A DNA stretch of 64,000 nucleotides, taken from contig JAWSVK010000018.1 of NCBI GenBank assembly GCA_033851955.1, positions 1 through 64,000 of the forward strand, in the 5' to 3' direction. How positions within the stretch are numbered: position 1 is the stretch's first letter; every line of letters begins with the position of its first letter. The notes beneath the pieces were generated by a model. The model was not told where the DNA came from. It worked only from the letters and a program-made list of their open reading frames with translations, and did no database searches. Origin of the DNA: Marinosulfonomonas sp. GTDB taxonomy: Bacteria; Pseudomonadota; Alphaproteobacteria; Rhodobacterales; Rhodobacteraceae. Position numbers and translations under genes: made by a program. Shown piece by piece: positions 1 to 64,000 of this stretch.

Positions 1-58
1 GAAATCTTGCGACCACCTCTGTAGGCTTGAAAGTCTTCTAGCTTAGGCATGGGTGGGT

Positions 59-2620
59 CTATAGTCTTGGATCAACTGGTTCACTCTCAAGAGCCAGTAC
101 GGCCAACGCGCATTCATGCACCTTTGATAGTGGCAAGCCCTCAACGAACCGATGCAACCCCTCAAAGCCCAGTTTGAACTCACGTTCCGCCAATGAAAAC
201 TTCCTTCCTAAGCCGCGTTGCCGCAGCCGTTCGATATTCTCAGGTAGATCATAGTCAGGACCATAGATGATGCGGAGGTAGTCGCGTCCACGCACCTTCA
301 TCGCAGGTTGGATCATGCCCTTGCTTCCGTGAACCAAGAAATCGGTTGGCTTGAAGACCAGCCCTTCGCCACCTTTGGATGTGTGATCGAGCCACCACTC
401 AACAACCACTTCCCGTTGTGCGGGATCATCGAGATTGATCTGCTTCCAACCGGTTGCCTGAAGGATCGGATCATTGTCAGCCAGTTTCGAGATCGTCTCC
501 ATGTGCCAAGTGTGGGGCTTGCCTGAGTGAACATGGCCTTCACTCGCCAGAATGTGGAATGGTGCAATACGATAGTCATCGATACTATCAGCTTGCCAGC
601 AATACCCATCAATCGTTTTACCCATCAAACGTGCGTTCAACAGCCTGATCTCGGCTTTGGCTTTCAACTCGGACAGATCATCTATTTCGCCTTTACGACT
701 CAATGCATCAATCAACGCGGCGGCGGAATGTTCAGCAGCAGCCACCGTGGGAAAGTACTGACGTTTTAGCAGGTCTTGGGCTTTGGCGGACCAAGGCATT
801 AATTCTGCGTCTAGCAGCACCCAGTCAGTTCCCAATTCATCCCAAAGGCCTGAAGACTGCATAGCTGTCGCCACACGATCAACCACAGCAGCCTCTGATG
901 TTTCATCCTTGAAGAACGGTCGCCCTGTTCTAGTGAAGATGACACCTGCTTTGCCATCTTCGACACCAAAGCGAACCTGAGCGGCCACAGCACTTTTGGC
1001 GACAACCAATAACGCCCGTGATCCCATGTGTTTCTCTTCGACAACAAGATCGGTCACACCACGACCAGCATAGTGATCCATGGCCTGCTCTGGCCGTTCC
1101 AGGAACGGTCCCTCAGATGCCGTTGGACACGCCGCCATGGTCGGTGGCAGGTATATCAACCAACGCGGATCGACCGCGAAGCGACTCATTACCTCAAGAG
1201 CAGCCAGGCTGTTCTCTTCAGGGATTTGGATCGTTGATTTGAACCGAGTCTCGATCCGCATTTTCGTCGCATAGTCATCGAAATACAAAAGCTTGTCGTG
1301 GTCTTGCTGTGCGGTCAGAGACTGACCCGCATCGAGAGGCTTGGCAGGGATTGCGTATTGCTGTTTCGCAGGGACCGACACCGTTTCCCGTTCAGGCCAA
1401 CGTAGCGCAGTCAGCTTGCCGCCAAAGACGCAGCCAGTATCAATACACATCGTTTGGTTCAGCCATTCAACATTAGCCATAGGCGTGTGGCCAAAGACAA
1501 CATCGGCCTTACCACGGTAATCTCTTGCCCATTCAAGGCGCACAGGAAGACCGAACTCATCCACTTCACCTGTCGTCTCTCCGAACATGGCGAAGTTGCG
1601 AACATAGCCAGACCCGCGACCGTGCATCTCTTCCTTCAGCCCAGCATGTGCGATGACCAGTTTTCCATCGGCAAGCCAGGCGTGGGACCGCAAGTCCCAG
1701 ATGAAGTCACTGGCCTGCTTGCGGAATGCATCAGAAGTCTGTTCAAGCTCGGTCACCGTCAGATCAAGACCATGTGTTTGGGTGACGGACCTACCCTTCA
1801 GCCATTTGTTCAGCTTGAAGTCATGGTTGCCGACAACGCATCGACCTGATCCTTCATCACACATCCCCATAACCAGCCGCAGTGCATTGAGGTTTTTGGG
1901 GCCACGGTCCGTGATGTCACCGACGAAGAACGCGATACGTCCCTCAGGGTGCCTTGCACAAATAAGGTCTTCCGACCCATCTTCATACGGATCGATCTGA
2001 TATCCCAAATTGCCCAGCAGTTTGGTCAATTCATCAAAGCACCCGTGGATGTCACCAATGATATCGAACGGGCCGTGATCTTGGCGGTTGTCGGTCCATA
2101 ACGGCTGACGTTCGATCTGAAGTGCGTCCACCTCTTCTGGAGACTTCATGATGTGAACGTTACGAAAGCCTTCCTTCTGCAAGCCACGCAGCCCCCTACG
2201 TAGGGCTTTAGCGTGGTTTCGAATGACATGCTCACCAAAGTCACGGTTTGAACGCTGTTGGTTGCGTTCATGACAAATCTTTGGGTCGATATCCAACACC
2301 AGTGCAACTGGCAAAGCGTGATACTTTCGAGCAAGTTGGATCAGCTTGGCCCGATCTTCGCGTTTCACCGATGTTGCATCGATGACAGTCAGCAACCGCC
2401 GTTTCAGACGGATGGAGGCGGTGTAGCTCAACAAGTCAAACGCATCGCCCGTGGCGGCCAGATCGGTTTCATTGTCGGACACCAAAGCACGGCAATGGTC
2501 CGAGGAAACGATCTCGGTTTCAAGGAAATGTTTACTGGCAAAGCTCGACTTACCTGAGCCAGTTGAGCCGATCAGAACAACAAGGGCGAAGTCGGGAATG
2601 GTTATCTGTAGATCGGTCAT
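59..2620 (-). CDS. pnkp: Polynucleotide kinase-phosphatase Pnkp (5'-kinase / 2',3'-phosphatase / adenylyltransferase-ligase; RNA repair)
   Basis: N-terminal P-loop kinase motif (GSTGSGKSS). Central calcineurin-like metallophosphatase motifs (GDIHGC, GDITDRG, GNHD). C-terminal ligase-like nucleotidyltransferase domain. Likely start at the internal Met (MTDLQ), whose ATG overlaps the upstream gene's TGA (ATGA). Confidence 0.85.
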   Translation of the reverse strand: MTDLQITIPDFALVVLIGSTGSGKSSFASKHFLETEIVSSDHCRALVSDNETDLAATGDAFDLLSYTASIRLKRRLLTVIDATSVKREDRAKLIQLARKYHALPVALVLDIDPKICHERNQQRSNRDFGEHVIRNHAKALRRGLRGLQKEGFRNVHIMKSPEEVDALQIERQPLWTDNRQDHGPFDIIGDIHGCFDELTKLLGNLGYQIDPYEDGSEDLICARHPEGRIAFFVGDITDRGPKNLNALRLVMGMCDEGSGRCVVGNHDFKLNKWLKGRSVTQTHGLDLTVTELEQTSDAFRKQASDFIWDLRSHAWLADGKLVIAHAGLKEEMHGRGSGYVRNFAMFGETTGEVDEFGLPVRLEWARDYRGKADVVFGHTPMANVEWLNQTMCIDTGCVFGGKLTALRWPERETVSVPAKQQYAIPAKPLDAGQSLTAQQDHDKLLYFDDYATKMRIETRFKSTIQIPEENSLAALEVMSRFAVDPRWLIYLPPTMAACPTASEGPFLERPEQAMDHYAGRGVTDLVVEEKHMGSRALLVVAKSAVAAQVRFGVEDGKAGVIFTRTGRPFFKDETSEAAVVDRVATAMQSSGLWDELGTDWVLLDAELMPWSAKAQDLLKRQYFPTVAAAEHSAAALIDALSRKGEIDDLSELKAKAEIRLLNARLMGKTIDGYCWQADSIDDYRIAPFHILASEGHVHSGKPHTWHMETISKLADNDPILQATGWKQINLDDPAQREVVVEWWLDHTSKGGEGLVFKPTDFLVHGSKGMIQPAMKVRGRDYLRIIYGPDYDLPENIERLRQRGLGRKFSLAEREFKLGFEGLHRFVEGLPLSKVHECALAVLALESEPVDPRL

Positions 2621-3201
2621 GACTTCCATTTTCTCAATTCTGATGCCGCCGCTGTCAGCAGGGATTTTGGGCCAAGTTCTTCCGCCGAGTAGTCGTATGC
2701 AATCGCCTCAAAGACAGAGTCATGAAAGGCAATCGCGAAATGGCGATACCCGTCGAACAAGCTGTCAGAGTGGCGCTGATGAATACGATTTGCGTGACAG
2801 AAATCGCGGATAGCATGAGACTCGATAACTTCTTTGGCGGTGTAAGGGTACAACCCCAACCGACTGAGTGGGTGAGCACCAATCGCTTCTTCGTTCGGTG
2901 GCCCGAGTCGATGCCAAAGAACATGATTGAAACGTATGACAGCCGTAGGTTCTCCCTCACTGCTGACTTCCACCATCCTGACAGACGTACCATCCCAATC
3001 AGGGTCATGTGTTCGCAAGTAGTAAAAGAGGCTCACGCTGTGTTCGTCGGCCAACACAAATGGCATTGGAGCACCACCTGCCATCGATGGTACGCCAGTC
3101 ATGTCTATGAGTGCTTCTATTGACGAATGTTCTTCGTCAGCACCCGAGTTGGGGGCATGATCTAACCGTTGCTGGCCAAATAGAGTTTTCCAAAGAGACA
3201 A
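2617..3201 (-). CDS. Hypothetical protein embedded in the Pnkp/Hen1 cassette (194 aa; probably a TTG start with an AAGGGGG RBS 8 nt upstream)
   Basis: ORF abuts the NTase stop codon and overlaps the pnkp start (ATGA). No recognisable motif. Operon context only. Confidence 0.5.
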   Translation of the reverse strand: MSLWKTLFGQQRLDHAPNSGADEEHSSIEALIDMTGVPSMAGGAPMPFVLADEHSVSLFYYLRTHDPDWDGTSVRMVEVSSEGEPTAVIRFNHVLWHRLGPPNEEAIGAHPLSRLGLYPYTAKEVIESHAIRDFCHANRIHQRHSDSLFDGYRHFAIAFHDSVFEAIAYDYSAEELGPKSLLTAAASELRKWKS

Positions 3202-4008
3202 TTATAATGCCCCCTTAACTATCTGCCGCAACAAGTTGTCGCCTTCAGCCATCAAGTCAGGTCGTTCTTCCTTCTTTGCCACAACAGTTGCCCATGCCAT
3301 CTGATCTTGGATGAAGGTGTCGATCATCGCGATACGCTCACCACGACCAATCTCCTTGGCTTTGCTTTTCAGTACCAACAACTCATCGATATGGATGATG
3401 AGATCGGGTGGTAAGTTTTGGCCTGCGACCAGATCGTGCAAGTTCATTGGCGGCGGTGTACCAGGTATCTGCCTGATCCATGAGATCGCCAAAGCGGGTC
3501 TCAGGATATAGAAATACTTCTTGAAGCTGACCTCTTGGCTATCACCAACGTGCTTATCCCACTGCTTTTGGGCAAGGTTCCGATAGTGGTGCAGGCACGA
3601 TTCACCATAGGTCGTCTTGGCCGCAAACTCGGTGAGTTGAGCGCACAGGTCATCGTTCCACCTGTAGCGAATAGGGCTGGACAGCCATTCCAACATGACG
3701 GGATTAGGCTTGATCAGCAGACCAAGGGCTTTGCGAATATCCCAGCCGTTGATATCCCAGTCTCCTTCAATAGGCAGTTCGATGACATCGCGACCTGGCT
3801 CAATGCTCATGTACCAATCTGGTTGATGCGCATAGATGAAACGCACATCGTAATCGCTGTCAGGCGACGGAAAGCCCCATGCACGGCTACCGCTTTCAAT
3901 GGCAAACAGTACCCTTACACCGTGTTCTACCTCCAAGGCAGTCAGCTTGGATTGGATCACATATTCGATCTCTGGTGAGATGCTGGGTACGAAGGATGGC
4001 AGTTTCAT
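3202..4008 (-). CDS. Pol-beta superfamily nucleotidyltransferase (RNA-repair-associated NTase)
   Basis: hG[GS] and DxD signature in ESGSRAWGF...DSDYDVRF near the N-terminus. The start ATG overlaps the hen1 stop (ATGA). Confidence 0.7.
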   Translation of the reverse strand: MKLPSFVPSISPEIEYVIQSKLTALEVEHGVRVLFAIESGSRAWGFPSPDSDYDVRFIYAHQPDWYMSIEPGRDVIELPIEGDWDINGWDIRKALGLLIKPNPVMLEWLSSPIRYRWNDDLCAQLTEFAAKTTYGESCLHHYRNLAQKQWDKHVGDSQEVSFKKYFYILRPALAISWIRQIPGTPPPMNLHDLVAGQNLPPDLIIHIDELLVLKSKAKEIGRGERIAMIDTFIQDQMAWATVVAKKEERPDLMAEGDNLLRQIVKGAL

Positions 4009-5414
4009 GATGCATCTCCCAAAGTGAAGATGGCCATTTGGGATGGTCCGCCATGGATTTCATCAACAGGACCAAGAGCGGCAAATTCCGCAGTATACCC
4101 GTGTTCATCAGCGACGTGTGTTGCCCACTCTTCAAACTCGGCCCGCGTCCACTCAAAGCGATGGTCAGGGTGACGCAGTTGGTTTTCCTTCATCGTCTCA
4201 AACAAAACGTTGTATTCACGGTTCGGCGTCGTAATCACGACCATATTCGGACGGGCGTCGGCAAAGAGTGACATTACCAAGGCTGACAGCCTGTGTGGCT
4301 CGATGTGTTCGATGACCTCGACAAGCGTTGCCGCATCGAAGCCCTTCCACCGACGATCACCATAGGTGAGGCTGCCCATTTGCAACGTCACACGTTCAGA
4401 CATGGCATCAACCGCCTGATGAAGACGCAATTTACGGTGAGCGGTTTCCAAGGTGCGCACAGATGGATCAACGCCGACGATCCGATCAATACCGCGTTCT
4501 TTGGTCAGCCGAGAGATCAGCTTCCCTTCGCCGCAGCCAAGGTCGAGAACAGATTTCACATTCTTCTGCCGCAGGGCATCAGCAACGGCATCCAAACGGA
4601 TGTCATGTAGCCGTAGGGGCTTTTCCAGTTGTTCTTCCGGCTTCAGTTTCGGGATCTCTTCGTCGTCATCTACGACTGCGGAATCCTCCAGCCGAGCCAA
4701 AGCCATGTTCGTCAACGACCGCCGATGCTTCAATGCACGACGGGTGATCAACTCCTTAGCTGGGTGGTTCGCCAGCCAGCCCTCACCCTTGGCAAGCAGT
4801 TTGTCTATTTCTTCTTGTGCAACGAAGTAGTGCTTGAAGTTGTCCATCACAGGAATCAGCACGTATAAATGGTTCAGAATATCGCCCAACCGCAACTTCG
4901 CGGACAGGCGCAGATCAATCACTGCAAGATCATCAACGTCGTCAGTTGAATGGATCACGTACCCCAGTGGTTCGAACAGCGACTTCAGCAGTTCTAGATC
5001 GCCTGACAATGCAACGGGAAGGACGCGGATTTCAAAGTCTAAAAGTTGATCAGCCAATTCCTGACGATCCTTGGACTTGCCTGCCATCGTCTGAGAAAAT
5101 GACCGAACAAGCGCCACCGACAGGAAAGAGTTTGCCACAAAGGGGCGATCATTCACGTACTGAGCCAGAAGCCCGTCGGACTGCTGGTTCTTGCCGCGAA
5201 CCAACCCAATTGGATCGACTTCGAGATGCAATACCGCAGTCGTGCATTCGTCTGAAACCTCAGGGTAGAATATCGTCACATCACCCGCAGATGTCTTCTT
5301 GGTATGAACATGATCTGGATGTTTATGCAGTAGAAAGCCGAGATCACGGGCGGAATAGTCCACGCCATTTTTTGCCAACAATGTAATCTCGATTTGCATA
5401 ATACTCGGCCTCAA
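4005..5414 (-). CDS. hen1: Hen1 RNA 3'-terminal ribose 2'-O-methyltransferase (bacterial Hen1)
   Basis: C-terminal Rossmann SAM-binding motif VLDLGCGEGKL. N-terminal domain typical of bacterial Hen1. First gene of the cassette. Confidence 0.85.
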   Translation of the reverse strand: MRPSIMQIEITLLAKNGVDYSARDLGFLLHKHPDHVHTKKTSAGDVTIFYPEVSDECTTAVLHLEVDPIGLVRGKNQQSDGLLAQYVNDRPFVANSFLSVALVRSFSQTMAGKSKDRQELADQLLDFEIRVLPVALSGDLELLKSLFEPLGYVIHSTDDVDDLAVIDLRLSAKLRLGDILNHLYVLIPVMDNFKHYFVAQEEIDKLLAKGEGWLANHPAKELITRRALKHRRSLTNMALARLEDSAVVDDDEEIPKLKPEEQLEKPLRLHDIRLDAVADALRQKNVKSVLDLGCGEGKLISRLTKERGIDRIVGVDPSVRTLETAHRKLRLHQAVDAMSERVTLQMGSLTYGDRRWKGFDAATLVEVIEHIEPHRLSALVMSLFADARPNMVVITTPNREYNVLFETMKENQLRHPDHRFEWTRAEFEEWATHVADEHGYTAEFAALGPVDEIHGGPSQMAIFTLGDAS

Positions 5415-5592
5415 GGAATCTCGTTGGTTGCAGGACTATCAACGATAGGTGGTGCCAACAACATGGTATTGAAATGGTGTTTATATGAATGGTCTGTATT
5501 CACGCGACCTGTGTGATAGAAAATCATGATCTGGCGGTCAAACTTGAATATGAATTAGGACAAGCAGCATCAATCAAAGATTGATGGCAAAA

Positions 5593-5619
5593 GTTCGAAT
5601 TCCGATTGAGTATTCGAAC
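5593..5619. promoter_or_regulatory. Inverted repeat GTTCGAAT-N11-ATTCGAAC in the leader of the hen1 cassette
   Basis: Perfect 8-bp inverted arms read directly from the sequence, about 180 nt upstream of the hen1 start codon in a 540-bp AT-rich intergenic region. Confidence 0.3.
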
Positions 5620-5954
5620 CCAATGTGATGACGTTTGCTACAATAATATGCTACGATACCCCATATAATCATATCATAAACATCTGTTAATAATAGGGAA
5701 ATACGAGCTTTCGCAACTTCCCTTCGGCTCCGCCACTACACTGTTTCGCCAAGGTGTCTGATTTGCTCTAGGCAGAATGCTGGGAAACCGAGCTATATGT
5801 GGATTGATTGCCTCAATCATATGAACTAAATTCAAAATTGGATGCGCACAAAAAACCCCCGCTTGGCAAGACGGGCAAAAGGTCTGCATGCAGCTATGTG
5901 CCTATGCTCCATGTCAGAATGGCTGCAACTAGGTGGAATTGAGGGAGACATTTG

Positions 5955-7559
5955 ATGCTAGACGTCGGTGAATTTGACTACGTAATTGTCGGGGCCGGGT
6001 CTGCAGGATGTGTGCTTGCCAATCGCCTGAGCGAAGACCCCAAAAACCAAGTTTTGCTCCTAGAAGCTGGCGGCAACGACAATTACCACTGGATCCATAT
6101 TCCAGTCGGATATCTATATTGCATCGGCAACCCACGGACCGACTGGAGGTTTTCAACGGCTCCCATCGAAGGTTTGAACGGGCGAACGCTTTTGTACCCT
6201 CGAGGCCGTGTCCTTGGCGGATGTTCCTCCATAAACGGCATGCTTTACTTGCGGGGGCAGGCCGCGGATTATGACGGCTGGCAGCAGATGGGAAACACCG
6301 GTTGGGGTTGGGATGATGTGCTGCCATATTTTATGAAATCCGAGGACTATTTTAGTGGCAAAGATGATCACCACGGACAGGATGGTGAGTGGCGCGTTGA
6401 AGAGCAGCGCCTGAACTGGGAAATCCTCGAGGCATGGAAAGTGGCGGCCACCGAGGCTGGCATTCCCGAGACACACGACTTCAATCGTGGGGACAATTTC
6501 GGCGTCGGCTATTTCAAGGTGAACCAACGTTCAGGCTGGCGGTGGAGCACTTCAAAGGCGTTTCTGCGCCCTGCCAAAACACGGGCCAACCTGACTGTCA
6601 TGACCCATGCACAGGCCGAAAAAATATTGATATCCGACAAGCGCGCAACCGGCGTACAGTTCTTGCACAAGGGCAGCAAATCAAAGGTCAGTGCGCGGCG
6701 TGAAGTGATCTTAGCCTCCGGCGCAATTGGCTCACCTCAATTGCTGCAATTATCTGGCATCGGCCCCGGGGGCTTGCTGCAAAAACATGGCATCGACATT
6801 GTGCATGAGGCACCTGATGTTGGCGGCAATCTGCAGGACCACTTGCAAATCCGCTGTGCCTATAAAATTCAGGGCGCAAAAACGCTGAATACGATGGCCT
6901 CGACCCTGTGGGGCAAGGCCAAAATCGGGCTTGAATATGCCCTGAAACGTACCGGCCCGATGTCCATGGCCCCCAGTCAACTTGGGGCTTTTGCCTATTC
7001 GGATGACCGCATGGAAACCCCCGATTTGGAATACCACGTGCAACCCGTGACGCTCGAGGCATTTGGGCAAGATCCGCACAGCTTCCCAGCGATCACCGCC
7101 AGTGTCTGCCACTTGCGCCCCGAAAGCCGTGGCCATGTTCATATCACCTCACCTGACGCACAGGCACATCCTGAAATTCAGCCGAACTACCTGTCGACCG
7201 ACGGTGACCGCGCTGTGGCCGCCAGCGCAATCCGGCAAACCCGTAAGATCATGGATCAACCCGCCTTGGCGCCGTATATGCCCGAAGAATTCAAACCGGG
7301 GCCGCAACATCAATCAGAGGAAGAGCTGATAGACGGCGCTCGCCAAATCGCCTCAACGATTTTTCATCCGGTTGGTACGGCCCGCATGGGCACGGATGCG
7401 CAGGCTGTCGTTGATCCCCAATTGCGGGTCAATGGCATCAACAATCTGCGTGTCGTGGACGCATCAATCATGCCGAATATCACCTCGGGCAACACGAATT
7501 CCCCGACCATCATGATCGCTGAGCGCGCCAGCGACTTAATCCTGAAATCAGCGACTTAG
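5955..7559 (+). CDS. GMC family oxidoreductase (choline-dehydrogenase-like flavoprotein)
   Basis: N-terminal FAD-binding fold [24 protein letters not shown] signature regions. ATG at 5955 with a GAGGGAG RBS. The track's 5952 start is a TTG one codon earlier. Confidence 0.85.
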
Positions 7560-7604
7560 GTGACAGGCGGCTCCCCCTGTTATGAGCCCCAGCATAAACA
7601 ACAA

Positions 7605-7632
7605 AGGCCCCGCAGCGCCATGCCGCGGGGCC
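7605..7632. terminator. Bidirectional rho-independent terminator hairpin (AGGCCCCGC...GCGGGGCCT) with U-runs on both sides
   Basis: GC-rich stem flanked by AACAACAAA upstream and TTTGTCATT downstream. Lies between the convergent GMC gene and the 514-aa gene. Confidence 0.5.
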
Positions 7633-7686
7633 TTTGTCATTCAATCACGGTTGCCAAATCGCAGCGGCATCAAGCATAGATCGCGC

Positions 7687-9231
7687 CTAAACGGCACGCA
7701 AAGGTACAACATTACCGTTTGGCGAGGACCCAAACTCAGGGAGCGTCCCATCATGGATGGTGCTGAGCGCAAGCGCCCGTAACGCATCACGCTTCATCTC
7801 CATGATCCGGTAATAGGTTTCTTGCGAGCGGATCGGATATATCGCGTAATGCGTGGCGTCCCCACTGGCCACGCGCATCTGCTCAGCCCAAGGTTCAAAC
7901 TCGCGACGGCGTGCGACAAGTGGCTCGAATTGGAAGGCCGGATCGACCGAAAGATCAAACAACGCTGTAAGGTATTCAGCTTGGCGCGTCCGCTCGTGAT
8001 TGCCACCCAATGGAACAAAGACAAAGGCCTGACATACGTTGTCACCACCCTGCCCCTCGTCCTCATGCCCGGGCAACACCGGAAAATCCCAAACGAAATT
8101 GCGCAGAACCCAGGCCGTGCGATGGATCTGTTGCTGCTCTTTGCCCGTCATCATCACGGCGCGCCCGACCCCATGGCCAAAAGCACCGCCCAGACTGACC
8201 AAATCAATTAACAATGTGAAAAGCGCAAAAGGCAGGATGGTTGCGCGGCTGATGCCGACATCACGTCCCTTGTCCTCGTCGATCAGGATCGGAACGACCA
8301 TTGCGAACGCATCAAAAATCTTGACCTCGCGCCGCAACGGAGGCTGCATCGGCAAATCGACAACATCATGCGCGGCGGTCGCAATTTCGGCGAACAACGC
8401 TGCCAGTTCGGGGTCGGAGCAACCTCGCTGTTGGTTTTCAAAAAAGAAACCCGCGCCGCCATAACCGCGGGCCAAGGCATCCGCCTCTTGGGCGATAAGC
8501 AACCGATCGGGATTGGTCCGCAGCGCCCGCGCATCTGAAAACAACGTATTAACGACGCTCTGATCCTTGGCGGAAATCAACGCTCGCGCTGTCTTTTCTG
8601 CCGCCGTGCTCAGCACAGCTGCCCGACGCGCGATGCTGTTGGCAGCTTTCGCGCCCTCAGCCCGCATACGGGTCAACGGCCCAATTCCGCGTGCAGATAC
8701 CCCACAAGTGCCCCCCACTGCGGCTTCCCGAGTTGAGCGCTTTGCCGCAAGACGGTCAGCACGTGCCGCCGTCAACGCGACACCCGCCATGCCATCGGCT
8801 AACCCGTTGACCGGCTCTATTGTGGCGGAAAAAGCCGCATGGTTCATCAAGGCCTGAACCCCGTCGCGGTTGTTAAGATACAGCAGTGCAGTCGTTGCCG
8901 TTAGCACCGAAAGCGACGACATGACCAAGCCTCCAGCAATATAATGCCAGACACGCGGCGCAGGCAAAGCGGCCTGCGCACGCCGTAAATGTTTTTCACG
9001 GCTGCTGCGTCCTGCTTGCAACCAAAAACGGAATGCAAGAAGGGTCAAAAACAGTGTCGACACCGCAGACACAGCGATGCGGGATGACTCATTTAGGGAT
9101 GATCCCGTCAGCGAAAAGTAAATTCCACTGCCGCTCAAAACGGTCGAAAGGACCAAAGCGATCCCCCCGACCAGACCGGCGATTGAGACGCCGTTCGACA
9201 ACAATTTTGATATGGTTTGGGAGCGTTTCAT
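7687..9231 (-). CDS. Hypothetical membrane protein (514 aa; N-terminal TM helices, Ala-rich central region)
   Basis: Long ORF with hydrophobic N-terminal segments. No recognisable catalytic motif. Its start overlaps the upstream small gene's stop (ATGA), so the two form an operon. Confidence 0.5.
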   Translation of the reverse strand: MKRSQTISKLLSNGVSIAGLVGGIALVLSTVLSGSGIYFSLTGSSLNESSRIAVSAVSTLFLTLLAFRFWLQAGRSSREKHLRRAQAALPAPRVWHYIAGGLVMSSLSVLTATTALLYLNNRDGVQALMNHAAFSATIEPVNGLADGMAGVALTAARADRLAAKRSTREAAVGGTCGVSARGIGPLTRMRAEGAKAANSIARRAAVLSTAAEKTARALISAKDQSVVNTLFSDARALRTNPDRLLIAQEADALARGYGGAGFFFENQQRGCSDPELAALFAEIATAAHDVVDLPMQPPLRREVKIFDAFAMVVPILIDEDKGRDVGISRATILPFALFTLLIDLVSLGGAFGHGVGRAVMMTGKEQQQIHRTAWVLRNFVWDFPVLPGHEDEGQGGDNVCQAFVFVPLGGNHERTRQAEYLTALFDLSVDPAFQFEPLVARRREFEPWAEQMRVASGDATHYAIYPIRSQETYYRIMEMKRDALRALALSTIHDGTLPEFGSSPNGNVVPLRAV

Positions 9232-9740
9232 AGGGCTTCCTCCTGTTTGGTATTGGCATTAGGGGCCGCGACTGCGCCGCGCCCCCAGTTTTTCTTACAT
9301 TTCGCCCGTGTGAACTGGGGTTCGAAATCGAAACCGGCGGCGATGGCCATATCGATGCCTGTACACAGCCCCCAATGCGGCGCGCTGTCTTGCTTGATTG
9401 TTTCGCTTTCAACCAGCGCTGCCCCAACATTTGCACCGGTATAGATCATAACAAATGCCACCAATGGGATCACGATTAGCAGCGCCCATTTTCCCAAATT
9501 TCCTTTCTTTCCCTCTGGAAACAGGCCGGGTGGCAGATCTTCCGGTGCCTTGCTGGTCCATTTTGGCAACCAGTTACGTCGCACCGTTTCTTGGGGTTTT
9601 TTACGGGTCAGCACATATTGTTCTGACCACACTGCATTGCCGGGATTTTTCGTTTGGTGGGGAGCCGAAGAAATTTTCGTCGGACGTTGCGCCCGATGCG
9701 TATTTGGTCCACTCCCTGTTGGTTGTTTTTTCTTGGTCAT
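9228..9740 (-). CDS. Hypothetical small membrane protein (170 aa, basic N-terminus, one TM helix)
   Basis: ORF with a single hydrophobic segment (WALLIVIPLVAFVMIYTG). Translationally coupled to the downstream 514-aa gene. Confidence 0.45.
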   Translation of the reverse strand: MTKKKQPTGSGPNTHRAQRPTKISSAPHQTKNPGNAVWSEQYVLTRKKPQETVRRNWLPKWTSKAPEDLPPGLFPEGKKGNLGKWALLIVIPLVAFVMIYTGANVGAALVESETIKQDSAPHWGLCTGIDMAIAAGFDFEPQFTRAKCKKNWGRGAVAAPNANTKQEEAL

Positions 9741-9919
9741 CTGCGCCTCTCTTTCCTCACCTTCGGAACCACGTGAATTGGCCCATGGATGATAGAAACT
9801 TAGAACAAATGAGAGAGAGATGCCGTAGACGAACGAAAATTAGTCAAATCTTATCATCTTTAAGGTATTGAAAAGTATCATTAAATTTACTAAAATCATC
9901 TAGATTTTCTGCCGGACGG

Positions 9920-9949
9920 TCTATAGATTGACCTGTAAATATCTATAGG
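9920..9949. promoter_or_regulatory. Inverted repeat TCTATAGAT-N12-ATCTATAGG in the AT-rich divergent promoter region
   Basis: 8/9-bp inverted arms read directly from the sequence. Sits between the minus-strand membrane operon and the plus-strand 521-aa gene. Confidence 0.3.
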
Positions 9950-10130
9950 CTGCGGAAAAACGTCCAAAGATGTCGCTGAACTTCGGATGTTTTTCAGCAA
10001 CAAACCCCAAAATCATCCAAAGACCCAAGATTTCATCTTTGACGAGAAGCTTTCTGGCGATAATTTGCTACGAAGTTTTAGGTAGTAAATCAAGGCACAT
10101 AATCAATGTGCGCAGGGGCGGGGAAATAGG

Positions 10131-11696
10131 TTGGCACGTAGGGTTGGGGCAGAAAAATCCGCAAATAAATCAAACTCCTCACCCTCGGCCAACGACTTGG
10201 CTGATTGGGCGCTCGAAGGCCTGTTGACCAAGTTTGGTCATGAAGCAGATTGGGCGCGTCTGAAAACCCACACGGTAGATGAGCCACCCGCAGCACTCTG
10301 TCACACATGTGCCGAGCTTGTTAAAGCCTGCAAAAGTATAGGCATAGCGATCCGATCCGAAGATCGCCCGAACAACCAGTTCGCGCTTTACAATCTTTAT
10401 TTTTCGCGGGTTCTTCTAAAGGAAATGAAGGCCTTATCGGGCATAGCACGGGATGAGCCGGTGAACGCCGATGGCCCCAGCGCCTTGAATGAAAAGAATG
10501 ACAGCTCACTCAACCGCATAACGTCCGCGATGGCGATTATGTGGTCCACAATGTCAAACCACGCCGCCCACTCCCAACTTGACGCACAAGAAAGCGACGA
10601 GAACATAGCCTCGACCCTGACCAAATATTTCACACGCGAAAATTTCCGCATGACCAAACGCGAAAACTACGGCGCAGCCTTGTTTTTCTTGATAGGGCTC
10701 GCCGCCCGCGCGGAGTATAGTTTTGAAGGCGAAAAGGTATTGGGCGCCTCCCCTGCGATTTTTAGCTTCGTGCTAGAAGCACAAGCCACCCTGTCTGCCG
10801 ATAACGCAACACCTGTACTGATCGATAAGCGCGTGGTCGAGACGCTGGAGCGCGGCCGGATGGCCCAGCTTGCACATACCTTTTTGGGCGGTTTACTCGA
10901 GGTTGGCATAACCGACGTCAAGCGCCTCTGGAAACCGCTCTTTGGGGAAAAATCTAGCGCCCATGCGAGGCTCTCAAACCGCGTGTCTGCCGAACGCCAC
11001 TATGTCTGCTACCGCCTCACATCCTCTGAGCGCGACGTCGAGGTGCTCAAATCTTTCCTCGTCGTACAAGCCCCGGGCTTTGTAGAAGACACCCAAAATC
11101 GGCGCGATCATTTTGCAATGAAAGTGTTTACCAATTATGATTCCGCGCCAATGCGCAGCGTCGGGGCAGTGGTCGAACTTGGTGAGGAAATCGTTGGCTT
11201 TGCCAGTCGACGCAAAGATATTGACGAAGACACATCGATTTTACTGAACCCTGATCAATTCCATGGTGCCACCATGCTGAATTTCAAACAGGTATGGTTT
11301 ACGAAAGGCAACGGCATATTGATGGGCATGTTGATGACCAGCAATCAAAAAAGCCGCAGCATGGCGTGCCCAGTTTTGTGCATTCGCACCGATGCTATAC
11401 ATTCCTCACAAGTCAATTTGGGCGTGATCAATCCTGACCAACTTATTGCGGATATGCTCACCCACACCCGTCTTGCTGTCGCCGCCCCGAGCAGTGACAC
11501 CGCTGATCACAAAAAGCTTGCCAGTTATGTTTGGGACGCGCTGCTGTCCCGCCCCGCTGAAAACGTGGTCTATACCCCGCAAAACGACGACGAAACAGAC
11601 CGCTCGGGCGGCCCACCCATAGTGGCACCGGATATCTCGCCACGCAGCCTGGCAAACAAGTTTCAACGGCTCGGTTTTTCTATGAATGACAACTAA
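10131..11696 (+). CDS. Hypothetical protein (about 521 aa; start uncertain because the track start is TTG)
   Basis: Long ORF with no recognisable motifs, no Walker A and no TM segments. Lower GC than the flanking regions. Confidence 0.45.
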   Translation: MARRVGAEKSANKSNSSPSANDLADWALEGLLTKFGHEADWARLKTHTVDEPPAALCHTCAELVKACKSIGIAIRSEDRPNNQFALYNLYFSRVLLKEMKALSGIARDEPVNADGPSALNEKNDSSLNRITSAMAIMWSTMSNHAAHSQLDAQESDENIASTLTKYFTRENFRMTKRENYGAALFFLIGLAARAEYSFEGEKVLGASPAIFSFVLEAQATLSADNATPVLIDKRVVETLERGRMAQLAHTFLGGLLEVGITDVKRLWKPLFGEKSSAHARLSNRVSAERHYVCYRLTSSERDVEVLKSFLVVQAPGFVEDTQNRRDHFAMKVFTNYDSAPMRSVGAVVELGEEIVGFASRRKDIDEDTSILLNPDQFHGATMLNFKQVWFTKGNGILMGMLMTSNQKSRSMACPVLCIRTDAIHSSQVNLGVINPDQLIADMLTHTRLAVAAPSSDTADHKKLASYVWDALLSRPAENVVYTPQNDDETDRSGGPPIVAPDISPRSLANKFQRLGFSMNDN

Positions 11697-11849
11697 CGTC
11701 AACTGTTCCAGCCACTTTCATTCTGAAACGCCTTTGTATCAAAAAGAACGTCAAAACTAATCGGCTTTCACGGCTATTTTGACAATCCAAGCTCTCTCAA
11801 CTGGCCGCAGAAATTTCCCCCTGAGAGCAGGCATTCCCTTATGTACCGT

Positions 11850-12917
11850 TCACAGGTTTCTTAGGAACCCAAGCAATTCGACTTGGCTGTTCACTTCGAC
11901 CTTTTCAAAAACATGCTTAAATCTTTGCCGAACAGTTGACGCTTTGAGGCTCAGAATATCGGCAATCATGGAGGGTGTGTTCCCGTCCACCAACAGATCA
12001 ACGGCTGTGATTTCGGCCTCGGTCAGGCAATATTCGTCCCGAAGTCGGTTGTGTTTTATAACGGTGGCAACACTGCACTCGGTTCGAATGGCGCAGACTT
12101 TGAAGTGCATGAAAAAATGCCGTAAACTGGTGGGGATTTGGATGATCAAAACATTGGTGCTCGTTTTGCCTTTGTTGAATTGGTAGGCGCGGCTCATCGA
12201 CAGGCTCGGGTCACTCTCACAGAGTTCGCGTATTTCCTCGGAGATTTCCACGCTCATTTCGTCAGGCAATAGGTGATCCATGCGATTTTGGTTTTGTAAC
12301 TTGCCATTGCTGTTGATGCTAAAACACTGCTTCCCATCGACATCGAGCACATAGACCTCGGAATCTGTGCCCTTAAAGAATTGCGCAAAAGAGGCAATGC
12401 GTTTGTGGGCGATCTCGTCGGCGCGTTGCGTCGCTTTGGCAAACATCGCCTGTATACGCTCGATCAAAACCGCATCGGTCGCGCTGATGGCTGGGCGGTC
12501 ATTGTCAAAATGGATTGTCATCGCCCAATAGCCGTTTGGCGTCAGGATGCGCACGCAATAGCTAACACCAAAGTTTAGCGGATAAAGATAATCGCGAAAA
12601 ATCGGTATCTGGTCCTTCACAGCTCGATCAGGGAACACATCATGGTCGCAGGCATAGCCCTTTTCCATCATCAGCTTCAGAACCGTTTCGCGCGGATCAT
12701 TCTTAAACCAACCGTCGCCAAGATAGGTCGCCAAGGCCTCTTTCATATTTTTCGTGCCCGACATCCACATCCCGCGAAAAAACGGATCAGTGGCTGGAAT
12801 AAGGGCGCCCTGCGCGCCCAATATCTCGACAACAGCATCGATCGCAGCGTCCCAATACTGCGCATCTTCAACGGCCAAAGCGAGCGATTTTTCAAGGTCC
12901 GCAAACTGGTTACTCAC
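11850..12917 (-). CDS. LuxR-family transcriptional regulator (C-terminal HTH; N-terminal domain unknown)
   Basis: C-terminal LuxR/GerE-type HTH (LTEAEITAVDLLVDGNTPSMIADILSLKASTVRQRFKHVFEKV). The 290-aa N-terminal domain is not an AHL-binding domain. Confidence 0.7.
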   Translation of the reverse strand: MSNQFADLEKSLALAVEDAQYWDAAIDAVVEILGAQGALIPATDPFFRGMWMSGTKNMKEALATYLGDGWFKNDPRETVLKLMMEKGYACDHDVFPDRAVKDQIPIFRDYLYPLNFGVSYCVRILTPNGYWAMTIHFDNDRPAISATDAVLIERIQAMFAKATQRADEIAHKRIASFAQFFKGTDSEVYVLDVDGKQCFSINSNGKLQNQNRMDHLLPDEMSVEISEEIRELCESDPSLSMSRAYQFNKGKTSTNVLIIQIPTSLRHFFMHFKVCAIRTECSVATVIKHNRLRDEYCLTEAEITAVDLLVDGNTPSMIADILSLKASTVRQRFKHVFEKVEVNSQVELLGFLRNL

Positions 12918-13120
12918 TACTTTTATCCTCGCAAAAAATTAGGGCTGCTCAACACTATTATCGACAGAACTATCGGCGCGAGTAAAGCGATTTTAGCTAT
13001 CAACCAAAAAGGCCAAAAGGTATGGATTTCCTTACCACACTTGGTATCAGTTTGAAAGTAAACAGTTTTATATGATATAATTTTGGAATGCCTGGTCAAA
13101 TTCTTCCTAAAACCGCTACC

Positions 13121-13136
13121 ACTACCATATGGTAGT
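13121..13136. promoter_or_regulatory. Perfect 16-bp palindrome ACTACCATATGGTAGT in the LuxR/adhesin divergent promoter
   Basis: Read directly from the sequence. About 80 bp upstream of the adhesin start and about 200 bp from the LuxR start. A second AT-rich palindrome TTATATGATATAA lies at 13065-13083. Confidence 0.35.
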
Positions 13137-13217
13137 TCGTTTCAGATGTTTCGCAGCCTATCCCTAGTCTAACTCTGCCAAATTTGTTGGCGGATTCTTT
13201 TTGAAACTGGAAATGGA

Positions 13218-16200
13218 ATGCCCCCGATGATCAGCCGTGTCACCAACAAAACCCTGAGTTTCTTTGCATCTGCTGTACTTGCCTGCCTTATCGCACCGAC
13301 AAATGCACACGCGCAGAACCTTTTGGTAGATGGTGGGTTTGATGGTGCGCCGCAAACCCAACACGGTGACCGCTTTGACGAAGATCTTTCGCCTTGGATG
13401 TTTGCCACCGTCTCTCCGACAGCAGTCATTCAGAACACGCAAAACCTTGTGGCAGTCGATGGGCCCGGCGGGTTTGACTATCAGGATCGGGGGCCAGAAT
13501 CTGACGCCTCCAGTGCGCCTGCAGGTGTCACCCAGTACTACATCGATAGCGGCAACATTCCGCTTTATGGATGGCAATACTTCACGCCCAGTTGCCGCGG
13601 GACTGCGACTGCGAGCATGAAAGTGACCAATCGCGAAGGTCACGGCGAAGCGGGGCCAACGCTCACGGGTGCAGAAGTTCCCCCACAAGCTGGTCCATTC
13701 ACATTTCGCAGCACTCAAGGTGGCTTGGCCATTTTACAAGTGCCCAACCAAATTCCGACCTTCCCCATCGGATTTGGCGTTTCCCCTGCGCCGACCGCGC
13801 AACTTGTCACAGCACTCAAAGCCCAATTTGACGCCGAAAAAATGCCGTTTCTTTTGACAGCAGCCACCACGCAAACCTACCCTTGGACGCCGATGACCTT
13901 TCAGGCGCCTGTTGAGGCCGGTCAGCTCTACGCCTTTATGGCCGAGCTTGGACACAGCGTGAACATGGACAACGCCTCGGTTGAGGTCGCCTGCGACACC
14001 CCAGTGGTGCCAGTACCCACAGACATCACCGTGACCAAAACCTGCGACGCCCCTGTGGCTGGCGTCCACAATGGCGTGTCAGGCATGTTCTGGGACTGCG
14101 AGATTGACGCTCAAGGCACCCTGCACACACAGCCCAGCCAAGGCGTTTTACATGTCAACGATCTGGTGACCCCGTCAACTGGAACCACGGCCGAAATTAT
14201 CTCAATGACTTCGCAATCGGGCAACATGAATTGCACCTATAACAACGGTCAATCCTGCCTTGTTGCGGGCAATACTTTTGACGCCACCAATGGCGAAACG
14301 ATCGATGTGCAGCTGTTCCTGTCCGGCGCCGCTGCCCCCGCGCAGCACAATGTCGAAAACTGCGTTAAGGCCATTTATTTCAAAAACGGTCAACCAACCC
14401 AGTTCCCGCAAAGCTGCGTGACAACCCAGTGGGAAATACCCACCCCCTCGCCCTATTTGAACACGGTTAAAACCTGCGATCCAATCGCCCCCGTCAGCAC
14501 GGGTCCGATGACCCTGAATTGCCAAATCCAAGTGACAGGCACAAACCTTGCGCCCGGCAGCTTTGTTCTGGTGGGCGATGCTTTTGCGGGTTTGCCACCA
14601 ATGAACGCCTCAATTATTGGCACGATGATGAACGTCACCTCAAACGAGCCATGGTCCTGTGTTGATCTGAACATCAACACCCCCAGTTCGGTTGGTCTTT
14701 GTGAACTGCCAGCGGCCGATATGGCCGCGGCTGGTGGCAGCTCGGTGATCAACGTCAGTTTTGAATTCACGACCGACCAAAGCGGCGGCCAAGTGGCCAA
14801 CTGCCCGATTTCAGAGGCAACCCCAAACTCGTTCATATCCGCCACCGGTCAGCGCAGCAGTCAGCCACCTATGCGCAGCCCGCAAACCGATTCAGTGCAA
14901 TTGCCCGACGGTTGCGTTCTGTTGGATATACCGCCCGCAATCGTGGAAGAAAAAATCGAGCGCGCCGAAATGACCAAAAGCTGTGATCAACCGCAGCAGG
15001 CTGTCGTCAACGGCGTGCTTGGCTACACATGGGACTGTCAGGCCACAATCACCGTGATCCCGATACCTTTTGCAGGCACATTCACACTGGATGATGACGC
15101 TTCCAACATCTCGATTGGCGTGGCGCAATTCCTGTCCGCCTCAGAACCAAACTGCCAAGGCATTGGCACCGATCAGTTGAGTTGCGCCCTGAATGGCGCG
15201 ACCATGACTGCGCCTCACATCGTGACCTATCAACTGTTCACCGAACTCACCGACCCCAATCAGCCGATTGAGTGGGAAAACTGCATCAAAGGCCGTGCTG
15301 AAACCACCGCAGACGAGCACCCCACCGTGCCAATGTGTGTTGGGCGTGTGATCAAACCGGAAATCAGTGTCGTTGATCCAGAGCCAAAAGAGATCACTTT
15401 GACCAAGAAATGTGGCCGTCCAAGTGATGCGCAACAGAATGGTGTGAATGGCAAACGCTGGTCTTGTGAAGTCACCGTCACCGCCAATCCCGCCCCCTTC
15501 TCAGGGACGTTTAGTTTCCTTGAAGACGCCAGCAATGTGTCCGGCACGACCAGCGCCAATATCATCGGCTATCAGTCCACCAACGCAGGCTGGACCTGCG
15601 GCGGCACCTTCCCCCAGCCGCAAACCCAGTGCGGCATTTTAGGCAATGTGTTTTCCCAATCCGGTGTCGAAACGATCAGCTTTGATCTGTTTGCCGCCAA
15701 TCAGGGCAACTCTGTGAAATGGGAAAACTGCGTGTCCGGCACCTACACGAATGCTTTCGGTGAAAAGCGCGACGTCAAAGGCAATTGTGTTGGTACCGAT
15801 TGGGAAAACACCAAAGAGCCACCTGTCATTCCGCTGAAAAAAGGCTGTCGTGCCACGGGGACTGAAAACGGTAATTCCTATTACCTGTGCTCCATCTACG
15901 TAAGCCCGCCCAGCAGTGGCACCGTCACCGGCCCGCTGACGGTGGACGAATTGTTCACCACGGCCTCAGGCGCCTCTGCGACGCAATATATCCAAGCCCT
16001 GATCGGCACACCCTCCGCGCCAAATGGCTGGGCCTGTCAGCAACCAAACTTCCCCAACGGGGCAAGCTGCACAATTTCCGCGGCTGATTTTAACGGCAAT
16101 ACAGGTCACCGGATTGATGCCCAGATCATGATCCCGACCGCTGTGTTGCAGAAAGAAGGGTTTGAAAACTGTGCCCAAGTGCGCATAGGTGATCAGATTG

Positions 16201-18965
16201 TCGGATCGGCCGACTGTGTCGACATCATTGTTGAAACCGAAAAGGTCGAATTTGACGTCGAAAAATCCTGCAAACCATCGGGGGATCGCCAAATTTTGGG
16301 TGCGACCGGATGGGTTCAGGCCTATCAATGTACCCTGACCGTGACCACCAACGGAGTGCCGTTCACGGACCCGCTTTGGATCACTGAAGATCTGCATTTC
16401 GGAACCAACTCTGGCGCGGGCCAAATCCAAAACATCACCTCTGCTGACCCTTGGTCCTGCTCAAACCCGCCATATTCCGCGCCCGGTCAAGGCAACGTGC
16501 CCTATTGCGGCATCCAAGGTGCTCAATTTCCAGCCTCTGGCACCTCGACACTCACGGTCGACCTGATGATGAATGCGGCGATGGATCAGTTTGGCGCGGA
16601 AAATTGCGTATCGCTTAGCGTCGGGCCACCAACCGCAAATGGCCTTCCTGCCCCGATTGCAAGCGATTGCTTTGAATTTGCACCAGCGCCTGAGCCGACA
16701 CTGGATATCACCAAAACATGCGAGCCCGCAATCCTCGGGGCTGGCAACCTTTGGACGGTCGAATGCACCGTGACCGTCAGCGGCACGAACCTGCCATCCG
16801 GGCATCAAATCATCCTAAAAGATGGGCTGCAAGGCGCGGGCTCTACCGTCATCAATTCGGGCGGTTTCAATCCGTCGCCGTTCTTACCGCAAAGCTGTAC
16901 GGGCTATGCAATTGCCTCTGGTCTTGGATCACAGTGCATACTGACAAGCGATCAAATCACTGCAAACGGCGGGTCAATATCACTGCCCTACACGGGAACG
17001 CTTTCTGGTAACCGCTTGGGTCTAAACAGCCCCCCTGCCGAGAACTGCGCTGCCGCCAGTGTTTCGGCGCTGAACCTGACTGCGCCACAAAACGCGACCG
17101 GCCAGGCCTGCGTTGATATCCCACTGACTGTTACAGCCGTTCCAGGAACAGGTGGCATCAGCATCGATCCTTCGATTCCTATCATCGTCACGCCACCAAC
17201 AGGCTGTGGGTTTGATACGCTGTTTGTGATCGACCAATCCGGATCGATGCAACAACAAAACCGGATGGGATTGACCAAACAAGCCGTCACTGCGGCGCTG
17301 CGTATTTTCGTAGGTGGTGGCTCAAAGTCAGGTGCAATTGTGTTCAATGAATTTGCCTATCCCGCCGGTGGAACATCCGTTCTGCTGCCGTCTTCCACTT
17401 TGGAAACGGCGATCAGCGCGATCACAGCTGGTGGCCCCACCAATTGGGTGGCCGGTATGACCACGGCAAACAACGTCGTGTCTGGTCTGGCGAATAAACC
17501 CTTGGTCCTGTTCATCACGGACGGGTTGCCAAATCGACCCGTCGGCGATCCAACACAGGTTGGGAACACGACTTACTACATCAATCAGGCCGCCCCTGCG
17601 GTGAACGCTTTGCGTGCGCAAGGCAGCCAAGTCGTGGGGATCGCGCTTGGGAATGGTGTTCTATCAAGCAATCTATCCATGCTGCTTGGGCCAAATGTCG
17701 TCACCGCCGGTGGAAATGTTGCGATTGATCCGCAAACAACAGATGTTATTGCCATTCCCACAGGAAATATGATCATTCCCGCGTTTGAAGCGATCGTAAA
17801 CGCATATTGCCCTGGTAGAAAAACCATGACGCAACCACAAAAAGATGCGCTGATGGCAACGTTGCAAGCGATGCCAAAATCCGCAGGCGTCTATATGGGG
17901 GATGATGAATTGCTTGTTGTGCCAGAAGAGGAAGCCGTGGACAAGCCGCCCGTCCTCCCAACAACAGCGCCTGCTCTAACCACCATCAAAGAGCAAACGG
18001 GACCGTGCGTCGCCAACCGCGCCAGCCAGACCTACGACTGTGGTTTCCGTCTAAGTGTCACCAACACCGGAACGGGGCCATACATTGGGCCACTGGTGAT
18101 GACCGACACGGCGGGCAATCCCGGGATCAACTCGGCGAGTGCCGTCTCGGGCAACGGCTGGAGCTGCGGCGCAGCTGTCGGCAATGCGGTGTCCTGTACA
18201 AACCCTGCAGTCAACCTGACACCGGGAGCCTCAACCCATGTTGACCTGCGGATGAAGGTCAAAGGTCTGCGCAAGGGTGGCAGCCTCCAAAACTGTGCCA
18301 CAACAGGCGTCACGGATGATCGCCGTCAGCGGGTGGCTTTGATCCAAAAAATCATGAACGACCGTGGCCTGAAAGCCGGACCAGTTGATGGCGATCCCGG
18401 GCGCAAAACCTTTGCCGCGCTTGCCACATTGCGCGCCGATCTTGGTTTGGCAGAAAGCCGCGAATTTGATGATGCGTTGTTCAACGCCCTTGGACTTCCG
18501 TTGCAAAACGCAGAACAAGCCTCTTGTGTCACGGCTGACCTTGCGCCGATGCCGGCCCCACCGTTGCAGTGCAATCCGAAAACCACTGTGGCACAGGGCG
18601 AAAGCTGTGCGTGCCGCTATGATAACATGAAGCGGCGCAATGCGCGTTCTTGTCAGTGTCGTGCGGGATATGCGCTGGTTGTCGGCAAAGGCTGTGTAGA
18701 AAAAGCAGCCCCCAAACCACAACCCGTTCCAAAGACAGGGCCCAAATGTGATCTGCGATCAACCTACCTACGCGGCGATGTCTGTGCCTGCATTGATCGC
18801 AAAAACGCACGCAACATTTCCAAAACCCGCTGCGGCTGCACAAATGGGCTTCCGATGGTCAATGGCAGATGTATACCGATCAAGGTCCGACCAAAACCCG
18901 AAGGCGATGGACCTGCGGGCACCAAAGACTGTCGGATTAAAATTGGCAATGTTTGTGTAAAATAA
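13218..18965 (+). CDS. Giant secreted multidomain surface protein / adhesin (1915 aa): Sec signal peptide, tandem Ig-like repeats, vWA domain, peptidoglycan-binding domain, C-terminal Cys-rich modules
   Basis: Signal peptide (FFASAVLACLIAPTNAHAQ). Repeated roughly 150-aa modules, each beginning TKTCD/TKSCD/TKKCG. vWA MIDAS motif (LFVIDQSGSMQQ...FITDGLPN). PG_binding_1-like segment (KIMNDRGLKAGPVDGDPGRKTFAAL). Three C-terminal CxC...C repeats. Confidence 0.8.
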   Translation: MPPMISRVTNKTLSFFASAVLACLIAPTNAHAQNLLVDGGFDGAPQTQHGDRFDEDLSPWMFATVSPTAVIQNTQNLVAVDGPGGFDYQDRGPESDASSAPAGVTQYYIDSGNIPLYGWQYFTPSCRGTATASMKVTNREGHGEAGPTLTGAEVPPQAGPFTFRSTQGGLAILQVPNQIPTFPIGFGVSPAPTAQLVTALKAQFDAEKMPFLLTAATTQTYPWTPMTFQAPVEAGQLYAFMAELGHSVNMDNASVEVACDTPVVPVPTDITVTKTCDAPVAGVHNGVSGMFWDCEIDAQGTLHTQPSQGVLHVNDLVTPSTGTTAEIISMTSQSGNMNCTYNNGQSCLVAGNTFDATNGETIDVQLFLSGAAAPAQHNVENCVKAIYFKNGQPTQFPQSCVTTQWEIPTPSPYLNTVKTCDPIAPVSTGPMTLNCQIQVTGTNLAPGSFVLVGDAFAGLPPMNASIIGTMMNVTSNEPWSCVDLNINTPSSVGLCELPAADMAAAGGSSVINVSFEFTTDQSGGQVANCPISEATPNSFISATGQRSSQPPMRSPQTDSVQLPDGCVLLDIPPAIVEEKIERAEMTKSCDQPQQAVVNGVLGYTWDCQATITVIPIPFAGTFTLDDDASNISIGVAQFLSASEPNCQGIGTDQLSCALNGATMTAPHIVTYQLFTELTDPNQPIEWENCIKGRAETTADEHPTVPMCVGRVIKPEISVVDPEPKEITLTKKCGRPSDAQQNGVNGKRWSCEVTVTANPAPFSGTFSFLEDASNVSGTTSANIIGYQSTNAGWTCGGTFPQPQTQCGILGNVFSQSGVETISFDLFAANQGNSVKWENCVSGTYTNAFGEKRDVKGNCVGTDWENTKEPPVIPLKKGCRATGTENGNSYYLCSIYVSPPSSGTVTGPLTVDELFTTASGASATQYIQALIGTPSAPNGWACQQPNFPNGASCTISAADFNGNTGHRIDAQIMIPTAVLQKEGFENCAQVRIGDQIVGSADCVDIIVETEKVEFDVEKSCKPSGDRQILGATGWVQAYQCTLTVTTNGVPFTDPLWITEDLHFGTNSGAGQIQNITSADPWSCSNPPYSAPGQGNVPYCGIQGAQFPASGTSTLTVDLMMNAAMDQFGAENCVSLSVGPPTANGLPAPIASDCFEFAPAPEPTLDITKTCEPAILGAGNLWTVECTVTVSGTNLPSGHQIILKDGLQGAGSTVINSGGFNPSPFLPQSCTGYAIASGLGSQCILTSDQITANGGSISLPYTGTLSGNRLGLNSPPAENCAAASVSALNLTAPQNATGQACVDIPLTVTAVPGTGGISIDPSIPIIVTPPTGCGFDTLFVIDQSGSMQQQNRMGLTKQAVTAALRIFVGGGSKSGAIVFNEFAYPAGGTSVLLPSSTLETAISAITAGGPTNWVAGMTTANNVVSGLANKPLVLFITDGLPNRPVGDPTQVGNTTYYINQAAPAVNALRAQGSQVVGIALGNGVLSSNLSMLLGPNVVTAGGNVAIDPQTTDVIAIPTGNMIIPAFEAIVNAYCPGRKTMTQPQKDALMATLQAMPKSAGVYMGDDELLVVPEEEAVDKPPVLPTTAPALTTIKEQTGPCVANRASQTYDCGFRLSVTNTGTGPYIGPLVMTDTAGNPGINSASAVSGNGWSCGAAVGNAVSCTNPAVNLTPGASTHVDLRMKVKGLRKGGSLQNCATTGVTDDRRQRVALIQKIMNDRGLKAGPVDGDPGRKTFAALATLRADLGLAESREFDDALFNALGLPLQNAEQASCVTADLAPMPAPPLQCNPKTTVAQGESCACRYDNMKRRNARSCQCRAGYALVVGKGCVEKAAPKPQPVPKTGPKCDLRSTYLRGDVCACIDRKNARNISKTRCGCTNGLPMVNGRCIPIKVRPKPEGDGPAGTKDCRIKIGNVCVK
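14020..17100 (+). repeat. Tandem array of about 7-8 Ig-like (DUF11-like) coding repeats inside the adhesin gene, period about 430-500 bp
   Basis: The recurring TKTCD-type module starts near 14029, 14467, 14968, 15397, 16255 and 16705. Each module carries a conserved Cys/Trp pattern (W.C, NC). Confidence 0.5.
17208..17750 (+). other. von Willebrand factor type A domain within the adhesin
   Basis: DxSxS MIDAS motif (DQSGS) and the downstream FITDG motif. Confidence 0.6.
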
Positions 18966-18972
18966 CCTATAG

Positions 18973-19007
18973 CAGGGCCGTGAGGTAATGCACGGCCCTG
19001 CATTTTT
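18973..19007 (+). terminator. Rho-independent terminator after the adhesin gene
   Basis: Hairpin CAGGGCCGTG-aggtaatg-CACGGCCCTG followed by CATTTTT. Confidence 0.55.
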
Positions 19008-19077
19008 GGTTGGCCTTTCCGACGAAATCTAGGATGGTTCTCGAACAATCCCGATCTGAGAAATTATGTGAGGTATT

Positions 19078-20211
19078 ATGAAAAATAAAATATTTGCATC
19101 CCTCGTCGTGGCGAGCATTTTTGCCTCGGGCGCGGGACAGGCCGAAACCGTTTTCAAACAAGTGTCGGGCGTGAGCGCAGGCGACACCCTAAATGTGCGT
19201 TTGGGCGCAGGCTCCAAATTCCAAGACATCGGCGACATTCAACCAAACGAGGTTATCGCGGTTCTGGGCTATGATGCCTCGGGAAACTGGGCGAAAATAC
19301 TCTATCAGGGGCAAATCGCCTATGTCTCTGCCAGATACCTGTCGCCACTCAGCATTGCGCCAGCAAGCCCCACCTCGACCGGTCCCCATGTGGTGAAGGG
19401 CATCAAAGCCGGTGATCCTGATGGTGGCCTGGTTGTGCGCAAACGCGCCGGCACGGGGCAACCAAAAATCGGAGTTTTGACGAACCGCACCCCCGTCAAT
19501 GTGATCAAGCGCACCGCCAATGGGAAATGGGCCAAGATCCAGTTTGGAAATGGCACCGGTTGGGTCAGTGGCTTTTACTTGAACGCTCTGCAAACTGCGG
19601 TGCCTCAACCCATGCCATCGCCCACGCCGCAGACCGCGCCGGATGGCGGCAGCCTGCCCGCGATGTTCACCGTCACCGGTGTGGCCGCGAATGACAGCTT
19701 GAATTTTCGCGACGCACCCAACGCATCAGCCAACATCATCGGGCGGTTCGCCCCCGGTGCGCAAGTGCAGGTATTGAACATGGCCAGCGGCAATTGGGCC
19801 TATGTAACGGATGGCGAAACGGCAGGCTACGTAAGCACCCGTTTCCTCACCCGAAACAGCAGCACCGGAAATGCCCCAGTGACAACCGCAAACGGATTTA
19901 TCTTGGGCATCACTTGCCATGGCACCGAACCGTTCTGGTCGTTTAAAATCGCCGACGACCGCACCGTAACCTACACATCTCTGGTGAACGGGACCGCACC
20001 CCTAACTTCACTGGTGCAAACAACACCCTCCACGTTGACAGGCAGCTATCCCTTCGCGTTTTCAAGCCCGCCCTATTCGGGATTGATACGAACCCAACAA
20101 TGCTCAGACGGGATGTCGGACAACAGCTACACCATGTCAATTCAGCTGAATACGCCCACACAATCTGGCGGCACTCAAACCCTGAACGGGTGCTGCAACA
20201 TTCAACCTTGA
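19078..20211 (+). CDS. Secreted protein with multiple bacterial SH3 (SH3b) domains and a C-terminal Cys-containing domain
   Basis: Signal peptide (MKNKIFASLVVASIFASGAGQA). GTGAGG RBS. Repeated SH3_3-like segments (NVR...WAKI...GYV/GWV). Confidence 0.7.
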   Translation: MKNKIFASLVVASIFASGAGQAETVFKQVSGVSAGDTLNVRLGAGSKFQDIGDIQPNEVIAVLGYDASGNWAKILYQGQIAYVSARYLSPLSIAPASPTSTGPHVVKGIKAGDPDGGLVVRKRAGTGQPKIGVLTNRTPVNVIKRTANGKWAKIQFGNGTGWVSGFYLNALQTAVPQPMPSPTPQTAPDGGSLPAMFTVTGVAANDSLNFRDAPNASANIIGRFAPGAQVQVLNMASGNWAYVTDGETAGYVSTRFLTRNSSTGNAPVTTANGFILGITCHGTEPFWSFKIADDRTVTYTSLVNGTAPLTSLVQTTPSTLTGSYPFAFSSPPYSGLIRTQQCSDGMSDNSYTMSIQLNTPTQSGGTQTLNGCCNIQP

Positions 20212-20338
20212 TGCTGCAGCGACACAAAACCCGCCAATGCGCAACCGAACCTGTCACCGCATGCCGCAAATATTACCCCTTGAATTGACACGCGTTTCTG
20301 GCTCAAATGGGGTCACGGTTCTTTCGGGGGAAAACGAT

Positions 20339-22618
20339 ATGACTGTTCTAAAAGCCATCCTACTGCTCATGGTCCTAGCGTTACCTTGGAGCAACACCGC
20401 AAATGCGCAGTCGCTCTTTTCCACCAGCGAACCGACCGCCACCACACCCGTCCTGCCGGACCCATTAACCCCCGAAGCCGCAAACGCCCTGATGTCACGC
20501 CTCTCGGATGCCGAGGTGCGTGCGCTCTTGCTGGATCAGTTGCACACACAGGCCATAGAGACCGACACCGCCAATAACACCAATTTGTCCGACCTATTTT
20601 ATCACGCCACAACAGGTGCGGCGAACAACGCTATCAAATCGATAAAAGGCCTGCCCCAACTATTTGCAGGGGAGGCCAAAGTGTTTTCGACCTTCTACAA
20701 ACGCATTGGGGGTGGCAATGGTCTGTTGGTTATGTTCGGCTATTTCGTCCTTGTCTTTGGCATTGCCGCACTTGCGGAACTTGGATTTCGTCGCCTCACC
20801 AAAAACTGGCGCATTGCTCCGCCTGTAGATCCCAAAGACATCAAATTGCATGAAATCCTAAAGCTGTTGGTGCAACGCTTATCGACACAAGTGGTGGCCG
20901 TCGTTATTTTTATATTCGTGGCCAGAATTGCAAGTTCGCTCATAGTGCCAGCCAACATTCATCCCATCATCAGCCTGATCGGCTTTTATCTGATTGGTTT
21001 TCCACGCCTCGCGCTGGCCTTTGCGTTTTTCCTTTTTGCGCCGATGAACCGTGAATATCGTCTTTTAAACATCGAAACCCCAGCCGCTCGAAACTTTTGC
21101 AAACACCAGTTCTGGATTACGTTTTTGCTCGGCTTTTCCGTTGCGATGCCCGCCTTTAATCAGATGCACGGTATTGCTCCAGGCGAAATTAGGCTCGGCT
21201 TTTGGCTCAACACAGCGATGCATGTCTACATGGTTTGCGTGTTGTGGATCTATCGCAGCTCTGTCACCGATATGATGCGCGGCTCCGATCCAGACGTCAG
21301 CCCCCTTGAGGATCGTGTCGCACGCATCTACCCCTATTTCGGCATCGCGGTCGTAATCGCCGTCTGGTGGTTGGTCAAAATCATCGCCAGCTATGGCAAC
21401 TTTGAACTCCTCGCCAAAGCCCCTCATTATAAAACCATGACCCTGATCTTGTTTGCCCCCGCAATGGACACCCTGATCCGTGGCTTGGTACGCCACCTGT
21501 CACCGCCCATGAAAGGCGAGGGCATCGTTGCAGAGCGCGCCTATCTGGCAGGCAAACGCTCCTACATTCGCATCGGGCGCGTGTTGGTTTTTGGCTTCTC
21601 TGTGCTGATCATCGCAGGGTTCTGGGGCCTTTCTGCAACTCATATCGCATCCGCCGGTGTTGGCCCGCGGCTCGCTGGCTCCGCAATTGAATTCCTGTTC
21701 ATCATGTCAATTGGCTATTTGCTCTATGAGGCGGTCTCACTTTATATCAACAACAAACTGGCCGCCGAACAAACTGCATCGGGATTTGACCCAGACTCCG
21801 CCGAAGTTGGCGGCGATGGCGGCGGTGCTGGTGGTTCACGCCTGTCCACGGTTTTACCACTGATCTTGGGCGTGTGTCGCTCGATCATCGTGGTGGTGTT
21901 CCTATTGCTTGGACTGGGCCAAGCAGGCGTTGACACAACCCCATTGCTGGCAGGCGCCGGGATCGTCGGCTTGGCGATCGGCTTTGGTGCGCAAAAACTG
22001 GTGACTGACGTGGTCTCCGGCATCTTCTTTTTGATCGACGACGCCTTTCGCACCGGTGAATATGTGACCATTGATCAAACCATGGGCACGGTTGAAAAAA
22101 TCTCAATCCGCTCCCTGCAACTGCGCCACCACAAAGGACCGGTTCACACCATCCCCTTTGGTGAAATTCCCAAAATCACCAATTATTCCCGCGACTGGGT
22201 GATCATGAAACTGCGCTTTACTGTCCCGTTTGGCACTGACCCCAATAAGGTCAAAAAGATTTTCAAAAAGATCGGGCAAGAAATGCTGGAAATACCTGAA
22301 TTTGCGGATGATTTTATCCAACCGTTCAAATCCCAAGGGATGCTCGAAATTGATGACATCGGCATGGTGTTCCGCGGTAAATTCATGGCCAAACCCGGCA
22401 CCCAATTCACCATCCGCAAGGAAATATTCAACCGTGTGAACGCCGCCTTTGAGGAAAACGGATTGGAGTTTGCCCGCCGCGAAGTGCGCGTCGCCCTGCC
22501 CTCAATGGAGGGCACCAAATTGTCTCAAGAGGACAAAGCCGCGATTTCGGCCGCTGCAACCCAAGCCATTCAAGACACCCTGCCCGAAGACAAGACCGCA
22601 AAAGACAATCAACAATAA
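20339..22618 (+). CDS. Mechanosensitive ion channel family protein (MscS superfamily, large MscK-like form with N-terminal periplasmic region)
   Basis: Signal peptide at the internal Met (MTVLKAILLLMVLALPWSNTANA). Multiple TM helices. MscS core with the conserved FRTGEYV motif. Confidence 0.75.
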   Translation: MTVLKAILLLMVLALPWSNTANAQSLFSTSEPTATTPVLPDPLTPEAANALMSRLSDAEVRALLLDQLHTQAIETDTANNTNLSDLFYHATTGAANNAIKSIKGLPQLFAGEAKVFSTFYKRIGGGNGLLVMFGYFVLVFGIAALAELGFRRLTKNWRIAPPVDPKDIKLHEILKLLVQRLSTQVVAVVIFIFVARIASSLIVPANIHPIISLIGFYLIGFPRLALAFAFFLFAPMNREYRLLNIETPAARNFCKHQFWITFLLGFSVAMPAFNQMHGIAPGEIRLGFWLNTAMHVYMVCVLWIYRSSVTDMMRGSDPDVSPLEDRVARIYPYFGIAVVIAVWWLVKIIASYGNFELLAKAPHYKTMTLILFAPAMDTLIRGLVRHLSPPMKGEGIVAERAYLAGKRSYIRIGRVLVFGFSVLIIAGFWGLSATHIASAGVGPRLAGSAIEFLFIMSIGYLLYEAVSLYINNKLAAEQTASGFDPDSAEVGGDGGGAGGSRLSTVLPLILGVCRSIIVVVFLLLGLGQAGVDTTPLLAGAGIVGLAIGFGAQKLVTDVVSGIFFLIDDAFRTGEYVTIDQTMGTVEKISIRSLQLRHHKGPVHTIPFGEIPKITNYSRDWVIMKLRFTVPFGTDPNKVKKIFKKIGQEMLEIPEFADDFIQPFKSQGMLEIDDIGMVFRGKFMAKPGTQFTIRKEIFNRVNAAFEENGLEFARREVRVALPSMEGTKLSQEDKAAISAAATQAIQDTLPEDKTAKDNQQ

Positions 22619-22631
22619 CCCAACCCAGCGA

Positions 22632-23888
22632 CTAGCGGAAAATCTTTAGCGCAACATCCTTTGAAGCCCCCAAAAGGCGCATCGACACCAAGGGCGCCAA
22701 AACACGTCGTTCCGGTCGGCTATCGATGAATTTCGACATCAAGGTCTTGCCGTCTGCAACCGCCGCCAGATGACCCGACACCGGCTGATTGACACGCAAT
22801 TGCATCTGCGTCATCGCGCCCTCCACATCAACTTGGCTCAACCGTTGTGGGACCACAAATCGCAAGGCGGGATCCGCCGATTTCAACGTCACAAACGGCA
22901 CATCTCCAATCGGATCACGTAAATCACGCGCCAATCTCTGCGCCGTCTCAACCGCCTCATGCCAGCACCAACCGGATGTCTCGACAGGGCGCAAAAGATT
23001 GCCCGTGACGAAATAGCTAGGATCAGTTGCGCGGCCATATTGGTCAATCACAGGCCCCCCCGTCCCCGCATCCACTTGCAAGTGACTGGCATACAAAAGC
23101 GCGGCCTCAGGCCGAAACTGCCCCGAAATAATGACCCCGTCTGTTTCAATCACTTGGGTCGCACCACGCCGATTGACAAAGCTCACCGCTTCAACCTTTT
23201 GCTGCCCGTAGATGCGCAGATCACGCGCAGCCGTGTGCAGCGGAACACCCTTGAACGCCGCATAGGGCCGCATCACACGACGCACCGTCACACGGGCGTC
23301 TTCCTCAATCATCGCCGCCGCTCGCATGCCGCCATGCCGACAGGTCATTATCGCCGAAAATGACACCAGCTCGCTGCCCAAAATAACGGGGCGCTTGAAC
23401 GGGCGTTTGCCGTTCAAATAGACCATCGCCTGCAACGCACCCGTGGTCACCACCCCCTGTGGACGCGTCCCCGAAAGGAACCTTTGGGCACGGCTGCTCT
23501 CACGCACGCCAGTGCACAGCGCCACACGATTGGCCTGCAAATCCACGTTGCCCTCGGCCGTGTTTAAACTCAGTCGCGCGTTCGGATGCAGTGCTGTCAC
23601 CGACACGCCCGTGCGAATATCCACCCCTGCCGCAACCGCGTTTTCCACCAAGGTACGCGCATAATGCGGCCCCTTAAGAACGCGGCCCAACTCTCTGACA
23701 CCAAACGGATAATGACCGCAATGACGCGGCACACCACCGGCCTCAACATCGCGTTCCAACACCACGACATCCTCAACACCGATCTGGCGCAGCGCCGTTG
23801 CCAGCGCCAAGCCAGCCGTGCCACCGCCGACAATCGCGACGTTGCAATTTAGCACGCTACGCATCCTTTTCCCCAATTGGCGGATCAA
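22632..23888 (-). CDS. NAD(P)/FAD-dependent oxidoreductase
   Basis: N-terminal dinucleotide-binding motif VAIVGGGTAGLALA. Overlaps the upstream oxidoreductase gene by 32 nt, so the two form an operon. Confidence 0.7.
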   Translation of the reverse strand: MIRQLGKRMRSVLNCNVAIVGGGTAGLALATALRQIGVEDVVVLERDVEAGGVPRHCGHYPFGVRELGRVLKGPHYARTLVENAVAAGVDIRTGVSVTALHPNARLSLNTAEGNVDLQANRVALCTGVRESSRAQRFLSGTRPQGVVTTGALQAMVYLNGKRPFKRPVILGSELVSFSAIMTCRHGGMRAAAMIEEDARVTVRRVMRPYAAFKGVPLHTAARDLRIYGQQKVEAVSFVNRRGATQVIETDGVIISGQFRPEAALLYASHLQVDAGTGGPVIDQYGRATDPSYFVTGNLLRPVETSGWCWHEAVETAQRLARDLRDPIGDVPFVTLKSADPALRFVVPQRLSQVDVEGAMTQMQLRVNQPVSGHLAAVADGKTLMSKFIDSRPERRVLAPLVSMRLLGASKDVALKIFR

Positions 23889-25254
23889 GATAGCCTGCCG
23901 TCAAACTGGACAGCGCACCAGTGCAATAGAACCCCTGACAACGCCCCATCGTCACCCGCGTGCGCCGTTTAAGACCCTGCAAAGTTGTCGGTGCCATCGG
24001 CCCGTTTAGCGCGGCCAAAATCTCGCGTTTGGTCACCAGCTCGCAGTGACAAATGATTCCGCCGTGGCCGGGGCCCTCCCAGTCGCGCCCGTGATAATTC
24101 GACAATCTGTCAGGGGTCGGACAGGTCGGTTTTTTGATCGGCGCCCCCTGAAACGCGACGCCTATATTCATCTGCGCCACATGCCGCGCAATGCCCAAAG
24201 CCGCGCTCAAACCCGTCGAGCGAATACCCGAAACCGAAATATAATTTCGCACCGGGTGCTGACTGATTTGATAATCTTGATGCTCGGTCGCAGGCCGCAA
24301 ACCAGCATAGACCGTGGTGACTTCGAAATCGGCCAATGCGGGCAATATCTCTATGCCCTTGGCGCGTAAATCGTGCAAACTCGCGGCCTCGGTTGTGGCC
24401 TCGCAGCGGCTGTCTTGTTCCTCGGCTGTGGGGCCAACCGCGAGATTGCCAAAGATGGTGCGAAAGATCACCACGCCTTTAGTGGTCTTGGTCGGTACCG
24501 GCAGTAACACCGCCGAAGCAAGCGCGGACGCGGGCTTGTCAAACACCACGAACTGCCCCTTGCGTGGCTTGATCGTGAAACTGGCCTGCCCCAACAATCG
24601 CTGATCAATGATGTCACCATAAAGCCCCGCACAGTTTATCACCTGCTTGGCCCGCACCCGCCCTGTTGAAACATCCAAGGTCCAGACATCGCCATCAAAC
24701 ACGCCGCCCAAAACCTCGGCATTACGGCGCAGCTCGGCCCCGTTGGCCATAGCTTGCAAAATGTAGGCGTGCGCGGTGGCCCACGGGTCAATGACGTATT
24801 CACCCGGAACGACAAAACCACCTTTCAGCTTCTGCGAAAGCGCAGGTTCGGCCTCCAGCAATGCCGCACGGCTGCGCAGCTCTACATCCAAAACGCCGTT
24901 TTGATGCGCCTTTTCAACCAGCGCTGGCAGGCTCGCCAATTGCTCATCACTCCACGCCAAAACCATCGCGCCGGTTTTTAATATTGGCAGGCCCAACCCC
25001 TCGCGGATGTCTAAATATTCGGCATAGCCCGCCGCAACGCAAGCCTGCTCAACCGATCCCGGTGGCGCGTCAAACCCTGTGTGTAAAATCGCCGAGTTTG
25101 CCTTGGACGCCCCATCCAACACCTCGGCGGCCTTTTCCAAAACCACGACTTTGGCCCCATCCAAAGTGAACCTGCGGGCCATCGCACAGCCAACCACGCC
25201 CGCTCCAATAACAGCGACATCAAATATGGGGTCTTGGTCTGGTGATTTCGACAT
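23857..25254 (-). CDS. FAD-dependent oxidoreductase with C-terminal BFD-like [2Fe-2S]-binding domain (GlpA/LhgO-like N-terminus)
   Basis: DVAVIGAGVVGCAMAR FAD motif. C-terminal CHCE...GRCQGFYC cysteine pattern. Confidence 0.75.
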   Translation of the reverse strand: MSKSPDQDPIFDVAVIGAGVVGCAMARRFTLDGAKVVVLEKAAEVLDGASKANSAILHTGFDAPPGSVEQACVAAGYAEYLDIREGLGLPILKTGAMVLAWSDEQLASLPALVEKAHQNGVLDVELRSRAALLEAEPALSQKLKGGFVVPGEYVIDPWATAHAYILQAMANGAELRRNAEVLGGVFDGDVWTLDVSTGRVRAKQVINCAGLYGDIIDQRLLGQASFTIKPRKGQFVVFDKPASALASAVLLPVPTKTTKGVVIFRTIFGNLAVGPTAEEQDSRCEATTEAASLHDLRAKGIEILPALADFEVTTVYAGLRPATEHQDYQISQHPVRNYISVSGIRSTGLSAALGIARHVAQMNIGVAFQGAPIKKPTCPTPDRLSNYHGRDWEGPGHGGIICHCELVTKREILAALNGPMAPTTLQGLKRRTRVTMGRCQGFYCTGALSSLTAGYLDPPIGEKDA

Positions 25255-25403
25255 TTAGCGGCCTTACATTCCTTGGCCCTACCCTGTCTGGGCGCCTTCG
25301 ACTTGGCAAGACAATTGAGCCCCTCTGGCTGCGCCGTAACGTCAGGATTGCCACGCCGCCCGACGCACTGCATTCTTGGATCAACCAATTGTGAGAGGCC
25401 ACC

Positions 25404-26567
25404 ATGCGTAAGTTTTTCAAATATTTCATCAGAGGTTTTCTGCTGTTCGCCGTCATTCTAGCAGTCGTCGCCATCTGGCAACGTGAGAAAATTTTTCGCT
25501 TAATGGCCGTCAACAGCCTGTTCTCGAAGGAGAAAATAGTCAATAATTTCAGCAATATGGAAACAATGTTCCTGACCCAGCCACTTGCAAAAGGAGATGG
25601 AGCGTTCACCGCATTGCCCAGCGGCACCGCCCGCACCCTGCCCACAGAGGTGGACGCATGGATAAAGGCCCGCAACGTTACATCTCTTGTGGTGTTGAAG
25701 GACGGCGCAGTCGTGGCCGAGGACTATTATCTTGGAACCGGCGCAAATGATCTGCGTATTTCGTGGTCAGTGGCCAAAAGCTTTCTTTCGGCGTTGGTCG
25801 GCATTGAATTGGCCCAAGGCTCCATCACCTCGCTTGACGATCCAGTCACCAAATATGCCCCGATGCTGACAGGCAGCGCCTATGACGGCACCACGATCCG
25901 TCAAGTTTTGAATATGGCGAGCGGGGTGCGCTTCAACGAGGACTACCTCGATTTCAACTCGGACATTAACCGAATGGGTCGCGTTTTGGCGTTGGGGGGA
26001 TCCATGGACAGCTTTGCGGCCGACATCACCGAACGTCAACATGACCCCGGCAAAACATGGCAATATGTGTCCATCGACACCCATGTTATCGGCATGGTGA
26101 TCCGCGGCGCAACCGGGCGTGGTGTGGCCGAACTGCTTGAGGAAAAAATCATCAAACCCTTGGGTCTAAAAATTGCACCCTATTATGTTACCGACGGCAA
26201 CGGCGTGGCGTTTGTGTTGGGTGGTTTGAACCTCGCCACACGTGATTATGCCCGTTTTGGTCAGATGTTTATGAACGGCGGGCGCTGGAACGGCGTGCAG
26301 GTCGTACCCGAGGATTGGGTCAATGCCTCAACTCGCGCCACTGCCCCGACAGCGCCAGATCATATCGGATATGGATATCAATGGTGGGTGCCACGGGGCG
26401 CAGTTGAGGGCGAATATTTGGCACGTGGGATTTACGGGCAATACATCTATGTAAATCGCCCCCAAGGCGTGGTCATCGCCACCACAGCCGCCGACAAACT
26501 GTTCCGCGAAGATGGCGTTTCACAACAAAACGTCGCCATTTTCCGCGCCATTGCGCAAGGTATATAG
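25404..26567 (+). CDS. Serine hydrolase, beta-lactamase/esterase family (N-terminal membrane anchor)
   Basis: SxxK active-site motif (SVAKS). Family-typical length. N-terminal hydrophobic helix. Confidence 0.75.
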   Translation: MRKFFKYFIRGFLLFAVILAVVAIWQREKIFRLMAVNSLFSKEKIVNNFSNMETMFLTQPLAKGDGAFTALPSGTARTLPTEVDAWIKARNVTSLVVLKDGAVVAEDYYLGTGANDLRISWSVAKSFLSALVGIELAQGSITSLDDPVTKYAPMLTGSAYDGTTIRQVLNMASGVRFNEDYLDFNSDINRMGRVLALGGSMDSFAADITERQHDPGKTWQYVSIDTHVIGMVIRGATGRGVAELLEEKIIKPLGLKIAPYYVTDGNGVAFVLGGLNLATRDYARFGQMFMNGGRWNGVQVVPEDWVNASTRATAPTAPDHIGYGYQWWVPRGAVEGEYLARGIYGQYIYVNRPQGVVIATTAADKLFREDGVSQQNVAIFRAIAQGI

Positions 26568-26582
26568 CCCAATTGAAATGAC

Positions 26583-26616
26583 CCCGCCCAGTGCTCCGGG
26601 CGGGGTCTTTGTTTTC
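26583..26616 (+). terminator. Rho-independent terminator
   Basis: CCCCGCCC-agtgctcc-GGGCGGGG followed by TCTTTGTTTT. Confidence 0.55.
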
Positions 26617-26639
26617 ATCGCACCTTTAATAGCAGCGCT

Positions 26640-27797
26640 TTAATCACGCAGACGAACAAGGTCGTTCATCAGCCCATCCATGCCGTTGTGAACCGTCAAA
26701 CGTTCCACCTTGGCAACGATGCCCTCCAACGCTTCCAGCTCTTTGAGCCGCAGCATCACAGGGTTGTCCGCCATCACCTTGGCAGTGTTCAGCAAGGACC
26801 GCGTGGCGTTGGTTTCCTCGCGCCGACGGATGACATTGGCCTCGGCCTCTTTTTGCACCGCGACAACTTGGTTCAAGATATCGCGCATGTCACCCGGCAG
26901 GATCACGTCTTTCAACGCGATCTCACCGACCTCAACACCGATCAACGCCATTTCGGCACGCACCGCTTTCGCGGCCTCGGCATCTACCGACACCTTGTCC
27001 GCCAGCATTTGGTCCAGCGTCAATGCCCCCAGCGTTTTACGAAACGCCAATTGCAAAGCAAGGTGCAACGTTTGCGCGAAATCTTTCACAGCACTGGTGG
27101 CCAACGCGGGGTCAGTCACACGGTAATCCCCCGAAAGATTGACCCGCAGCGTCACACGGTCCTTGGTCAGAATTTCCTGACCGCTGACGTCCAGGTTCTG
27201 CCAACGGGTGTCCACCAGCTTGACCAGATGTTTGCGCCCAAGCAGCCAGAACCAGTATGTTCCAGCCGCCAGAACCCGCGCGTGAACACCGTCAATCGAC
27301 AGAATCCCAACGTGGCCCTGCGCAACCTCAACCGAGGTCATATGCTTGGCCAGCCCCGACCGCATCAAACGCTGCGCCAATTTCGGCGCAACGCCGTGGC
27401 CGTCAGAAACATCCAGACGCTCAACCGCCCAATCAGCCGCATCCGTCCAGTAAACCGCACGTTGATCAGGCATCACCAATTCGTAAGCGCGCCCATCGCG
27501 GGTCACAATCGCCACCTCATCGGCATCCGTGCGCACCACAGTCAGATGTGTTTCGACCAGATCGGGGCGCGCCCGCAGCAGCGCCTCGTCATAGGTTGAC
27601 ACGAAACGGGGACCATTTAGATCATGCTTTTGGATCACGACATTGCGCCGCAACAGGTGTTCACCCGCATCCAATATCGTTGCAAACCGCCCTTTTTCCA
27701 GCACAAGCACCCGCTGGCTTTCGGTTACAGTCACGCGCTGGAAACCCAGCACTCTTTCAATCACATGTCTCATCTCATAGTCTCCTTTTCGTCTCAA
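26640..27797 (-). CDS. SPFH/band-7 (slipin-like) domain protein
   Basis: The C-terminal half resembles an SPFH domain with a coiled-coil tail (QKEAEANVIRRREETNATRS). The N-terminal extension is of unknown function. Confidence 0.55.
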   Translation of the reverse strand: MRRKGDYEMRHVIERVLGFQRVTVTESQRVLVLEKGRFATILDAGEHLLRRNVVIQKHDLNGPRFVSTYDEALLRARPDLVETHLTVVRTDADEVAIVTRDGRAYELVMPDQRAVYWTDAADWAVERLDVSDGHGVAPKLAQRLMRSGLAKHMTSVEVAQGHVGILSIDGVHARVLAAGTYWFWLLGRKHLVKLVDTRWQNLDVSGQEILTKDRVTLRVNLSGDYRVTDPALATSAVKDFAQTLHLALQLAFRKTLGALTLDQMLADKVSVDAEAAKAVRAEMALIGVEVGEIALKDVILPGDMRDILNQVVAVQKEAEANVIRRREETNATRSLLNTAKVMADNPVMLRLKELEALEGIVAKVERLTVHNGMDGLMNDLVRLRD

Positions 27798-28132
27798 TCC
27801 ATTATCGTCGTCGCAAAGCGATAACTCCTTGTTAGATTGCCATTATTGGCGGGTTAGGGCCCCAGAATTTGGGGCGGTGAATGGATGCCGAGGCCCTCCA
27901 TGCCATGGTCAATCGCGGCAAGACAGGGAGCGGAGCTTGGGCGAAATCGGCGCGACATAGGTGATCGAAATCCCCTGTGTCGGGCCAAATTGCCCTTACT
28001 CGTCACCCACATTGCGGCCAAAGGCCAGAGCTGTGGCAGCCCGTTGTTTTGCGGCCTCCTCGAAAGGCGGTCACATTGCGCAAGACCACCCCAACAGGAC
28101 GGCCTCGACACCCGAATTTGAAGCCGCTTACG

Positions 28133-28157
28133 CGGTCCGCACAGGACTCGAACCTGC
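28133..28157 (-). other. Isolated tRNA 3'-end fragment (T-arm GCAGGTTCGAGTCCTGT plus acceptor-like GCGGACC) immediately 3' of the tRNA below
   Basis: A canonical GGTTCGAGTCC T-loop is read on the minus strand. No matching D-arm, anticodon arm or 5' acceptor stem could be found. Confidence 0.3.
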
Positions 28158-28180
28158 TCAGTGTTTCCACCTTACCCAAG

Positions 28181-28253
28181 GTTTGATGGCGGGGTTCGAA
28201 CCCGCTACAGGCAAATTATAATTTTGCTGCTCTACCAGATGAGCTACATCAAC
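28181..28253 (-). tRNA. tRNA with anticodon UAU (Ile-AUA reading type), 73 nt, no encoded CCA, G1:A72 mismatch
   Basis: Manually folded cloverleaf: acceptor GTTGATG/CATCAAA; D-arm GCTC-ATCTGGTA-GAGC (U8, A14, G18G19, A21); anticodon arm GCAAA-AUUAUAA-TTTGC; 5-nt variable loop; T-arm GCGGG-TTCGAAC-CCCGC. Confidence 0.55.
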
Positions 28254-28478
28254 AAGAGGTAACAGACCTCTGTTCCCGCCTCCACTTCACAGCCTAGGCA
28301 TACGCAGCGGCAGGGCCGAAACGCACCGGACGGGATAAAAACCCGAACCACATAGGTCTGATCCGCAACAAGCGGAGGGCGCATATGCGACTGATTTAGA
28401 TTCGAAACAACAGGGTAAATTTTGGGGCCGCGTTACGGGCCACAAAGCGTGACAAATTTAACGCAGGTCAAAAATGGC

Positions 28479-29708
28479 CTAAGCGCCAGTGTCCATCTCG
28501 ATGCCTAAGGCCTTGGCGACTGTGAAAATGTCCTTGTCGCCGCGCCCGCACATGTTCATGCAGATCAGATGATCCTTGGGCAATTCAGGCGCAATTTTCA
28601 TCACATGGGCCAGCGCATGGCTTGGCTCAAGGGCGGGAATAATGCCTTCCATTTCGCAGGACAGCTGGAACGCCTCCAGCGCCTCGACATCAGTGATCGA
28701 CACATATTGCGCGCGACCAATGTCGTGCAGCCAGCTGTGCTCAGGGCCGATACCGGGGTAATCAAGCCCCGCCGAAATCGAGAAACCTTCTAGGATTTGG
28801 CCATCATCATCTTGCAACAAATAGGTCCGGTTGCCGTGCAAAACCCCGGGCCGACCGCCGGTCAACGACGCGCAATGCTCCATTTTGGCATTCACGCCTT
28901 TACCACCAGCCTCGACGCCGATGATGTTCACGGAGGCATCATCCAAGAACGGGAAAAACAACCCCATCGCGTTGGAGCCACCACCAATGGCCGCCACCAA
29001 AGTATCGGGCAAACGCCCCTCGGCAGCCTGCATTTGTTCTTTGGCTTCTTTGCCGATGATGGCCTGAAAATCGCGCACCATTTCAGGGTACGGATGCGGC
29101 CCAGCCACGGTACCGATACAATAAAACGTATCGTCCACATTGGTCACCCAATCGCGCATCGCGTCGTTCATCGCGTCCTTTAGCGTGCCACGGCCCGACG
29201 TGACCGAAACCACTTCTGCCCCCAACAAACGCATTCGAAATACGTTGGGTGCTTGACGCTCCACATCATGCGCGCCCATGTAAACCACGCATTTCAATCC
29301 AAATTTCGCGCAAACTGTGGCGGTCGCCACCCCGTGCTGCCCCGCTCCGGTTTCTGCAATAATACGTGTTTTGCCCATGCGGCGCGCCAAAATAATTTGG
29401 CCCAACACGTTGTTGATTTTATGCGCGCCCGTGTGGTTCAACTCGTCACGCTTCAGGTAAATTTTGGCCCCGCCCAGATGCTCGGTCAGACGTTCGGCAA
29501 AATACAGCGGACTAGGACGGCCCACATAATGGGTCCACAGATCATGCATTTCGGCCCAAAAACTGTCGTCAGTTTTAGCAATCTCGAACTGCTCTTCCAG
29601 CGACAGGATCAGCGGCATCAAGGTCTCGGACACAAAGCGTCCGCCAAAATCACCAAAGCGGCCATCCGCATCAGGGCCCGATTTAAAACTGTTGATCCGA
29701 TCACTCAT
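28479..29708 (-). CDS. trpB: Tryptophan synthase beta subunit
   Basis: PLP-enzyme motifs ([17 protein letters not shown]). The 409-aa length is typical of TrpB. Confidence 0.9.
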
Positions 29709-30358
29709 CTTGCATCTCCTTGCGCGGCTTTCACAAAGCTCGCGATTAATTCTGCGTCTTTTACCCCAGCCGCGCTTTCCACGCCAGACGATACATCGAC
29801 CTGTCGTGCGCCCGTAAATTGCAGCGCTTCTGCTACATTGTCAGGGGTCAGCCCACCGGCCAGCATCCATGGCGCTGTCCAACGCCGATTGGCGATCAAA
29901 CGCCAGTCAAAGGCCAGCCCATTTCCACCGGGCAAAGCCGCCCCCTTGGGTGGTTTAGCATCAACCAAAAGTTGATCTGCAGCCAAGCCATAAGCGTCTA
30001 ACGCTGCGAGATCACCCGCATCAGCAACCCCAACCGCTTTCATCACCGGCAGCCCGTAGCGGGCACGCACCTCGGCCACTCGCTCCACTGATTCAGATCC
30101 GTGCAATTGCAACATATCCAGCGGCACAGCATCACAAATCGCATCAAGCATGGCATTGTCAGCATTCACCGTCAGCGCCACCTTGGCCACGCCAATCGGC
30201 ACCTCGACCGCCAAATCACGCGCCTGCGCAATGCTCACATTGCGCGGCGATTTCTCAAAGAACACAAAACCCAGATACCCTGCGCCCGCCTCAACAGCCG
30301 CCGCAACATGCCGCGCCTCGCGCAGTCCACAGATTTTCACTCGAATATCAGATGCCAT
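29705..30358 (-). CDS. trpF: Phosphoribosylanthranilate isomerase
   Basis: N-terminal VKICGL motif. 217 aa. Overlaps the trpB start (ATGA). Confidence 0.85.
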
Positions 30359-30366
30359 AAGGCCGT

Positions 30367-30717
30367 TTAGGCGCTCTTATCCAGCAGGGCAAGGATTTCA
30401 TCCTTATCGTCGGGTTCAACACCCTTTAGCCGCGTCACTTCGCGCTCTAATGACTTGACGTCACGACGCGCCCGCGCGCCCTCGGCACGCAGCTTATGCT
30501 CGCGGAACCACTCCCAAACGAACCCGATCAGCAGGCCGGCAATAATTCCGCCAAAGATGATGACAAACAGCGGCAAGTCCAACGTGTTGGGAAGCGGCAC
30601 AAATCCGGCAACCTCTTGCGGCATCAACCGCAAAGTCACAGCCCCGCGATTGGCCAAAGCGACGGTGATCAGTGCCAAAGCAAGCACAATCAAAAATGCA
30701 TAGCGAATATAGCGCAT
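30367..30717 (-). CDS. LapA/DUF1049-family small inner-membrane protein
   Basis: Two TM helices and a C-terminal coiled coil. In the conserved position between ihfB and trpF. Confidence 0.55.
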
Positions 30718-30727
30718 TTGGGTGGCC

Positions 30728-31009
30728 TTATTTTCCGTTTAGACGATCACGCAACAGTTTGCCTGTCTTGAAAAACGGCACATGCTTTTCTTCAACATCA
30801 ACGGATGCGCCTGTGCGCGGGTTGCGCCCTACACGCGCATCACGCTTTTTAACCGAGAACGCACCGAAGCCGCGTAACTCCACCCGATCGCCATCAGCCA
30901 TTGCGCCGATGATCTCTTCAAAGATGGTGTTGACGATACGTTCAACGTCCCGTTGATAAAGATGTGGATTCTCATCCGCAATTTTCTGAACCAACTCTGA
31001 CCTAATCAT
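30728..31009 (-). CDS. ihfB: Integration host factor beta subunit (HU/IHF family)
   Basis: HU/IHF fold with GFGxF and R-N-P-x-T arm motifs. Conserved synteny downstream of rpsA. Confidence 0.85.
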
Positions 31010-31311
31010 CCGTATCGTCCCCCCGACAAATTTCTTCTGTTTAGATAGAATTACAAAGGCAGCTAATGCATCTATCGAGGAGACTATAGCCGCATTTTTA
31101 TAATTAGCGAAATAGATTGAAGCCCAAATATGACAAAAATTTCACGCTAATACGCTGATTTTGAGCGATATTACAACGTACCTGCATTGGATTAGCTGTT
31201 CTGGCAACGATTCTGGGCCCGAATGACCTTTGCGATACCCTAGCGATTCGCACAAAAAAGGCGGCCCTACAATGTGCAAGGCCGCCCAAATCTTACCGTC
31301 AAATGGTGTGA

Positions 31312-32994
31312 CTACTCGTCGCCGCTTTTCAGCGCTGCGCCCAGAATATCACCCAAAGATGCACCTGAGTCAGACGAGCCATACTGTTCCACGGCTTCTT
31401 TCTCTTCAGCAATTTCGCGGGCTTTGATCGACAGACCCAAGCGACGTGTCTTGGCGTCGATGTTTGTCACACGAACGTCAATCTTGTCACCTACGCCAAA
31501 GCGCTCAGGGCGCTGCTCGGCACGATCACGCGACAAATCAGAGCGACGGATAAAGGATTTCATGCCTTCATATGTCACTTCAACGCCGCCATCTTCGATG
31601 GAGGTCACTTCAACCGTGATGATAGAGCCACGTTTCACGCCATCAGTCGCACCTTCGAACGGATCACCGTCCAGCGCTTTGATGGACAGCGAAATACGCT
31701 CTTTTTCAACGTCAACTTCGGTGACAACAGCTTTAACCACATCGTTCTTGTGGAAATCGCCAATCACGTCTTCGCCACGGCCTTCCCATGTCAAATCTGA
31801 CAAATGGACCATGCCGTCGATGTCGCCGTCCAAGCCGATGAACAGACCGAATTCGGTGATGTTTTTGACTTCGCCCTCGACCTCGGTGCCGGTTGGGTGT
31901 GTTTCTGCAAACACTTCCCATGGGTTGCGCATAGTCTGTTTCAGACCCAAAGATACGCGACGTTTTACCGGATCGATTTCCAGAACCATAACTTCGACTT
32001 CTTGCGACGTAGAAACGATTTTGCCTGGGTGTACGTTTTTCTTGGTCCAAGACATTTCGGACACGTGAACCAGACCTTCAACGCCAGGCTCAAGCTCAAC
32101 AAATGCGCCGTAATCGGTGATGTTGGTCACGCGGCCAGTGTGCACAGATTCCAGCGGGAACTTGCCTTCAACAACAGTCCAAGGATCATCCTGCAGCTGT
32201 TTCAGGCCAAGGCTGATGCGGTGGGTCTCTTTGTTGATTTTGATAACCTGAACGGTGATTGTTTCACCAATTGTCAGGATTTCAGATGGGTGGTTCACAC
32301 GACGCCAAGCCATGTCAGTGACGTGCAACAAGCCGTCAACGCCGCCCAGATCAACAAAGGCACCGTATTCGGTGATGTTCTTAACCACACCCTCGATGCT
32401 GTCGCCTTCAGCCAGCTTGCCGATAACTTCGGCGCGCTGTTCTGCACGGGACTCTTCAAGGATAGCACGACGCGATACAACGATGTTGCCACGACGACGG
32501 TCCATTTTCAAAACTTGGAACGGCTGCTTCAGACCCATCAATGGGCCCGCGTCACGCACAGGGCGCACGTCAACTTGTGATCCTGGCAGGAACGCAACAG
32601 CGCCGCCCAGATCCACAGTAAAGCCGCCTTTGACGCGACCAAAGATAGCCCCATCAACACGTTCTTCGTCGGCATATGCTTTTTCCAAACGGTCCCATGC
32701 GGCTTCACGGCGCGCCATTTCGTGGCTAAGTACAGCCTCACCCTTGGAGTTCTCGACCATCCGTAGGAACACTTCGACTTCGTCGCCAACGGCGATTTCA
32801 GCGGCTTCACCCGGATTTGCGAATTCTTTTACGTCTACGCGGCCTTCCATTTTGTAGCCGACGTCGATGATGGCTTGACCGCTTTCGATTGCGATAATCT
32901 TGCCTTTGACAACAGAACCTTCTTCAGGTGTGTCAATTTCGAAGCTTTCGTTCAGAAGGGCTTCGAAGTCCTCCATAGATACTGATTGAGCCAT
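31312..32994 (-). CDS. rpsA: 30S ribosomal protein S1
   Basis: Six S1 repeats with a recurring GxV..I..FGAFV pattern. 560 aa. Confidence 0.9.
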   Translation of the reverse strand: MAQSVSMEDFEALLNESFEIDTPEEGSVVKGKIIAIESGQAIIDVGYKMEGRVDVKEFANPGEAAEIAVGDEVEVFLRMVENSKGEAVLSHEMARREAAWDRLEKAYADEERVDGAIFGRVKGGFTVDLGGAVAFLPGSQVDVRPVRDAGPLMGLKQPFQVLKMDRRRGNIVVSRRAILEESRAEQRAEVIGKLAEGDSIEGVVKNITEYGAFVDLGGVDGLLHVTDMAWRRVNHPSEILTIGETITVQVIKINKETHRISLGLKQLQDDPWTVVEGKFPLESVHTGRVTNITDYGAFVELEPGVEGLVHVSEMSWTKKNVHPGKIVSTSQEVEVMVLEIDPVKRRVSLGLKQTMRNPWEVFAETHPTGTEVEGEVKNITEFGLFIGLDGDIDGMVHLSDLTWEGRGEDVIGDFHKNDVVKAVVTEVDVEKERISLSIKALDGDPFEGATDGVKRGSIITVEVTSIEDGGVEVTYEGMKSFIRRSDLSRDRAEQRPERFGVGDKIDVRVTNIDAKTRRLGLSIKAREIAEEKEAVEQYGSSDSGASLGDILGAALKSGDE

Positions 32995-33279
32995 GTGGTC
33001 TCATTTTCCTTTTATCATTTATACTGGCCGTGCGGTTGGCTCCGCCGGTCTTTGGGTTTCAATTGGTCAAACGGACAACCAGAAATACTGTAACAATAAC
33101 AAAGGGCCGGAAGAAAAATCCCGACCCTGCTCATATTGCCCAGCGACTCTAACGGCCCCTTCAACGGGGGCTATATAGACCGCATTCCCCCATATAGCAA
33201 GGCTCTATCACATCCAAAACAGCGCCGCCCCTACCCCATTTTTGTTCCCCAAATATCCGCGCCGCAGGCTTAAAATCTC

Positions 33280-33891
33280 TTACGCCCCAACCCGCGCCTC
33301 AATCACCGCCACCGCCTTGGCCACAGCTTCCTCAATCGACATCTCGCTGGTGTCCAACTCCACCGCATCCTCAGCCGCCACCAAAGGCGCCGCATCGCGC
33401 TCGCGGTCCCGCGCATCGCGGGCGCGCAAATCCTCCAACACACCGTCGCACGTCACATCTTCACCCTTGCCCGCCAACTCCAGAAACCGCCGCTCGGCCC
33501 GCACCTGATCTGACGCTGTGACAAACAACTTTACCGGCGCATCCGCACAGATCACCGTGCCAATATCGCGCCCATCCAGCACCGCCCCGCCACTGCGCAT
33601 CGCAAACGCCCGCTGAAAATCCACCAGCGCCGCACGCACCTCCGGAATCGCCGCCGCTTTGCTGGCGGCCTGCGCCACAGGGGCCGTGCGCAAATTATCC
33701 GCCTCCAGATCGCCGGCCTGCAAGGTTTGCGCCGCTTCAATCGGCTCCACCCCGTTCAAAACACGCAACCCCACGGCCCGGTACAAAAGCCCCGTGTCCA
33801 GATGCGCAAACCCGAAATGAAGCGCCACCGCCTTTGATATAGTCCCCTTACCCGAGGCCGCCGGCCCGTCAATCGCAACAGTAAAACCCAT
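33280..33891 (-). CDS. cmk: Cytidylate kinase
   Basis: P-loop [12 protein letters not shown]. 203 aa. Conserved cmk-rpsA-ihfB order. Confidence 0.85.
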
Positions 33892-34127
33892 TTCGCATAT
33901 TTCCTATCTGGTCCATTTCGCTAGACATTTGCCCCTATATATTCTCCAATGCAAAGAAGAAAAAGCCATTTTGAACAAAGATTGTAGACCCATGATCCGC
34001 ATCCTGATGATGCCTTGCCCTTTGCACCATCGCCAACACCCCAAAAGGCCAAGCCTATGCTGGCATCTGGCATCAAATGCGCGCCGAAAATTGACGCCCC
34101 CAACACCATAATTTCAGGACGAGTATC

Positions 34128-35693
34128 ATGCGTATCCTCTTACTTCACCCACCGCACACCGCCATCGGCAGTCGTGTCCCCAAAGAAAACCTGCCGCCCT
34201 TTGGGTTGCTCTGTCTGGGTGGCCCCCTGCTTGATGCGGGCCATGAAGTGACGCTTGTGAATGCCGACCTTGGACCGATGCCAGGCGATGAAATCTTAGC
34301 CAAAATCATCGCCAACGGCCCCGACGCGGTGCTGATCGGTCACTCCGGCTCAACATCTGCCCACCCGACGGTGCTTGACCTCACCAGCCGCCTGAAAACC
34401 GCGATGCCAAATGTAGCGGTGATCTATGGCGGCGTTTATCCGACCTATCACTGGCAAGACATCCTGCGTGAAACTGACGACATCGACGTTATCGTGTGCG
34501 GCGAAGGCGAGGAAACCACCCTCGCCCTAATCAACGCGCTCGCCAACCAGTTGCCACTGGCCGACATCCCCGGCATCGCTTTTCGCCAGAACGAAACACT
34601 CCACGCCACCCGCCCAGCGCCGATGATCCGCGATCTGGATGAATATCGCATCGCTTGGGAGCTGATCGACTTTGACGACTATTCCTACTGGGGCGGCCGT
34701 AAATCCGTGATCTTGCAATTTTCTCGGGGCTGCCCGCACCTGTGTACCTATTGCGGTCAACGCGGGTTTTGGACCAAATGGCGGCACCGCGATCCAGTCA
34801 AATTCGCCGCCGAAATCGCCCGTCTGGTACGCGAACACGGGATTGAGCTGATCAATCTGGCCGACGAAAACCCGACCTCTAGCCGCCGCATGTGGCGCCG
34901 GTTTCTGGACGCCATGATCGCCGAGGATGTCGATGTCGCGATCGTCGGCTCGACCCGCGCCGATGATATCGTGCGCGATGCTGACATCCTGCACCTATAT
35001 AAAAAGGCCGGCGCACTGCGCTTTTTGCTCGGCATTGAGGGCACGGATGAGGCCACACTGAAAACCCTGCGCAAAGGCGGTACCGTGCAAAAGGACCAGC
35101 GCGCGATCAAGTTGCTGCGCGAAAACGGCATCCTTGGGCTCTGCACTTTTGCCGTTGGCTTTGAACAGGAAACCGACCGTGATTATTGGCGCCTGTTGCG
35201 GCAATTGCTGCGCTATGATCCCGACCAGATCATGTCAGTCTTTGCCACTCCGCACCGTTGGACGCCCTACTATAATGACGCCAAATCCCGCCGTGTGATC
35301 CAACAAGACCAACGGCTGTGGGACTATAAACATCAAGTGATGGAAACGCCCAAAGTTCCGGCTTGGCGGGTGTTCCTTTGGGTCAAAACTATCGAATTCA
35401 CCCTGCAACTGCGCCCCCGCGCCCTGTGGCGGAACTATTTGCATCCGGACCCCGAAATCCGCCACGCCATGCGCTGGTACACCCGCATGGGCCGCCGCGT
35501 GGTGCTTCACGAGGTCTGGCATTTTCTGTTTCGTGACAAGCGCCATATCGGCCAGACAGTGGCCGAATATTGGGGCGGCGCGGCACAATTGATCGAAAAC
35601 GCCCACGCCAAACCCACCATCAACCCAGCGAACACAAGAACAACCCCGCAACCAGATGAGTTGACGCGCCCGACCCCGCCACTTATCCCATAA
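34128..35693 (+). CDS. B12-binding domain radical SAM protein (BchE/HpnJ-like class B radical SAM)
   Basis: Radical SAM CxxxCxxC motif (CPHLCTYC) preceded by an N-terminal cobalamin-binding Rossmann region. Confidence 0.75.
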   Translation: MRILLLHPPHTAIGSRVPKENLPPFGLLCLGGPLLDAGHEVTLVNADLGPMPGDEILAKIIANGPDAVLIGHSGSTSAHPTVLDLTSRLKTAMPNVAVIYGGVYPTYHWQDILRETDDIDVIVCGEGEETTLALINALANQLPLADIPGIAFRQNETLHATRPAPMIRDLDEYRIAWELIDFDDYSYWGGRKSVILQFSRGCPHLCTYCGQRGFWTKWRHRDPVKFAAEIARLVREHGIELINLADENPTSSRRMWRRFLDAMIAEDVDVAIVGSTRADDIVRDADILHLYKKAGALRFLLGIEGTDEATLKTLRKGGTVQKDQRAIKLLRENGILGLCTFAVGFEQETDRDYWRLLRQLLRYDPDQIMSVFATPHRWTPYYNDAKSRRVIQQDQRLWDYKHQVMETPKVPAWRVFLWVKTIEFTLQLRPRALWRNYLHPDPEIRHAMRWYTRMGRRVVLHEVWHFLFRDKRHIGQTVAEYWGGAAQLIENAHAKPTINPANTRTTPQPDELTRPTPPLIP

Positions 35694-35728
35694 GATCGCG
35701 AACACAATGATCAAAGGAAACGCCTGAT

Positions 35729-36874
35729 ATGAAACTCCAGATGTTAAAGGCCCGTGACCCCGCCGAGGAACACCGCGCCGCCACCATGTTAGAGCTGTTC
35801 TTTGATCTGGTCTCGGTCGTTGCCATTGCCGCCGCCGCGACGGGGTTGCACCACATGTTGGCGCATGGCGACATCTTGGAGGGTGTGATCAAATTCACTG
35901 CGGCTTTCGCCACTATTTGGTGGGCTTGGGTGAACTACACTTGGTACGCTTCGGCCTTTGACACCGATGACACCGCACACCGAATTGGCACCATGGTGAT
36001 CATGGCGGGCGCGCTGATCATGGCCGCAGGTGTGCATGAATTCTTTGAAACCGAGCTGATCACCCTGCCGCTGGCGGGTTATGTGGTCATGCGCCTTGGC
36101 TTGGCGTTTTTGTTCTGGCGCGCTGCCAGCGCCAACAATGGCGAATGGCGCAAAACCGCGACCCGCTATGGCCTTGGCCTCGTTGGCTTGCAAATCCTTT
36201 GGGTGGCTGCCTATCTGACGTTTGAAGCGCCTGTGCTCTACGTCGTTCTCTCGCTGCTGTTTCTGGCAGAATTCCTGCTGCCGACCTTTGCCGAGGCCGC
36301 AAAACCGACCCCTTGGCACCGCCACCACATCATTGAACGCTATAGCCTGCTCAATATCATCGTCTTGGGCGAAAGCCTGCTGGCCGTCAGCTTTGCCATC
36401 CAAGCCGCCTATCACGGTGGCCATATGGATTGGTCAATTGCGGGCCTCGCCGCCTGTGGCATAGTCTCAGTCTGCGCGATCTGGTGGCTCTATTATGACG
36501 AATTGCACCACCTATCGCTGACCACCAAAGCCCGCGGATATACATGGGTCTACGGCCATATCATCCTGTTCGCCTCAGGCGCGGCGATTGGCGCAGGGCT
36601 TGCGGTTATGGTCGAAGTGCTAGAGCACAAAGCCCACATCCCCGCCCAAATCGGCATCGCCTCAATCGCCGTTCCCGCAGCGCTCTACCTGTTCGGACTG
36701 TGGTTCATCCACGGCCGGTTCGAGCACCAAGGCCCCCGCCGCTTCGTGCTGCCACTGGCCGCCGTATTGCTGCTGCTAACCCCATTTTCCAGCTACGGCA
36801 TCTACCTCATCGCGCTGATCCTCGTTCTGGCGGTCGTGGCCAAATCCCGCCCCGAAAAAGCCGCGCACAAATAG
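35729..36874 (+). CDS. Low-temperature-requirement A (LtrA) family membrane protein
   Basis: N-terminal ELFFDLV motif. About 10 TM helices. 381 aa. Confidence 0.65.
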   Translation: MKLQMLKARDPAEEHRAATMLELFFDLVSVVAIAAAATGLHHMLAHGDILEGVIKFTAAFATIWWAWVNYTWYASAFDTDDTAHRIGTMVIMAGALIMAAGVHEFFETELITLPLAGYVVMRLGLAFLFWRAASANNGEWRKTATRYGLGLVGLQILWVAAYLTFEAPVLYVVLSLLFLAEFLLPTFAEAAKPTPWHRHHIIERYSLLNIIVLGESLLAVSFAIQAAYHGGHMDWSIAGLAACGIVSVCAIWWLYYDELHHLSLTTKARGYTWVYGHIILFASGAAIGAGLAVMVEVLEHKAHIPAQIGIASIAVPAALYLFGLWFIHGRFEHQGPRRFVLPLAAVLLLLTPFSSYGIYLIALILVLAVVAKSRPEKAAHK

Positions 36875-37193
36875 ACAGACCTAGCTCGGATTCAAGGCGA
36901 AGCCGCCGAGCGATCGCCGGCCCGCCCCATCGGGTCGGCGATATGAAATCCCATCGCAAGCTGGCAAGCGCAGACTGACGTTACAAGGATAAAGTGCCAA
37001 CCTGAAACCCAAATCGCCACCCGGCGGCCCGTCGCCCGCTCAGCCTGTGCGTTTGAAACAGCGGCGATTTGTTCGTTAAGCCCACAAAAACATGTGCTGA
37101 AGCCTAGCTATGCGGAAGGCGCGACCCTGTTTATTTGCGGTGTTCTTCGTTTTCTGTACCAGTAAAATAACCCGAGCATTTCACACGAGCCAC

Positions 37194-37949
37194 CTACGGT
37201 TTTCTGCCGCAATAGTTCGTCATTGTCTCGTTGCAACCTCCAGAATTCCCACTCCAGCATTTCTTGTCGCTCTTCCAACTACTGGGCCTCATGTACCGTC
37301 CCCACCTGTACCAAAGATTACCGTAGTTTGCCGACATCTCTGACGTACCTATGTCCGAGCGCGTAACCAATGATCGGAGAGGCTGTTCTTCCAACGCCAC
37401 AATGTAGGGATAAGTCACCCATCTTTTGCCTATATAAATTCTAGGTACATCTGGACGGCGATTGAAAGGAAACGAGCAGTATAACGAAAGCTCGGGTGCC
37501 ACGACATTCAAACGGCTACGTCTCACTTTTAAAGGCAACTCGTTGATATCCATAAGAAGTGCCTGATCGCAAAGCTGAAACAGATTGAGGTCGAGCATTC
37601 CACCAGATGGAAGCTTTGCCTGCAAGGTTTCAAAACCAATGCTTTTGGGGCGGATGCCTGCTTTTGGCCCTCCACTCTTTAGGTTCCACTTGGTTGCAAA
37701 GTAACCTTCGTAGCAGACGATATTCGTTGTGAGCGTTTCAGTGCCTTCCTTGGTTCCGAACTCGCTCTCCACAGTCACAACACGGGCAACCGCCTCCTCC
37801 CAAACAAGATCGTTTTTCGTGTCCATGCGAGATACATTCCATGTGTGCGTCCAAGGATAGACAACATAAAGCATGAAACCACTTAGTGCGGCCAAAGCTG
37901 TTGGCACGCCAACAATCAGTCCGATTGTCCAGAGAATGAATTTAGCCAT
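37194..37949 (-). CDS. Hypothetical membrane-anchored protein (251 aa, lower GC)
   Basis: N-terminal TM helix (ILWTIGLIVGVPTALAALSGFMLYVV). No recognisable domain. GC about 47% against a flank of about 60%. Confidence 0.45.
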   Translation of the reverse strand: MAKFILWTIGLIVGVPTALAALSGFMLYVVYPWTHTWNVSRMDTKNDLVWEEAVARVVTVESEFGTKEGTETLTTNIVCYEGYFATKWNLKSGGPKAGIRPKSIGFETLQAKLPSGGMLDLNLFQLCDQALLMDINELPLKVRRSRLNVVAPELSLYCSFPFNRRPDVPRIYIGKRWVTYPYIVALEEQPLRSLVTRSDIGTSEMSANYGNLWYRWGRYMRPSSWKSDKKCWSGNSGGCNETMTNYCGRKP

Positions 37950-38085
37950 GGTAAGAACGTAAACAACTCATGATTGACAAACAAGACCCAGACTCACGGT
38001 TTGTGGGGCTATCAAATATCGTAGATATGGGCTCCCTACCAACCTTGAACGCCCCACCTAGAACCTAGCATATCCGTCCCCCAAA

Positions 38086-38490
38086 TCACTCCACCATCGT
38101 GGTCAGCGTCGCGTCTTCCGCATCCGCCTTTGGCAAATCATCCGCCAACTCGTAATAATCACCCTTATCCGCACAGAATATGTGCCCGATCAGCGACAAC
38201 CCCGTGTCCCCGTCAAACGTGCCCGCATGGATCGACAGGTTCACCCCCGCCCCGTCCCAAAACAGGTTCGATCCGCAGGTGCCGCAAAACCCGCGTCGCG
38301 CCGTTTCGGAGGATTGAAACCACGTCACTTCACCAGTCACCGAAATGTCCCCGCGCGCACAGGACGTCGCCGCCACATGATGCCCGCTGCCTTTGCGGCA
38401 TTGCCGACAATGACAGGCAATCACAGGCCGCAGCGCCCCCGTTACACGGTATTGCACCGCCCCGCACAAACAACTTCCCGTCTTGCTCAT
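38086..38490 (-). CDS. GFA (glutathione-dependent formaldehyde-activating / CENP-V) family protein
   Basis: Cys-rich zinc motif C.C...C.C.C (CLCGAV...CHCRQCRK). Start taken at the internal Met, whose ATG overlaps the upstream stop (ATGA). Confidence 0.7.
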   Translation of the reverse strand: MSKTGSCLCGAVQYRVTGALRPVIACHCRQCRKGSGHHVAATSCARGDISVTGEVTWFQSSETARRGFCGTCGSNLFWDGAGVNLSIHAGTFDGDTGLSLIGHIFCADKGDYYELADDLPKADAEDATLTTMVE

Positions 38491-38996
38491 TTCGTCGCCT
38501 TTCGTTTTGCCCGCCATGCCCGCACCAGCCCCTCAAACAACGCCAAAACGGCCAGCCCGATGGCGATCCATTTGCGTTCGGTCCATTGGCTCGCAACCAT
38601 GATCATCGCCTCAGTCACGCCATCACCGGCCCGCAACATCACAGCCACCGCCGCGTTTTCCAAATAGTCAAACCCAGCCGCCACCAGCGGCAGCGTGCTC
38701 GCGATCCAGCGAACCCAGCCCTGAAAAACTTGGGCATAACCCATCACCAACACCACCGCCAGTAACGCCGGAAAGGCACTGTCCAACCTGTGCTGCACAT
38801 TCAGGTAAAAATCGCGACCATCGTCAGAAAGTGCCGCCAAAAACGCCTTGGCTTCAGCCGTGCTGTAGCCACCCAAACGGGCATCGAACAGGGCCAAACC
38901 CTGCGCATCTGCCATGATCAACGGGCCCGACCAAAACAACATCGTCAGAAAAACGCCCACCGTCGTCGCACACAGTAACCAGAATATCAGACGCAT
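38487..38996 (-). CDS. Hypothetical integral membrane protein (169 aa)
   Basis: Four predicted TM helices. Translationally coupled to the GFA gene. Confidence 0.45.
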   Translation of the reverse strand: MRLIFWLLCATTVGVFLTMLFWSGPLIMADAQGLALFDARLGGYSTAEAKAFLAALSDDGRDFYLNVQHRLDSAFPALLAVVLVMGYAQVFQGWVRWIASTLPLVAAGFDYLENAAVAVMLRAGDGVTEAMIMVASQWTERKWIAIGLAVLALFEGLVRAWRAKRKATK

Positions 38997-39005
38997 AGCT
39001 GTCTC

Positions 39006-40355
39006 CTAATTGATACGCTCCAACCGCGCACCCAATGCCGCCATCAATGGCTCGAATATCGGAAAGCTTGTGGTGATGGGCGCGCCGTCATCAATCGAAA
39101 CGGGCTGCTGGCTGCTCATGCCCAAACACATGAAACTCATGGCGATCCGGTGATCCAGATGGGTTTTGCATATCCCGCCACCTGTCACGGTGCCCGCCCC
39201 TTGCCCCGTCACGATCAGCGTGTCTTGATCTTCTTCAATCGCGACGCCATTGGCCTCAAGCCCGCGCGCCATCGCGTCAATGCGGTCACATTCCTTGACG
39301 CGCAGCTCTTTGACGCCGCGCATCACGGTGCGCCCTGTGGCGTTCGCCGCAACCACTGACAGGATCGGGTATTCGTCAATCATGCTGGCCGCGCGCTCTG
39401 CCGGAACCTCAATCCCGACCATATCAGCCGAGAACCGCGCCCGCAGATCAGCCACAGGCTCGCCGCCTTCAATCCGCTCGCTCTCATAGACCAAATCCGC
39501 GCCCATTTCGCGCAGCGTGGTGAACAATCCGATGCGGGTTGGGTTCAAGCCAATGCCGGGCACCAACACGTCCGATCCTTCAACGATCAACGCCGCACAA
39601 ACCGCAAAAGCCGCCGAGGATGGATCACGCGGCACTACAATGTCTTGGGCTTGCAACACGGGCCGCCCCGTCAAGGTGATCTCCCGCCCGCCGTCAATTT
39701 CCTCAACCGTAATTTCAGCGCCAAAGCCCGCCAACATCCGCTCGGTATGATCGCGGGTCGCCTCCTGCTCAATCACCACAGTTTTGCCAACCGCATTCAG
39801 CCCCGCCAGCAACACCGCCGACTTCACCTGTGCCGAAGGCACTTCCATCTCATAGCGCACGGCTGCCGCATCTGCCGAACCCGTAATGGTCATCGGCAAA
39901 CGGTCGCCCGCGGCCCCATCAGATTTCGTGCCAAACAACGCCAACGGCCCCGTGATGCGCCCCATCGGACGCGAACGCAAACTCGCGTCACCCGTAAACG
40001 TGGCCGTAATCGGACAAGTCGCCATCGCGCCCATGATCAACCGCACACCCGTGCCGGAATTGCCGCAATCAATCACCGCATCAGGCGCGCTAAAACCACC
40101 GACCCCGACGCCCTGCACGGACCATTCACCGCCGCCATGTTCAACCACATCGGTCCCAAGACTGCGCATCGCGCGCGCCGTATCCAGCACGTCGTCGCCT
40201 TCCAAAAGGCCCGTAATTCGCGTTTTCCCGACGGCCAACGCCCCCAGAATCAGCGCCCTGTGAGAGATCGATTTATCCCCCGGCACCTCGGCCACGCCTT
40301 TCAGCGCACCGCATTTACGTGACCTCATTGGGGTTGGTTCACCGTGACCAGACAT
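39006..40355 (-). CDS. aroA: 3-phosphoshikimate 1-carboxyvinyltransferase (EPSP synthase)
   Basis: N-terminal motif [16 protein letters not shown]. 449 aa. Confidence 0.9.
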
Positions 40356-40417
40356 GTGTTTTCCTTAACTAAAATCCACAGCCCGATTTACGCGCCTTAT
40401 GGCACTGAAACCAACAG

Positions 40418-40503
40418 TGGTACCCGCGGCCGGGCTCGAACCGGCACGGCCTTCCGGCCCAGAGATTTTAAGTCTCTTGTGTCTACCATTCCACCACGCG
40501 GGC
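40418..40503 (-). tRNA. tRNA-Leu (anticodon UAA), 86 nt including the encoded CCA
   Basis: Manual fold: acceptor GCCCGCG; D-arm GTGGAATGGTAGAC; anticodon stem-loop AGAGA-CUUAAAA-TCTCT; long variable arm GGGCCGGAAGGCCGT; T-arm GCCGG-TTCGAGC-CCGGC; then ACCA. Close to E. coli tRNA-Leu(UAA). Confidence 0.85.
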
Positions 40504-40638
40504 ATTGTTGGGCGGGTTAAATGCAGGCGCGACAATAGCGGCTAAGTCGCCAAGAGCAAGAGGCATTCGAAGGCCGACATGCAATCAACAATGCTGGCAT
40601 CAATTTTGGCCAAAGGCGCAGTGCCCAAATAACGCCAA

Positions 40639-41181
40639 TCAGAACTTGGAGAGATTGTCGCTCATGATCCGTGCGACCCGTAAAAACGCTTCTATATCTT
40701 GCGGATCACACCCTTGAATCAGCTGTTCTTCACGCTCAAGCGCGGTGGTCAAAATACGCCCGTGCAAATCGTATCCGGCGGCGTTCAGCCACCAGTTTTT
40801 CTTGCGAATGTCCAAACTGACGATCTCGCTTTCCACAAGATTTGCCTCAGACAACTTGAGCAAGGCGCGGCTGACTTGCCCCTTGTCGGTCGAAATGACT
40901 TCGCCAATGCGCACGGCGGGAATATTTGCCTCGATGGCAAGCATCGACATAACGCGCCATTCAACAATACCAATGCCGAACTGCTCTCGATATTTTTGTG
41001 ACGCGCCGCGCGACAATGCATTGTTGATCGAGCTTAGGAAACTTGGGATATAACCGTCCAGATCAATAACCGTGCGGCCTTCAACCTGTTTGACAGATGT
41101 CGACAAACGCCCCTTTGGACATGTCAGATCACCCGCAGCGGAACGTTCATTATCTGGCTTCACGTGGCTTCCATCTGGCAT
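40639..41181 (-). CDS. MarR-family transcriptional regulator
   Basis: Winged-HTH MarR pattern. 180 aa. Last gene of the P450 operon. Confidence 0.65.
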   Translation of the reverse strand: MPDGSHVKPDNERSAAGDLTCPKGRLSTSVKQVEGRTVIDLDGYIPSFLSSINNALSRGASQKYREQFGIGIVEWRVMSMLAIEANIPAVRIGEVISTDKGQVSRALLKLSEANLVESEIVSLDIRKKNWWLNAAGYDLHGRILTTALEREEQLIQGCDPQDIEAFLRVARIMSDNLSKF

Positions 41182-41185
41182 CGAG

Positions 41186-41509
41186 TCAAAGCTGACCTTC
41201 GGGGATAGACACCATTATCCCATCCAGTTTTTCAGACAGCTCGATCTGACAAGACAAACGGCTTGCAGGCTCACGTTCAGTCACAGTGCAGTCGAGCATA
41301 TCGTCTTCCATGTCCGACACTTCGCCCGTTAATGTCAACCAATTGCCCTCGACAATCACGTGGCAAGTTGCACAAGACATCGACCCGCCGCATTCCGCAA
41401 CAACCCCCTCAATGTTGTTGGCTTTCATGGCCTCCATCAGGCTCAGACCGGGTTGAGACTCAAATATCTGCTCACTTTCGTTTTCATTTTTAACGATGAA
41501 TCGCACCAT
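41186..41509 (-). CDS. [2Fe-2S] ferredoxin, putidaredoxin/adrenodoxin type (P450 redox partner)
   Basis: Cys motif CGGSMSCATCHV ... C. Start taken at MVRFIV, whose ATG shares one nucleotide with the P450 TAA stop (TAATG). Confidence 0.75.
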   Translation of the reverse strand: MVRFIVKNENESEQIFESQPGLSLMEAMKANNIEGVVAECGGSMSCATCHVIVEGNWLTLTGEVSDMEDDMLDCTVTEREPASRLSCQIELSEKLDGIMVSIPEGQL

Positions 41510-42741
41510 TATGCTGTTCCCTTTTTGGTAAGTTTGATTGGTAGACTTGCAAGTGAACGGATCGAGTTTCCGGGCCGCCATTTTGCCGCCCCCGCAAATT
41601 CAATCCTGTCGACTTGATTTAGGAGTGCCGCCAAAACCGCCCCCACTTCGGCCCGCGCCAGATTTTGGCCAACGCAGCCATGTACCCCAGCCCCCATGCC
41701 CAAGTGGCCCTGCACCTGACGGGTGATGTCAAAACTGGCGGCATTGGGCCAGTGGTTTTCGTCGCGGTTGGCCGCACCCAGAACACAAAGGATTTTTGTG
41801 TCTTCTTGGATTTTCACGCCGGACACGTCGGTATCAATATCCGCCGTCCGACAGAATGAATGCACTGGCGAAGTATAGCGTAACACCTCTTCAAAAGTTG
41901 CGCGTGCCAACTGCGGGTTTTGTTTCAAAACCTCAAATTGATCCGGATTTTCAGCGAGACAGAACAACAGGTTACCAATACCAGTCACTGTCGTATCGAC
42001 GCCGGCCGAAAGCAAGGATCGCACCAAAAGCGCCGCCTCTCGGGGCGTGATGTCCCCACTGTCGGCATAGGTATAAACCCCTGCCCCGATGCCATCTTCA
42101 TGCAGGTTCTCGCGCTGACATTGCTCGGTGATCCACGGCACAACCGCGCCTTGGACAGACAGGGCCGCGCGCCGGATTTCATTATCAGGCCCCAGCGCAT
42201 CAAACACCATCGCGCCGTAGTCGATCAAGGCGCGGGCATTGAGCTCTTTCATTCCCAAAATCTTGGGGAAAACGGTCGTGGGGTAAACCTCGGCCAAATC
42301 AGCCACCGCCTCAATCGTACCCTGCGCAACAACGCGAGCGACCATTTCATCGGCGATAGATTGGAACACCTCAGCCTTTTCGCGCATCACCTTTGGCGAC
42401 AACGACTTGGCCATAACCCGGCGTACACGGGTGTGGTCCGGCGGGTCCACCTCAAGAATAATGCTGGCCGGACGCCACGGTTCAGCCAGCTTAAAATCCA
42501 CCAGTCCAACACCGCGCGACGACACGAAACGCGTGCTGTCGCTAAAGACCTCTTTGGTCTCATTGTAGCGCCCACAGGCCAAAATGGCGTATTTCGGAAT
42601 ATAGGTAAATGGACCTTTGGACCGCAGCTCCTGATAGAACGCGTTGGGGTCAGCCAGAACCGTTTCGGCATAGGGGTCAATGTCCCAAATCGGCACACCA
42701 CTTGGTGGCTCGATCGCAATGTGACCTTCAATCATTCCCAT
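41509..42741 (-). CDS. Cytochrome P450 monooxygenase
   Basis: Heme-binding loop FGAGVHGCVGQNLA. EXXR motif (EEVLRY). I-helix AGVDTT. Start at MGMIEG with a GGAG RBS. The longer track ORF start is rejected. Confidence 0.85.
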   Translation of the reverse strand: MGMIEGHIAIEPPSGVPIWDIDPYAETVLADPNAFYQELRSKGPFTYIPKYAILACGRYNETKEVFSDSTRFVSSRGVGLVDFKLAEPWRPASIILEVDPPDHTRVRRVMAKSLSPKVMREKAEVFQSIADEMVARVVAQGTIEAVADLAEVYPTTVFPKILGMKELNARALIDYGAMVFDALGPDNEIRRAALSVQGAVVPWITEQCQRENLHEDGIGAGVYTYADSGDITPREAALLVRSLLSAGVDTTVTGIGNLLFCLAENPDQFEVLKQNPQLARATFEEVLRYTSPVHSFCRTADIDTDVSGVKIQEDTKILCVLGAANRDENHWPNAASFDITRQVQGHLGMGAGVHGCVGQNLARAEVGAVLAALLNQVDRIEFAGAAKWRPGNSIRSLASLPIKLTKKGTA

Positions 42742-42773
42742 GGAATTTTTCTCCGTTTTAAGTGTTTCGGCCC

Positions 42774-44078
42774 TTAGCCGAACATTGAGTTTGGTATAAA
42801 TAATGCGATCTGCGGAAAGACGATCAGCAGCACCAAAGCCACAAACATCGCCAGCCAAAAGGGGAATACCCCCCTGAAAATGGTCGACATTGGCACACCG
42901 GGCGCGATGCCTTTGACCACAAAGACATTGATGCCGACGGGCGGCGTTATCATGCCCATTTCGATCACGATAACGGCGATCACCCCGAACCAGATCGGGT
43001 CATATCCAAGGGTCAAAATCACCGGATAAACAATCGGAATCGTAATCACGAGCATCGAAAGCGCGTCCATGAACATGCCCAAGACCACATAGGCCAACAA
43101 GATGACAATCAGCGTGCCCGTCGCCCCAAACCCCAATCCGGCCAGCACATCATTCAGCCCCTGCGGGATTTGTGTGAACGCTAAAAATGGGCTAAAAATA
43201 CCCGCGCCAATGACAATCATATAGAGCATGGTGCTGGTTTTAACGGTCTCCAAAAACACCCCGTGAAGTGCGCTTACGCTTAACCGCCGCCCAATCAAGG
43301 CAAAAACCAACACAAGGAAAGCCCCGACACCTGCGGCCTCAACGGGGGTGAAAACACCTGCATAGATTCCACCGATCGAAATCATAATGACTGATATCAA
43401 AGGCGCCGCATCAATCAGCCGCGCAAAGCGTTCGCGCAGCGGCACAACGGCCCCGCGCGGACCAGCACTTGGGTCCAAAAATGTGATCAGCCCGATCGCG
43501 CCGATGAACAAAACAGTCAGCAAAATACCCGGCAAAATGCCCGCCATAAACAAGCGGCCAAGCGACTGTTCGGTCAAAATTGAATAGAGCACAAACCCCG
43601 TTGAAGGCGGAATAAGAAACCCAAGCGTGCCCCCCGCCGCCACCGATCCCGTGGCCAAACGGTCATGATAACCAAAGCGCTTCATCTCGGGGATCGCCAC
43701 CCGCCCGATGGTCACGGCCGTCGCCACGGACGACCCGCTCACCGCCGAAAACGCCGCACAGCCAAGGATCGAAGCCGAAGCCAGCCCGCCGCGAAACCGT
43801 CCGACCCACGCATAGGCCAATTCGTACAGCCCACGGCTAAACCCCGCCGCCGACGATATATTGCCCATCAAAATGAACAGCGGAATGACGATCAATGAAT
43901 AAGACGACACCGCCGAAAACGTCTCGGACGACAGCACAGCAACGGCAGACCTCTGCCCGTTCAACACCCATGTGCCGAAAAATCCAGCCGCCAACATGGC
44001 CATCGCCACCGGCACCCGCAGCCCCAACAACAGGAACATGCCGGCGATGCCCAAAAAGCCGATTGTAATATCCGTCAT
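42774..44078 (-). CDS. dctM: TRAP transporter large permease subunit
   Basis: About 12 TM helices in a DctM-family layout. Start at MTDITIGFLG, overlapping the dctQ stop (ATGA). Confidence 0.8.
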   Translation of the reverse strand: MTDITIGFLGIAGMFLLLGLRVPVAMAMLAAGFFGTWVLNGQRSAVAVLSSETFSAVSSYSLIVIPLFILMGNISSAAGFSRGLYELAYAWVGRFRGGLASASILGCAAFSAVSGSSVATAVTIGRVAIPEMKRFGYHDRLATGSVAAGGTLGFLIPPSTGFVLYSILTEQSLGRLFMAGILPGILLTVLFIGAIGLITFLDPSAGPRGAVVPLRERFARLIDAAPLISVIMISIGGIYAGVFTPVEAAGVGAFLVLVFALIGRRLSVSALHGVFLETVKTSTMLYMIVIGAGIFSPFLAFTQIPQGLNDVLAGLGFGATGTLIVILLAYVVLGMFMDALSMLVITIPIVYPVILTLGYDPIWFGVIAVIVIEMGMITPPVGINVFVVKGIAPGVPMSTIFRGVFPFWLAMFVALVLLIVFPQIALFIPNSMFG

Positions 44079-44584
44079 GGCTTGCCCCCCAATCGGGCCA
44101 ACAGCGCAACCAACTGCGCCGCAAGGATCACCGCATATAGCCCCATGCCAAATACGATCAGGCCATAAAACGGCCAAAGCGGGATGTTGATCATGTTGCT
44201 GGTGTCGTTAAATTCAAACGCGTCCAACGCCCGCGCGATATAGGATTTCACCAAGAACCCTAGAACGATGACGCCAATCACGCGGTATAAAACATCCGTC
44301 AAAAACCGCCCAAGCCTGCCCAAAACACTGTCCAGCAGATCAATCCGCACATGCGCATCTTGGGTCGTGCAATAAGGCAGCGCCAACATCACCGTGGCAA
44401 CAGAGGCCATCTCCAAAACCTCATTGCCCCCCGGAATTGGCGCGTTGAACGCATAGCGCAGGATCGCGCCGGCAAAGACAAATGTCATCATCAATGCCAA
44501 AACGGCGGCCGACACCGTCGCCAGCCAAACATCGACCCGCCCGAACCACGCCGGACAGGTCTTATTTTCATTTGGCAACGTCAT
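44075..44584 (-). CDS. dctQ: TRAP transporter small permease subunit
   Basis: 169 aa with 4 TM helices. Lies between dctP and dctM. Confidence 0.7.
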   Translation of the reverse strand: MTLPNENKTCPAWFGRVDVWLATVSAAVLALMMTFVFAGAILRYAFNAPIPGGNEVLEMASVATVMLALPYCTTQDAHVRIDLLDSVLGRLGRFLTDVLYRVIGVIVLGFLVKSYIARALDAFEFNDTSNMINIPLWPFYGLIVFGMGLYAVILAAQLVALLARLGGKP

Positions 44585-45580
44585 TTAGTTTTGCAACGCT
44601 TCAACGAAGGCCCGCGCATTCAGCCCCTCGGCCTCGGCGGCGCTGACAACATCTTCAATCACAACAGCGGATGCAGCGTCGAACTCGGCAACAGCTTCAG
44701 GCGTCAGGTCGATCCATTCGCGACCTTCCAACTCTTGGAACATCTTCTTGCCACGGGCCACGCCGCCCAATTGCACCGCATTGCCAATCAACGAAACCTC
44801 GCGGCCCGCCTTATCAAATGCGGCCTTATGCGCGTCCGACAAATCATTGTAGGCATCGCGGTTCATGAACAATGCAAACGGCGAGATCGAGCCATTCATA
44901 CCAGCTGTCACATAGTTTGCGACTTCGCCAATTCGAAAGGCATAGGTCGCCGTGGGGTCGATCAAAATCGCATCAATCACGCCGGTCTGCATCGCGTTAT
45001 AGATTTCCGGCACAGGCATCGAGATCGGCACAGCGCCCCAGCTCTCGACAACCATACCCGCGTTGCGCGATGGCACACGGATTTTCATACCCGCCACATC
45101 CGCCAAACTGCGCACCGGCTTTTCGCGGGTATAAAGAACGTTTTCGCCATTGGTCCAGATCGACAGCAAATGCACGCGCTTAAACTCATCTTGAATGAAT
45201 TCAATATTGTCCCAAATCGTTTGGGTCGCATCCTCTTGCGTGACGACACCCGGCAATTCAGTCATCAGCGTCATCGGAAATTTCGAGGCCGTGTAACCCG
45301 GCAGCCCAAACGTAATCTCGGCCACCCCGTTCAGCGCACGATCATATTGTTCGGTCGGATTGCCGCCAAGCGCGCCACCTGGAAACACCTTGATGGTCAC
45401 CTCGCCATTCGTTGCTGCGGTAATTTTCTCGGCCAAAACGCCGTAAACTTTTTCCTGATACGGATGCTGCGGCGGCAACCAATCGGCCAGTTTCATTTCT
45501 TGTGCCGTCGCCACGGTCGTGCTGGCGATTGCGGTGAAAAGGGCAGCATATGCCACCCGTTTGATTTGATTAATTTTCAT
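44585..45580 (-). CDS. dctP: TRAP transporter substrate-binding protein (DctP family)
   Basis: Signal peptide. DctP-family periplasmic binding fold. 331 aa. Confidence 0.8.
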   Translation of the reverse strand: MKINQIKRVAYAALFTAIASTTVATAQEMKLADWLPPQHPYQEKVYGVLAEKITAATNGEVTIKVFPGGALGGNPTEQYDRALNGVAEITFGLPGYTASKFPMTLMTELPGVVTQEDATQTIWDNIEFIQDEFKRVHLLSIWTNGENVLYTREKPVRSLADVAGMKIRVPSRNAGMVVESWGAVPISMPVPEIYNAMQTGVIDAILIDPTATYAFRIGEVANYVTAGMNGSISPFALFMNRDAYNDLSDAHKAAFDKAGREVSLIGNAVQLGGVARGKKMFQELEGREWIDLTPEAVAEFDAASAVVIEDVVSAAEAEGLNARAFVEALQN

Positions 45581-45634
45581 TGTGTCCTCCCATTCGGAAA
45601 GACTGAGGTAGCATAAACAAGTTGCTATGACAAC

Positions 45635-45646
45635 TTGCTATAGCAA
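45635..45646. promoter_or_regulatory. Perfect 12-bp palindrome TTGCTATAGCAA, with an upstream TTGCTAT direct half-site, in the dctP/putR intergenic region
   Basis: Read directly from the sequence (gttgctatga-caacttgctatagcaact). About 55-65 bp upstream of the dctP start. Confidence 0.3.
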
Positions 45647-45710
45647 CTAATTAAGCAAACTCAGGCAAACCCGCTGTCAAATTTGCCGCCAAACCTTCGC
45701 CAAACCTCAC

Positions 45711-46169
45711 CTAAAGAGAGCCCTCTTTGACCGCCTGCATCGCAACATATGTCGACGTGCTGGCCACATGCGGCAGGCTCGAAATCTTCTCACCCAGAAC
45801 CTCGCGATAGGCGGTCATATCCTTGACCCGCACCTTCAACAAATAGTCGAAATTCGCCGCCAGCATATGGCATTCCTCAATCTCGGGAACCTTACGCACC
45901 GCCGCGTTAAACGCCGACAAAGATTCCTCGCGGGTGTCCGAAAGACGCACCTCAACAAAGGCCACATGGTTCAGCCCCAAACGGATCGGGTCTAGCAAGG
46001 CGCGGTATCCTGTGATATATCTTTCCTTCTCAAGCCGCTTTAACCGCGCTTGAGTTGGCGACTTTGACAGCCCGATGCGCTGCGCCAATTCGGTGACGCT
46101 GATCCGCCCGTCTGCTGCCATCTCACGCAGAATCGCCTGATCAAAGGCATCCAGCTCTGAAATGTTCAT
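45711..46169 (-). CDS. Lrp/AsnC-family transcriptional regulator (PutR-like, divergent from putA)
   Basis: N-terminal HTH (LDAFDQAILREMAADGRISVTELAQRIGLS) and C-terminal RAM domain. Start chosen at the internal Met (MNISELD). Confidence 0.7.
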   Translation of the reverse strand: MNISELDAFDQAILREMAADGRISVTELAQRIGLSKSPTQARLKRLEKERYITGYRALLDPIRLGLNHVAFVEVRLSDTREESLSAFNAAVRKVPEIEECHMLAANFDYLLKVRVKDMTAYREVLGEKISSLPHVASTSTYVAMQAVKEGSL

Positions 46170-46293
46170 TTTTACCGCAAAATCAACCATTTTAAGTCCC
46201 TTTAACCGCATTTCGACGGGTTTTCGGTAAGATTAGCCTGAATTCATAGCGTAATAAAGATGTAATTGACCATCCTCACAGAAAGCTTCTGCC

Positions 46294-49200
46294 ATGCTCA
46301 GCGCTCATCGCCGAAAAATCGACGCCACCCTTCACGCAGATGAGGCAGGCACCGTCGCCAGCCTGACCAAAAGCGCGGCCTTAACGGCAACGACGCGCCA
46401 TCAAATCAGCGCCCGCGCCACTCAATTGGTCCGTGACATCCGTTCCTCGGCCAAACCCGGCTTGATGGAAGTTTTTCTGGCTGAATACGGTCTCTCCACC
46501 GACGAGGGCATCGCGCTGATGTGCTTGGCCGAAGCCCTGCTGCGGGTCCCCGACGCCAGCACCATCGACGCGCTGATCGAGGATAAACTTGCACCTTCAA
46601 ACTGGGGAAAACACCTCGGAAAATCCTCATCCTCCTTGGTCAACGCCTCGACTTGGGCCTTGATGCTAACCGGCAAAGTTCTGGACGAAGACGAGGCAAC
46701 GCCCAGCATCGCCAGCCACCTGCGCGGCGCCGTCAAACGACTGGGCGAGCCCGTCATTCGCACCGCCGTGGCCCGCGCCATGCGCGAAATGGGCCGCCAG
46801 TTCGTGCTGGGCGAGGACATCGTCAAAGCCATGAAACGCGCCCGCAAAATGGAAGACGACGGCTATACATATTCCTACGACATGCTGGGAGAAGCGGCCC
46901 GCACCGACGCCGATGCCGCCCGCTATCACCTCGCCTATTCCGCCGCTATCACCTCGATCGCCTCGGCCTGCACCCATGACGACATCCGGCAAAACCCCGG
47001 CATTTCGGTCAAATTGTCGGCCCTGCACCCGCGTTACGAAGTCGCCCAAAAATCACGCGTGATCGAACAACTTGTGCCCCGTGTGCGAGCCCTCGCGGGC
47101 CTCGCCAAATCTGCGGGCATGGGCTTTAACATCGACGCCGAAGAGGCCGACCGCCTATCCCTGTCGCTCGATGTAATCGAGGCCGTGTTGTCCGACCCCT
47201 CACTGGCTGGATGGGACGGCTTTGGTGTTGTCGTTCAGGCCTTTGGCCAACGCGCCGGCCCCACCATCGACTACCTTTATGCCTTGTCGCAAAAACTGGA
47301 CCGCCGCATCATGGTCCGACTGGTCAAAGGCGCCTATTGGGACACCGAAATCAAACTCGCCCAAGTCGAGGGGCTTGAGGGTTTTCCAGTCTTCACCCAG
47401 AAAACATCGACTGATATTTCCTACATCTCAAATGCCCGCCGCCTGCTGGGCATGACCGACAGGATCTACCCCCAATTCGCCACCCACAACGCCCACACGG
47501 TTGCCGCCATTTTAGAAATGGCAGATGGCGCCGACACCTATGAATTCCAACGCCTGCACGGCATGGGCGAACGCCTGCACGACATCGTTTTGCAAGCCGA
47601 ACAAACCCGATGTCGCGTCTACGCCCCCGTCGGCGCGCACCGCGACCTGCTGGCTTATTTGGTGCGCCGATTGCTGGAAAACGGTGCCAATTCCTCGTTT
47701 GTGAACCAAATTGTCGATGAGGACGTCGCCCCCGAAATCGTCGCTGCTGATCCGTTTGAATCCGTGTTCTCACCCAGCAATATCAAAACCGGGCCACAGC
47801 TGTTTTCACCTGAACGGCGCAACTCCAAAGGCTGGGACTTAAGTGATGTGCCAACGCTCCAGACCATTGAAGCTGCCCGCGCACCCTACCGGATAGCCAG
47901 CTTCACCGCAGGCCCTCTGATCAACGGCAAGTTCATCAAATCAAAATCCGTTCCGGTTGAAAATCCAGCCGATCACAGCGACACCGTCGGCCATGTTACA
48001 TGGGCCACCGCCAAAGACGTAGACACCGCTATTTCAGGCGCAAGGACATGGGATATTCCCGCCGCCAAACGCGCCGAAGTCTTGAATAAGGCCGCTGATC
48101 TGTATGAGCAAAACTTTGGCCAAATCTTTGCCATCCTATCACGCGAAGCGGGTAAAACCCTGCCCGACGCGGTTGGCGAAGTCCGTGAAGCCGTTGATTT
48201 CTTGCGCTATTACGCGGCTCAATCGCTGAACCACACACTCTCGCCGATCGGGTTGTTCACCTGTATTTCACCGTGGAATTTTCCGCTGGCCATCTTCAGC
48301 GGCCAGATTGCCGCGGCCTTGGCGACTGGTAATGCAACGCTGGCAAAACCGTCAGAACAAACCCCGCTAATCGCCCATTTCGCAGTTTCCTTGCTGCACA
48401 AAGCCGGTGTTCCAACCGGCGCATTACAGCTGTTGACAGGCGACGGGATGATCGGTGCAGCACTCACGTCCGATCCGCGTATCGGCGGCGTTTGTTTCAC
48501 AGGCTCCACAGCTACGGCGCTGAAAATCCGCGCAACCATGGCCGACAACCTTGCCCCCGGCGCGCCGTTGATTGCCGAAACCGGTGGGTTGAACGCGATG
48601 ATCGTCGACAGCACGGCCCTGCCCGAACAAGCTGTCAGCGATATCGTCATGAGCGCCTTTCAATCGGCCGGCCAACGCTGCTCCGCACTGCGTTGCCTTT
48701 ATGTCCAAGAGGACATCGCAGCGGGCATCACAAAAATGTTGCAAGGCGCGATGCAAGAACTGTCCGTTGGCAGCCCGTGGGATTTATCCTGCGACGTTGG
48801 CCCAGTTATTGACGACACCGCACGCAGTGCTATCGACACCTACATCGAGACCGCGAAATCCCAAGGTCGTTTAATCAAACAACTGCCCTGTCCAAAGGGC
48901 GGCTATTTCATTCCGCCAACCTTGATACGGGTGACGAGCATCGCAGATATGAAACGAGAAATCTTTGGCCCCGTGCTGCATATCGCGACTTTTAAAGCCA
49001 GCGAATTGGACCGTGTAATCAATGGCATCAACGCCACTGGATATGGGCTAACCTTTGGGCTGCACACCCGCATTGACGACCGCGTGCAATATATCACCGA
49101 GCGCGTAAACGCTGGTAATATCTACGTCAACCGCAACCAAATTGGTGCGGTCGTTGGCTCGCAACCCTTTGGTGGTGAGGGCTTATCAGGCACAGGACCA

Positions 49201-49710
49201 AAGGCAGGTGGGCCAGCCTACTTGACCCGTTTTCTAAAACATTCAGCGCCCCAGAACACAGGCAACGACGGCGTGCTTGATGTCACCAAAGTGCAAGACC
49301 TGATAACAAAAGCACGGGTTGAAGTTGAGCTTTCGGCCAGTGACCTCCCTGGCCCGACCGGTGAATCCAATCGATTGACCCATCAGGCGCGTCGGCCCGT
49401 TTTATGCTTAGGCCCCTCATCAAAAACCGCCGAGCAGCAGGCCAAATCGGTGCAGGAGTTGGGCGGCATTGCGGTGCTGGCCAACGGGCTTGTGCCCGAG
49501 GCGCTCAGCACCCTCACCGGGTTTTCCGCCGCCGTTTATTGGGGCGAAGCGAGCCGCGTCTATGTGCAAGCGCTTGCCAAACGTAACGGCGCGATCCTGC
49601 CACTGATCACGGGCGGCGTAACTATTGCGGACACCCAGTTGGAACGTCACACTTGCATCGACACGACGGCATCCGGCGGCAACGCGGCGCTGTTGGCCGA
49701 AGCTGGGTAA
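46294..49710 (+). CDS. putA: Bifunctional proline dehydrogenase / L-glutamate-gamma-semialdehyde (P5C) dehydrogenase
   Basis: 1138 aa. N-terminal PRODH barrel. C-terminal aldehyde dehydrogenase domain with catalytic motifs ETGGLNA and GQRCSA. Confidence 0.9.
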   Translation: MLSAHRRKIDATLHADEAGTVASLTKSAALTATTRHQISARATQLVRDIRSSAKPGLMEVFLAEYGLSTDEGIALMCLAEALLRVPDASTIDALIEDKLAPSNWGKHLGKSSSSLVNASTWALMLTGKVLDEDEATPSIASHLRGAVKRLGEPVIRTAVARAMREMGRQFVLGEDIVKAMKRARKMEDDGYTYSYDMLGEAARTDADAARYHLAYSAAITSIASACTHDDIRQNPGISVKLSALHPRYEVAQKSRVIEQLVPRVRALAGLAKSAGMGFNIDAEEADRLSLSLDVIEAVLSDPSLAGWDGFGVVVQAFGQRAGPTIDYLYALSQKLDRRIMVRLVKGAYWDTEIKLAQVEGLEGFPVFTQKTSTDISYISNARRLLGMTDRIYPQFATHNAHTVAAILEMADGADTYEFQRLHGMGERLHDIVLQAEQTRCRVYAPVGAHRDLLAYLVRRLLENGANSSFVNQIVDEDVAPEIVAADPFESVFSPSNIKTGPQLFSPERRNSKGWDLSDVPTLQTIEAARAPYRIASFTAGPLINGKFIKSKSVPVENPADHSDTVGHVTWATAKDVDTAISGARTWDIPAAKRAEVLNKAADLYEQNFGQIFAILSREAGKTLPDAVGEVREAVDFLRYYAAQSLNHTLSPIGLFTCISPWNFPLAIFSGQIAAALATGNATLAKPSEQTPLIAHFAVSLLHKAGVPTGALQLLTGDGMIGAALTSDPRIGGVCFTGSTATALKIRATMADNLAPGAPLIAETGGLNAMIVDSTALPEQAVSDIVMSAFQSAGQRCSALRCLYVQEDIAAGITKMLQGAMQELSVGSPWDLSCDVGPVIDDTARSAIDTYIETAKSQGRLIKQLPCPKGGYFIPPTLIRVTSIADMKREIFGPVLHIATFKASELDRVINGINATGYGLTFGLHTRIDDRVQYITERVNAGNIYVNRNQIGAVVGSQPFGGEGLSGTGPKAGGPAYLTRFLKHSAPQNTGNDGVLDVTKVQDLITKARVEVELSASDLPGPTGESNRLTHQARRPVLCLGPSSKTAEQQAKSVQELGGIAVLANGLVPEALSTLTGFSAAVYWGEASRVYVQALAKRNGAILPLITGGVTIADTQLERHTCIDTTASGGNAALLAEAG

Positions 49711-49893
49711 CATTGGTTGCGACGCCTAACGGCGTCGCCCCAAGCGCTTTGGCCCCGCTGGGCCCAAAGCGCTGATGCCTGCGGCGCAGGTATTTAAAGC
49801 AAGAAGAAGGGAGGAAAGTTTGCGCTTTCGTTTCATCACACAATCTAAATCTGCGCCCTTGACCCTGATAAGCGTATCGGCGAAGTTCTCTAT

Positions 49894-50637
49894 ATGTTTC
49901 CTATTCGTGATCACAACCCGTCCCTGAAAACGCCCTATGTCACCTATGCTTTGATGGCGGTGAATATTTTGGTGTTCCTGACCTATTGGTCCAACCTGCA
50001 TAACCCGCAAATCATCAACAGATTTTTCTATGATTGGGCGATGGTGCCCCAGTTGGTGACCGAAGGAGACCACTTTTATTCAATGATTTCGGCGATGTTT
50101 CTGCATGGCGGCTTTATGCATCTGGCCGGTAACATGCTGTTTTTGTGGATCTTTGGCGACAACCTAGAAGAACAACTGGGCCATGTGCGTTATCTGCTGT
50201 TCTACTTCGCCGTCGGCTTGGCCGCTGGCTTTGCACAAATTCTGGCTGATCCTTCATCGCCCGTACCAGTGGTTGGCGCTTCGGGCGCTATTGCGGGGGT
50301 GATGGGCGCCTATTTGCTCCTGTTCCCCAAGGCGAAGATTGACATCCTGATCATCATCGTGGTGTTTTTCCGAATCTTTCCTGTGCCAGCTTGGATCATG
50401 TTGGGCCTGTGGTTTGCGATCCAATTGTTCAGCGGCGTATCCATCAGTTCTGAGGGCGGCGGCGTTGCCTACTGGGAGCACGCAGGCGGATTTATTGCTG
50501 GAATGTTGTTCATTGTGCCGCTTTGGTTGCGGCTGGGCGGCACGACCTATTGGAACGTCAACCATGGCCACCCACCGCATCCTGATGCCAAATACGAACT
50601 CTCATCCTCCCGCATTCCCAGAATAAAGAGACGCTAA
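49894..50637 (+). CDS. Rhomboid-family intramembrane serine protease
   Basis: GASGAIAG(V)MG serine motif and a downstream His. Six TM helices. Confidence 0.75.
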   Translation: MFPIRDHNPSLKTPYVTYALMAVNILVFLTYWSNLHNPQIINRFFYDWAMVPQLVTEGDHFYSMISAMFLHGGFMHLAGNMLFLWIFGDNLEEQLGHVRYLLFYFAVGLAAGFAQILADPSSPVPVVGASGAIAGVMGAYLLLFPKAKIDILIIIVVFFRIFPVPAWIMLGLWFAIQLFSGVSISSEGGGVAYWEHAGGFIAGMLFIVPLWLRLGGTTYWNVNHGHPPHPDAKYELSSSRIPRIKRR

Positions 50638-51002
50638 TGTCCCCTCATAAACTGACCTGCCATTGCGGCGCAGTTGAACTGGCCGTGGAATTAACCGACG
50701 GTCTTAACACCGCGCGCCGCTGCGACTGTTCCTTTTGCCGTCGTCGCGGGGCGATTGCCGTTTCCGCCCCGCTTGAGGGTGTCGAAGTTGTCAAAGGCAC
50801 TGACAAGCTGACGCTTTACACTTGGGGTACGGGTGCCGCCAAACATTATTTTTGTGCGATCTGTGGCAATTACACCCATCATCAACGCCGCTCTAATCCG
50901 AATGAATTTGGCGTCAATGTTGCGGGTATTGAAGGTGTTAATCCCAGCGATCTTGGCGATGTGCCATGGAGCGACGGCGTAAACCACCCTTCAGATAAGT
51001 AA
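50637..51002 (+). CDS. GFA (glutathione-dependent formaldehyde-activating / CENP-V) family protein
   Basis: Cys motif CHCGAV...CDCSFCRRRG...CAICG. Confidence 0.7.
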   Translation: MSPHKLTCHCGAVELAVELTDGLNTARRCDCSFCRRRGAIAVSAPLEGVEVVKGTDKLTLYTWGTGAAKHYFCAICGNYTHHQRRSNPNEFGVNVAGIEGVNPSDLGDVPWSDGVNHPSDK

Positions 51003-51230
51003 ATGATTTTAAATCATTATGTCATTTGGCATTGATTCATTTGTTGGCGTAGGCGTCAAGTTCGTCGTTGACCCAATGATTGGCTATGGCCGCACTCGCA
51101 GCAACCGGCGGCTATGTTGTGACGCAACAATTGGCCGGCGATTTTGGACTCCATTCAATCACCCTGAGTTGGCAATTCATCATATCGGTGATGGCGCTTC
51201 GGTGACGATTTAGCTGGTGCAGGGCTAGCC

Positions 51231-51292
51231 GCTCATCAGCCCTCGCGGGCTTTTTCGCTCCAACGAAGAGCGCCCGCACGGGAGCGATGAGT
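51231..51292. repeat. Copy 1 of a ~60-nt structured intergenic repeat (TAGCCGCTCATCAGCCCTCGCGGGCTTTTTCGCTCCAACGAAGAGCGCCCGCAC)
   Basis: Near-identical to the sequence at 61968-62025. Both lie between convergent genes. Confidence 0.45.
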
Positions 51293-51298
51293 GATCTG

Positions 51299-52087
51299 CT
51301 AGCTTTGGCGAATGACCTTGCTGAATTTATCAAAGATCGGCTCGTTCGAGCAAATCACGGCACCATCTTCCAAAATGTCGCCGCCCTTATTCAGCGGTTC
51401 AACCAGCCCACCGGCCTCGCGTACAATCACCAGCCCGGCCGCCAGATCCCACGAATGCAGGCTGCGCTCCCAAAATCCGTCATACCGGCCAGCCGCCACA
51501 TAGGCCAGATCCAGCGCCGCAGAACCAAAGCGCCGCACTCCGGCACATGTGGGCAATATCCGCGCCAAATCCTGTAAGGTTTCCGGCAAATCCGCCCGCC
51601 CGCCAAATGGCAGACCCGTGGCAAAGATCGACTCAATCATCCGTTGACGTCCCGAAACCCGCAACCGGCTTTCATTCAACCAAGCGCCTTGGCCCTTTTC
51701 GGCAAAGAACATCTCGTCCTTGGTCGGGTCATACACCACACCTGCGACAATCTCGCCCTTATGCTCCAGCCCGATCGACACCGCCCAATGCGGTAATCCG
51801 TGCAGATAATTCGTGGTGCCATCCAACGGATCAACGATCCAGCGGCGTGTCGGATCTTCGCCATCCACTGGTGCGGATTCTTCGCCAACCCAACCATACA
51901 TTGGACGCCCGCCCATCAGCTCTTCACGGATGATCGCCTCGGCCTCAATATCAGCCTTGGAAACAAAGTCACCTGCCCCCTTCACCGAAACCTGCAAGTT
52001 TTCAACTTCACGAAAATCTTTCGACAACGAGCGGCCCGCCGCACGCGCTGCTTTCATCATCAGGTTTACATTGGCGCTCATTGCCAT
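51299..52087 (-). CDS. Inositol monophosphatase family protein (SuhB-like)
   Basis: IMPase motifs WIVDPLDGT and the metal-binding pattern. Start at MAMSANVN with an AGGAG RBS. Confidence 0.8.
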   Translation of the reverse strand: MAMSANVNLMMKAARAAGRSLSKDFREVENLQVSVKGAGDFVSKADIEAEAIIREELMGGRPMYGWVGEESAPVDGEDPTRRWIVDPLDGTTNYLHGLPHWAVSIGLEHKGEIVAGVVYDPTKDEMFFAEKGQGAWLNESRLRVSGRQRMIESIFATGLPFGGRADLPETLQDLARILPTCAGVRRFGSAALDLAYVAAGRYDGFWERSLHSWDLAAGLVIVREAGGLVEPLNKGGDILEDGAVICSNEPIFDKFSKVIRQS

Positions 52088-52164
52088 GGGACAGACTCCT
52101 TTGGGATTACGAAGGCCGTATATACACCCCCGCGCCAAACGCACAAGTGCCCGTCATTAGCAGA

Positions 52165-53226
52165 TCAGTAAAATAATCTCGCCTCATGGGATTTGATCGT
52201 CGGGCGCACCGACCCGCCATAGCCTTCAATGCCCATGGCTCGCAATTCAGGAAACAGGTTTAGAATTTCCTCGCGTGCGGGTTGCGCCAAAGTCGTCCAA
52301 CCCTGCTGTCCGGGGTGAAAGCTCTCGGTTTCAATACCAGCCGAATAGACCAATTCATGTTGATCAAACAGGATGTGGAAATACTCCACCTCGCCGCCGA
52401 CCTCGCGGATGATTGTATCGCCATTCACCAGACTTTTGGCTGATGCCAAGACCTCGGGCTGCCCGAAAAACAACTCTGCCCGCCAACCGGACAACATTAC
52501 CCTGTGCTGTTGGGACACGCGCAACGGTTTGTCATTGCCCAATGCGCCCGTGTTGAACCGGATCGGTGCAAAATCGCCTTTTGCCGCAACCCGCCGATTG
52601 CCAACCCAGCGCAAAGGCTGAAAACCATTATCAACTGTCCGCAACAGATCGCCTGCCTTCAAACTTTCGATCGGGACCGGCCCGTTTTCGGTTTCTATTT
52701 CTGTGCCGCGCACAAAACAGGTGACAAAATTCCAATCCTGACGATCCGTCGTAAGGCCTGCATAGGTGTCACCGACCAGGCTGTCCAAAGTGATTGATCG
52801 GATCGGCCCCGCCTCGAGCGCAACTTGATCGGCACCGGCCGAAAATTCTGGCGCAAGGTAGGCGTTGCCATTCGCATCTTGATACAGAACGGCCGTATAG
52901 GTCGCCGTTGTGCCATCGATATAGGTGATTGTCGCGTTATAGATCGCCGTACTGTCAAACGTCTGCGCCGCTCCGCCGTCAATCGAAAACTGGTCTGCTG
53001 GCGAATTATTGGTGCTATATGACGTCCCAGAAACCGTCCCGACCGGTGCCATAGTGACAAAATCATTGACCAGCGCGTTACCTGCACTGCCAAATGTCAT
53101 CCCAACCAGCCCAGAGGCATTTTCAGCGGTGTCGTTACCCTCAATGGTGTCCATGTCCGCCAAGACACCAATACTAATTACACTAAACGTTGTTGGCACA
53201 AAGCTCACTCCTAAAGAAACAGCCAT
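52165..53226 (-). CDS. Hint (Hedgehog/intein) domain-containing protein
   Basis: C-terminal Hint module (CFVRGTEIETENGPVPIESLKAGDLLRTVDNGFQPLRWVG ...). N-terminal Thr/Ala/Gly-rich region. Confidence 0.7.
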   Translation of the reverse strand: MAVSLGVSFVPTTFSVISIGVLADMDTIEGNDTAENASGLVGMTFGSAGNALVNDFVTMAPVGTVSGTSYSTNNSPADQFSIDGGAAQTFDSTAIYNATITYIDGTTATYTAVLYQDANGNAYLAPEFSAGADQVALEAGPIRSITLDSLVGDTYAGLTTDRQDWNFVTCFVRGTEIETENGPVPIESLKAGDLLRTVDNGFQPLRWVGNRRVAAKGDFAPIRFNTGALGNDKPLRVSQQHRVMLSGWRAELFFGQPEVLASAKSLVNGDTIIREVGGEVEYFHILFDQHELVYSAGIETESFHPGQQGWTTLAQPAREEILNLFPELRAMGIEGYGGSVRPTIKSHEARLFY

Positions 53227-53333
53227 TTTCAGGCATTTCAGAAGGAATTAATTGCAGTTTTAGACAAAATTAGGGCGAATGTTCGGTATTGCTATTATTG
53301 CTATTACAGGGACGATATTTCCATTATTCAGCC

Positions 53334-54254
53334 CTAGGGTTTCGGGCCATCGCCGCGTTGCAATTTCACCGGAATCGTTCGCGCCAAACGCAGTAAATGC
53401 GCCATATACGGCTTGGTGGCTTCCTCCTCGCGGATCGCTGCAAACAGCCGCCGCGTCAACCCGTCCTTGGTCAAGGGCAGCGTGACATAATCAGAATTAT
53501 ATCGAACCTCGCGCACCACCCAGTCGGGCAATACCGCCACCCCGCGATTGGACGCCACCAACAGCAAAATCACCGCCGTCAATTCCACAGATCGGATCGC
53601 TGCAGGCTCCACTTTGGCAGGGCCCAACAATTCGGTGAAGGCATCCAGCTTGCTGCGCTCTACCGGATAAGCAATCAAAGTCTGGTCCTTGAAATCCGCC
53701 GCCTCAATATAGGTCTTTTTCGCCAGCGGGTTCTTGGCGGCAGCGACAAACACCGGTTCATAGTCAAACAATGGCATGAATTGGACATCAGGCAATTCTG
53801 CAGGATCAGATGAAATCACCAAATCTACCTGCTCTTTTTGCAATGCCGTCAGCGCGTCAAATGACAGACCCGCTTTGATATCCACGTCCACATCCGGCCA
53901 GGCTTTGCGAAATTCCTCTAAAACCGGAAACAACCACTCGAAACAAGCATGGCATTCAATTGCGATATGTAAACGTCCAGCGCTGCCCGCGTTCAGACCC
54001 GCGAAATCATCTTGGATAGCGTCAATTTCGGGCAACACCTTATTGGCCAACTCCAACAATCTAAAGCCCGCTGCCGACAGGCGTAAAGGCTTGGTACGAC
54101 GGGCAAAAAGGCTGATCTGGGTTTGGTCCTCCAACCCTTTAATCTGGTGGCTAAGCGCTGATTGGGTGATGTTCATCACTTCAGCCGCCCGCGCCAATCC
54201 ACCGGTCTCGTGGATCGCTCGGATTGTCCTAAGATGGCGCAATTCCAGATGCAT
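53334..54254 (-). CDS. LysR-family transcriptional regulator (MetR-like, divergent from metF)
   Basis: N-terminal LysR HTH (LRTIRAIHETGGLARAAEVMNITQSALSHQIKGLE). 306 aa. Confidence 0.7.
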   Translation of the reverse strand: MHLELRHLRTIRAIHETGGLARAAEVMNITQSALSHQIKGLEDQTQISLFARRTKPLRLSAAGFRLLELANKVLPEIDAIQDDFAGLNAGSAGRLHIAIECHACFEWLFPVLEEFRKAWPDVDVDIKAGLSFDALTALQKEQVDLVISSDPAELPDVQFMPLFDYEPVFVAAAKNPLAKKTYIEAADFKDQTLIAYPVERSKLDAFTELLGPAKVEPAAIRSVELTAVILLLVASNRGVAVLPDWVVREVRYNSDYVTLPLTKDGLTRRLFAAIREEEATKPYMAHLLRLARTIPVKLQRGDGPKP

Positions 54255-54346
54255 TTATCACAAACCTCATATTAATCTTGAGAATTATGAATTTGTTTCA
54301 CAATTCCGACTGTGCGACAAGGCCCAACAGCATAAAGGAAACACCC

Positions 54347-55213
54347 ATGTCCGCACCACGTATCAGCTTTGAATTCTTCCCGCCCCAATCGCTCGAGGCG
54401 TCGTTCCGGCTGTGGGACACGGTTCAGGTGTTGGCCCCGCTGAACCCAGAATTTGTATCCGTCACCTATGGCGCTGGCGGCACCACCCGCGAGCTGACCC
54501 ATGATGCTGTGGCCCTGATCCACAAACAATACGGGTTGAAAGTGGCCGCGCACTTAACTTGCGTGAACTCCACCCGCGACGAAATCCGCGCTATTGCCGA
54601 CAGCTATGCCGAAGCAGGCGTGACTGACATCGTGGCCCTGCGCGGCGACGCGCCCAAAGGTTCCACCACCTTCACCGCGGCTGACAACGGCTTTGCCAAT
54701 TCGATCGAATTGATCGAAACCCTGGCCGACAGTGGCAAATTCAACATCCGCGTTGGCGCCTACCCAGAACCACACCCCGAGGCCGCCAACACCGCCGCCG
54801 ACGTTGACTGGCTGAAACGCAAAATCGACGCGGGCGCCACCAGCGCCATCACCCAGTTTTTCTTTGAGGCCGACACGTTCTTTCGCTTTCGCGATGCATG
54901 CGAAAAAGCCGGCATTGATGCGCCGATCATTCCGGGCATCATGCCAATCACCAGCTGGGACGGATTGAAGAAATTCGCCTCAACCTGTGGCACCACCCTG
55001 CCCAAGTGGTTGGACGATGCGTTTATCACGGCCAAACGCGACGGGCGCACCGATCTGCTCTCGACGGCCGTTTGCACTGAACTTTGCTCGGACCTGATTG
55101 ATGGCGGGGTTGAGGATTTGCATTTTTACACCCTGAACCGCCCCGAACTGACCCGCGACGTGTGCCATGCCTTAGGTGTAACGCCTTGCGTGTCGTTGGA
55201 AAACGTCGCCTAG
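54347..55213 (+). CDS. metF: 5,10-methylenetetrahydrofolate reductase
   Basis: MSAPRISFEFFPP N-terminus typical of MetF. AAGGAAAC RBS. The track ORF extends upstream from an unlikely start. Confidence 0.85.
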   Translation: MSAPRISFEFFPPQSLEASFRLWDTVQVLAPLNPEFVSVTYGAGGTTRELTHDAVALIHKQYGLKVAAHLTCVNSTRDEIRAIADSYAEAGVTDIVALRGDAPKGSTTFTAADNGFANSIELIETLADSGKFNIRVGAYPEPHPEAANTAADVDWLKRKIDAGATSAITQFFFEADTFFRFRDACEKAGIDAPIIPGIMPITSWDGLKKFASTCGTTLPKWLDDAFITAKRDGRTDLLSTAVCTELCSDLIDGGVEDLHFYTLNRPELTRDVCHALGVTPCVSLENVA

Positions 55214-55258
55214 CCTACCGCGTTGACTATGAAATAATCGGGGCATAACGTCCGCGTT

Positions 55259-55756
55259 ATGATCAGACCAGAATACCTCAGTGATATCGCCGAAATAAAG
55301 TCCGTGGTGACGGCCGCCTTTGCCCCCGTTTCCTACAGCGATGGGTCAGAGCCTGCCATCGTCGACATGTTGCGCGACACAGATGCTTTGCCCCTGTCAC
55401 TGGTGGCCGAAAAAGACGGTCAAATCCTCGGTCATATCGCGTTTTCTGCCGTCACCATTGATGGCGAACTCGGCCAGTGGTTCGGGCTTGGCCCCGTCGC
55501 AGTGCTGCCCGACCATCAACGCAGTGGCATTGGCAGCGCCTTGATCAATGCGGGCCTGTCACAGCTCGCAAACTTGGGTGCACAGGGCTGCGTCCTGCTC
55601 GGCAACCCCGCCTATTACGAACGTTTCGGCTTTCGCAAAATCGACGGCCTCACCTTTGCCGACAGCCCCGCCGAATTCTTCCTTGCCCTATCGTTTACAG
55701 ATGACATCCCCAGCGGTGACGTCACCTATCACAAAGCGTTCTACCAAACCGCTTGA
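55259..55756 (+). CDS. GNAT-family N-acetyltransferase
   Basis: Acetyl-CoA-binding motif QRSGIGSALI. Confidence 0.7.
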   Translation: MIRPEYLSDIAEIKSVVTAAFAPVSYSDGSEPAIVDMLRDTDALPLSLVAEKDGQILGHIAFSAVTIDGELGQWFGLGPVAVLPDHQRSGIGSALINAGLSQLANLGAQGCVLLGNPAYYERFGFRKIDGLTFADSPAEFFLALSFTDDIPSGDVTYHKAFYQTA

Positions 55757-55789
55757 ACCTTTTATGAAACAGAAAAAGAAGCCCCAACC

Positions 55790-56269
55790 ATGACCATCGC
55801 TAAATCCCGTGAAGACCTGCCAACACTGGCCCAAGCCCTATCGATATCCGGCCTAGAATTTATGCAAAAGATGCTTAGCGGCGAATTTTCAGGCCCGCCA
55901 ATAGCGGGTGTGCTGAACTATCAAGGCCACAGTGTCGAGGCAGGCCGCATGGTGTTTCGCGGCACCCCGAAATTCGCCCACACCAATCCGATGGGCAGCG
56001 TGCATGGCGGCTGGTATGGCACCGTTCTGGACAGCTGTATGGCCTGTGCCGTGATGTCGATGCTGCCAAAGGGGGCGGTCTATACAACGCTCGAATATAA
56101 GGTCAACATCACGCGCGCCATCCCCGAAGGCATGGAGGTCGAGGCCATCGGCACCATCCAACACATGGGCCGCACAACTGGTGTTGCCAATGGCGAAATT
56201 CGCGGCGTAGAAGACGGCAAGCTCTACGCCACCGGCTCCACCACCTGCCTGATTATGACACCGCCCTAA
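55790..56269 (+). CDS. PaaI-family hotdog-fold thioesterase
   Basis: 159 aa. Hotdog-fold thioesterase pattern (GSVHGG...). Confidence 0.65.
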   Translation: MTIAKSREDLPTLAQALSISGLEFMQKMLSGEFSGPPIAGVLNYQGHSVEAGRMVFRGTPKFAHTNPMGSVHGGWYGTVLDSCMACAVMSMLPKGAVYTTLEYKVNITRAIPEGMEVEAIGTIQHMGRTTGVANGEIRGVEDGKLYATGSTTCLIMTPP

Positions 56270-57306
56270 AAACCGGCTTCGCGCCGGTGATTTTGGGCCG
56301 TGGGGTGTACCCGCTCGCTTTTGTCGCGGCCAATCACGCGGCGGCGGCGCCACAAAAACAACTTGGCCCAGCCTCGGAAATTGCCAACCGAGGGGGCCCG
56401 TACATCGCACCAATACCGATCGCGATAATTCGCCGGCAGGCGGACATCGCAGCCCTCCAGTTTTCCCAACATCCAGACCAGTGGAATATTCGCCAGCGGC
56501 CGCGCCGCCTCATAGCCCTCCAGATGCCCGCCAATATCTGAATGACATCCACGAAACCACACCTGCTCCATCACCCCTTGCCATTCAACGGGGCAATCCC
56601 ACATCACCGGCGCAAAGGCCAAACGGTTCTCATCCATCGCCAAGGCATGGTATCCATGCTGAATACTGTTGCCCAAATGGTGGCTATGAAAATCATGCCG
56701 TGGCTGGGTCCAGCGCCACAAAATAGGCCATTTCAACCCCAGTGCTTTGACCGTATCCCAAACCCCGACCATTTCAATCTCGACCCCCTCATGACAATGC
56801 GCTGCGGCAAAATCCCGCGCCGCATCGCCGTGTGGCGTGTGTTCATAATGGCGGTAAATCTGACGGATATTGCGCACCGTGGCATGGTCCTGCGTCAACA
56901 ACCCGACCCGATCAATCATCCCCGCCAGTGAACGCGCCGCATAGGCCCCGCGCGAAAACCCCAGCAAGAATATCCGGTCACCCTTGCGGTACCGGCTGGC
57001 CAAAAATCCGTAAGCCCGCCTGATTTGCCGATTGATGCCTGTGCCCGTGATCACATCCCAAGTCGAGCGCCACTGATGCCACTGCACCCCACTCTCATAC
57101 CGCAGCGATAGGTGCTGGGACGGGGCCATCTCGCATAATATCTTATAGGTCAGCCCCGCATTAGACTCGCGCCCCGCCTTAAGCGACGTCATGGTGCCAT
57201 CAAACACAATCACATGATCCACCCGCCCGCGTGTGCGCACCACAGGGGTCTGTGTGATCCGCGCCCCAAGCCCGAACCAACCGGTTATGCGATCCCTTAT
57301 CCGCAT
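56266..57306 (-). CDS. DUF2235-type alpha/beta hydrolase (Tle1-like lipase fold)
   Basis: GxSxG nucleophile elbow (GFSRGA). 346 aa. No signal peptide. Confidence 0.55.
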   Translation of the reverse strand: MRIRDRITGWFGLGARITQTPVVRTRGRVDHVIVFDGTMTSLKAGRESNAGLTYKILCEMAPSQHLSLRYESGVQWHQWRSTWDVITGTGINRQIRRAYGFLASRYRKGDRIFLLGFSRGAYAARSLAGMIDRVGLLTQDHATVRNIRQIYRHYEHTPHGDAARDFAAAHCHEGVEIEMVGVWDTVKALGLKWPILWRWTQPRHDFHSHHLGNSIQHGYHALAMDENRLAFAPVMWDCPVEWQGVMEQVWFRGCHSDIGGHLEGYEAARPLANIPLVWMLGKLEGCDVRLPANYRDRYWCDVRAPSVGNFRGWAKLFLWRRRRVIGRDKSERVHPTAQNHRREAGF

Positions 57307-57507
57307 GGAAAGATTTCACCGTAAAGCATTGCAATCATCTCTAAACTTTCTGCGCCCGTTTCAGCCTAGTCCATAAACATTACCGCGAGCCTATCGCAAT
57401 ACCTGCCCCCCCCGCGAGCCGCAAAACAATCGTGCCGTCACTTGCCAGTCACATGTTTTTCGGTTTTCCTAAAAACAACCTAAATGCCCACATAAGGTGC
57501 CCACGTT

Positions 57508-58119
57508 ATGGACCATGTTAAATTTACCCAAATGAAAGACGGCGACAAGGAAGATTACGATTTCTTAATCCACCATGAGATCGAGCACACCAAAGGCACC
57601 GCCGACCGCCTGCTGGCCGCTTTGGTTGATCTGGACGAAGGGCTATCCGGCTACCAAATCTCGCGCCTCGGCCATTCCTTGCAATCGGCCACGCGGGCAT
57701 GGCGCGACGGGGCAGACGTTGATTGGGTGGTCTCGGCCCTGTTGCACGACATCGGCGACATCTACGCGCCCTATAATCACGACGAATACGCCGCCTCAAT
57801 CCTGCGGCCCTTCGTGCGCGAGCAATGCGCGTGGGTGGTGGAAAAACACGGTGATTTCCAGCTGGCTTATTACGGCCAACACGTCGGCGCCAACCCCAAC
57901 AAACGCGACACCTTTGCGGGGCACATCTACTTTGAGGATTGCGTGAAATTCTGCGAACTCTGGGACCAAACCAGCTTTGATCCAGATTACGACACCCTGC
58001 CCATCACGTTCTTCACCGACATAACCCGCGCAGTCTTCGCCCGCACCCCCTACGACCCCGCCGTGATCCGCACAGGCGAACGGGTGCCGCTACAAACCGA
58101 CGCCACTGACCGGAGCTAG
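57508..58119 (+). CDS. HD-domain phosphohydrolase family protein
   Basis: H...HD motif (IHHEIEH ... LLHDIGD). Confidence 0.6.
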   Translation: MDHVKFTQMKDGDKEDYDFLIHHEIEHTKGTADRLLAALVDLDEGLSGYQISRLGHSLQSATRAWRDGADVDWVVSALLHDIGDIYAPYNHDEYAASILRPFVREQCAWVVEKHGDFQLAYYGQHVGANPNKRDTFAGHIYFEDCVKFCELWDQTSFDPDYDTLPITFFTDITRAVFARTPYDPAVIRTGERVPLQTDATDRS

Positions 58120-58174
58120 CTCCCGCTCACCGCTCCAGCGAAAGTCCGTTTCGAGTCCTTTTTTGACCGTCAGG

Positions 58175-58693
58175 TCACCCTTGAATTGAGTGACCACAAT
58201 GCCCTTCTTCAAAGTCCCAAATATCGTTGGCAATCCCATCTTGTAGCAAAGCAAAAACCTGTTGGATGTTAGCTTTCTTAGGGACATCAACTGAGTACAT
58301 ACTATATCCGAAATCGCCCTGTTCATATGTACATCCAACTGCTTCTAACGGTTTCCAGAAGTGTTCGAACTGTGTATCGTCGGTGCCTTCCTTGCATAAG
58401 AGTCGGTAGTTCGAACCACCTGATGAAGTTGCCTTTTTAACAAAAAACATCACGCCATCGAGCAACTTGGTTTTCACAACATCTTCAAAAGCTATGCCTT
58501 TTACAAAGAACGGCGAGTTTTCAATCCTGTAAAGATGCTCGTCCAACTTGGTGGCCCACATGCTTTCAACAGACTGACCGTGCCATGCGTCTGGTTCTAG
58601 TTCGAAAAATACTCGTTCCAAAAACCACTCCGATCTAACGTGCACTTTTTCGATTATATCGTTCTGCAGCTCAGATTGGAAGCCGCATATCAC
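58175..58693 (-). CDS. Hypothetical protein (172 aa) in a strongly low-GC (about 43%) segment
   Basis: Clean ORF with a compositional anomaly against the roughly 60% GC flanks. No recognisable motif. Confidence 0.45.
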   Translation of the reverse strand: MICGFQSELQNDIIEKVHVRSEWFLERVFFELEPDAWHGQSVESMWATKLDEHLYRIENSPFFVKGIAFEDVVKTKLLDGVMFFVKKATSSGGSNYRLLCKEGTDDTQFEHFWKPLEAVGCTYEQGDFGYSMYSVDVPKKANIQQVFALLQDGIANDIWDFEEGHCGHSIQG

Positions 58694-59006
58694 TGTCGTT
58701 GTGTGCGCATTGCTGACCTTAGGTACTCATTTTTTAGACTCTCCAAAACCGGCGAGCGATGGACCGCTGGGGCGGCAACCAGCCTTTCAATTGGGTGATT
58801 TATCCCTGCAAAGTTCGTCCACATTAACCAGCCATCACACACCTCTCAAATCGCCAGCCCGATGGGGCGGGCCGGCGATCGTCCGGCGGCTTCGCCTTGA
58901 TTCCGGACCTGTCAGCGTTTCGCATCCCAAAACCCGCCCTTCCCCTTGGATGCGTCTTTCGTTAGACCCGCGCCTAACCGATGATATCAGCTAAAGGCAG
59001 ACCAAA

Positions 59007-61967
59007 ATGGCGATGGACAAAACATTTGACGCAAAGACGGCCGAAGCCCGCATTTTCAAAGCATGGGAAGACGAAAAAGCCTTTGCCGCTGGCGCCAACG
59101 CCAAACCGGACGCTGACAGCTATTCCATCATGATCCCGCCGCCCAATGTCACGGGCGCGCTGCACATCGGCCACGCCTTTAACAACACCCTTCAGGACGT
59201 TCTGGTCCGCTGGAAACGCATGCAGGGTTTCGACACCCTATGGCAACCGGGACAAGACCACGCCGGCATCGCCACCCAGTTGCAAGTTGAAAAAATGCTG
59301 GCCGAACAACAGCTGCCATCCCGTGCCGAAATGGGCCGCGAGGCTTTCACTGCCAAGGTTTGGGAGTGGAAGGAAAAATACGGCTCCACCATCATCAATC
59401 AGCTGAAACGGCTGGGTGCCTCCTGTGATTGGGACCGCAACGCCTTTACGATGGACACCAATTTCCACGACGCCGTGCTCAAAGTTTTTGTCGACCTCTA
59501 CAACAAAAACCTGATCTATCGCGGCAGCCGCTTGGTCAACTGGGACCCGCATTTTGAAACCGCGATTTCCGATCTTGAGGTCGAAAACATCGAAATCGAC
59601 GGCCACATGTGGCACTTCAAATATCCCCTAGCGGGGAACGCTGAATATGAATACGTCGAGAAGGACGAGGATGGCAACGTCACCCTTCGTGAGACCCGCA
59701 ATTACATCTCGATCGCCACAACCCGCCCCGAAACCATGCTCGGTGACGGCGCGGTTGCGGTGCATCCAGATGACGAGCGTTACGCGCCGATTGTTGGCCA
59801 GCTTTGCGAAATTCCGGTTGGGCCCAAACAGCACCGCCGCCTGATCCCGATCATCACCGATGAATATCCTGACATGACATTCGGCTCGGGCGCTGTGAAA
59901 ATCACCGGCGCACACGACCTGAACGACTATGGCGTCGCCAAACGCAACAACATCCCGCTGTATCGCCTGATGGATACGCGTGCGCAAATGCGCACCGACG
60001 GCACGGATTATGCCGCCGCCGCCACCCGCGCCAAGGAAATCGCCGAAGGGGCTGAGTTTGCCGAGAGCGAGATCGATGCGATCAACCTGATCCCAGACGC
60101 TTACCGTGGCTTGGACCGCTTTGACGCCCGCAAAGCCGTGATCAAAGACATCGACGCCGAAGGCTTGATGATCATGGTCGAAGACAAAAAGATCATGCAG
60201 CCATTTTGCGATCGTTCCAAGGTGGTGATGGAACCGATGCTGACCGATCAATGGTACGTCGACGCCGCCAAACTCGCCGGCCCCGCCCGTGACGCGGTCA
60301 CCGATGGTCGCGTGAAAATTATCCCTGAATCAGGTGAAAAAGTATACTTCCACTGGATGAACAACATCGAGCCATGGTGCATCTCGCGCCAGCTCTGGTG
60401 GGGGCATCAGATACCGGTTTGGTACGGGCCTGGTATCGTTGGCGGAGGTAAATGGAGCTACGCCCCAGAGCACCGCATTGCCTTTTGTGCTCCGAGTTTT
60501 GAAGAAGCTGCGGAACTATTGAAGGCCAAGTATTACCGCTTCCCTGAGGATGCGGAAGACTGCGTCGTCTTTGAAGCCGACACCTTTGATGAGGCCCAAT
60601 TGGAGAGCAACAAAGACTGGGAAGAGGAAGACGGCCGAGCGATGATCGGTATCGTCCGCGACCCCGACGTCCTAGACACATGGTTCTCCTCCGGCCTCTG
60701 GCCCATCGGCACCCTCGGCTGGCCCGAGGACACGCCAGAGATGGCGAAATACTTCCCGACCTCGGACCTGATCACCGGCCAAGACATCCTGTTCTTCTGG
60801 GTCGCCCGCATGATGATGATGCAGCTCGAAGTCACAGGCGAAATCCCGTTTAGCACCGTCTACCTGCACCAATTGGTGCGCGACGAAAAGGGCGTGAAAA
60901 TGTCCAAAACCTTGGGCAACGTGATCGACCCGCTGGATATGATCGACGAATATGGCGCCGACGCCGTGCGCTTCACCATGTCCTCGATGGCGTCCATCGG
61001 CGGCACCCTGAAACTGTCGACCGAACGCGTCGAGGGCTACCGCAACTTTGGCACCAAACTCTGGAACGCCGTGTCCTTCGCGCAATTCAACGAATGTCAC
61101 CCCGACCCCACGTTCGATCCAGCCGCCGTCAAACTACCGCTGAACAAATGGATGGTCGGCGAGGCCGCCAAAGCGTTCGACACCTACCGCGCAGCCCTTG
61201 ACGCCTACCGTTTCAACGACGCCGCCAACGCCGCCTATGTGTTCGTGCGCGGCGTTTTGTGCGACCGCTATCTGGAATACACCAAACCGACGTTCTTTTC
61301 CGAGGACGCCGCCGCGATAGCCGAAACCCGCGCCACGATGGCGTGGATCATCGACCAATCGCTGATCCTGCTGCACCCGATGATGCCGTTTATCACCGAA
61401 GAACTCTGGGGCATCACAGGCAAGCGCGCCAACATGCTGATCCACCAAGACTGGCCCACCTACACGGCGGCTGATTTAGTCGATCCCGAAGCGGATCGCG
61501 AAATGAATTGGGTGACGGATCTCGTCGACAAAATCCGCTCGGCCCGCGCCGAGGTTAACGTGCCAGCGGGGGCCAAAATCCCGATGCTACAACAAAGCTT
61601 GGATGCGGCAGGCAGCAGCGCATGGACCAACAACGAGGCCCTGATCAAACGTCTCGCCCGCATCGAAACGCTAACCGAAACCACCGATCTGCCCAAAGGG
61701 GCCGTGACCATCGCGGTTGACGGCGGCGTGTTCGCCTTGCCCTTGGCCGACATCATCGATGTGGCGGCTGAAAAGGAACGGCTGGAAAAAACGCTTGGCA
61801 AATTGGAGAAGGATTTGGGCGGATTGCGCGGCCGTTTGAACAACCCCAAATTCGTTGCCAGCGCGCCCGACGCCGTGGTCGCCGAAAGCCGCGAATTGAT
61901 GGCGCAAAAAGAAGAAGAAGCCGCCAAGCTGAAAGCCGCGATGCAACGTTTGGCGGACATGGCCTAG
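59007..61967 (+). CDS. valS: Valine--tRNA ligase
   Basis: HIGH motif ([14 protein letters not shown]). KMSKS motif (VKMSKTLGN). C-terminal coiled coil. 986 aa. Confidence 0.9.
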
Positions 61968-62025
61968 CCGCTTATCAGTCCCTGCGGGCCTTCTTCGCTA
62001 AATGAAGAGCGCCCGCACACCAACG
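61968..62025. repeat. Copy 2 of the ~60-nt structured intergenic repeat
   Basis: TAGCCGCTTATCAGTCCCTGCGGGCCTTCTTCGCTAAATGAAGAGCGCCCGCAC, directly after the valS stop. Confidence 0.45.
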
Positions 62026-62063
62026 ATGAATGCGCTTAATACTGGCACATTCAGCAAGGTTCT

Positions 62064-62573
62064 TTATTGGCTCTCAAGGAACTCATAGGCCTCAAGGATC
62101 ACCTTGGTCAGCCCCGCGAAAAAGCCCGCCACAGTGACATCAACCAGTCCCGGCTGAGGTTGTTCTTCATCGGCAATGACGTCCAACGCAGGCTTCATCA
62201 CAAACAATCCGGGAGCGTCGCGTAATTCCCGATAACTCGCCCCGGTGCCATGTTTCAACACATTGATCGCCAGATAATGCTGATGCACCCGTTCCGCGAG
62301 ATCCACCTCCCCAGCCTCCAACAAAAGTGCCTTCAGTTTGCGCGAAAACGGCCCGCGTTTGAAATGATGCTGCATCCGCGCCTCAAAAGCTGAGAACACA
62401 TCAACCGCCGCCAACTCCAGCGCAACTGTGGCCGAACGAAGCTCCTGTTGCTGCGCGTCGGACCCTTCCGAGCCCCCCATAAGCGTCAAAACATCCGAAA
62501 TACGCGCCTCAGCCAGCGTTGCATCGGCCCGTGCCGCCGCAACCAATTCGGGGACGCTCTGTGAGGTTTCCAT
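62064..62573 (-). CDS. Hypothetical protein (169 aa)
   Basis: ORF with a GC-typical composition. No recognisable motif. Confidence 0.45.
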   Translation of the reverse strand: METSQSVPELVAAARADATLAEARISDVLTLMGGSEGSDAQQQELRSATVALELAAVDVFSAFEARMQHHFKRGPFSRKLKALLLEAGEVDLAERVHQHYLAINVLKHGTGASYRELRDAPGLFVMKPALDVIADEEQPQPGLVDVTVAGFFAGLTKVILEAYEFLESQ

Positions 62574-62683
62574 CGTATATTCTCCTTAGGGTTCCACTCC
62601 CCTTAACCTATACGTCCGGAAATAATAGGGCTGGCATGGACTAATTTGATTTGTGCAGGGCATTGCCGCGCAATTGACCCACC

Positions 62684-62851
62684 CTAATGTACCACCCGTT
62701 CAACCGCCCGCATCATGCCAAGCGATTTATCGTAAACCAACGTCAAAATGCGCCGCCCACTGATGCGCGTGGCGATGCTCGGCAAGGTGCGCACAGCACC
62801 AGCCGCAACCGTGGTTGCCAGAAATCCTCGACGGGTTAGTTTGATCGACAT
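62684..62851 (-). CDS. Small ORF (55 aa) with a twin-arginine (Tat) signal-like N-terminus
   Basis: MSIKLTRRGFLATTVAAGAV is an RRxFL motif followed by a hydrophobic h-region. Below the ORF-track length cutoff. Confidence 0.3.
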   Translation of the reverse strand: MSIKLTRRGFLATTVAAGAVRTLPSIATRISGRRILTLVYDKSLGMMRAVERVVH

Positions 62852-62966
62852 ATATCACCTACCTGTTGTTGCGAATGATTCTCATATAGGCACCTCAACC
62901 CCAGTTTTCAACCATCCCACGCCATCCCCCCTTGCCGCCCCGCCGATAATGCGCGATCAATCTTCC

Positions 62967-64000
62967 ATGACTGGACCCAGATACACCCCGCTGATCGCCT
63001 CGCTTCCCTCCACCGTGCCCTTTGTTGGCCCCGAGGTGCAGGAGCGCGCCCTTGGCCAGACTTTTGCCGCCCGCCTTGGCGCGAATGAAAACGTCTTTGG
63101 CCCCTCGCCCAAGGCCATCAAGGCTATGCAAAACGCGGTGCCCGAAACATGGATGTATGGCGATTCCGCCAGCCATGATCTGCGCACAGCGCTCGCCACC
63201 CACCACAATGTGGCCATGGACAACATCGTGATTGGGGCTGGCATCGACGGGCTGCTTGGCTCGCTGGTGCGCATGATCGTCACGGCCGGCGACAAGGTTG
63301 TGACCTCGGCTGGCGCCTATCCAACCTTCAATTACCACGTCAACGGCTTTGGCGGCGAATTGCTCCAAGTGCCTTACAAAAACGACATGGAAGACCCGGA
63401 TGCCTTGACCAAATTGGCCCAAGAATCCGACGCCAAATTGATCTACATCGCCAACCCAGACAACCCGATGGGCACCTGCCACAGCGCCGATGTGATCAAC
63501 GACATGATCAACCGTGTGCCGGATGGCTGCCTGCTGGTGCTGGACGAAGCCTATGTCGAATTCGCCCCCAAAGGCACCGCCCCCGCCCTCAACACTTCTG
63601 ACCCCCGCGTCATCAGAATGCGCACCTTTTCAAAGGCCTACGGCATGGCGGGCGCCCGTGTCGGCATGGCAATCGGCCACGCGGACCTGATCGGAAACTT
63701 CGCCAAAGTCCGTGACCATTTCGGCATGAGCCGCGTGTCCCAAGCCGGTGCCCTGGCCGCCCTCCAAGACCAGACCTACCTGCAAACCACCGTCGAAAAC
63801 GTCGCCAAATCCCGCGCCCGCATCACCGCTTTCGCCGCTCAAAACGGGCTCACCGCGCTGCCCTCGGCCACCAATTTCGTCACCATCGACTGCGGCTCAA
63901 CCGGCGACTTTGCCCGCGCAGTCGTCGCTGAAATGATCAAACTCGGCGTCTTTATCCGCATGCCGTTTGTCGCCCCCCAAGACCGCTGCATCCGCATCTC
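62967..64000 (+). CDS. hisC: Pyridoxal-phosphate-dependent aminotransferase, histidinol-phosphate aminotransferase-like (3' end truncated by the window)
   Basis: ATG at 62967 with an ORF open to the window end. Class II aminotransferase layout (GANENVFGPSP ... SKAYGMAGARVG with a Lys). The opposite-strand track ORFs are rejected. Confidence 0.65.
   Translation, partial: MTGPRYTPLIASLPSTVPFVGPEVQERALGQTFAARLGANENVFGPSPKAIKAMQNAVPETWMYGDSASHDLRTALATHHNVAMDNIVIGAGIDGLLGSLVRMIVTAGDKVVTSAGAYPTFNYHVNGFGGELLQVPYKNDMEDPDALTKLAQESDAKLIYIANPDNPMGTCHSADVINDMINRVPDGCLLVLDEAYVEFAPKGTAPALNTSDPRVIRMRTFSKAYGMAGARVGMAIGHADLIGNFAKVRDHFGMSRVSQAGALAALQDQTYLQTTVENVAKSRARITAFAAQNGLTALPSATNFVTIDCGSTGDFARAVVAEMIKLGVFIRMPFVAPQDRCIRI

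Follow-up and report, generated by a model that had tools for sequence, protein, structure and literature searches.

A bacterial RNA-repair operon encoding Hen1, RlaP and Pnkp together with a probable exchangeable accessory protein

When examining 64,000 nucleotides of Marinosulfonomonas sp. DNA (contig JAWSVK010000018.1, positions 1 to 64,000; hereafter, the window), we observed a genuine bacterial RNA-repair operon in which the genes for Hen1, RlaP, a 194-aa protein denoted here X, and Pnkp form one translationally coupled unit. The explanation that we favour, at somewhat better than even probability, is that this is an RlaP-type Pnkp/Hen1 repair operon carried by a compact block that is horizontally shuffled in marine Roseobacter-group bacteria, and that X is a swappable accessory, perhaps a binder of the immunity-protein type. 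Hen1, RlaP, Pnkp and their cooperation are already described, and the locus adds nothing new on them; the new element is X, wedged before pnkp, which Burroughs and Aravind (2016) may already have catalogued.

Organization and boundaries of the operon

The features of the locus are as follows.

4005..5399, minus strand: hen1, 464 aa from the ATG at 5399; the open frame extends to a TTG at 5414
3202..4008, minus strand: rlaP, its start overlapping the hen1 stop (ATGA)
2617..3201, minus strand: X, 194 aa; its TTG start abuts the rlaP stop and its stop overlaps the pnkp ATG
59..2620, minus strand: pnkp, 853 aa from the ATG at 2620; alternative ATG at 2629
5400..5951, no strand: spacer of 552 bp, AT-richer, between hen1 and a divergent GMC oxidoreductase gene

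An earlier note on this DNA had proposed that four coupled minus-strand genes make up one operon, and a check of the open reading frames of the window (59-2629, 2617-3201, 3202-4008 and 4005-5414) and of their junctions bears this out. The hen1/rlaP and X/pnkp junctions are ATGA overlaps at 4008-4005 and 2620-2617, respectively, and between them the rlaP stop codon TAA (3204-3202) abuts the TTG at 3201, which is preceded by a GGGGG Shine-Dalgarno sequence; the orthologues have taaATG at this position. Reading-frame coupling is thus kept at all junctions of the cassette. The most likely start of hen1 is the ATG at 5399, as called in relatives; the resulting 464-aa form is the recorded cluster representative and is also the form called in locus L105. 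For pnkp, the ATG at 2620 is the most likely start, and the 853-aa form is present in sequence records. The promoter of the operon presumably lies in the 552-bp spacer 5' of hen1, where the surrounding bin (5001-6000) has a GC fraction of 0.46; this spacer is not conserved among related cassettes, promoter searches found no sigma-70 or sigma-54 consensus in it, and an Rfam scan of it gave no match.

Nucleotide homology to four related cassettes is lost at the pnkp stop codon, to within 12 nt (window 57-68), and sets in at most 15 nt upstream of the ATG of hen1, so both ends of the block lie inside the window, including the left boundary that had been thought to fall outside it. The contrast in base composition is smaller than first supposed (approximately 50% against 60% GC): the cassette has 52.1% GC, compared to 55.2% in the rest of the window, and is the ninth lowest among 118 windows of 5.4 kb, at the low end but no outlier. 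The GC-based case for an acquired island is therefore weak. Nor does the position of hen1 set this locus apart from characterised pairs, as had been suggested: hen1 lies upstream of pnkp in all seven annotated plasmid loci, including that of Nostoc, which is related to the characterised Anabaena system, and this is the normal order.

The three enzymes

The identification of the two outer genes as pnkp and hen1 holds at the level of domains and motifs. Pnkp matches TIGR04075 over its full length (1245 bits against a cutoff of 750; residues 8-856) and combines in one polypeptide an N-terminal P-loop 5'-kinase (AAA_33, 16-145), a central metallophosphoesterase (Metallophos, 187-383) and a C-terminal Pnkp-type ligase (PNKP_ligase, 476-851; E 3.7e-152). 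Its catalytic motifs are intact (GSTGSGKS, GDIHG, GDITDRG, GNHD, GHT and EKHMGSR, the P-loop, DxH, GDxxDRG and ligase lysine signatures included), and its gene shares a cassette with hen1, which lies 1.4 kb upstream on the same strand across coupled junctions. The pnkp product is, by prediction, a trifunctional polynucleotide 5'-kinase, 2',3'-phosphatase and RNA ligase. Hen1, also matched over its full length (TIGR04074, 591.5 bits against a cutoff of 340), consists of an N-terminal Hen1_L domain (PF12623, E 1.4e-82) and a C-terminal SAM methyltransferase domain, with intact LDLGCGEG, EVIEH (metal-binding ExxEH) and HPDHRFE (distal histidine) motifs. As in known Pnkp/Hen1 pairs, a full-length Pnkp with kinase, binuclear metallophosphoesterase and ligase modules is encoded together with a Hen1 that has a ligase-activating N-terminal domain and an Mn-dependent 2'-O-methyltransferase, by co-oriented genes of a single cassette with hen1 upstream; in the common form, however, hen1 and pnkp overlap directly, whereas here two extra genes lie between them.

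The first of these extra genes had been recognized as encoding a Pol-beta nucleotidyltransferase. This assignment stands, although the gene is not an unexpected insertion, since its product is RlaP (PF10127, E 4.3e-82, 276 bits against a cutoff of 23, model positions 4-248 of 249; phrog_14344 nucleotidyltransferase, E 3e-75). The match spans both the nucleotidyltransferase and the helical domain of the family model. The Pol-beta G[SG] motif (GSRAWG) and the DSDYD and DINGWD carboxylates are present, the third aspartate being assigned by motif only, and the gene lies in an RNA-ligase operon, between hen1 and pnkp, as it does in six related loci. The family has reportedly been tied to RNA-repair operons by Burroughs and Aravind in 2016. 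Its name refers to the RNA ligases that it accompanies in repair operons, and RlaP has been predicted to restore lost nucleotides ahead of ligation (PMC7824862, citing Burroughs & Aravind 2016). Only lately has it been given a biochemical role: PfRlaP and PaRlaP add one or two NMPs to RNA 3'-OH ends in vitro, require that 3'-OH and do not use 3'-phosphate ends as substrates, and yield a product that fits 5'-phosphate ligases (bioRxiv 10.64898/2025.12.29.696909). Nucleotide re-addition, as proposed earlier, is thus the best reading of this gene, but it is not new because that 2025 preprint already showed it. The RlaP of the window shares with PfRlaP and PaRlaP (in rtcB-rlaP-rtcA operons) and with the Deinococcus homologs (hen1-rlaP-rlaP-pnkp) a full-length nucleotidyltransferase, intact carboxylates and location in an RNA ligase operon, and the RlaP product, with its 3'-OH, suits the 5'-phosphate ligase of Pnkp here. 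The characterised RlaPs sit in RtcB operons, whereas here a single copy accompanies Pnkp and Hen1 and is followed by X; Deinococcus plasmids already have annotated Hen1-RlaP(-RlaP)-Pnkp cassettes.

Pnkp/Hen1 is the textbook case of RNA repair tied to immunity. At a break made by a ribotoxin, the phosphatase of Pnkp opens the 2',3'-cyclic phosphate, which leaves a 3'-OH, and its kinase adds a phosphate to the 5'-OH. Hen1 places a methyl group on the 2'-OH of the 3'-terminal nucleotide, and the break is sealed by the Pnkp ligase, which the N-terminal Hen1_L domain of Hen1 activates. [quoted passage not shown] RlaP would come between the phosphatase step on one side and Hen1 and the ligase on the other, replacing nucleotides that toxins such as RloC have taken away. 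X, co-translated with Pnkp, would be a lineage-restricted accessory and no core catalytic subunit.

Protein X and its slot

As the earlier note had stated, X has no recognisable domain: it matches nothing in Pfam, NCBIfam, PADLOC or PHROGs. Its conserved core spans approximately residues 30-194 (some 160 aa), and the N-terminal 29 residues are predicted to be disordered. X belongs to a large family of 1716 clusters at 50% identity that lacks a Pfam or NCBIfam model and whose members, mildly acidic (median pI 5.7) and devoid of signal peptides, are mostly stand-alone genes with no Pnkp or Hen1 nearby. Three motifs, GPPN[DE]EAxxGHPL, N-x-x-H-x-x-H and RHxIxxFHDSxFE, are common to these clusters; at 28-54% identity, the conserved polar residues are N103, D/E104, E105, H110, N138, H141, H154, H160, D161 and E165. 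A Pfam scan of 54 diverse members recovered only incidental STAS and alpha/beta-hydrolase fusions and no Imm family. The predicted fold of X is compact and confident. Its best matches are the immunity protein PIM7 (PDB 8owu_E) and PDB 5v77, an uncharacterised protein; they align with roughly half of X, and identity is 8-9%; structural comparison matched no enzyme fold, and a Foldseek search against viral structures returned nothing. X evolves faster than the enzymes (74% versus 87-92% identity to L002), with dN/dS of 0.23 versus 0.03-0.05, indicative of purifying selection, these ratios being saturated for more distant pairs.

In the operon subset of the family, X is always directly upstream of pnkp and translationally coupled to it, in at least eight operon architectures with or without RlaP; the overlap amounts to 1-8 nt in loci L001, L002, L003, L005, L021 and L038. 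Across about 95 loci, the only recurrent neighbours are Hen1, Pnkp and RlaP; linkage to a SIMPL domain (L021, Fulvitalea) is not recurrent. X is present without RlaP in L005 and L038, and in L021 RlaP is upstream of hen1, so that hen1 separates it from X. Accordingly, X is linked to pnkp and hen1, not to RlaP, and the nucleotidyltransferase and the 194-aa protein do not travel as a pair, the recurrence of which the earlier note had suggested checking. In a neighbour-joining tree, the operon-embedded forms comprise a Roseobacter-group clade and two separate deep branches, at a resolution too low for counting recruitments.

A further comparison is with the cassette of Yoonia sp. BS5-3, which keeps hen1, rlaP and pnkp and is 80-86% identical in nucleotide sequence on both flanks of the X slot, and yet lacks X, the slot being occupied by an unrelated 105-aa module fused to RlaP. 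Because a near-identical cassette replaces X in this manner, X is a swappable accessory and not a core subunit, and the four-component machine envisaged earlier is not obligatory, as both Yoonia and the relatives that retain X without RlaP show. The faster evolution of X relative to the enzymes also fits an accessory. In Deinococcus ficus, the slot holds an unrelated 237-aa protein, and it is empty in most Pnkp/Hen1 loci; hhalign comparison of the X profile with the slot-fillers of L001 (227 aa), D. ficus, Yoonia and L021 (135 aa) found them unrelated.

Possible roles of X

Within the favoured explanation, X might bind a protein partner in the manner of immunity proteins, neutralising or sequestering the offending RNase or another conflict partner during repair. 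Counted in its favour are the acidic pI, the lack of signal peptides and the frequent occurrence of stand-alone members among co-directional small ORFs. However, PIM7 is the immunity protein of the LXG/T7SS toxin PT7(Bc), a DNase rather than an RNase, and X is larger than PIM7 and 5v77 by some 50-80 residues, has strongly conserved His/Asp/Glu motifs and no adjacent toxin, and shows no relation to PIM7-like proteins at the profile level. No cognate toxin gene recurs beside X in the approximately 95 loci, and among 20 neighbours of stand-alone homologs, Pfam detected one sub-threshold SUKH-1, a DUF6572 and a BamE-like protein, which do not make a convincing immunity island. Moreover, the conservation of the polar residues of X is suggestive of a metal-binding or active site, and less so of an immunity interface, which would evolve fast.

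These residues are the chief argument for regarding X instead as a small metal-dependent enzyme that adds a chemical step, perhaps trimming or proofreading the untemplated nucleotides of RlaP or taking off an end modification that is beyond the reach of Pnkp; the stand-alone relatives of X would perform the same chemistry as housekeeping enzymes. Four nearly invariant histidines together with Asp, Glu and Asn recur in the three motifs, identically in operon-embedded and stand-alone members, and both purifying selection and the confident fold fit an enzyme. We nevertheless regard this as a minority possibility, about one chance in four in our estimate: X resembles no enzyme fold, it has no sequence relative in the PDB (the sole profile match is a His-tag artefact), an acidic pI such as its own is uncommon in enzymes that act on RNA ends, and it is dispensable in Yoonia and missing from most Pnkp/Hen1 operons. 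Less probable still is a non-catalytic subunit or adaptor of (Pnkp)2(Hen1)2 that orders the steps (RlaP before Hen1 methylation), gates the ligase or targets broken RNAs. The position strictly and immediately 5' of pnkp with overlapping stop and start codons in seven architectures, a coupling equal to that of hen1/pnkp in simple pairs, the N-terminal tail that is conserved in, and confined to, the Roseobacter-group operon clade, and the precedent of Archease as an accessory activator of the RNA ligase RtcB (PMC3973293) would fit such a role; against it, the family is mostly stand-alone, other cassettes have unrelated proteins or nothing in the slot, and characterised Pnkp/Hen1 is active in vitro without a third protein (PMC3675462).

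A bolder proposal, to which we give well below even probability, makes X the founder of a new protein family whose operon clade would be a dedicated fourth partner of Pnkp/Hen1, either a ribotoxin neutraliser or a small His-rich metalloenzyme editing the RNA 3' end after RlaP; the variable slot before pnkp would then be where repair cassettes exchange conflict-specific modules. Very improbable, by contrast, is a selfish insertion of two unrelated genes between hen1 and pnkp, such as a toxin-antitoxin or MNT/HEPN-like pair. Toxin-antitoxin systems do include Pol-beta nucleotidyltransferases, and the X family does occur largely away from RNA-repair genes, as the earlier note had thought unrelated genes would; but the nucleotidyltransferase is RlaP, functionally tied to RNA repair, and not MNT, neither protein matches PADLOC, the Rx4H string of X (R139..H144) is not conserved in its family, junction coupling is preserved throughout, and RlaP (Yoonia, Deinococcus) and X (L005, L038) occur apart or are separated by hen1 (L021). 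The pair is thereby largely refuted.

Under the favoured explanation, X is a well-defined accessory that several lineages have strictly placed and translationally coupled before pnkp, although near-identical cassettes carry unrelated modules in its stead. Should X turn out to bind a ribotoxin or to edit RNA ends, it would reveal how repair cassettes are adapted to individual toxins, and an unannotated family of about 1,700 clusters would gain a function; if it is a ribotoxin neutraliser, one operon would couple stopping damage with repairing it.

The setting of the block also varies. Composite Rtc/Ro60 operons have the form rsr-yrlBA-rtcBA under RtcR. The block in the window stands alone: it has no Rtc- or Ro60-related neighbour, and neither a Y RNA nor a sigma-54 promoter was found upstream of the cassette. 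In Sulfitobacter sp. DFL-14, by contrast, the same hen1-rlaP-X-pnkp arrangement extends an array of RtcR, Ro60, YrlA-like RNAs and RtcB, and in Ruegeria, RtcB is directly upstream.

The hen1-rlaP-X-pnkp cassette

The minus strand of 59-5414 in the window holds four open reading frames:

4005-5399, minus strand: hen1, 464 aa from its likely true start, ATG 5399
3202-4008, minus strand: rlaP, encoding a Pol-beta nucleotidyltransferase
2617-3201, minus strand: the gene for a 194-aa protein, here called X
59-2620, minus strand: pnkp, 853 aa from its likely true start, ATG 2620

Exact 464-aa Hen1 and 853-aa Pnkp products are present in public collections. The coupling of the four genes proposed in the earlier note is borne out at each junction: hen1 stop and rlaP start share an ATGA (4008-4005), the rlaP stop TAA (3204-3202) abuts the TTG start of X (3201), which a GGGGG Shine-Dalgarno motif precedes by about 10 nt, and the X stop shares an ATGA (2620-2617) with the pnkp ATG. 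Given that the orthologous loci have a taaATG at the start of X and an X/pnkp overlap of 1-8 nt, this geometry is conserved rather than accidental.

The outer genes are indeed pnkp and hen1. Pnkp scores 1245 bits against the equivalog model TIGR04075 (cutoff 750) and combines a PNKP_ligase domain with AAA_33 and Metallophos domains; Hen1, with its Hen1_L and methyltransferase domains, matches TIGR04074 with 591 bits (cutoff 340). The nucleotidyltransferase is a full-length RlaP (PF10127, "RNA repair pathway DNA polymerase beta family"; Pfam, E 4e-82), and a motif check found all the expected catalytic motifs in the three proteins. Judged from its sequence, the locus is a genuine and well-preserved Pnkp/Hen1/RlaP repair operon of a known kind and with predicted activity; X is its one uncharacterised, lineage-restricted accessory gene, and the interest of the locus, which is moderate, lies entirely there.

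In the characterized families, the Pnkp phosphatase leaves a 3'-OH and the kinase a 5'-phosphate, Hen1 2'-O-methylates the terminal nucleotide, and the ligase, activated by Hen1-N, seals the break (PMC3675462). According to papers that cite Burroughs and Aravind (2016), RlaP was named there after its link to RNA ligase genes in repair operons. In a December 2025 preprint (bioRxiv 10.64898/2025.12.29.696909), two RlaPs from Pseudomonas lengthen RNA 3'-OH ends by one or two NMPs and do not accept 3'-phosphate ends. Given a mimic of cleaved tRNA they favour its broken end, and aminoacylation of over-damaged tRNA is restored only with RlaP. The protein is also reported there to occur alongside 5'-phosphate ligases in operons, its 3'-OH product being a direct substrate for ligation. 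In the present operon, RlaP would act after the Pnkp phosphatase and before Hen1 methylation and ligation. Nucleotide re-addition between healing and sealing, the central idea of the earlier note, is therefore already published.

Gene order, boundaries and mobility

The position of hen1 ahead of pnkp had been taken for a departure from known pairs, but it is the normal order: hen1 precedes pnkp in all seven annotated plasmid loci that were opened (Methylobacterium, Rhodococcus, Nostoc and four from Deinococcus), and in five further records Hen1 extends over the 5' end of the match to Pnkp. The conserved block, whose left boundary was thought to be out of sight, has its left end inside the window; nucleotide homology with the cassettes of four other genomes sets in at most 15 nt upstream of the hen1 ATG and runs out within 12 nt of the stop codon of pnkp. 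Of the case for a horizontally acquired island, the GC contrast (50% against 60%) fails, the values being 52.1% for the cassette and 55.2% for the rest of the window. Horizontal mobility itself is supported, because the flanks differ in every genome compared, the 90%-identity Pnkp and RlaP clusters take in Roseobacter, Yoonia, Cognatiyoonia, Paracoccaceae and Litorimonas records, and serine recombinases adjoin the cassette in three loci.

Eight nucleotides past the pnkp stop, a minus-strand reading frame starts at ATG 50-48 (MPKLEDFQAYRGGRKI...) and leaves the window at the left edge (1-50). Neither of the related loci L002 and L114 (Yoonia sp. BS5-3) has a corresponding frame after pnkp, so it probably lies outside the conserved cassette. 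The spacer upstream of hen1 contains a hairpin and T-run that resemble a terminator (CCCGTCTTGCCAAGCGGG GGTTTTTTGT; 5858-5875, minus strand). No minus-strand gene lies ahead of this hairpin, and 5380-5990 gave no Rfam match; the hairpin could terminate a small RNA or belong to the divergent gene.

The X family and its position

Searches of Pfam, NCBIfam, PADLOC and PHROGs gave no match to X, and no homologue was found in phage genomes. A single-sequence search returned only 13 clusters (46-99% identity), a profile search 1146 clusters, and an exhaustive HMM search 1716 representatives at 50% identity, all annotated as hypothetical and typically of about 172 aa. The family, acidic and cytoplasmic by computation, shares the motifs GAPxP, WDG, GPPN[DE]EAxxGHPL, N-x-x-H-x-x-H and RHxIxxFHDSxFE. 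AlphaFold gives a confident model (pLDDT 87.5, pTM 0.81), with an alpha/beta core and 29 N-terminal residues predicted to be disordered.

All close homologues of X occupy the same slot, directly upstream of pnkp.

Gene orders in related loci (the two Deinococcus cassettes lack X)
Sulfitobacter sp. DFL-14 (L001): RtcR, Ro60, YrlA-like RNAs + tRNA, RtcB, Hen1, 227 aa, RlaP, X, Pnkp
Ruegeria: RtcB, Hen1, RlaP, X, Pnkp
L002: Rnl, HD/kinase, Hen1, RlaP, X, Pnkp
L003: Hen1, RlaP, X, Pnkp
L005 and L038: Hen1, X, Pnkp (without RlaP)
L021: RtcB, 135 aa, SIMPL, RlaP, Hen1, X, Pnkp
D. ficus pDFI2 (L107), 1180-7535: Hen1, RlaP, RlaP, 237-aa unknown, Pnkp
D. gobiensis P2 (L111), 1400-7044: Hen1, NTase, NTase, Pnkp

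With RlaP missing from L005 and L038 and placed upstream of Hen1 in L021, X follows pnkp/hen1 and not RlaP. In the wider family, only 1 of 80 sampled metagenomic loci (37-47% identity) lies in a Hen1/Pnkp operon; the others stand alone amid unrelated genes, and over about 95 loci the only recurrent neighbours of X are Hen1, Pnkp and RlaP. In Fulvitalea axinellae pFA1 (4162-5447), a stand-alone X homologue is immediately preceded by a SIMPL-domain gene, and the L021 operon contains another such gene (4099-4761); the association does not recur in the other loci examined.

The slot is variable. The Yoonia sp. BS5-3 cassette is 80% identical to that of the window at the nucleotide level over hen1 and rlaP and 86% over pnkp, with 334 bp in place of the X segment that encode an unrelated 105-aa extension fused to RlaP (370 aa; CP150951.2, 6892-8004); this C-terminal module carries NRPGMYFG and has no Pfam match. 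A large serine recombinase comes after pnkp there. In annotated Deinococcus plasmids, hen1 and pnkp are separated by RlaP paralogues in tandem (hen1-RlaP-RlaP-pnkp), the slot holding a 237-aa protein unrelated to X in D. ficus and being empty in D. gobiensis. The Yoonia cassette, without X, argues against an obligatory four-component machine. Compared with L002, X is 74% identical and Hen1, RlaP and Pnkp 87-92%, with dN/dS of 0.23 for X against 0.03-0.05 for the enzymes, at dS near saturation. Slot exchange, faster divergence and this dN/dS thus indicate that X is under purifying selection, yet is an accessory and not a core subunit.

Possible functions of X

Foldseek matched about half of the X model, at 8-9% identity, to PIM7, the immunity protein of an LXG/T7SS DNase toxin (PDB 8owu_E), and to PDB 5v77, with probabilities of 0.85 and 0.99 and weak E-values. 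These matches, the acidic cytoplasmic character of the family and the variable slot lead us to place first, tentatively and at less than even odds for this step alone, an immunity-type binding or inhibitor module. Against it, no cognate toxin is adjacent in the approximately 95 loci, the neighbours include no convincing immunity families, and the conservation of His, Asp and Glu in X resembles an active or metal site. The latter feature speaks for a small metalloenzyme, which we rank second and regard as rather unlikely; a complex adaptor, in third place, appears less probable still. Taken as a whole, the best explanation of the locus, the immunity-like binder included, has somewhat better than even chances. 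A toxin-antitoxin insertion as the source of the two middle genes is essentially excluded.

Additional observations

The L001 locus (QBFD01000022.1, 1438-13134) is a very large composite RNA-repair operon that unites the Rtc/Ro60 and Pnkp/Hen1 systems in one predicted transcription unit; RtcR is divergent, Ro60 is a TROVE/vWA protein, and the tRNA is embedded among several YrlA-like Y RNAs, the best of which scores 65.8 bits, slightly short of the gathering score. In L002 (2160-9539), an Rnl-type ligase (PF09414) and a Pnkp1-like HD/P-loop kinase protein are encoded directly upstream of hen1-rlaP-X-pnkp, so that one Hen1 apparently serves two ligase systems; downstream are genes for a resolvase and a DNA methyltransferase.

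Adjoining the cassette in the window are genes for two proteins of about 515-520 aa (7687-9231, minus strand; 10131-11696, plus strand), which also accompany it in the strain of the near-identical contig L105, where their counterparts have no Pfam family on record. A tRNA-Ile with anticodon TAT is found at 28180-28253 (minus strand); such tRNAs are uncommon in bacteria, AUA usually being decoded by a lysidine-modified CAT tRNA. A very long open reading frame of 1915 aa occupies 13218-18965 on the plus strand.

Follow-up and report, generated by a model that had tools for sequence, protein, structure and literature searches.

An RlaP-family nucleotidyltransferase gene and a variable gene slot within a Pnkp/Hen1 RNA repair operon of Marinosulfonomonas sp.

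Described RlaP enzymes and RNA repair operons

RlaP proteins are RNA ligase-associating nucleotidyltransferases of the Pol-beta type, named for gene neighbourhoods that contain an RNA ligase or other RNA repair genes. More than 10,000 sequences belong to the family, which is classified in Pfam as PF10127 ("RlaP, RNA repair pathway DNA polymerase beta family") and whose members also include NrdC.11 of phage T4 and gp237 of phage phiKZ. The family was predicted, as two later papers of the same group set out, to restore lost nucleotides before ligation (Burroughs & Aravind 2016, cited via PMC7824862 and PMC6514570). Two of its members, PfRlaP from P. fluorescens and PaRlaP from P. aeruginosa, have since been characterised (Carruthers, Fatma and Huang, December 2025, bioRxiv 10.64898/2025.12.29.696909). 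These enzymes were reported to label RNA only and neither DNA nor protein, adding one or two NMPs or dNMPs onto an RNA 3'-OH and none onto a 3'-phosphate, with little NTP specificity and a preference for Mn2+ or Co2+. Given an annealed mimic of nicked tRNA, they act preferentially on its 5' half, and in total RNA from E. coli full-length tRNAs and rRNAs become labelled as well. RlaP was found to raise the aminoacylation of repaired tRNA-Asp from which one anticodon-loop nucleotide was missing, the treatment with GTP preceding ligation, although the rescue was partial and the repair step was carried out by T4 RNA ligase 1 and not by Pnkp/Hen1. As the addition is untemplated, the correct nucleotide is restored in only a fraction of molecules, and the physiological benefit is put forward as a proposal (bioRxiv 10.64898/2025.12.29.696909). 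The crystal structure of PfRlaP comprises an N-terminal NTase domain and a C-terminal helical domain, the terminal helix of which packs back on the NTase domain.

The Pseudomonas RlaP genes are flanked by rtcB and rtcA and controlled by RtcR. Further RlaP genes have been reported in operons for repair based on 5'-phosphate ligases, to which the 3'-OH product of RlaP is suited, while the same product poses a problem for RtcB (bioRxiv 10.64898/2025.12.29.696909). The rlaP gene described here belongs to a setting of the 5'-phosphate ligase type, being located between hen1 and pnkp in a 64,000-nucleotide stretch of DNA from Marinosulfonomonas sp. (GCA_033851955.1 JAWSVK010000018.1:1-64000), which is referred to below as the window. 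The locus resembles the Pnkp/Hen1 systems of Anabaena and Clostridium thermocellum in possessing both proteins, with all of their catalytic modules, in one operon. It differs from the canonical arrangement in that hen1 comes first and in that two extra cistrons, rlaP and a conserved gene here called X, occur between hen1 and pnkp.

The hen1-rlaP-X-pnkp operon

The operon was found to consist of four minus-strand genes which abut or overlap one another in the order hen1 - rlaP - X - pnkp:

4005..5414, minus strand: hen1, the first gene, for an RNA 3'-terminal ribose 2'-O-methyltransferase (TIGR04074 bacter_Hen1, 591 bits against a cut-off of 340)
3202..4008, minus strand: rlaP, 268 aa with an ATG start, for an RlaP-family nucleotidyltransferase of the Pol-beta superfamily
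2617..3201, minus strand: X, 194 aa with a TTG start, a conserved ORF between rlaP and pnkp
59..2629, minus strand: pnkp, the last gene (TIGR04075 bacter_Pnkp, 1245 bits against a cut-off of 750)

Both equivalog models of the Pnkp/Hen1 system are thus matched, and kinase, phosphatase, ligase and methyltransferase modules are all present. The Hen1 protein carries the Pfam Hen1_L domain and methyltransferase domains, in keeping with a Pnkp-activating N-terminal region and a methyltransferase, with the SAM motif VLDLGCGEG legible in its translation. Pnkp is a predicted trifunctional 5'-kinase, 2',3'-phosphatase and RNA ligase (Pfam AAA_33, Metallophos and PNKP_ligase, PF16542), for which the P-loop GSTGSGKS, the phosphatase motifs GDIHGC, GDITDRG and GNHD, and the ligase motif EEKHMGSR could be read from the translation.

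At the hen1/rlaP junction (GGGAGATGCATC-ATGA) the start of rlaP overlaps the stop of hen1, with the Shine-Dalgarno sequence GGGAGA located upstream. The rlaP/X junction (AAGGGGGCATTA-TAA-TTG) places the start of X directly after the stop of rlaP, again with a Shine-Dalgarno sequence upstream, and at the X/pnkp junction (TC-ATGA-CC) a pnkp ATG is overlapped by the stop of X. This ATG, the second in pnkp, at position 2620, may be the true start of that gene. The start of hen1 is probably the ATG at position 5399, since tblastn alignments with relatives begin at residue 6. Taken together, the junctions indicate that the four genes are co-translated as one predicted operon. The first-pass annotation of this DNA had described a Pol-beta nucleotidyltransferase at positions 3202-4008 that was fused into its repair context and positioned between Hen1 and Pnkp. 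The reading frame and the enzyme class were both correct; however, the start and stop overlaps mean that rlaP is a separate, translationally coupled cistron and no fusion, and while it does lie directly downstream of hen1 it does not adjoin pnkp, as X intervenes.

The region upstream of hen1 is a 536 bp, AT-rich intergenic stretch with a GC content of about 0.46. It contains a motif, CATGTTGTTGGCACCACCTATCGTTGATAG, at 5436..5465 on the minus strand, which is partly conserved ahead of hen1 in three related stand-alone operons (L011, L012 and L016; loci of relatives are numbered throughout) and which departs from the sigma-54 consensus as well as from the sigma-70 consensus used for scanning. 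A scan of positions 1..6000 of the window with the latter consensus found nothing, and an Rfam scan upstream of hen1 found no RNA element. Control of the operon by RtcR and sigma-54 was considered and rejected, as the window contains no RtcR, RtcB or Ro60 and there is no GG-N10-GC promoter upstream of hen1.

The product of rlaP matches PF10127 with E = 4.3e-82 and 276 bits (cut-off 23), passing the curated gathering score and covering positions 4-248 of the 249 in the profile. Among phage families, the nucleotidyltransferase family PHROG 14344 is matched (E = 3e-75). No second Pfam family was matched at E <= 0.01, no NCBIfam or PADLOC model was matched, and a search of the sequence against PDB chains returned nothing at E <= 1. 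The hG[GS] motif corresponds to E38-S39-G40-S41 and the DxD motif to S51-D52-Y53-D54, with D85 as the third carboxylate. Conservation of these two motifs had been put forward earlier as a check on the assignment, and G40, S41, S51, D52, D54 and D85 proved invariant in an alignment of 18 sequences that takes in phiKZ gp237 (39% identity), Caulobacter phage CcrPW (37%) and Fusobacterium phage Fnu1 (25%). Further residues invariant in the same alignment are K93, K100, N102, E107, H141, Y142, K163 and R170. With its full-length profile match, intact catalytic residues, size (268 aa) similar to that of other members and linkage to an RNA ligase gene, the product of 3202..4008 is, as judged from its sequence, a typical RlaP-family member. 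Homologs are common in jumbo phages, with 86 phage records found that are mostly of the phiKZ type.

All of the best 120 homologs (55-91% identity) carry PF10127, and those with a named source are from the Rhodobacteraceae/Paracoccaceae, namely Roseobacter, Cognatiyoonia, Aliiroseovarius, Ruegeria and Tabrizicola. This uniformity bears on whether the protein could be an antibiotic-modifying nucleotidyltransferase of the ANT/Lnu type, placed between repair genes by chance, which has the shared superfamily as its one point of support. A homolog set dominated by such enzymes, named beforehand as the result that would speak against a role in RNA repair, was not what was found; nor was there any Pfam NTP_transf_2 or KNTase match, and many taxa keep the gene between hen1 and pnkp, with overlapping stops and starts. 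We regard an antibiotic-modifying function as effectively refuted.

Conservation of the arrangement and the proposed role of RlaP

Loci of relatives were mapped by tblastn with the four proteins of the window and several neighbouring proteins from the relatives. The order Hen1-RlaP-(slot)-Pnkp, where the slot denotes the interval that X occupies in the window, was found in L001-L006, L011, L012, L016, L017, L028 and L030, with RlaP identities of 63-90%, and two further loci (L025 and L027) are copies of the arrangement at contig ends with one flank visible. At least 12 independent loci from Rhodobacteraceae or marine metagenomes therefore carry Hen1-RlaP-Pnkp. Among RlaP homologs of at least 63% identity for which both flanks are visible, most sit between hen1 and pnkp, while the copies from Ruegeria (about 82%) do not. 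Scans for RlaP relatives yielded 5 loci from metagenomes and 11 from genomes, the single-protein patterns used reaching close relatives only.

The surroundings of the module vary. Unlike the canonical Pnkp/Hen1 operons, three relatives (L001, L004 and L005) have the module appended directly downstream of an RtcR-Ro60-RtcB cluster, and three others (L002, L012 and L016) have a separate pair of RNA_ligase and HD/kinase genes nearby; the window has neither. Two loci with RtcR-Ro60-RtcB immediately upstream also carry a gene for a 227-aa protein without a Pfam match between Hen1 and RlaP (L001 6491..7174 and L005 6304..6987), which is absent from the window. Close copies of RlaP occur without Hen1 and Pnkp in three Ruegeria loci (L013-L015); therefore, RlaP can also act outside this operon. 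One of these lone genes, 82% identical to that of the window, adjoins a SMODS-domain nucleotidyltransferase of CBASS-like character in Ruegeria sp. ANG10 (L013 5687..10813). Its other neighbours are a small membrane protein, a RloB-like gene and a NinG-like gene, and the region looks like a defence island.

The PF10127 assignment of the best 120 homologs, the hen1-pnkp context and the biochemistry of the Pseudomonas enzymes bear out, by analogy, the earlier suggestion that the protein rebuilds RNA 3' ends together with Pnkp and Hen1. It is likely that RlaP refills nucleotides lost at RNA breaks, alongside repair by Pnkp/Hen1. In the proposed scheme, a ribotoxin would cut a tRNA or rRNA loop to leave a 2',3'-cyclic phosphate and a 5'-OH, and some toxins, such as RloC and PaOrf2, would also take out one or two nucleotides. 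The phosphatase of Pnkp would then convert the 3' end to 2'-OH/3'-OH and its kinase would phosphorylate the 5' end. RlaP, through a two-metal site formed by D52, D54 and D85 and probably occupied by Mn2+, would extend the 3'-OH of the 5' fragment by one or two untemplated NMPs, so that the gap would be refilled in a fraction of molecules. Hen1 would subsequently methylate the new 3'-terminal nucleotide at its 2'-OH, and the ligase of Pnkp would seal the 3'-OH to the 5'-phosphate. By extension from its characterised paralogs, the window enzyme is expected to add one or two nucleotides to an RNA 3'-OH, to prefer Mn2+ and to act preferentially on the 5' half of a nicked tRNA, and we infer that it acts before methylation by Hen1.

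The Pnkp/Hen1/RlaP operon offers a chemically coherent setting for gap filling because RlaP leaves a 3'-OH which is ligatable by Pnkp and methylatable by Hen1; by contrast, the characterised RtcB-linked RlaPs make a product that is unusable by their own ligase. The role itself was already predicted in 2016 and was partly demonstrated in 2025, so that the first-pass annotation, which saw in it an extension of the known Pnkp/Hen1 chemistry, overstated its novelty. The window gene is one more ortholog and adds little to the family.

Other functions for the nucleotidyl transfer were weighed against gap filling. RlaP might add a mark or tail that flags damaged RNA for decay, or that alters the choice of substrates by Pnkp and Hen1, without restoring any sequence. 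Marking of substrates had also been raised in the first-pass annotation, and the untemplated addition of what is mostly the wrong nucleotide would agree with it, as would the concession by the authors of the biochemical study that, after ordinary damage, less of the correct tRNA would be obtained. However, the addition stops at 1-2 nt, which equals the number removed by RloC and PaOrf2, and GTP before ligation increased the aminoacylation of repaired tRNA; tagging in place of restoration is considered unlikely.

A second alternative is that RlaP repairs or edits the 3' acceptor end of tRNAs as a back-up resembling the CCA-adding enzymes, and does not act at internal breaks before ligation. CCA-adding enzymes and the toxin nucleotidyltransferases of the MenT/AbiEii type do share with RlaP the fold and chemistry of the Pol-beta superfamily and the transfer of nucleotides to RNA 3' ends. 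Labelling of full-length tRNAs and rRNAs, and extension by RlaPs of single-stranded RNAs with any 3'-OH, are compatible with action at the acceptor end, as are the lone RlaP genes without a neighbouring ligase (L013-L015 and L031). Nevertheless, neither group shows a family-level sequence match with RlaP, the protein has no match to the CCA-adding enzyme family, and the low NTP specificity of RlaPs misfits CCA synthesis. At 12 or more loci RlaP is tightly linked to both a ligase and an end-methylase, which argues for action at ends that are due for ligation, and an acceptor-end function is accordingly judged quite improbable beside the refilling of breaks.

Gene X and the variable slot before pnkp

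Sibling operons, with flanking proteins 75-93% identical to those of the window, were found to differ in the slot before pnkp, which takes four forms in a small census that rests on the close-relative RlaP loci described above. The slot is empty in five loci (L003, L004, L016, L017 and L030), is occupied by X in the window, L001 and L002, and contains an unrelated protein in L012. The remaining form is a protein of 162-168 aa from the Barstar family of RNase inhibitors (L005/6, L011, L025 and L027-29). The slot proteins of L011 and L005 were scanned against Pfam and scored 30.1 bits and 21.7 bits, respectively, with PF01337 (cut-off 23.4), whereas the assignment of the other Barstar-type members is based on tblastn matches to the L005 protein at about 50% identity. 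The alternative slot genes include the following:

L011 10822..11307: Barstar-type slot gene
L005 7810..8316: Barstar-type slot gene
L028 6825..7304: Barstar-type slot gene
L027 987..1466: Barstar-type slot gene
L012 10806..11297: unrelated slot protein of ~163 aa

The X protein itself has 13 close homologs of 46-99% identity, and a profile search of 1.84 billion representatives identified 1716 relatives at E <= 1e-3, of which 1025 remain at E <= 1e-10. Named relatives are all annotated as "hypothetical protein". No Pfam match was found for X, and 61 scanned members of its family yielded one weak Glyoxalase match and nothing else. The sequence had no match in the PDB, and nothing was found for X in a viral fold library or in viral contigs. 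Members of the subfamily with at least 53% identity always occur with Hen1 and Pnkp, either as Hen1-RlaP-X-Pnkp, as in the window, or as Hen1-X-Pnkp without RlaP (L032-L035), while the genes of distant members stand alone, in neighbourhoods that are unrelated. A SAM methyltransferase that is not Hen1-like adjoins stand-alone homologs in 2 of 4 cases. Two domain fusions were seen in the family, one with STAS and one with an alpha/beta-hydrolase, neither of them informative. On four metagenomic contigs a gene with a T6SS Tle1-like (PF09994) phospholipase domain lies immediately upstream of Hen1-X-Pnkp (for example, L032 199..1269).

X appears to evolve differently from its neighbours. It is 74% identical to its counterpart in L002, for which Hen1, RlaP and Pnkp are 88-92% identical, and its GC3 of 0.49 is the lowest in the operon (0.56-0.60 in the other three genes). 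The low GC3 is consistent with a mobile cassette, and it has a bearing on whether RlaP might be a toxin nucleotidyltransferase of the MenT/AbiEii type that blocks tRNA acceptor ends, with X as its antitoxin, the two forming a toxin-antitoxin pair inside the repair operon. The succession of a small Pol-beta nucleotidyltransferase and a small acidic protein would suit such a pair. On the other hand, no AbiEii, MenT or MNT match was obtained at E <= 0.01 with Pfam or PADLOC, so that kinship with these toxins, which the first-pass annotation had named as members of the superfamily, finds no support at the level of families. Nor is RlaP paired with an antitoxin: the two genes do not form an obligate pair, since RlaP occurs without X in the five loci with an empty slot and X occurs without RlaP in L032-L035. 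Furthermore, characterised RlaPs have low NTP specificity, add 1-2 nt at breaks and prefer the break of a nicked tRNA to its acceptor end. A toxin-antitoxin pairing of RlaP with X was therefore rejected as very improbable, and RlaP is retained as a likely gap-filling enzyme.

The structure of X was predicted with AF2 from an alignment of 124 sequences (pLDDT 86.9). The core of the protein comprises residues ~29-194, whereas the N-terminal ~28 residues are variable and of low confidence in the model. The predicted fold is closest to that of PIM7 (PDB 8owu), which confers immunity to the polymorphic DNase toxin PT7, with 8% identity over about half of X. This modelled resemblance, together with the fast divergence, the low GC3 and the presence of Barstar proteins as an alternative in the same slot, suggests that X may be an inhibitor or immunity protein. 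A divergent Barstar was rejected as an explanation of X, given that there is no Pfam match and that comparison with the Barstar-like slot proteins gave an hhalign probability of 0.1%. No toxin gene was found near X or near those stand-alone family members that were examined. The residues conserved in the family are H110, H144, H154, D161 and E165, a set of His, Asp and Glu that resembles a metal site more than it does the surface of an inhibitor.

It is possible, although this is offered tentatively and falls well short of the confidence placed in gap filling by RlaP, that the hen1-pnkp interval of these Roseobacter-group operons is a swappable slot in which repair by Pnkp/Hen1 and RlaP is joined with neutralisation or processing specific to particular ribotoxins, X being either a new nuclease-toxin inhibitor or a metal-dependent RNA-end enzyme. 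It may be that repair operons gather accessory cassettes specific for toxins, as X and the Barstar-type alternatives suggest. If this were true, X would be the founding operon-linked member, and the first functional anchor, of an unannotated family of more than 1700. No description of X or of the slot variation between hen1 and pnkp was found in the literature searched.

Elsewhere in the window, a megablast search for a plasmid origin gave no match. Two ORFs of over 500 aa each (7687..9231 on the minus strand and 10131..11696 on the plus strand) have no Pfam match. A 1915-aa ORF at 13218..18965 on the plus strand has VWA_2 as its only recognised domain, and downstream of it are genes for a protein with multiple SH3b domains and for a large channel of the MscS family. 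A tRNA-Ile gene at 28180..28253 on the minus strand has the anticodon TAT (UAU). Such a tRNA-Ile is uncommon in bacteria, where AUA is usually decoded by a lysidine-modified CAU tRNA.
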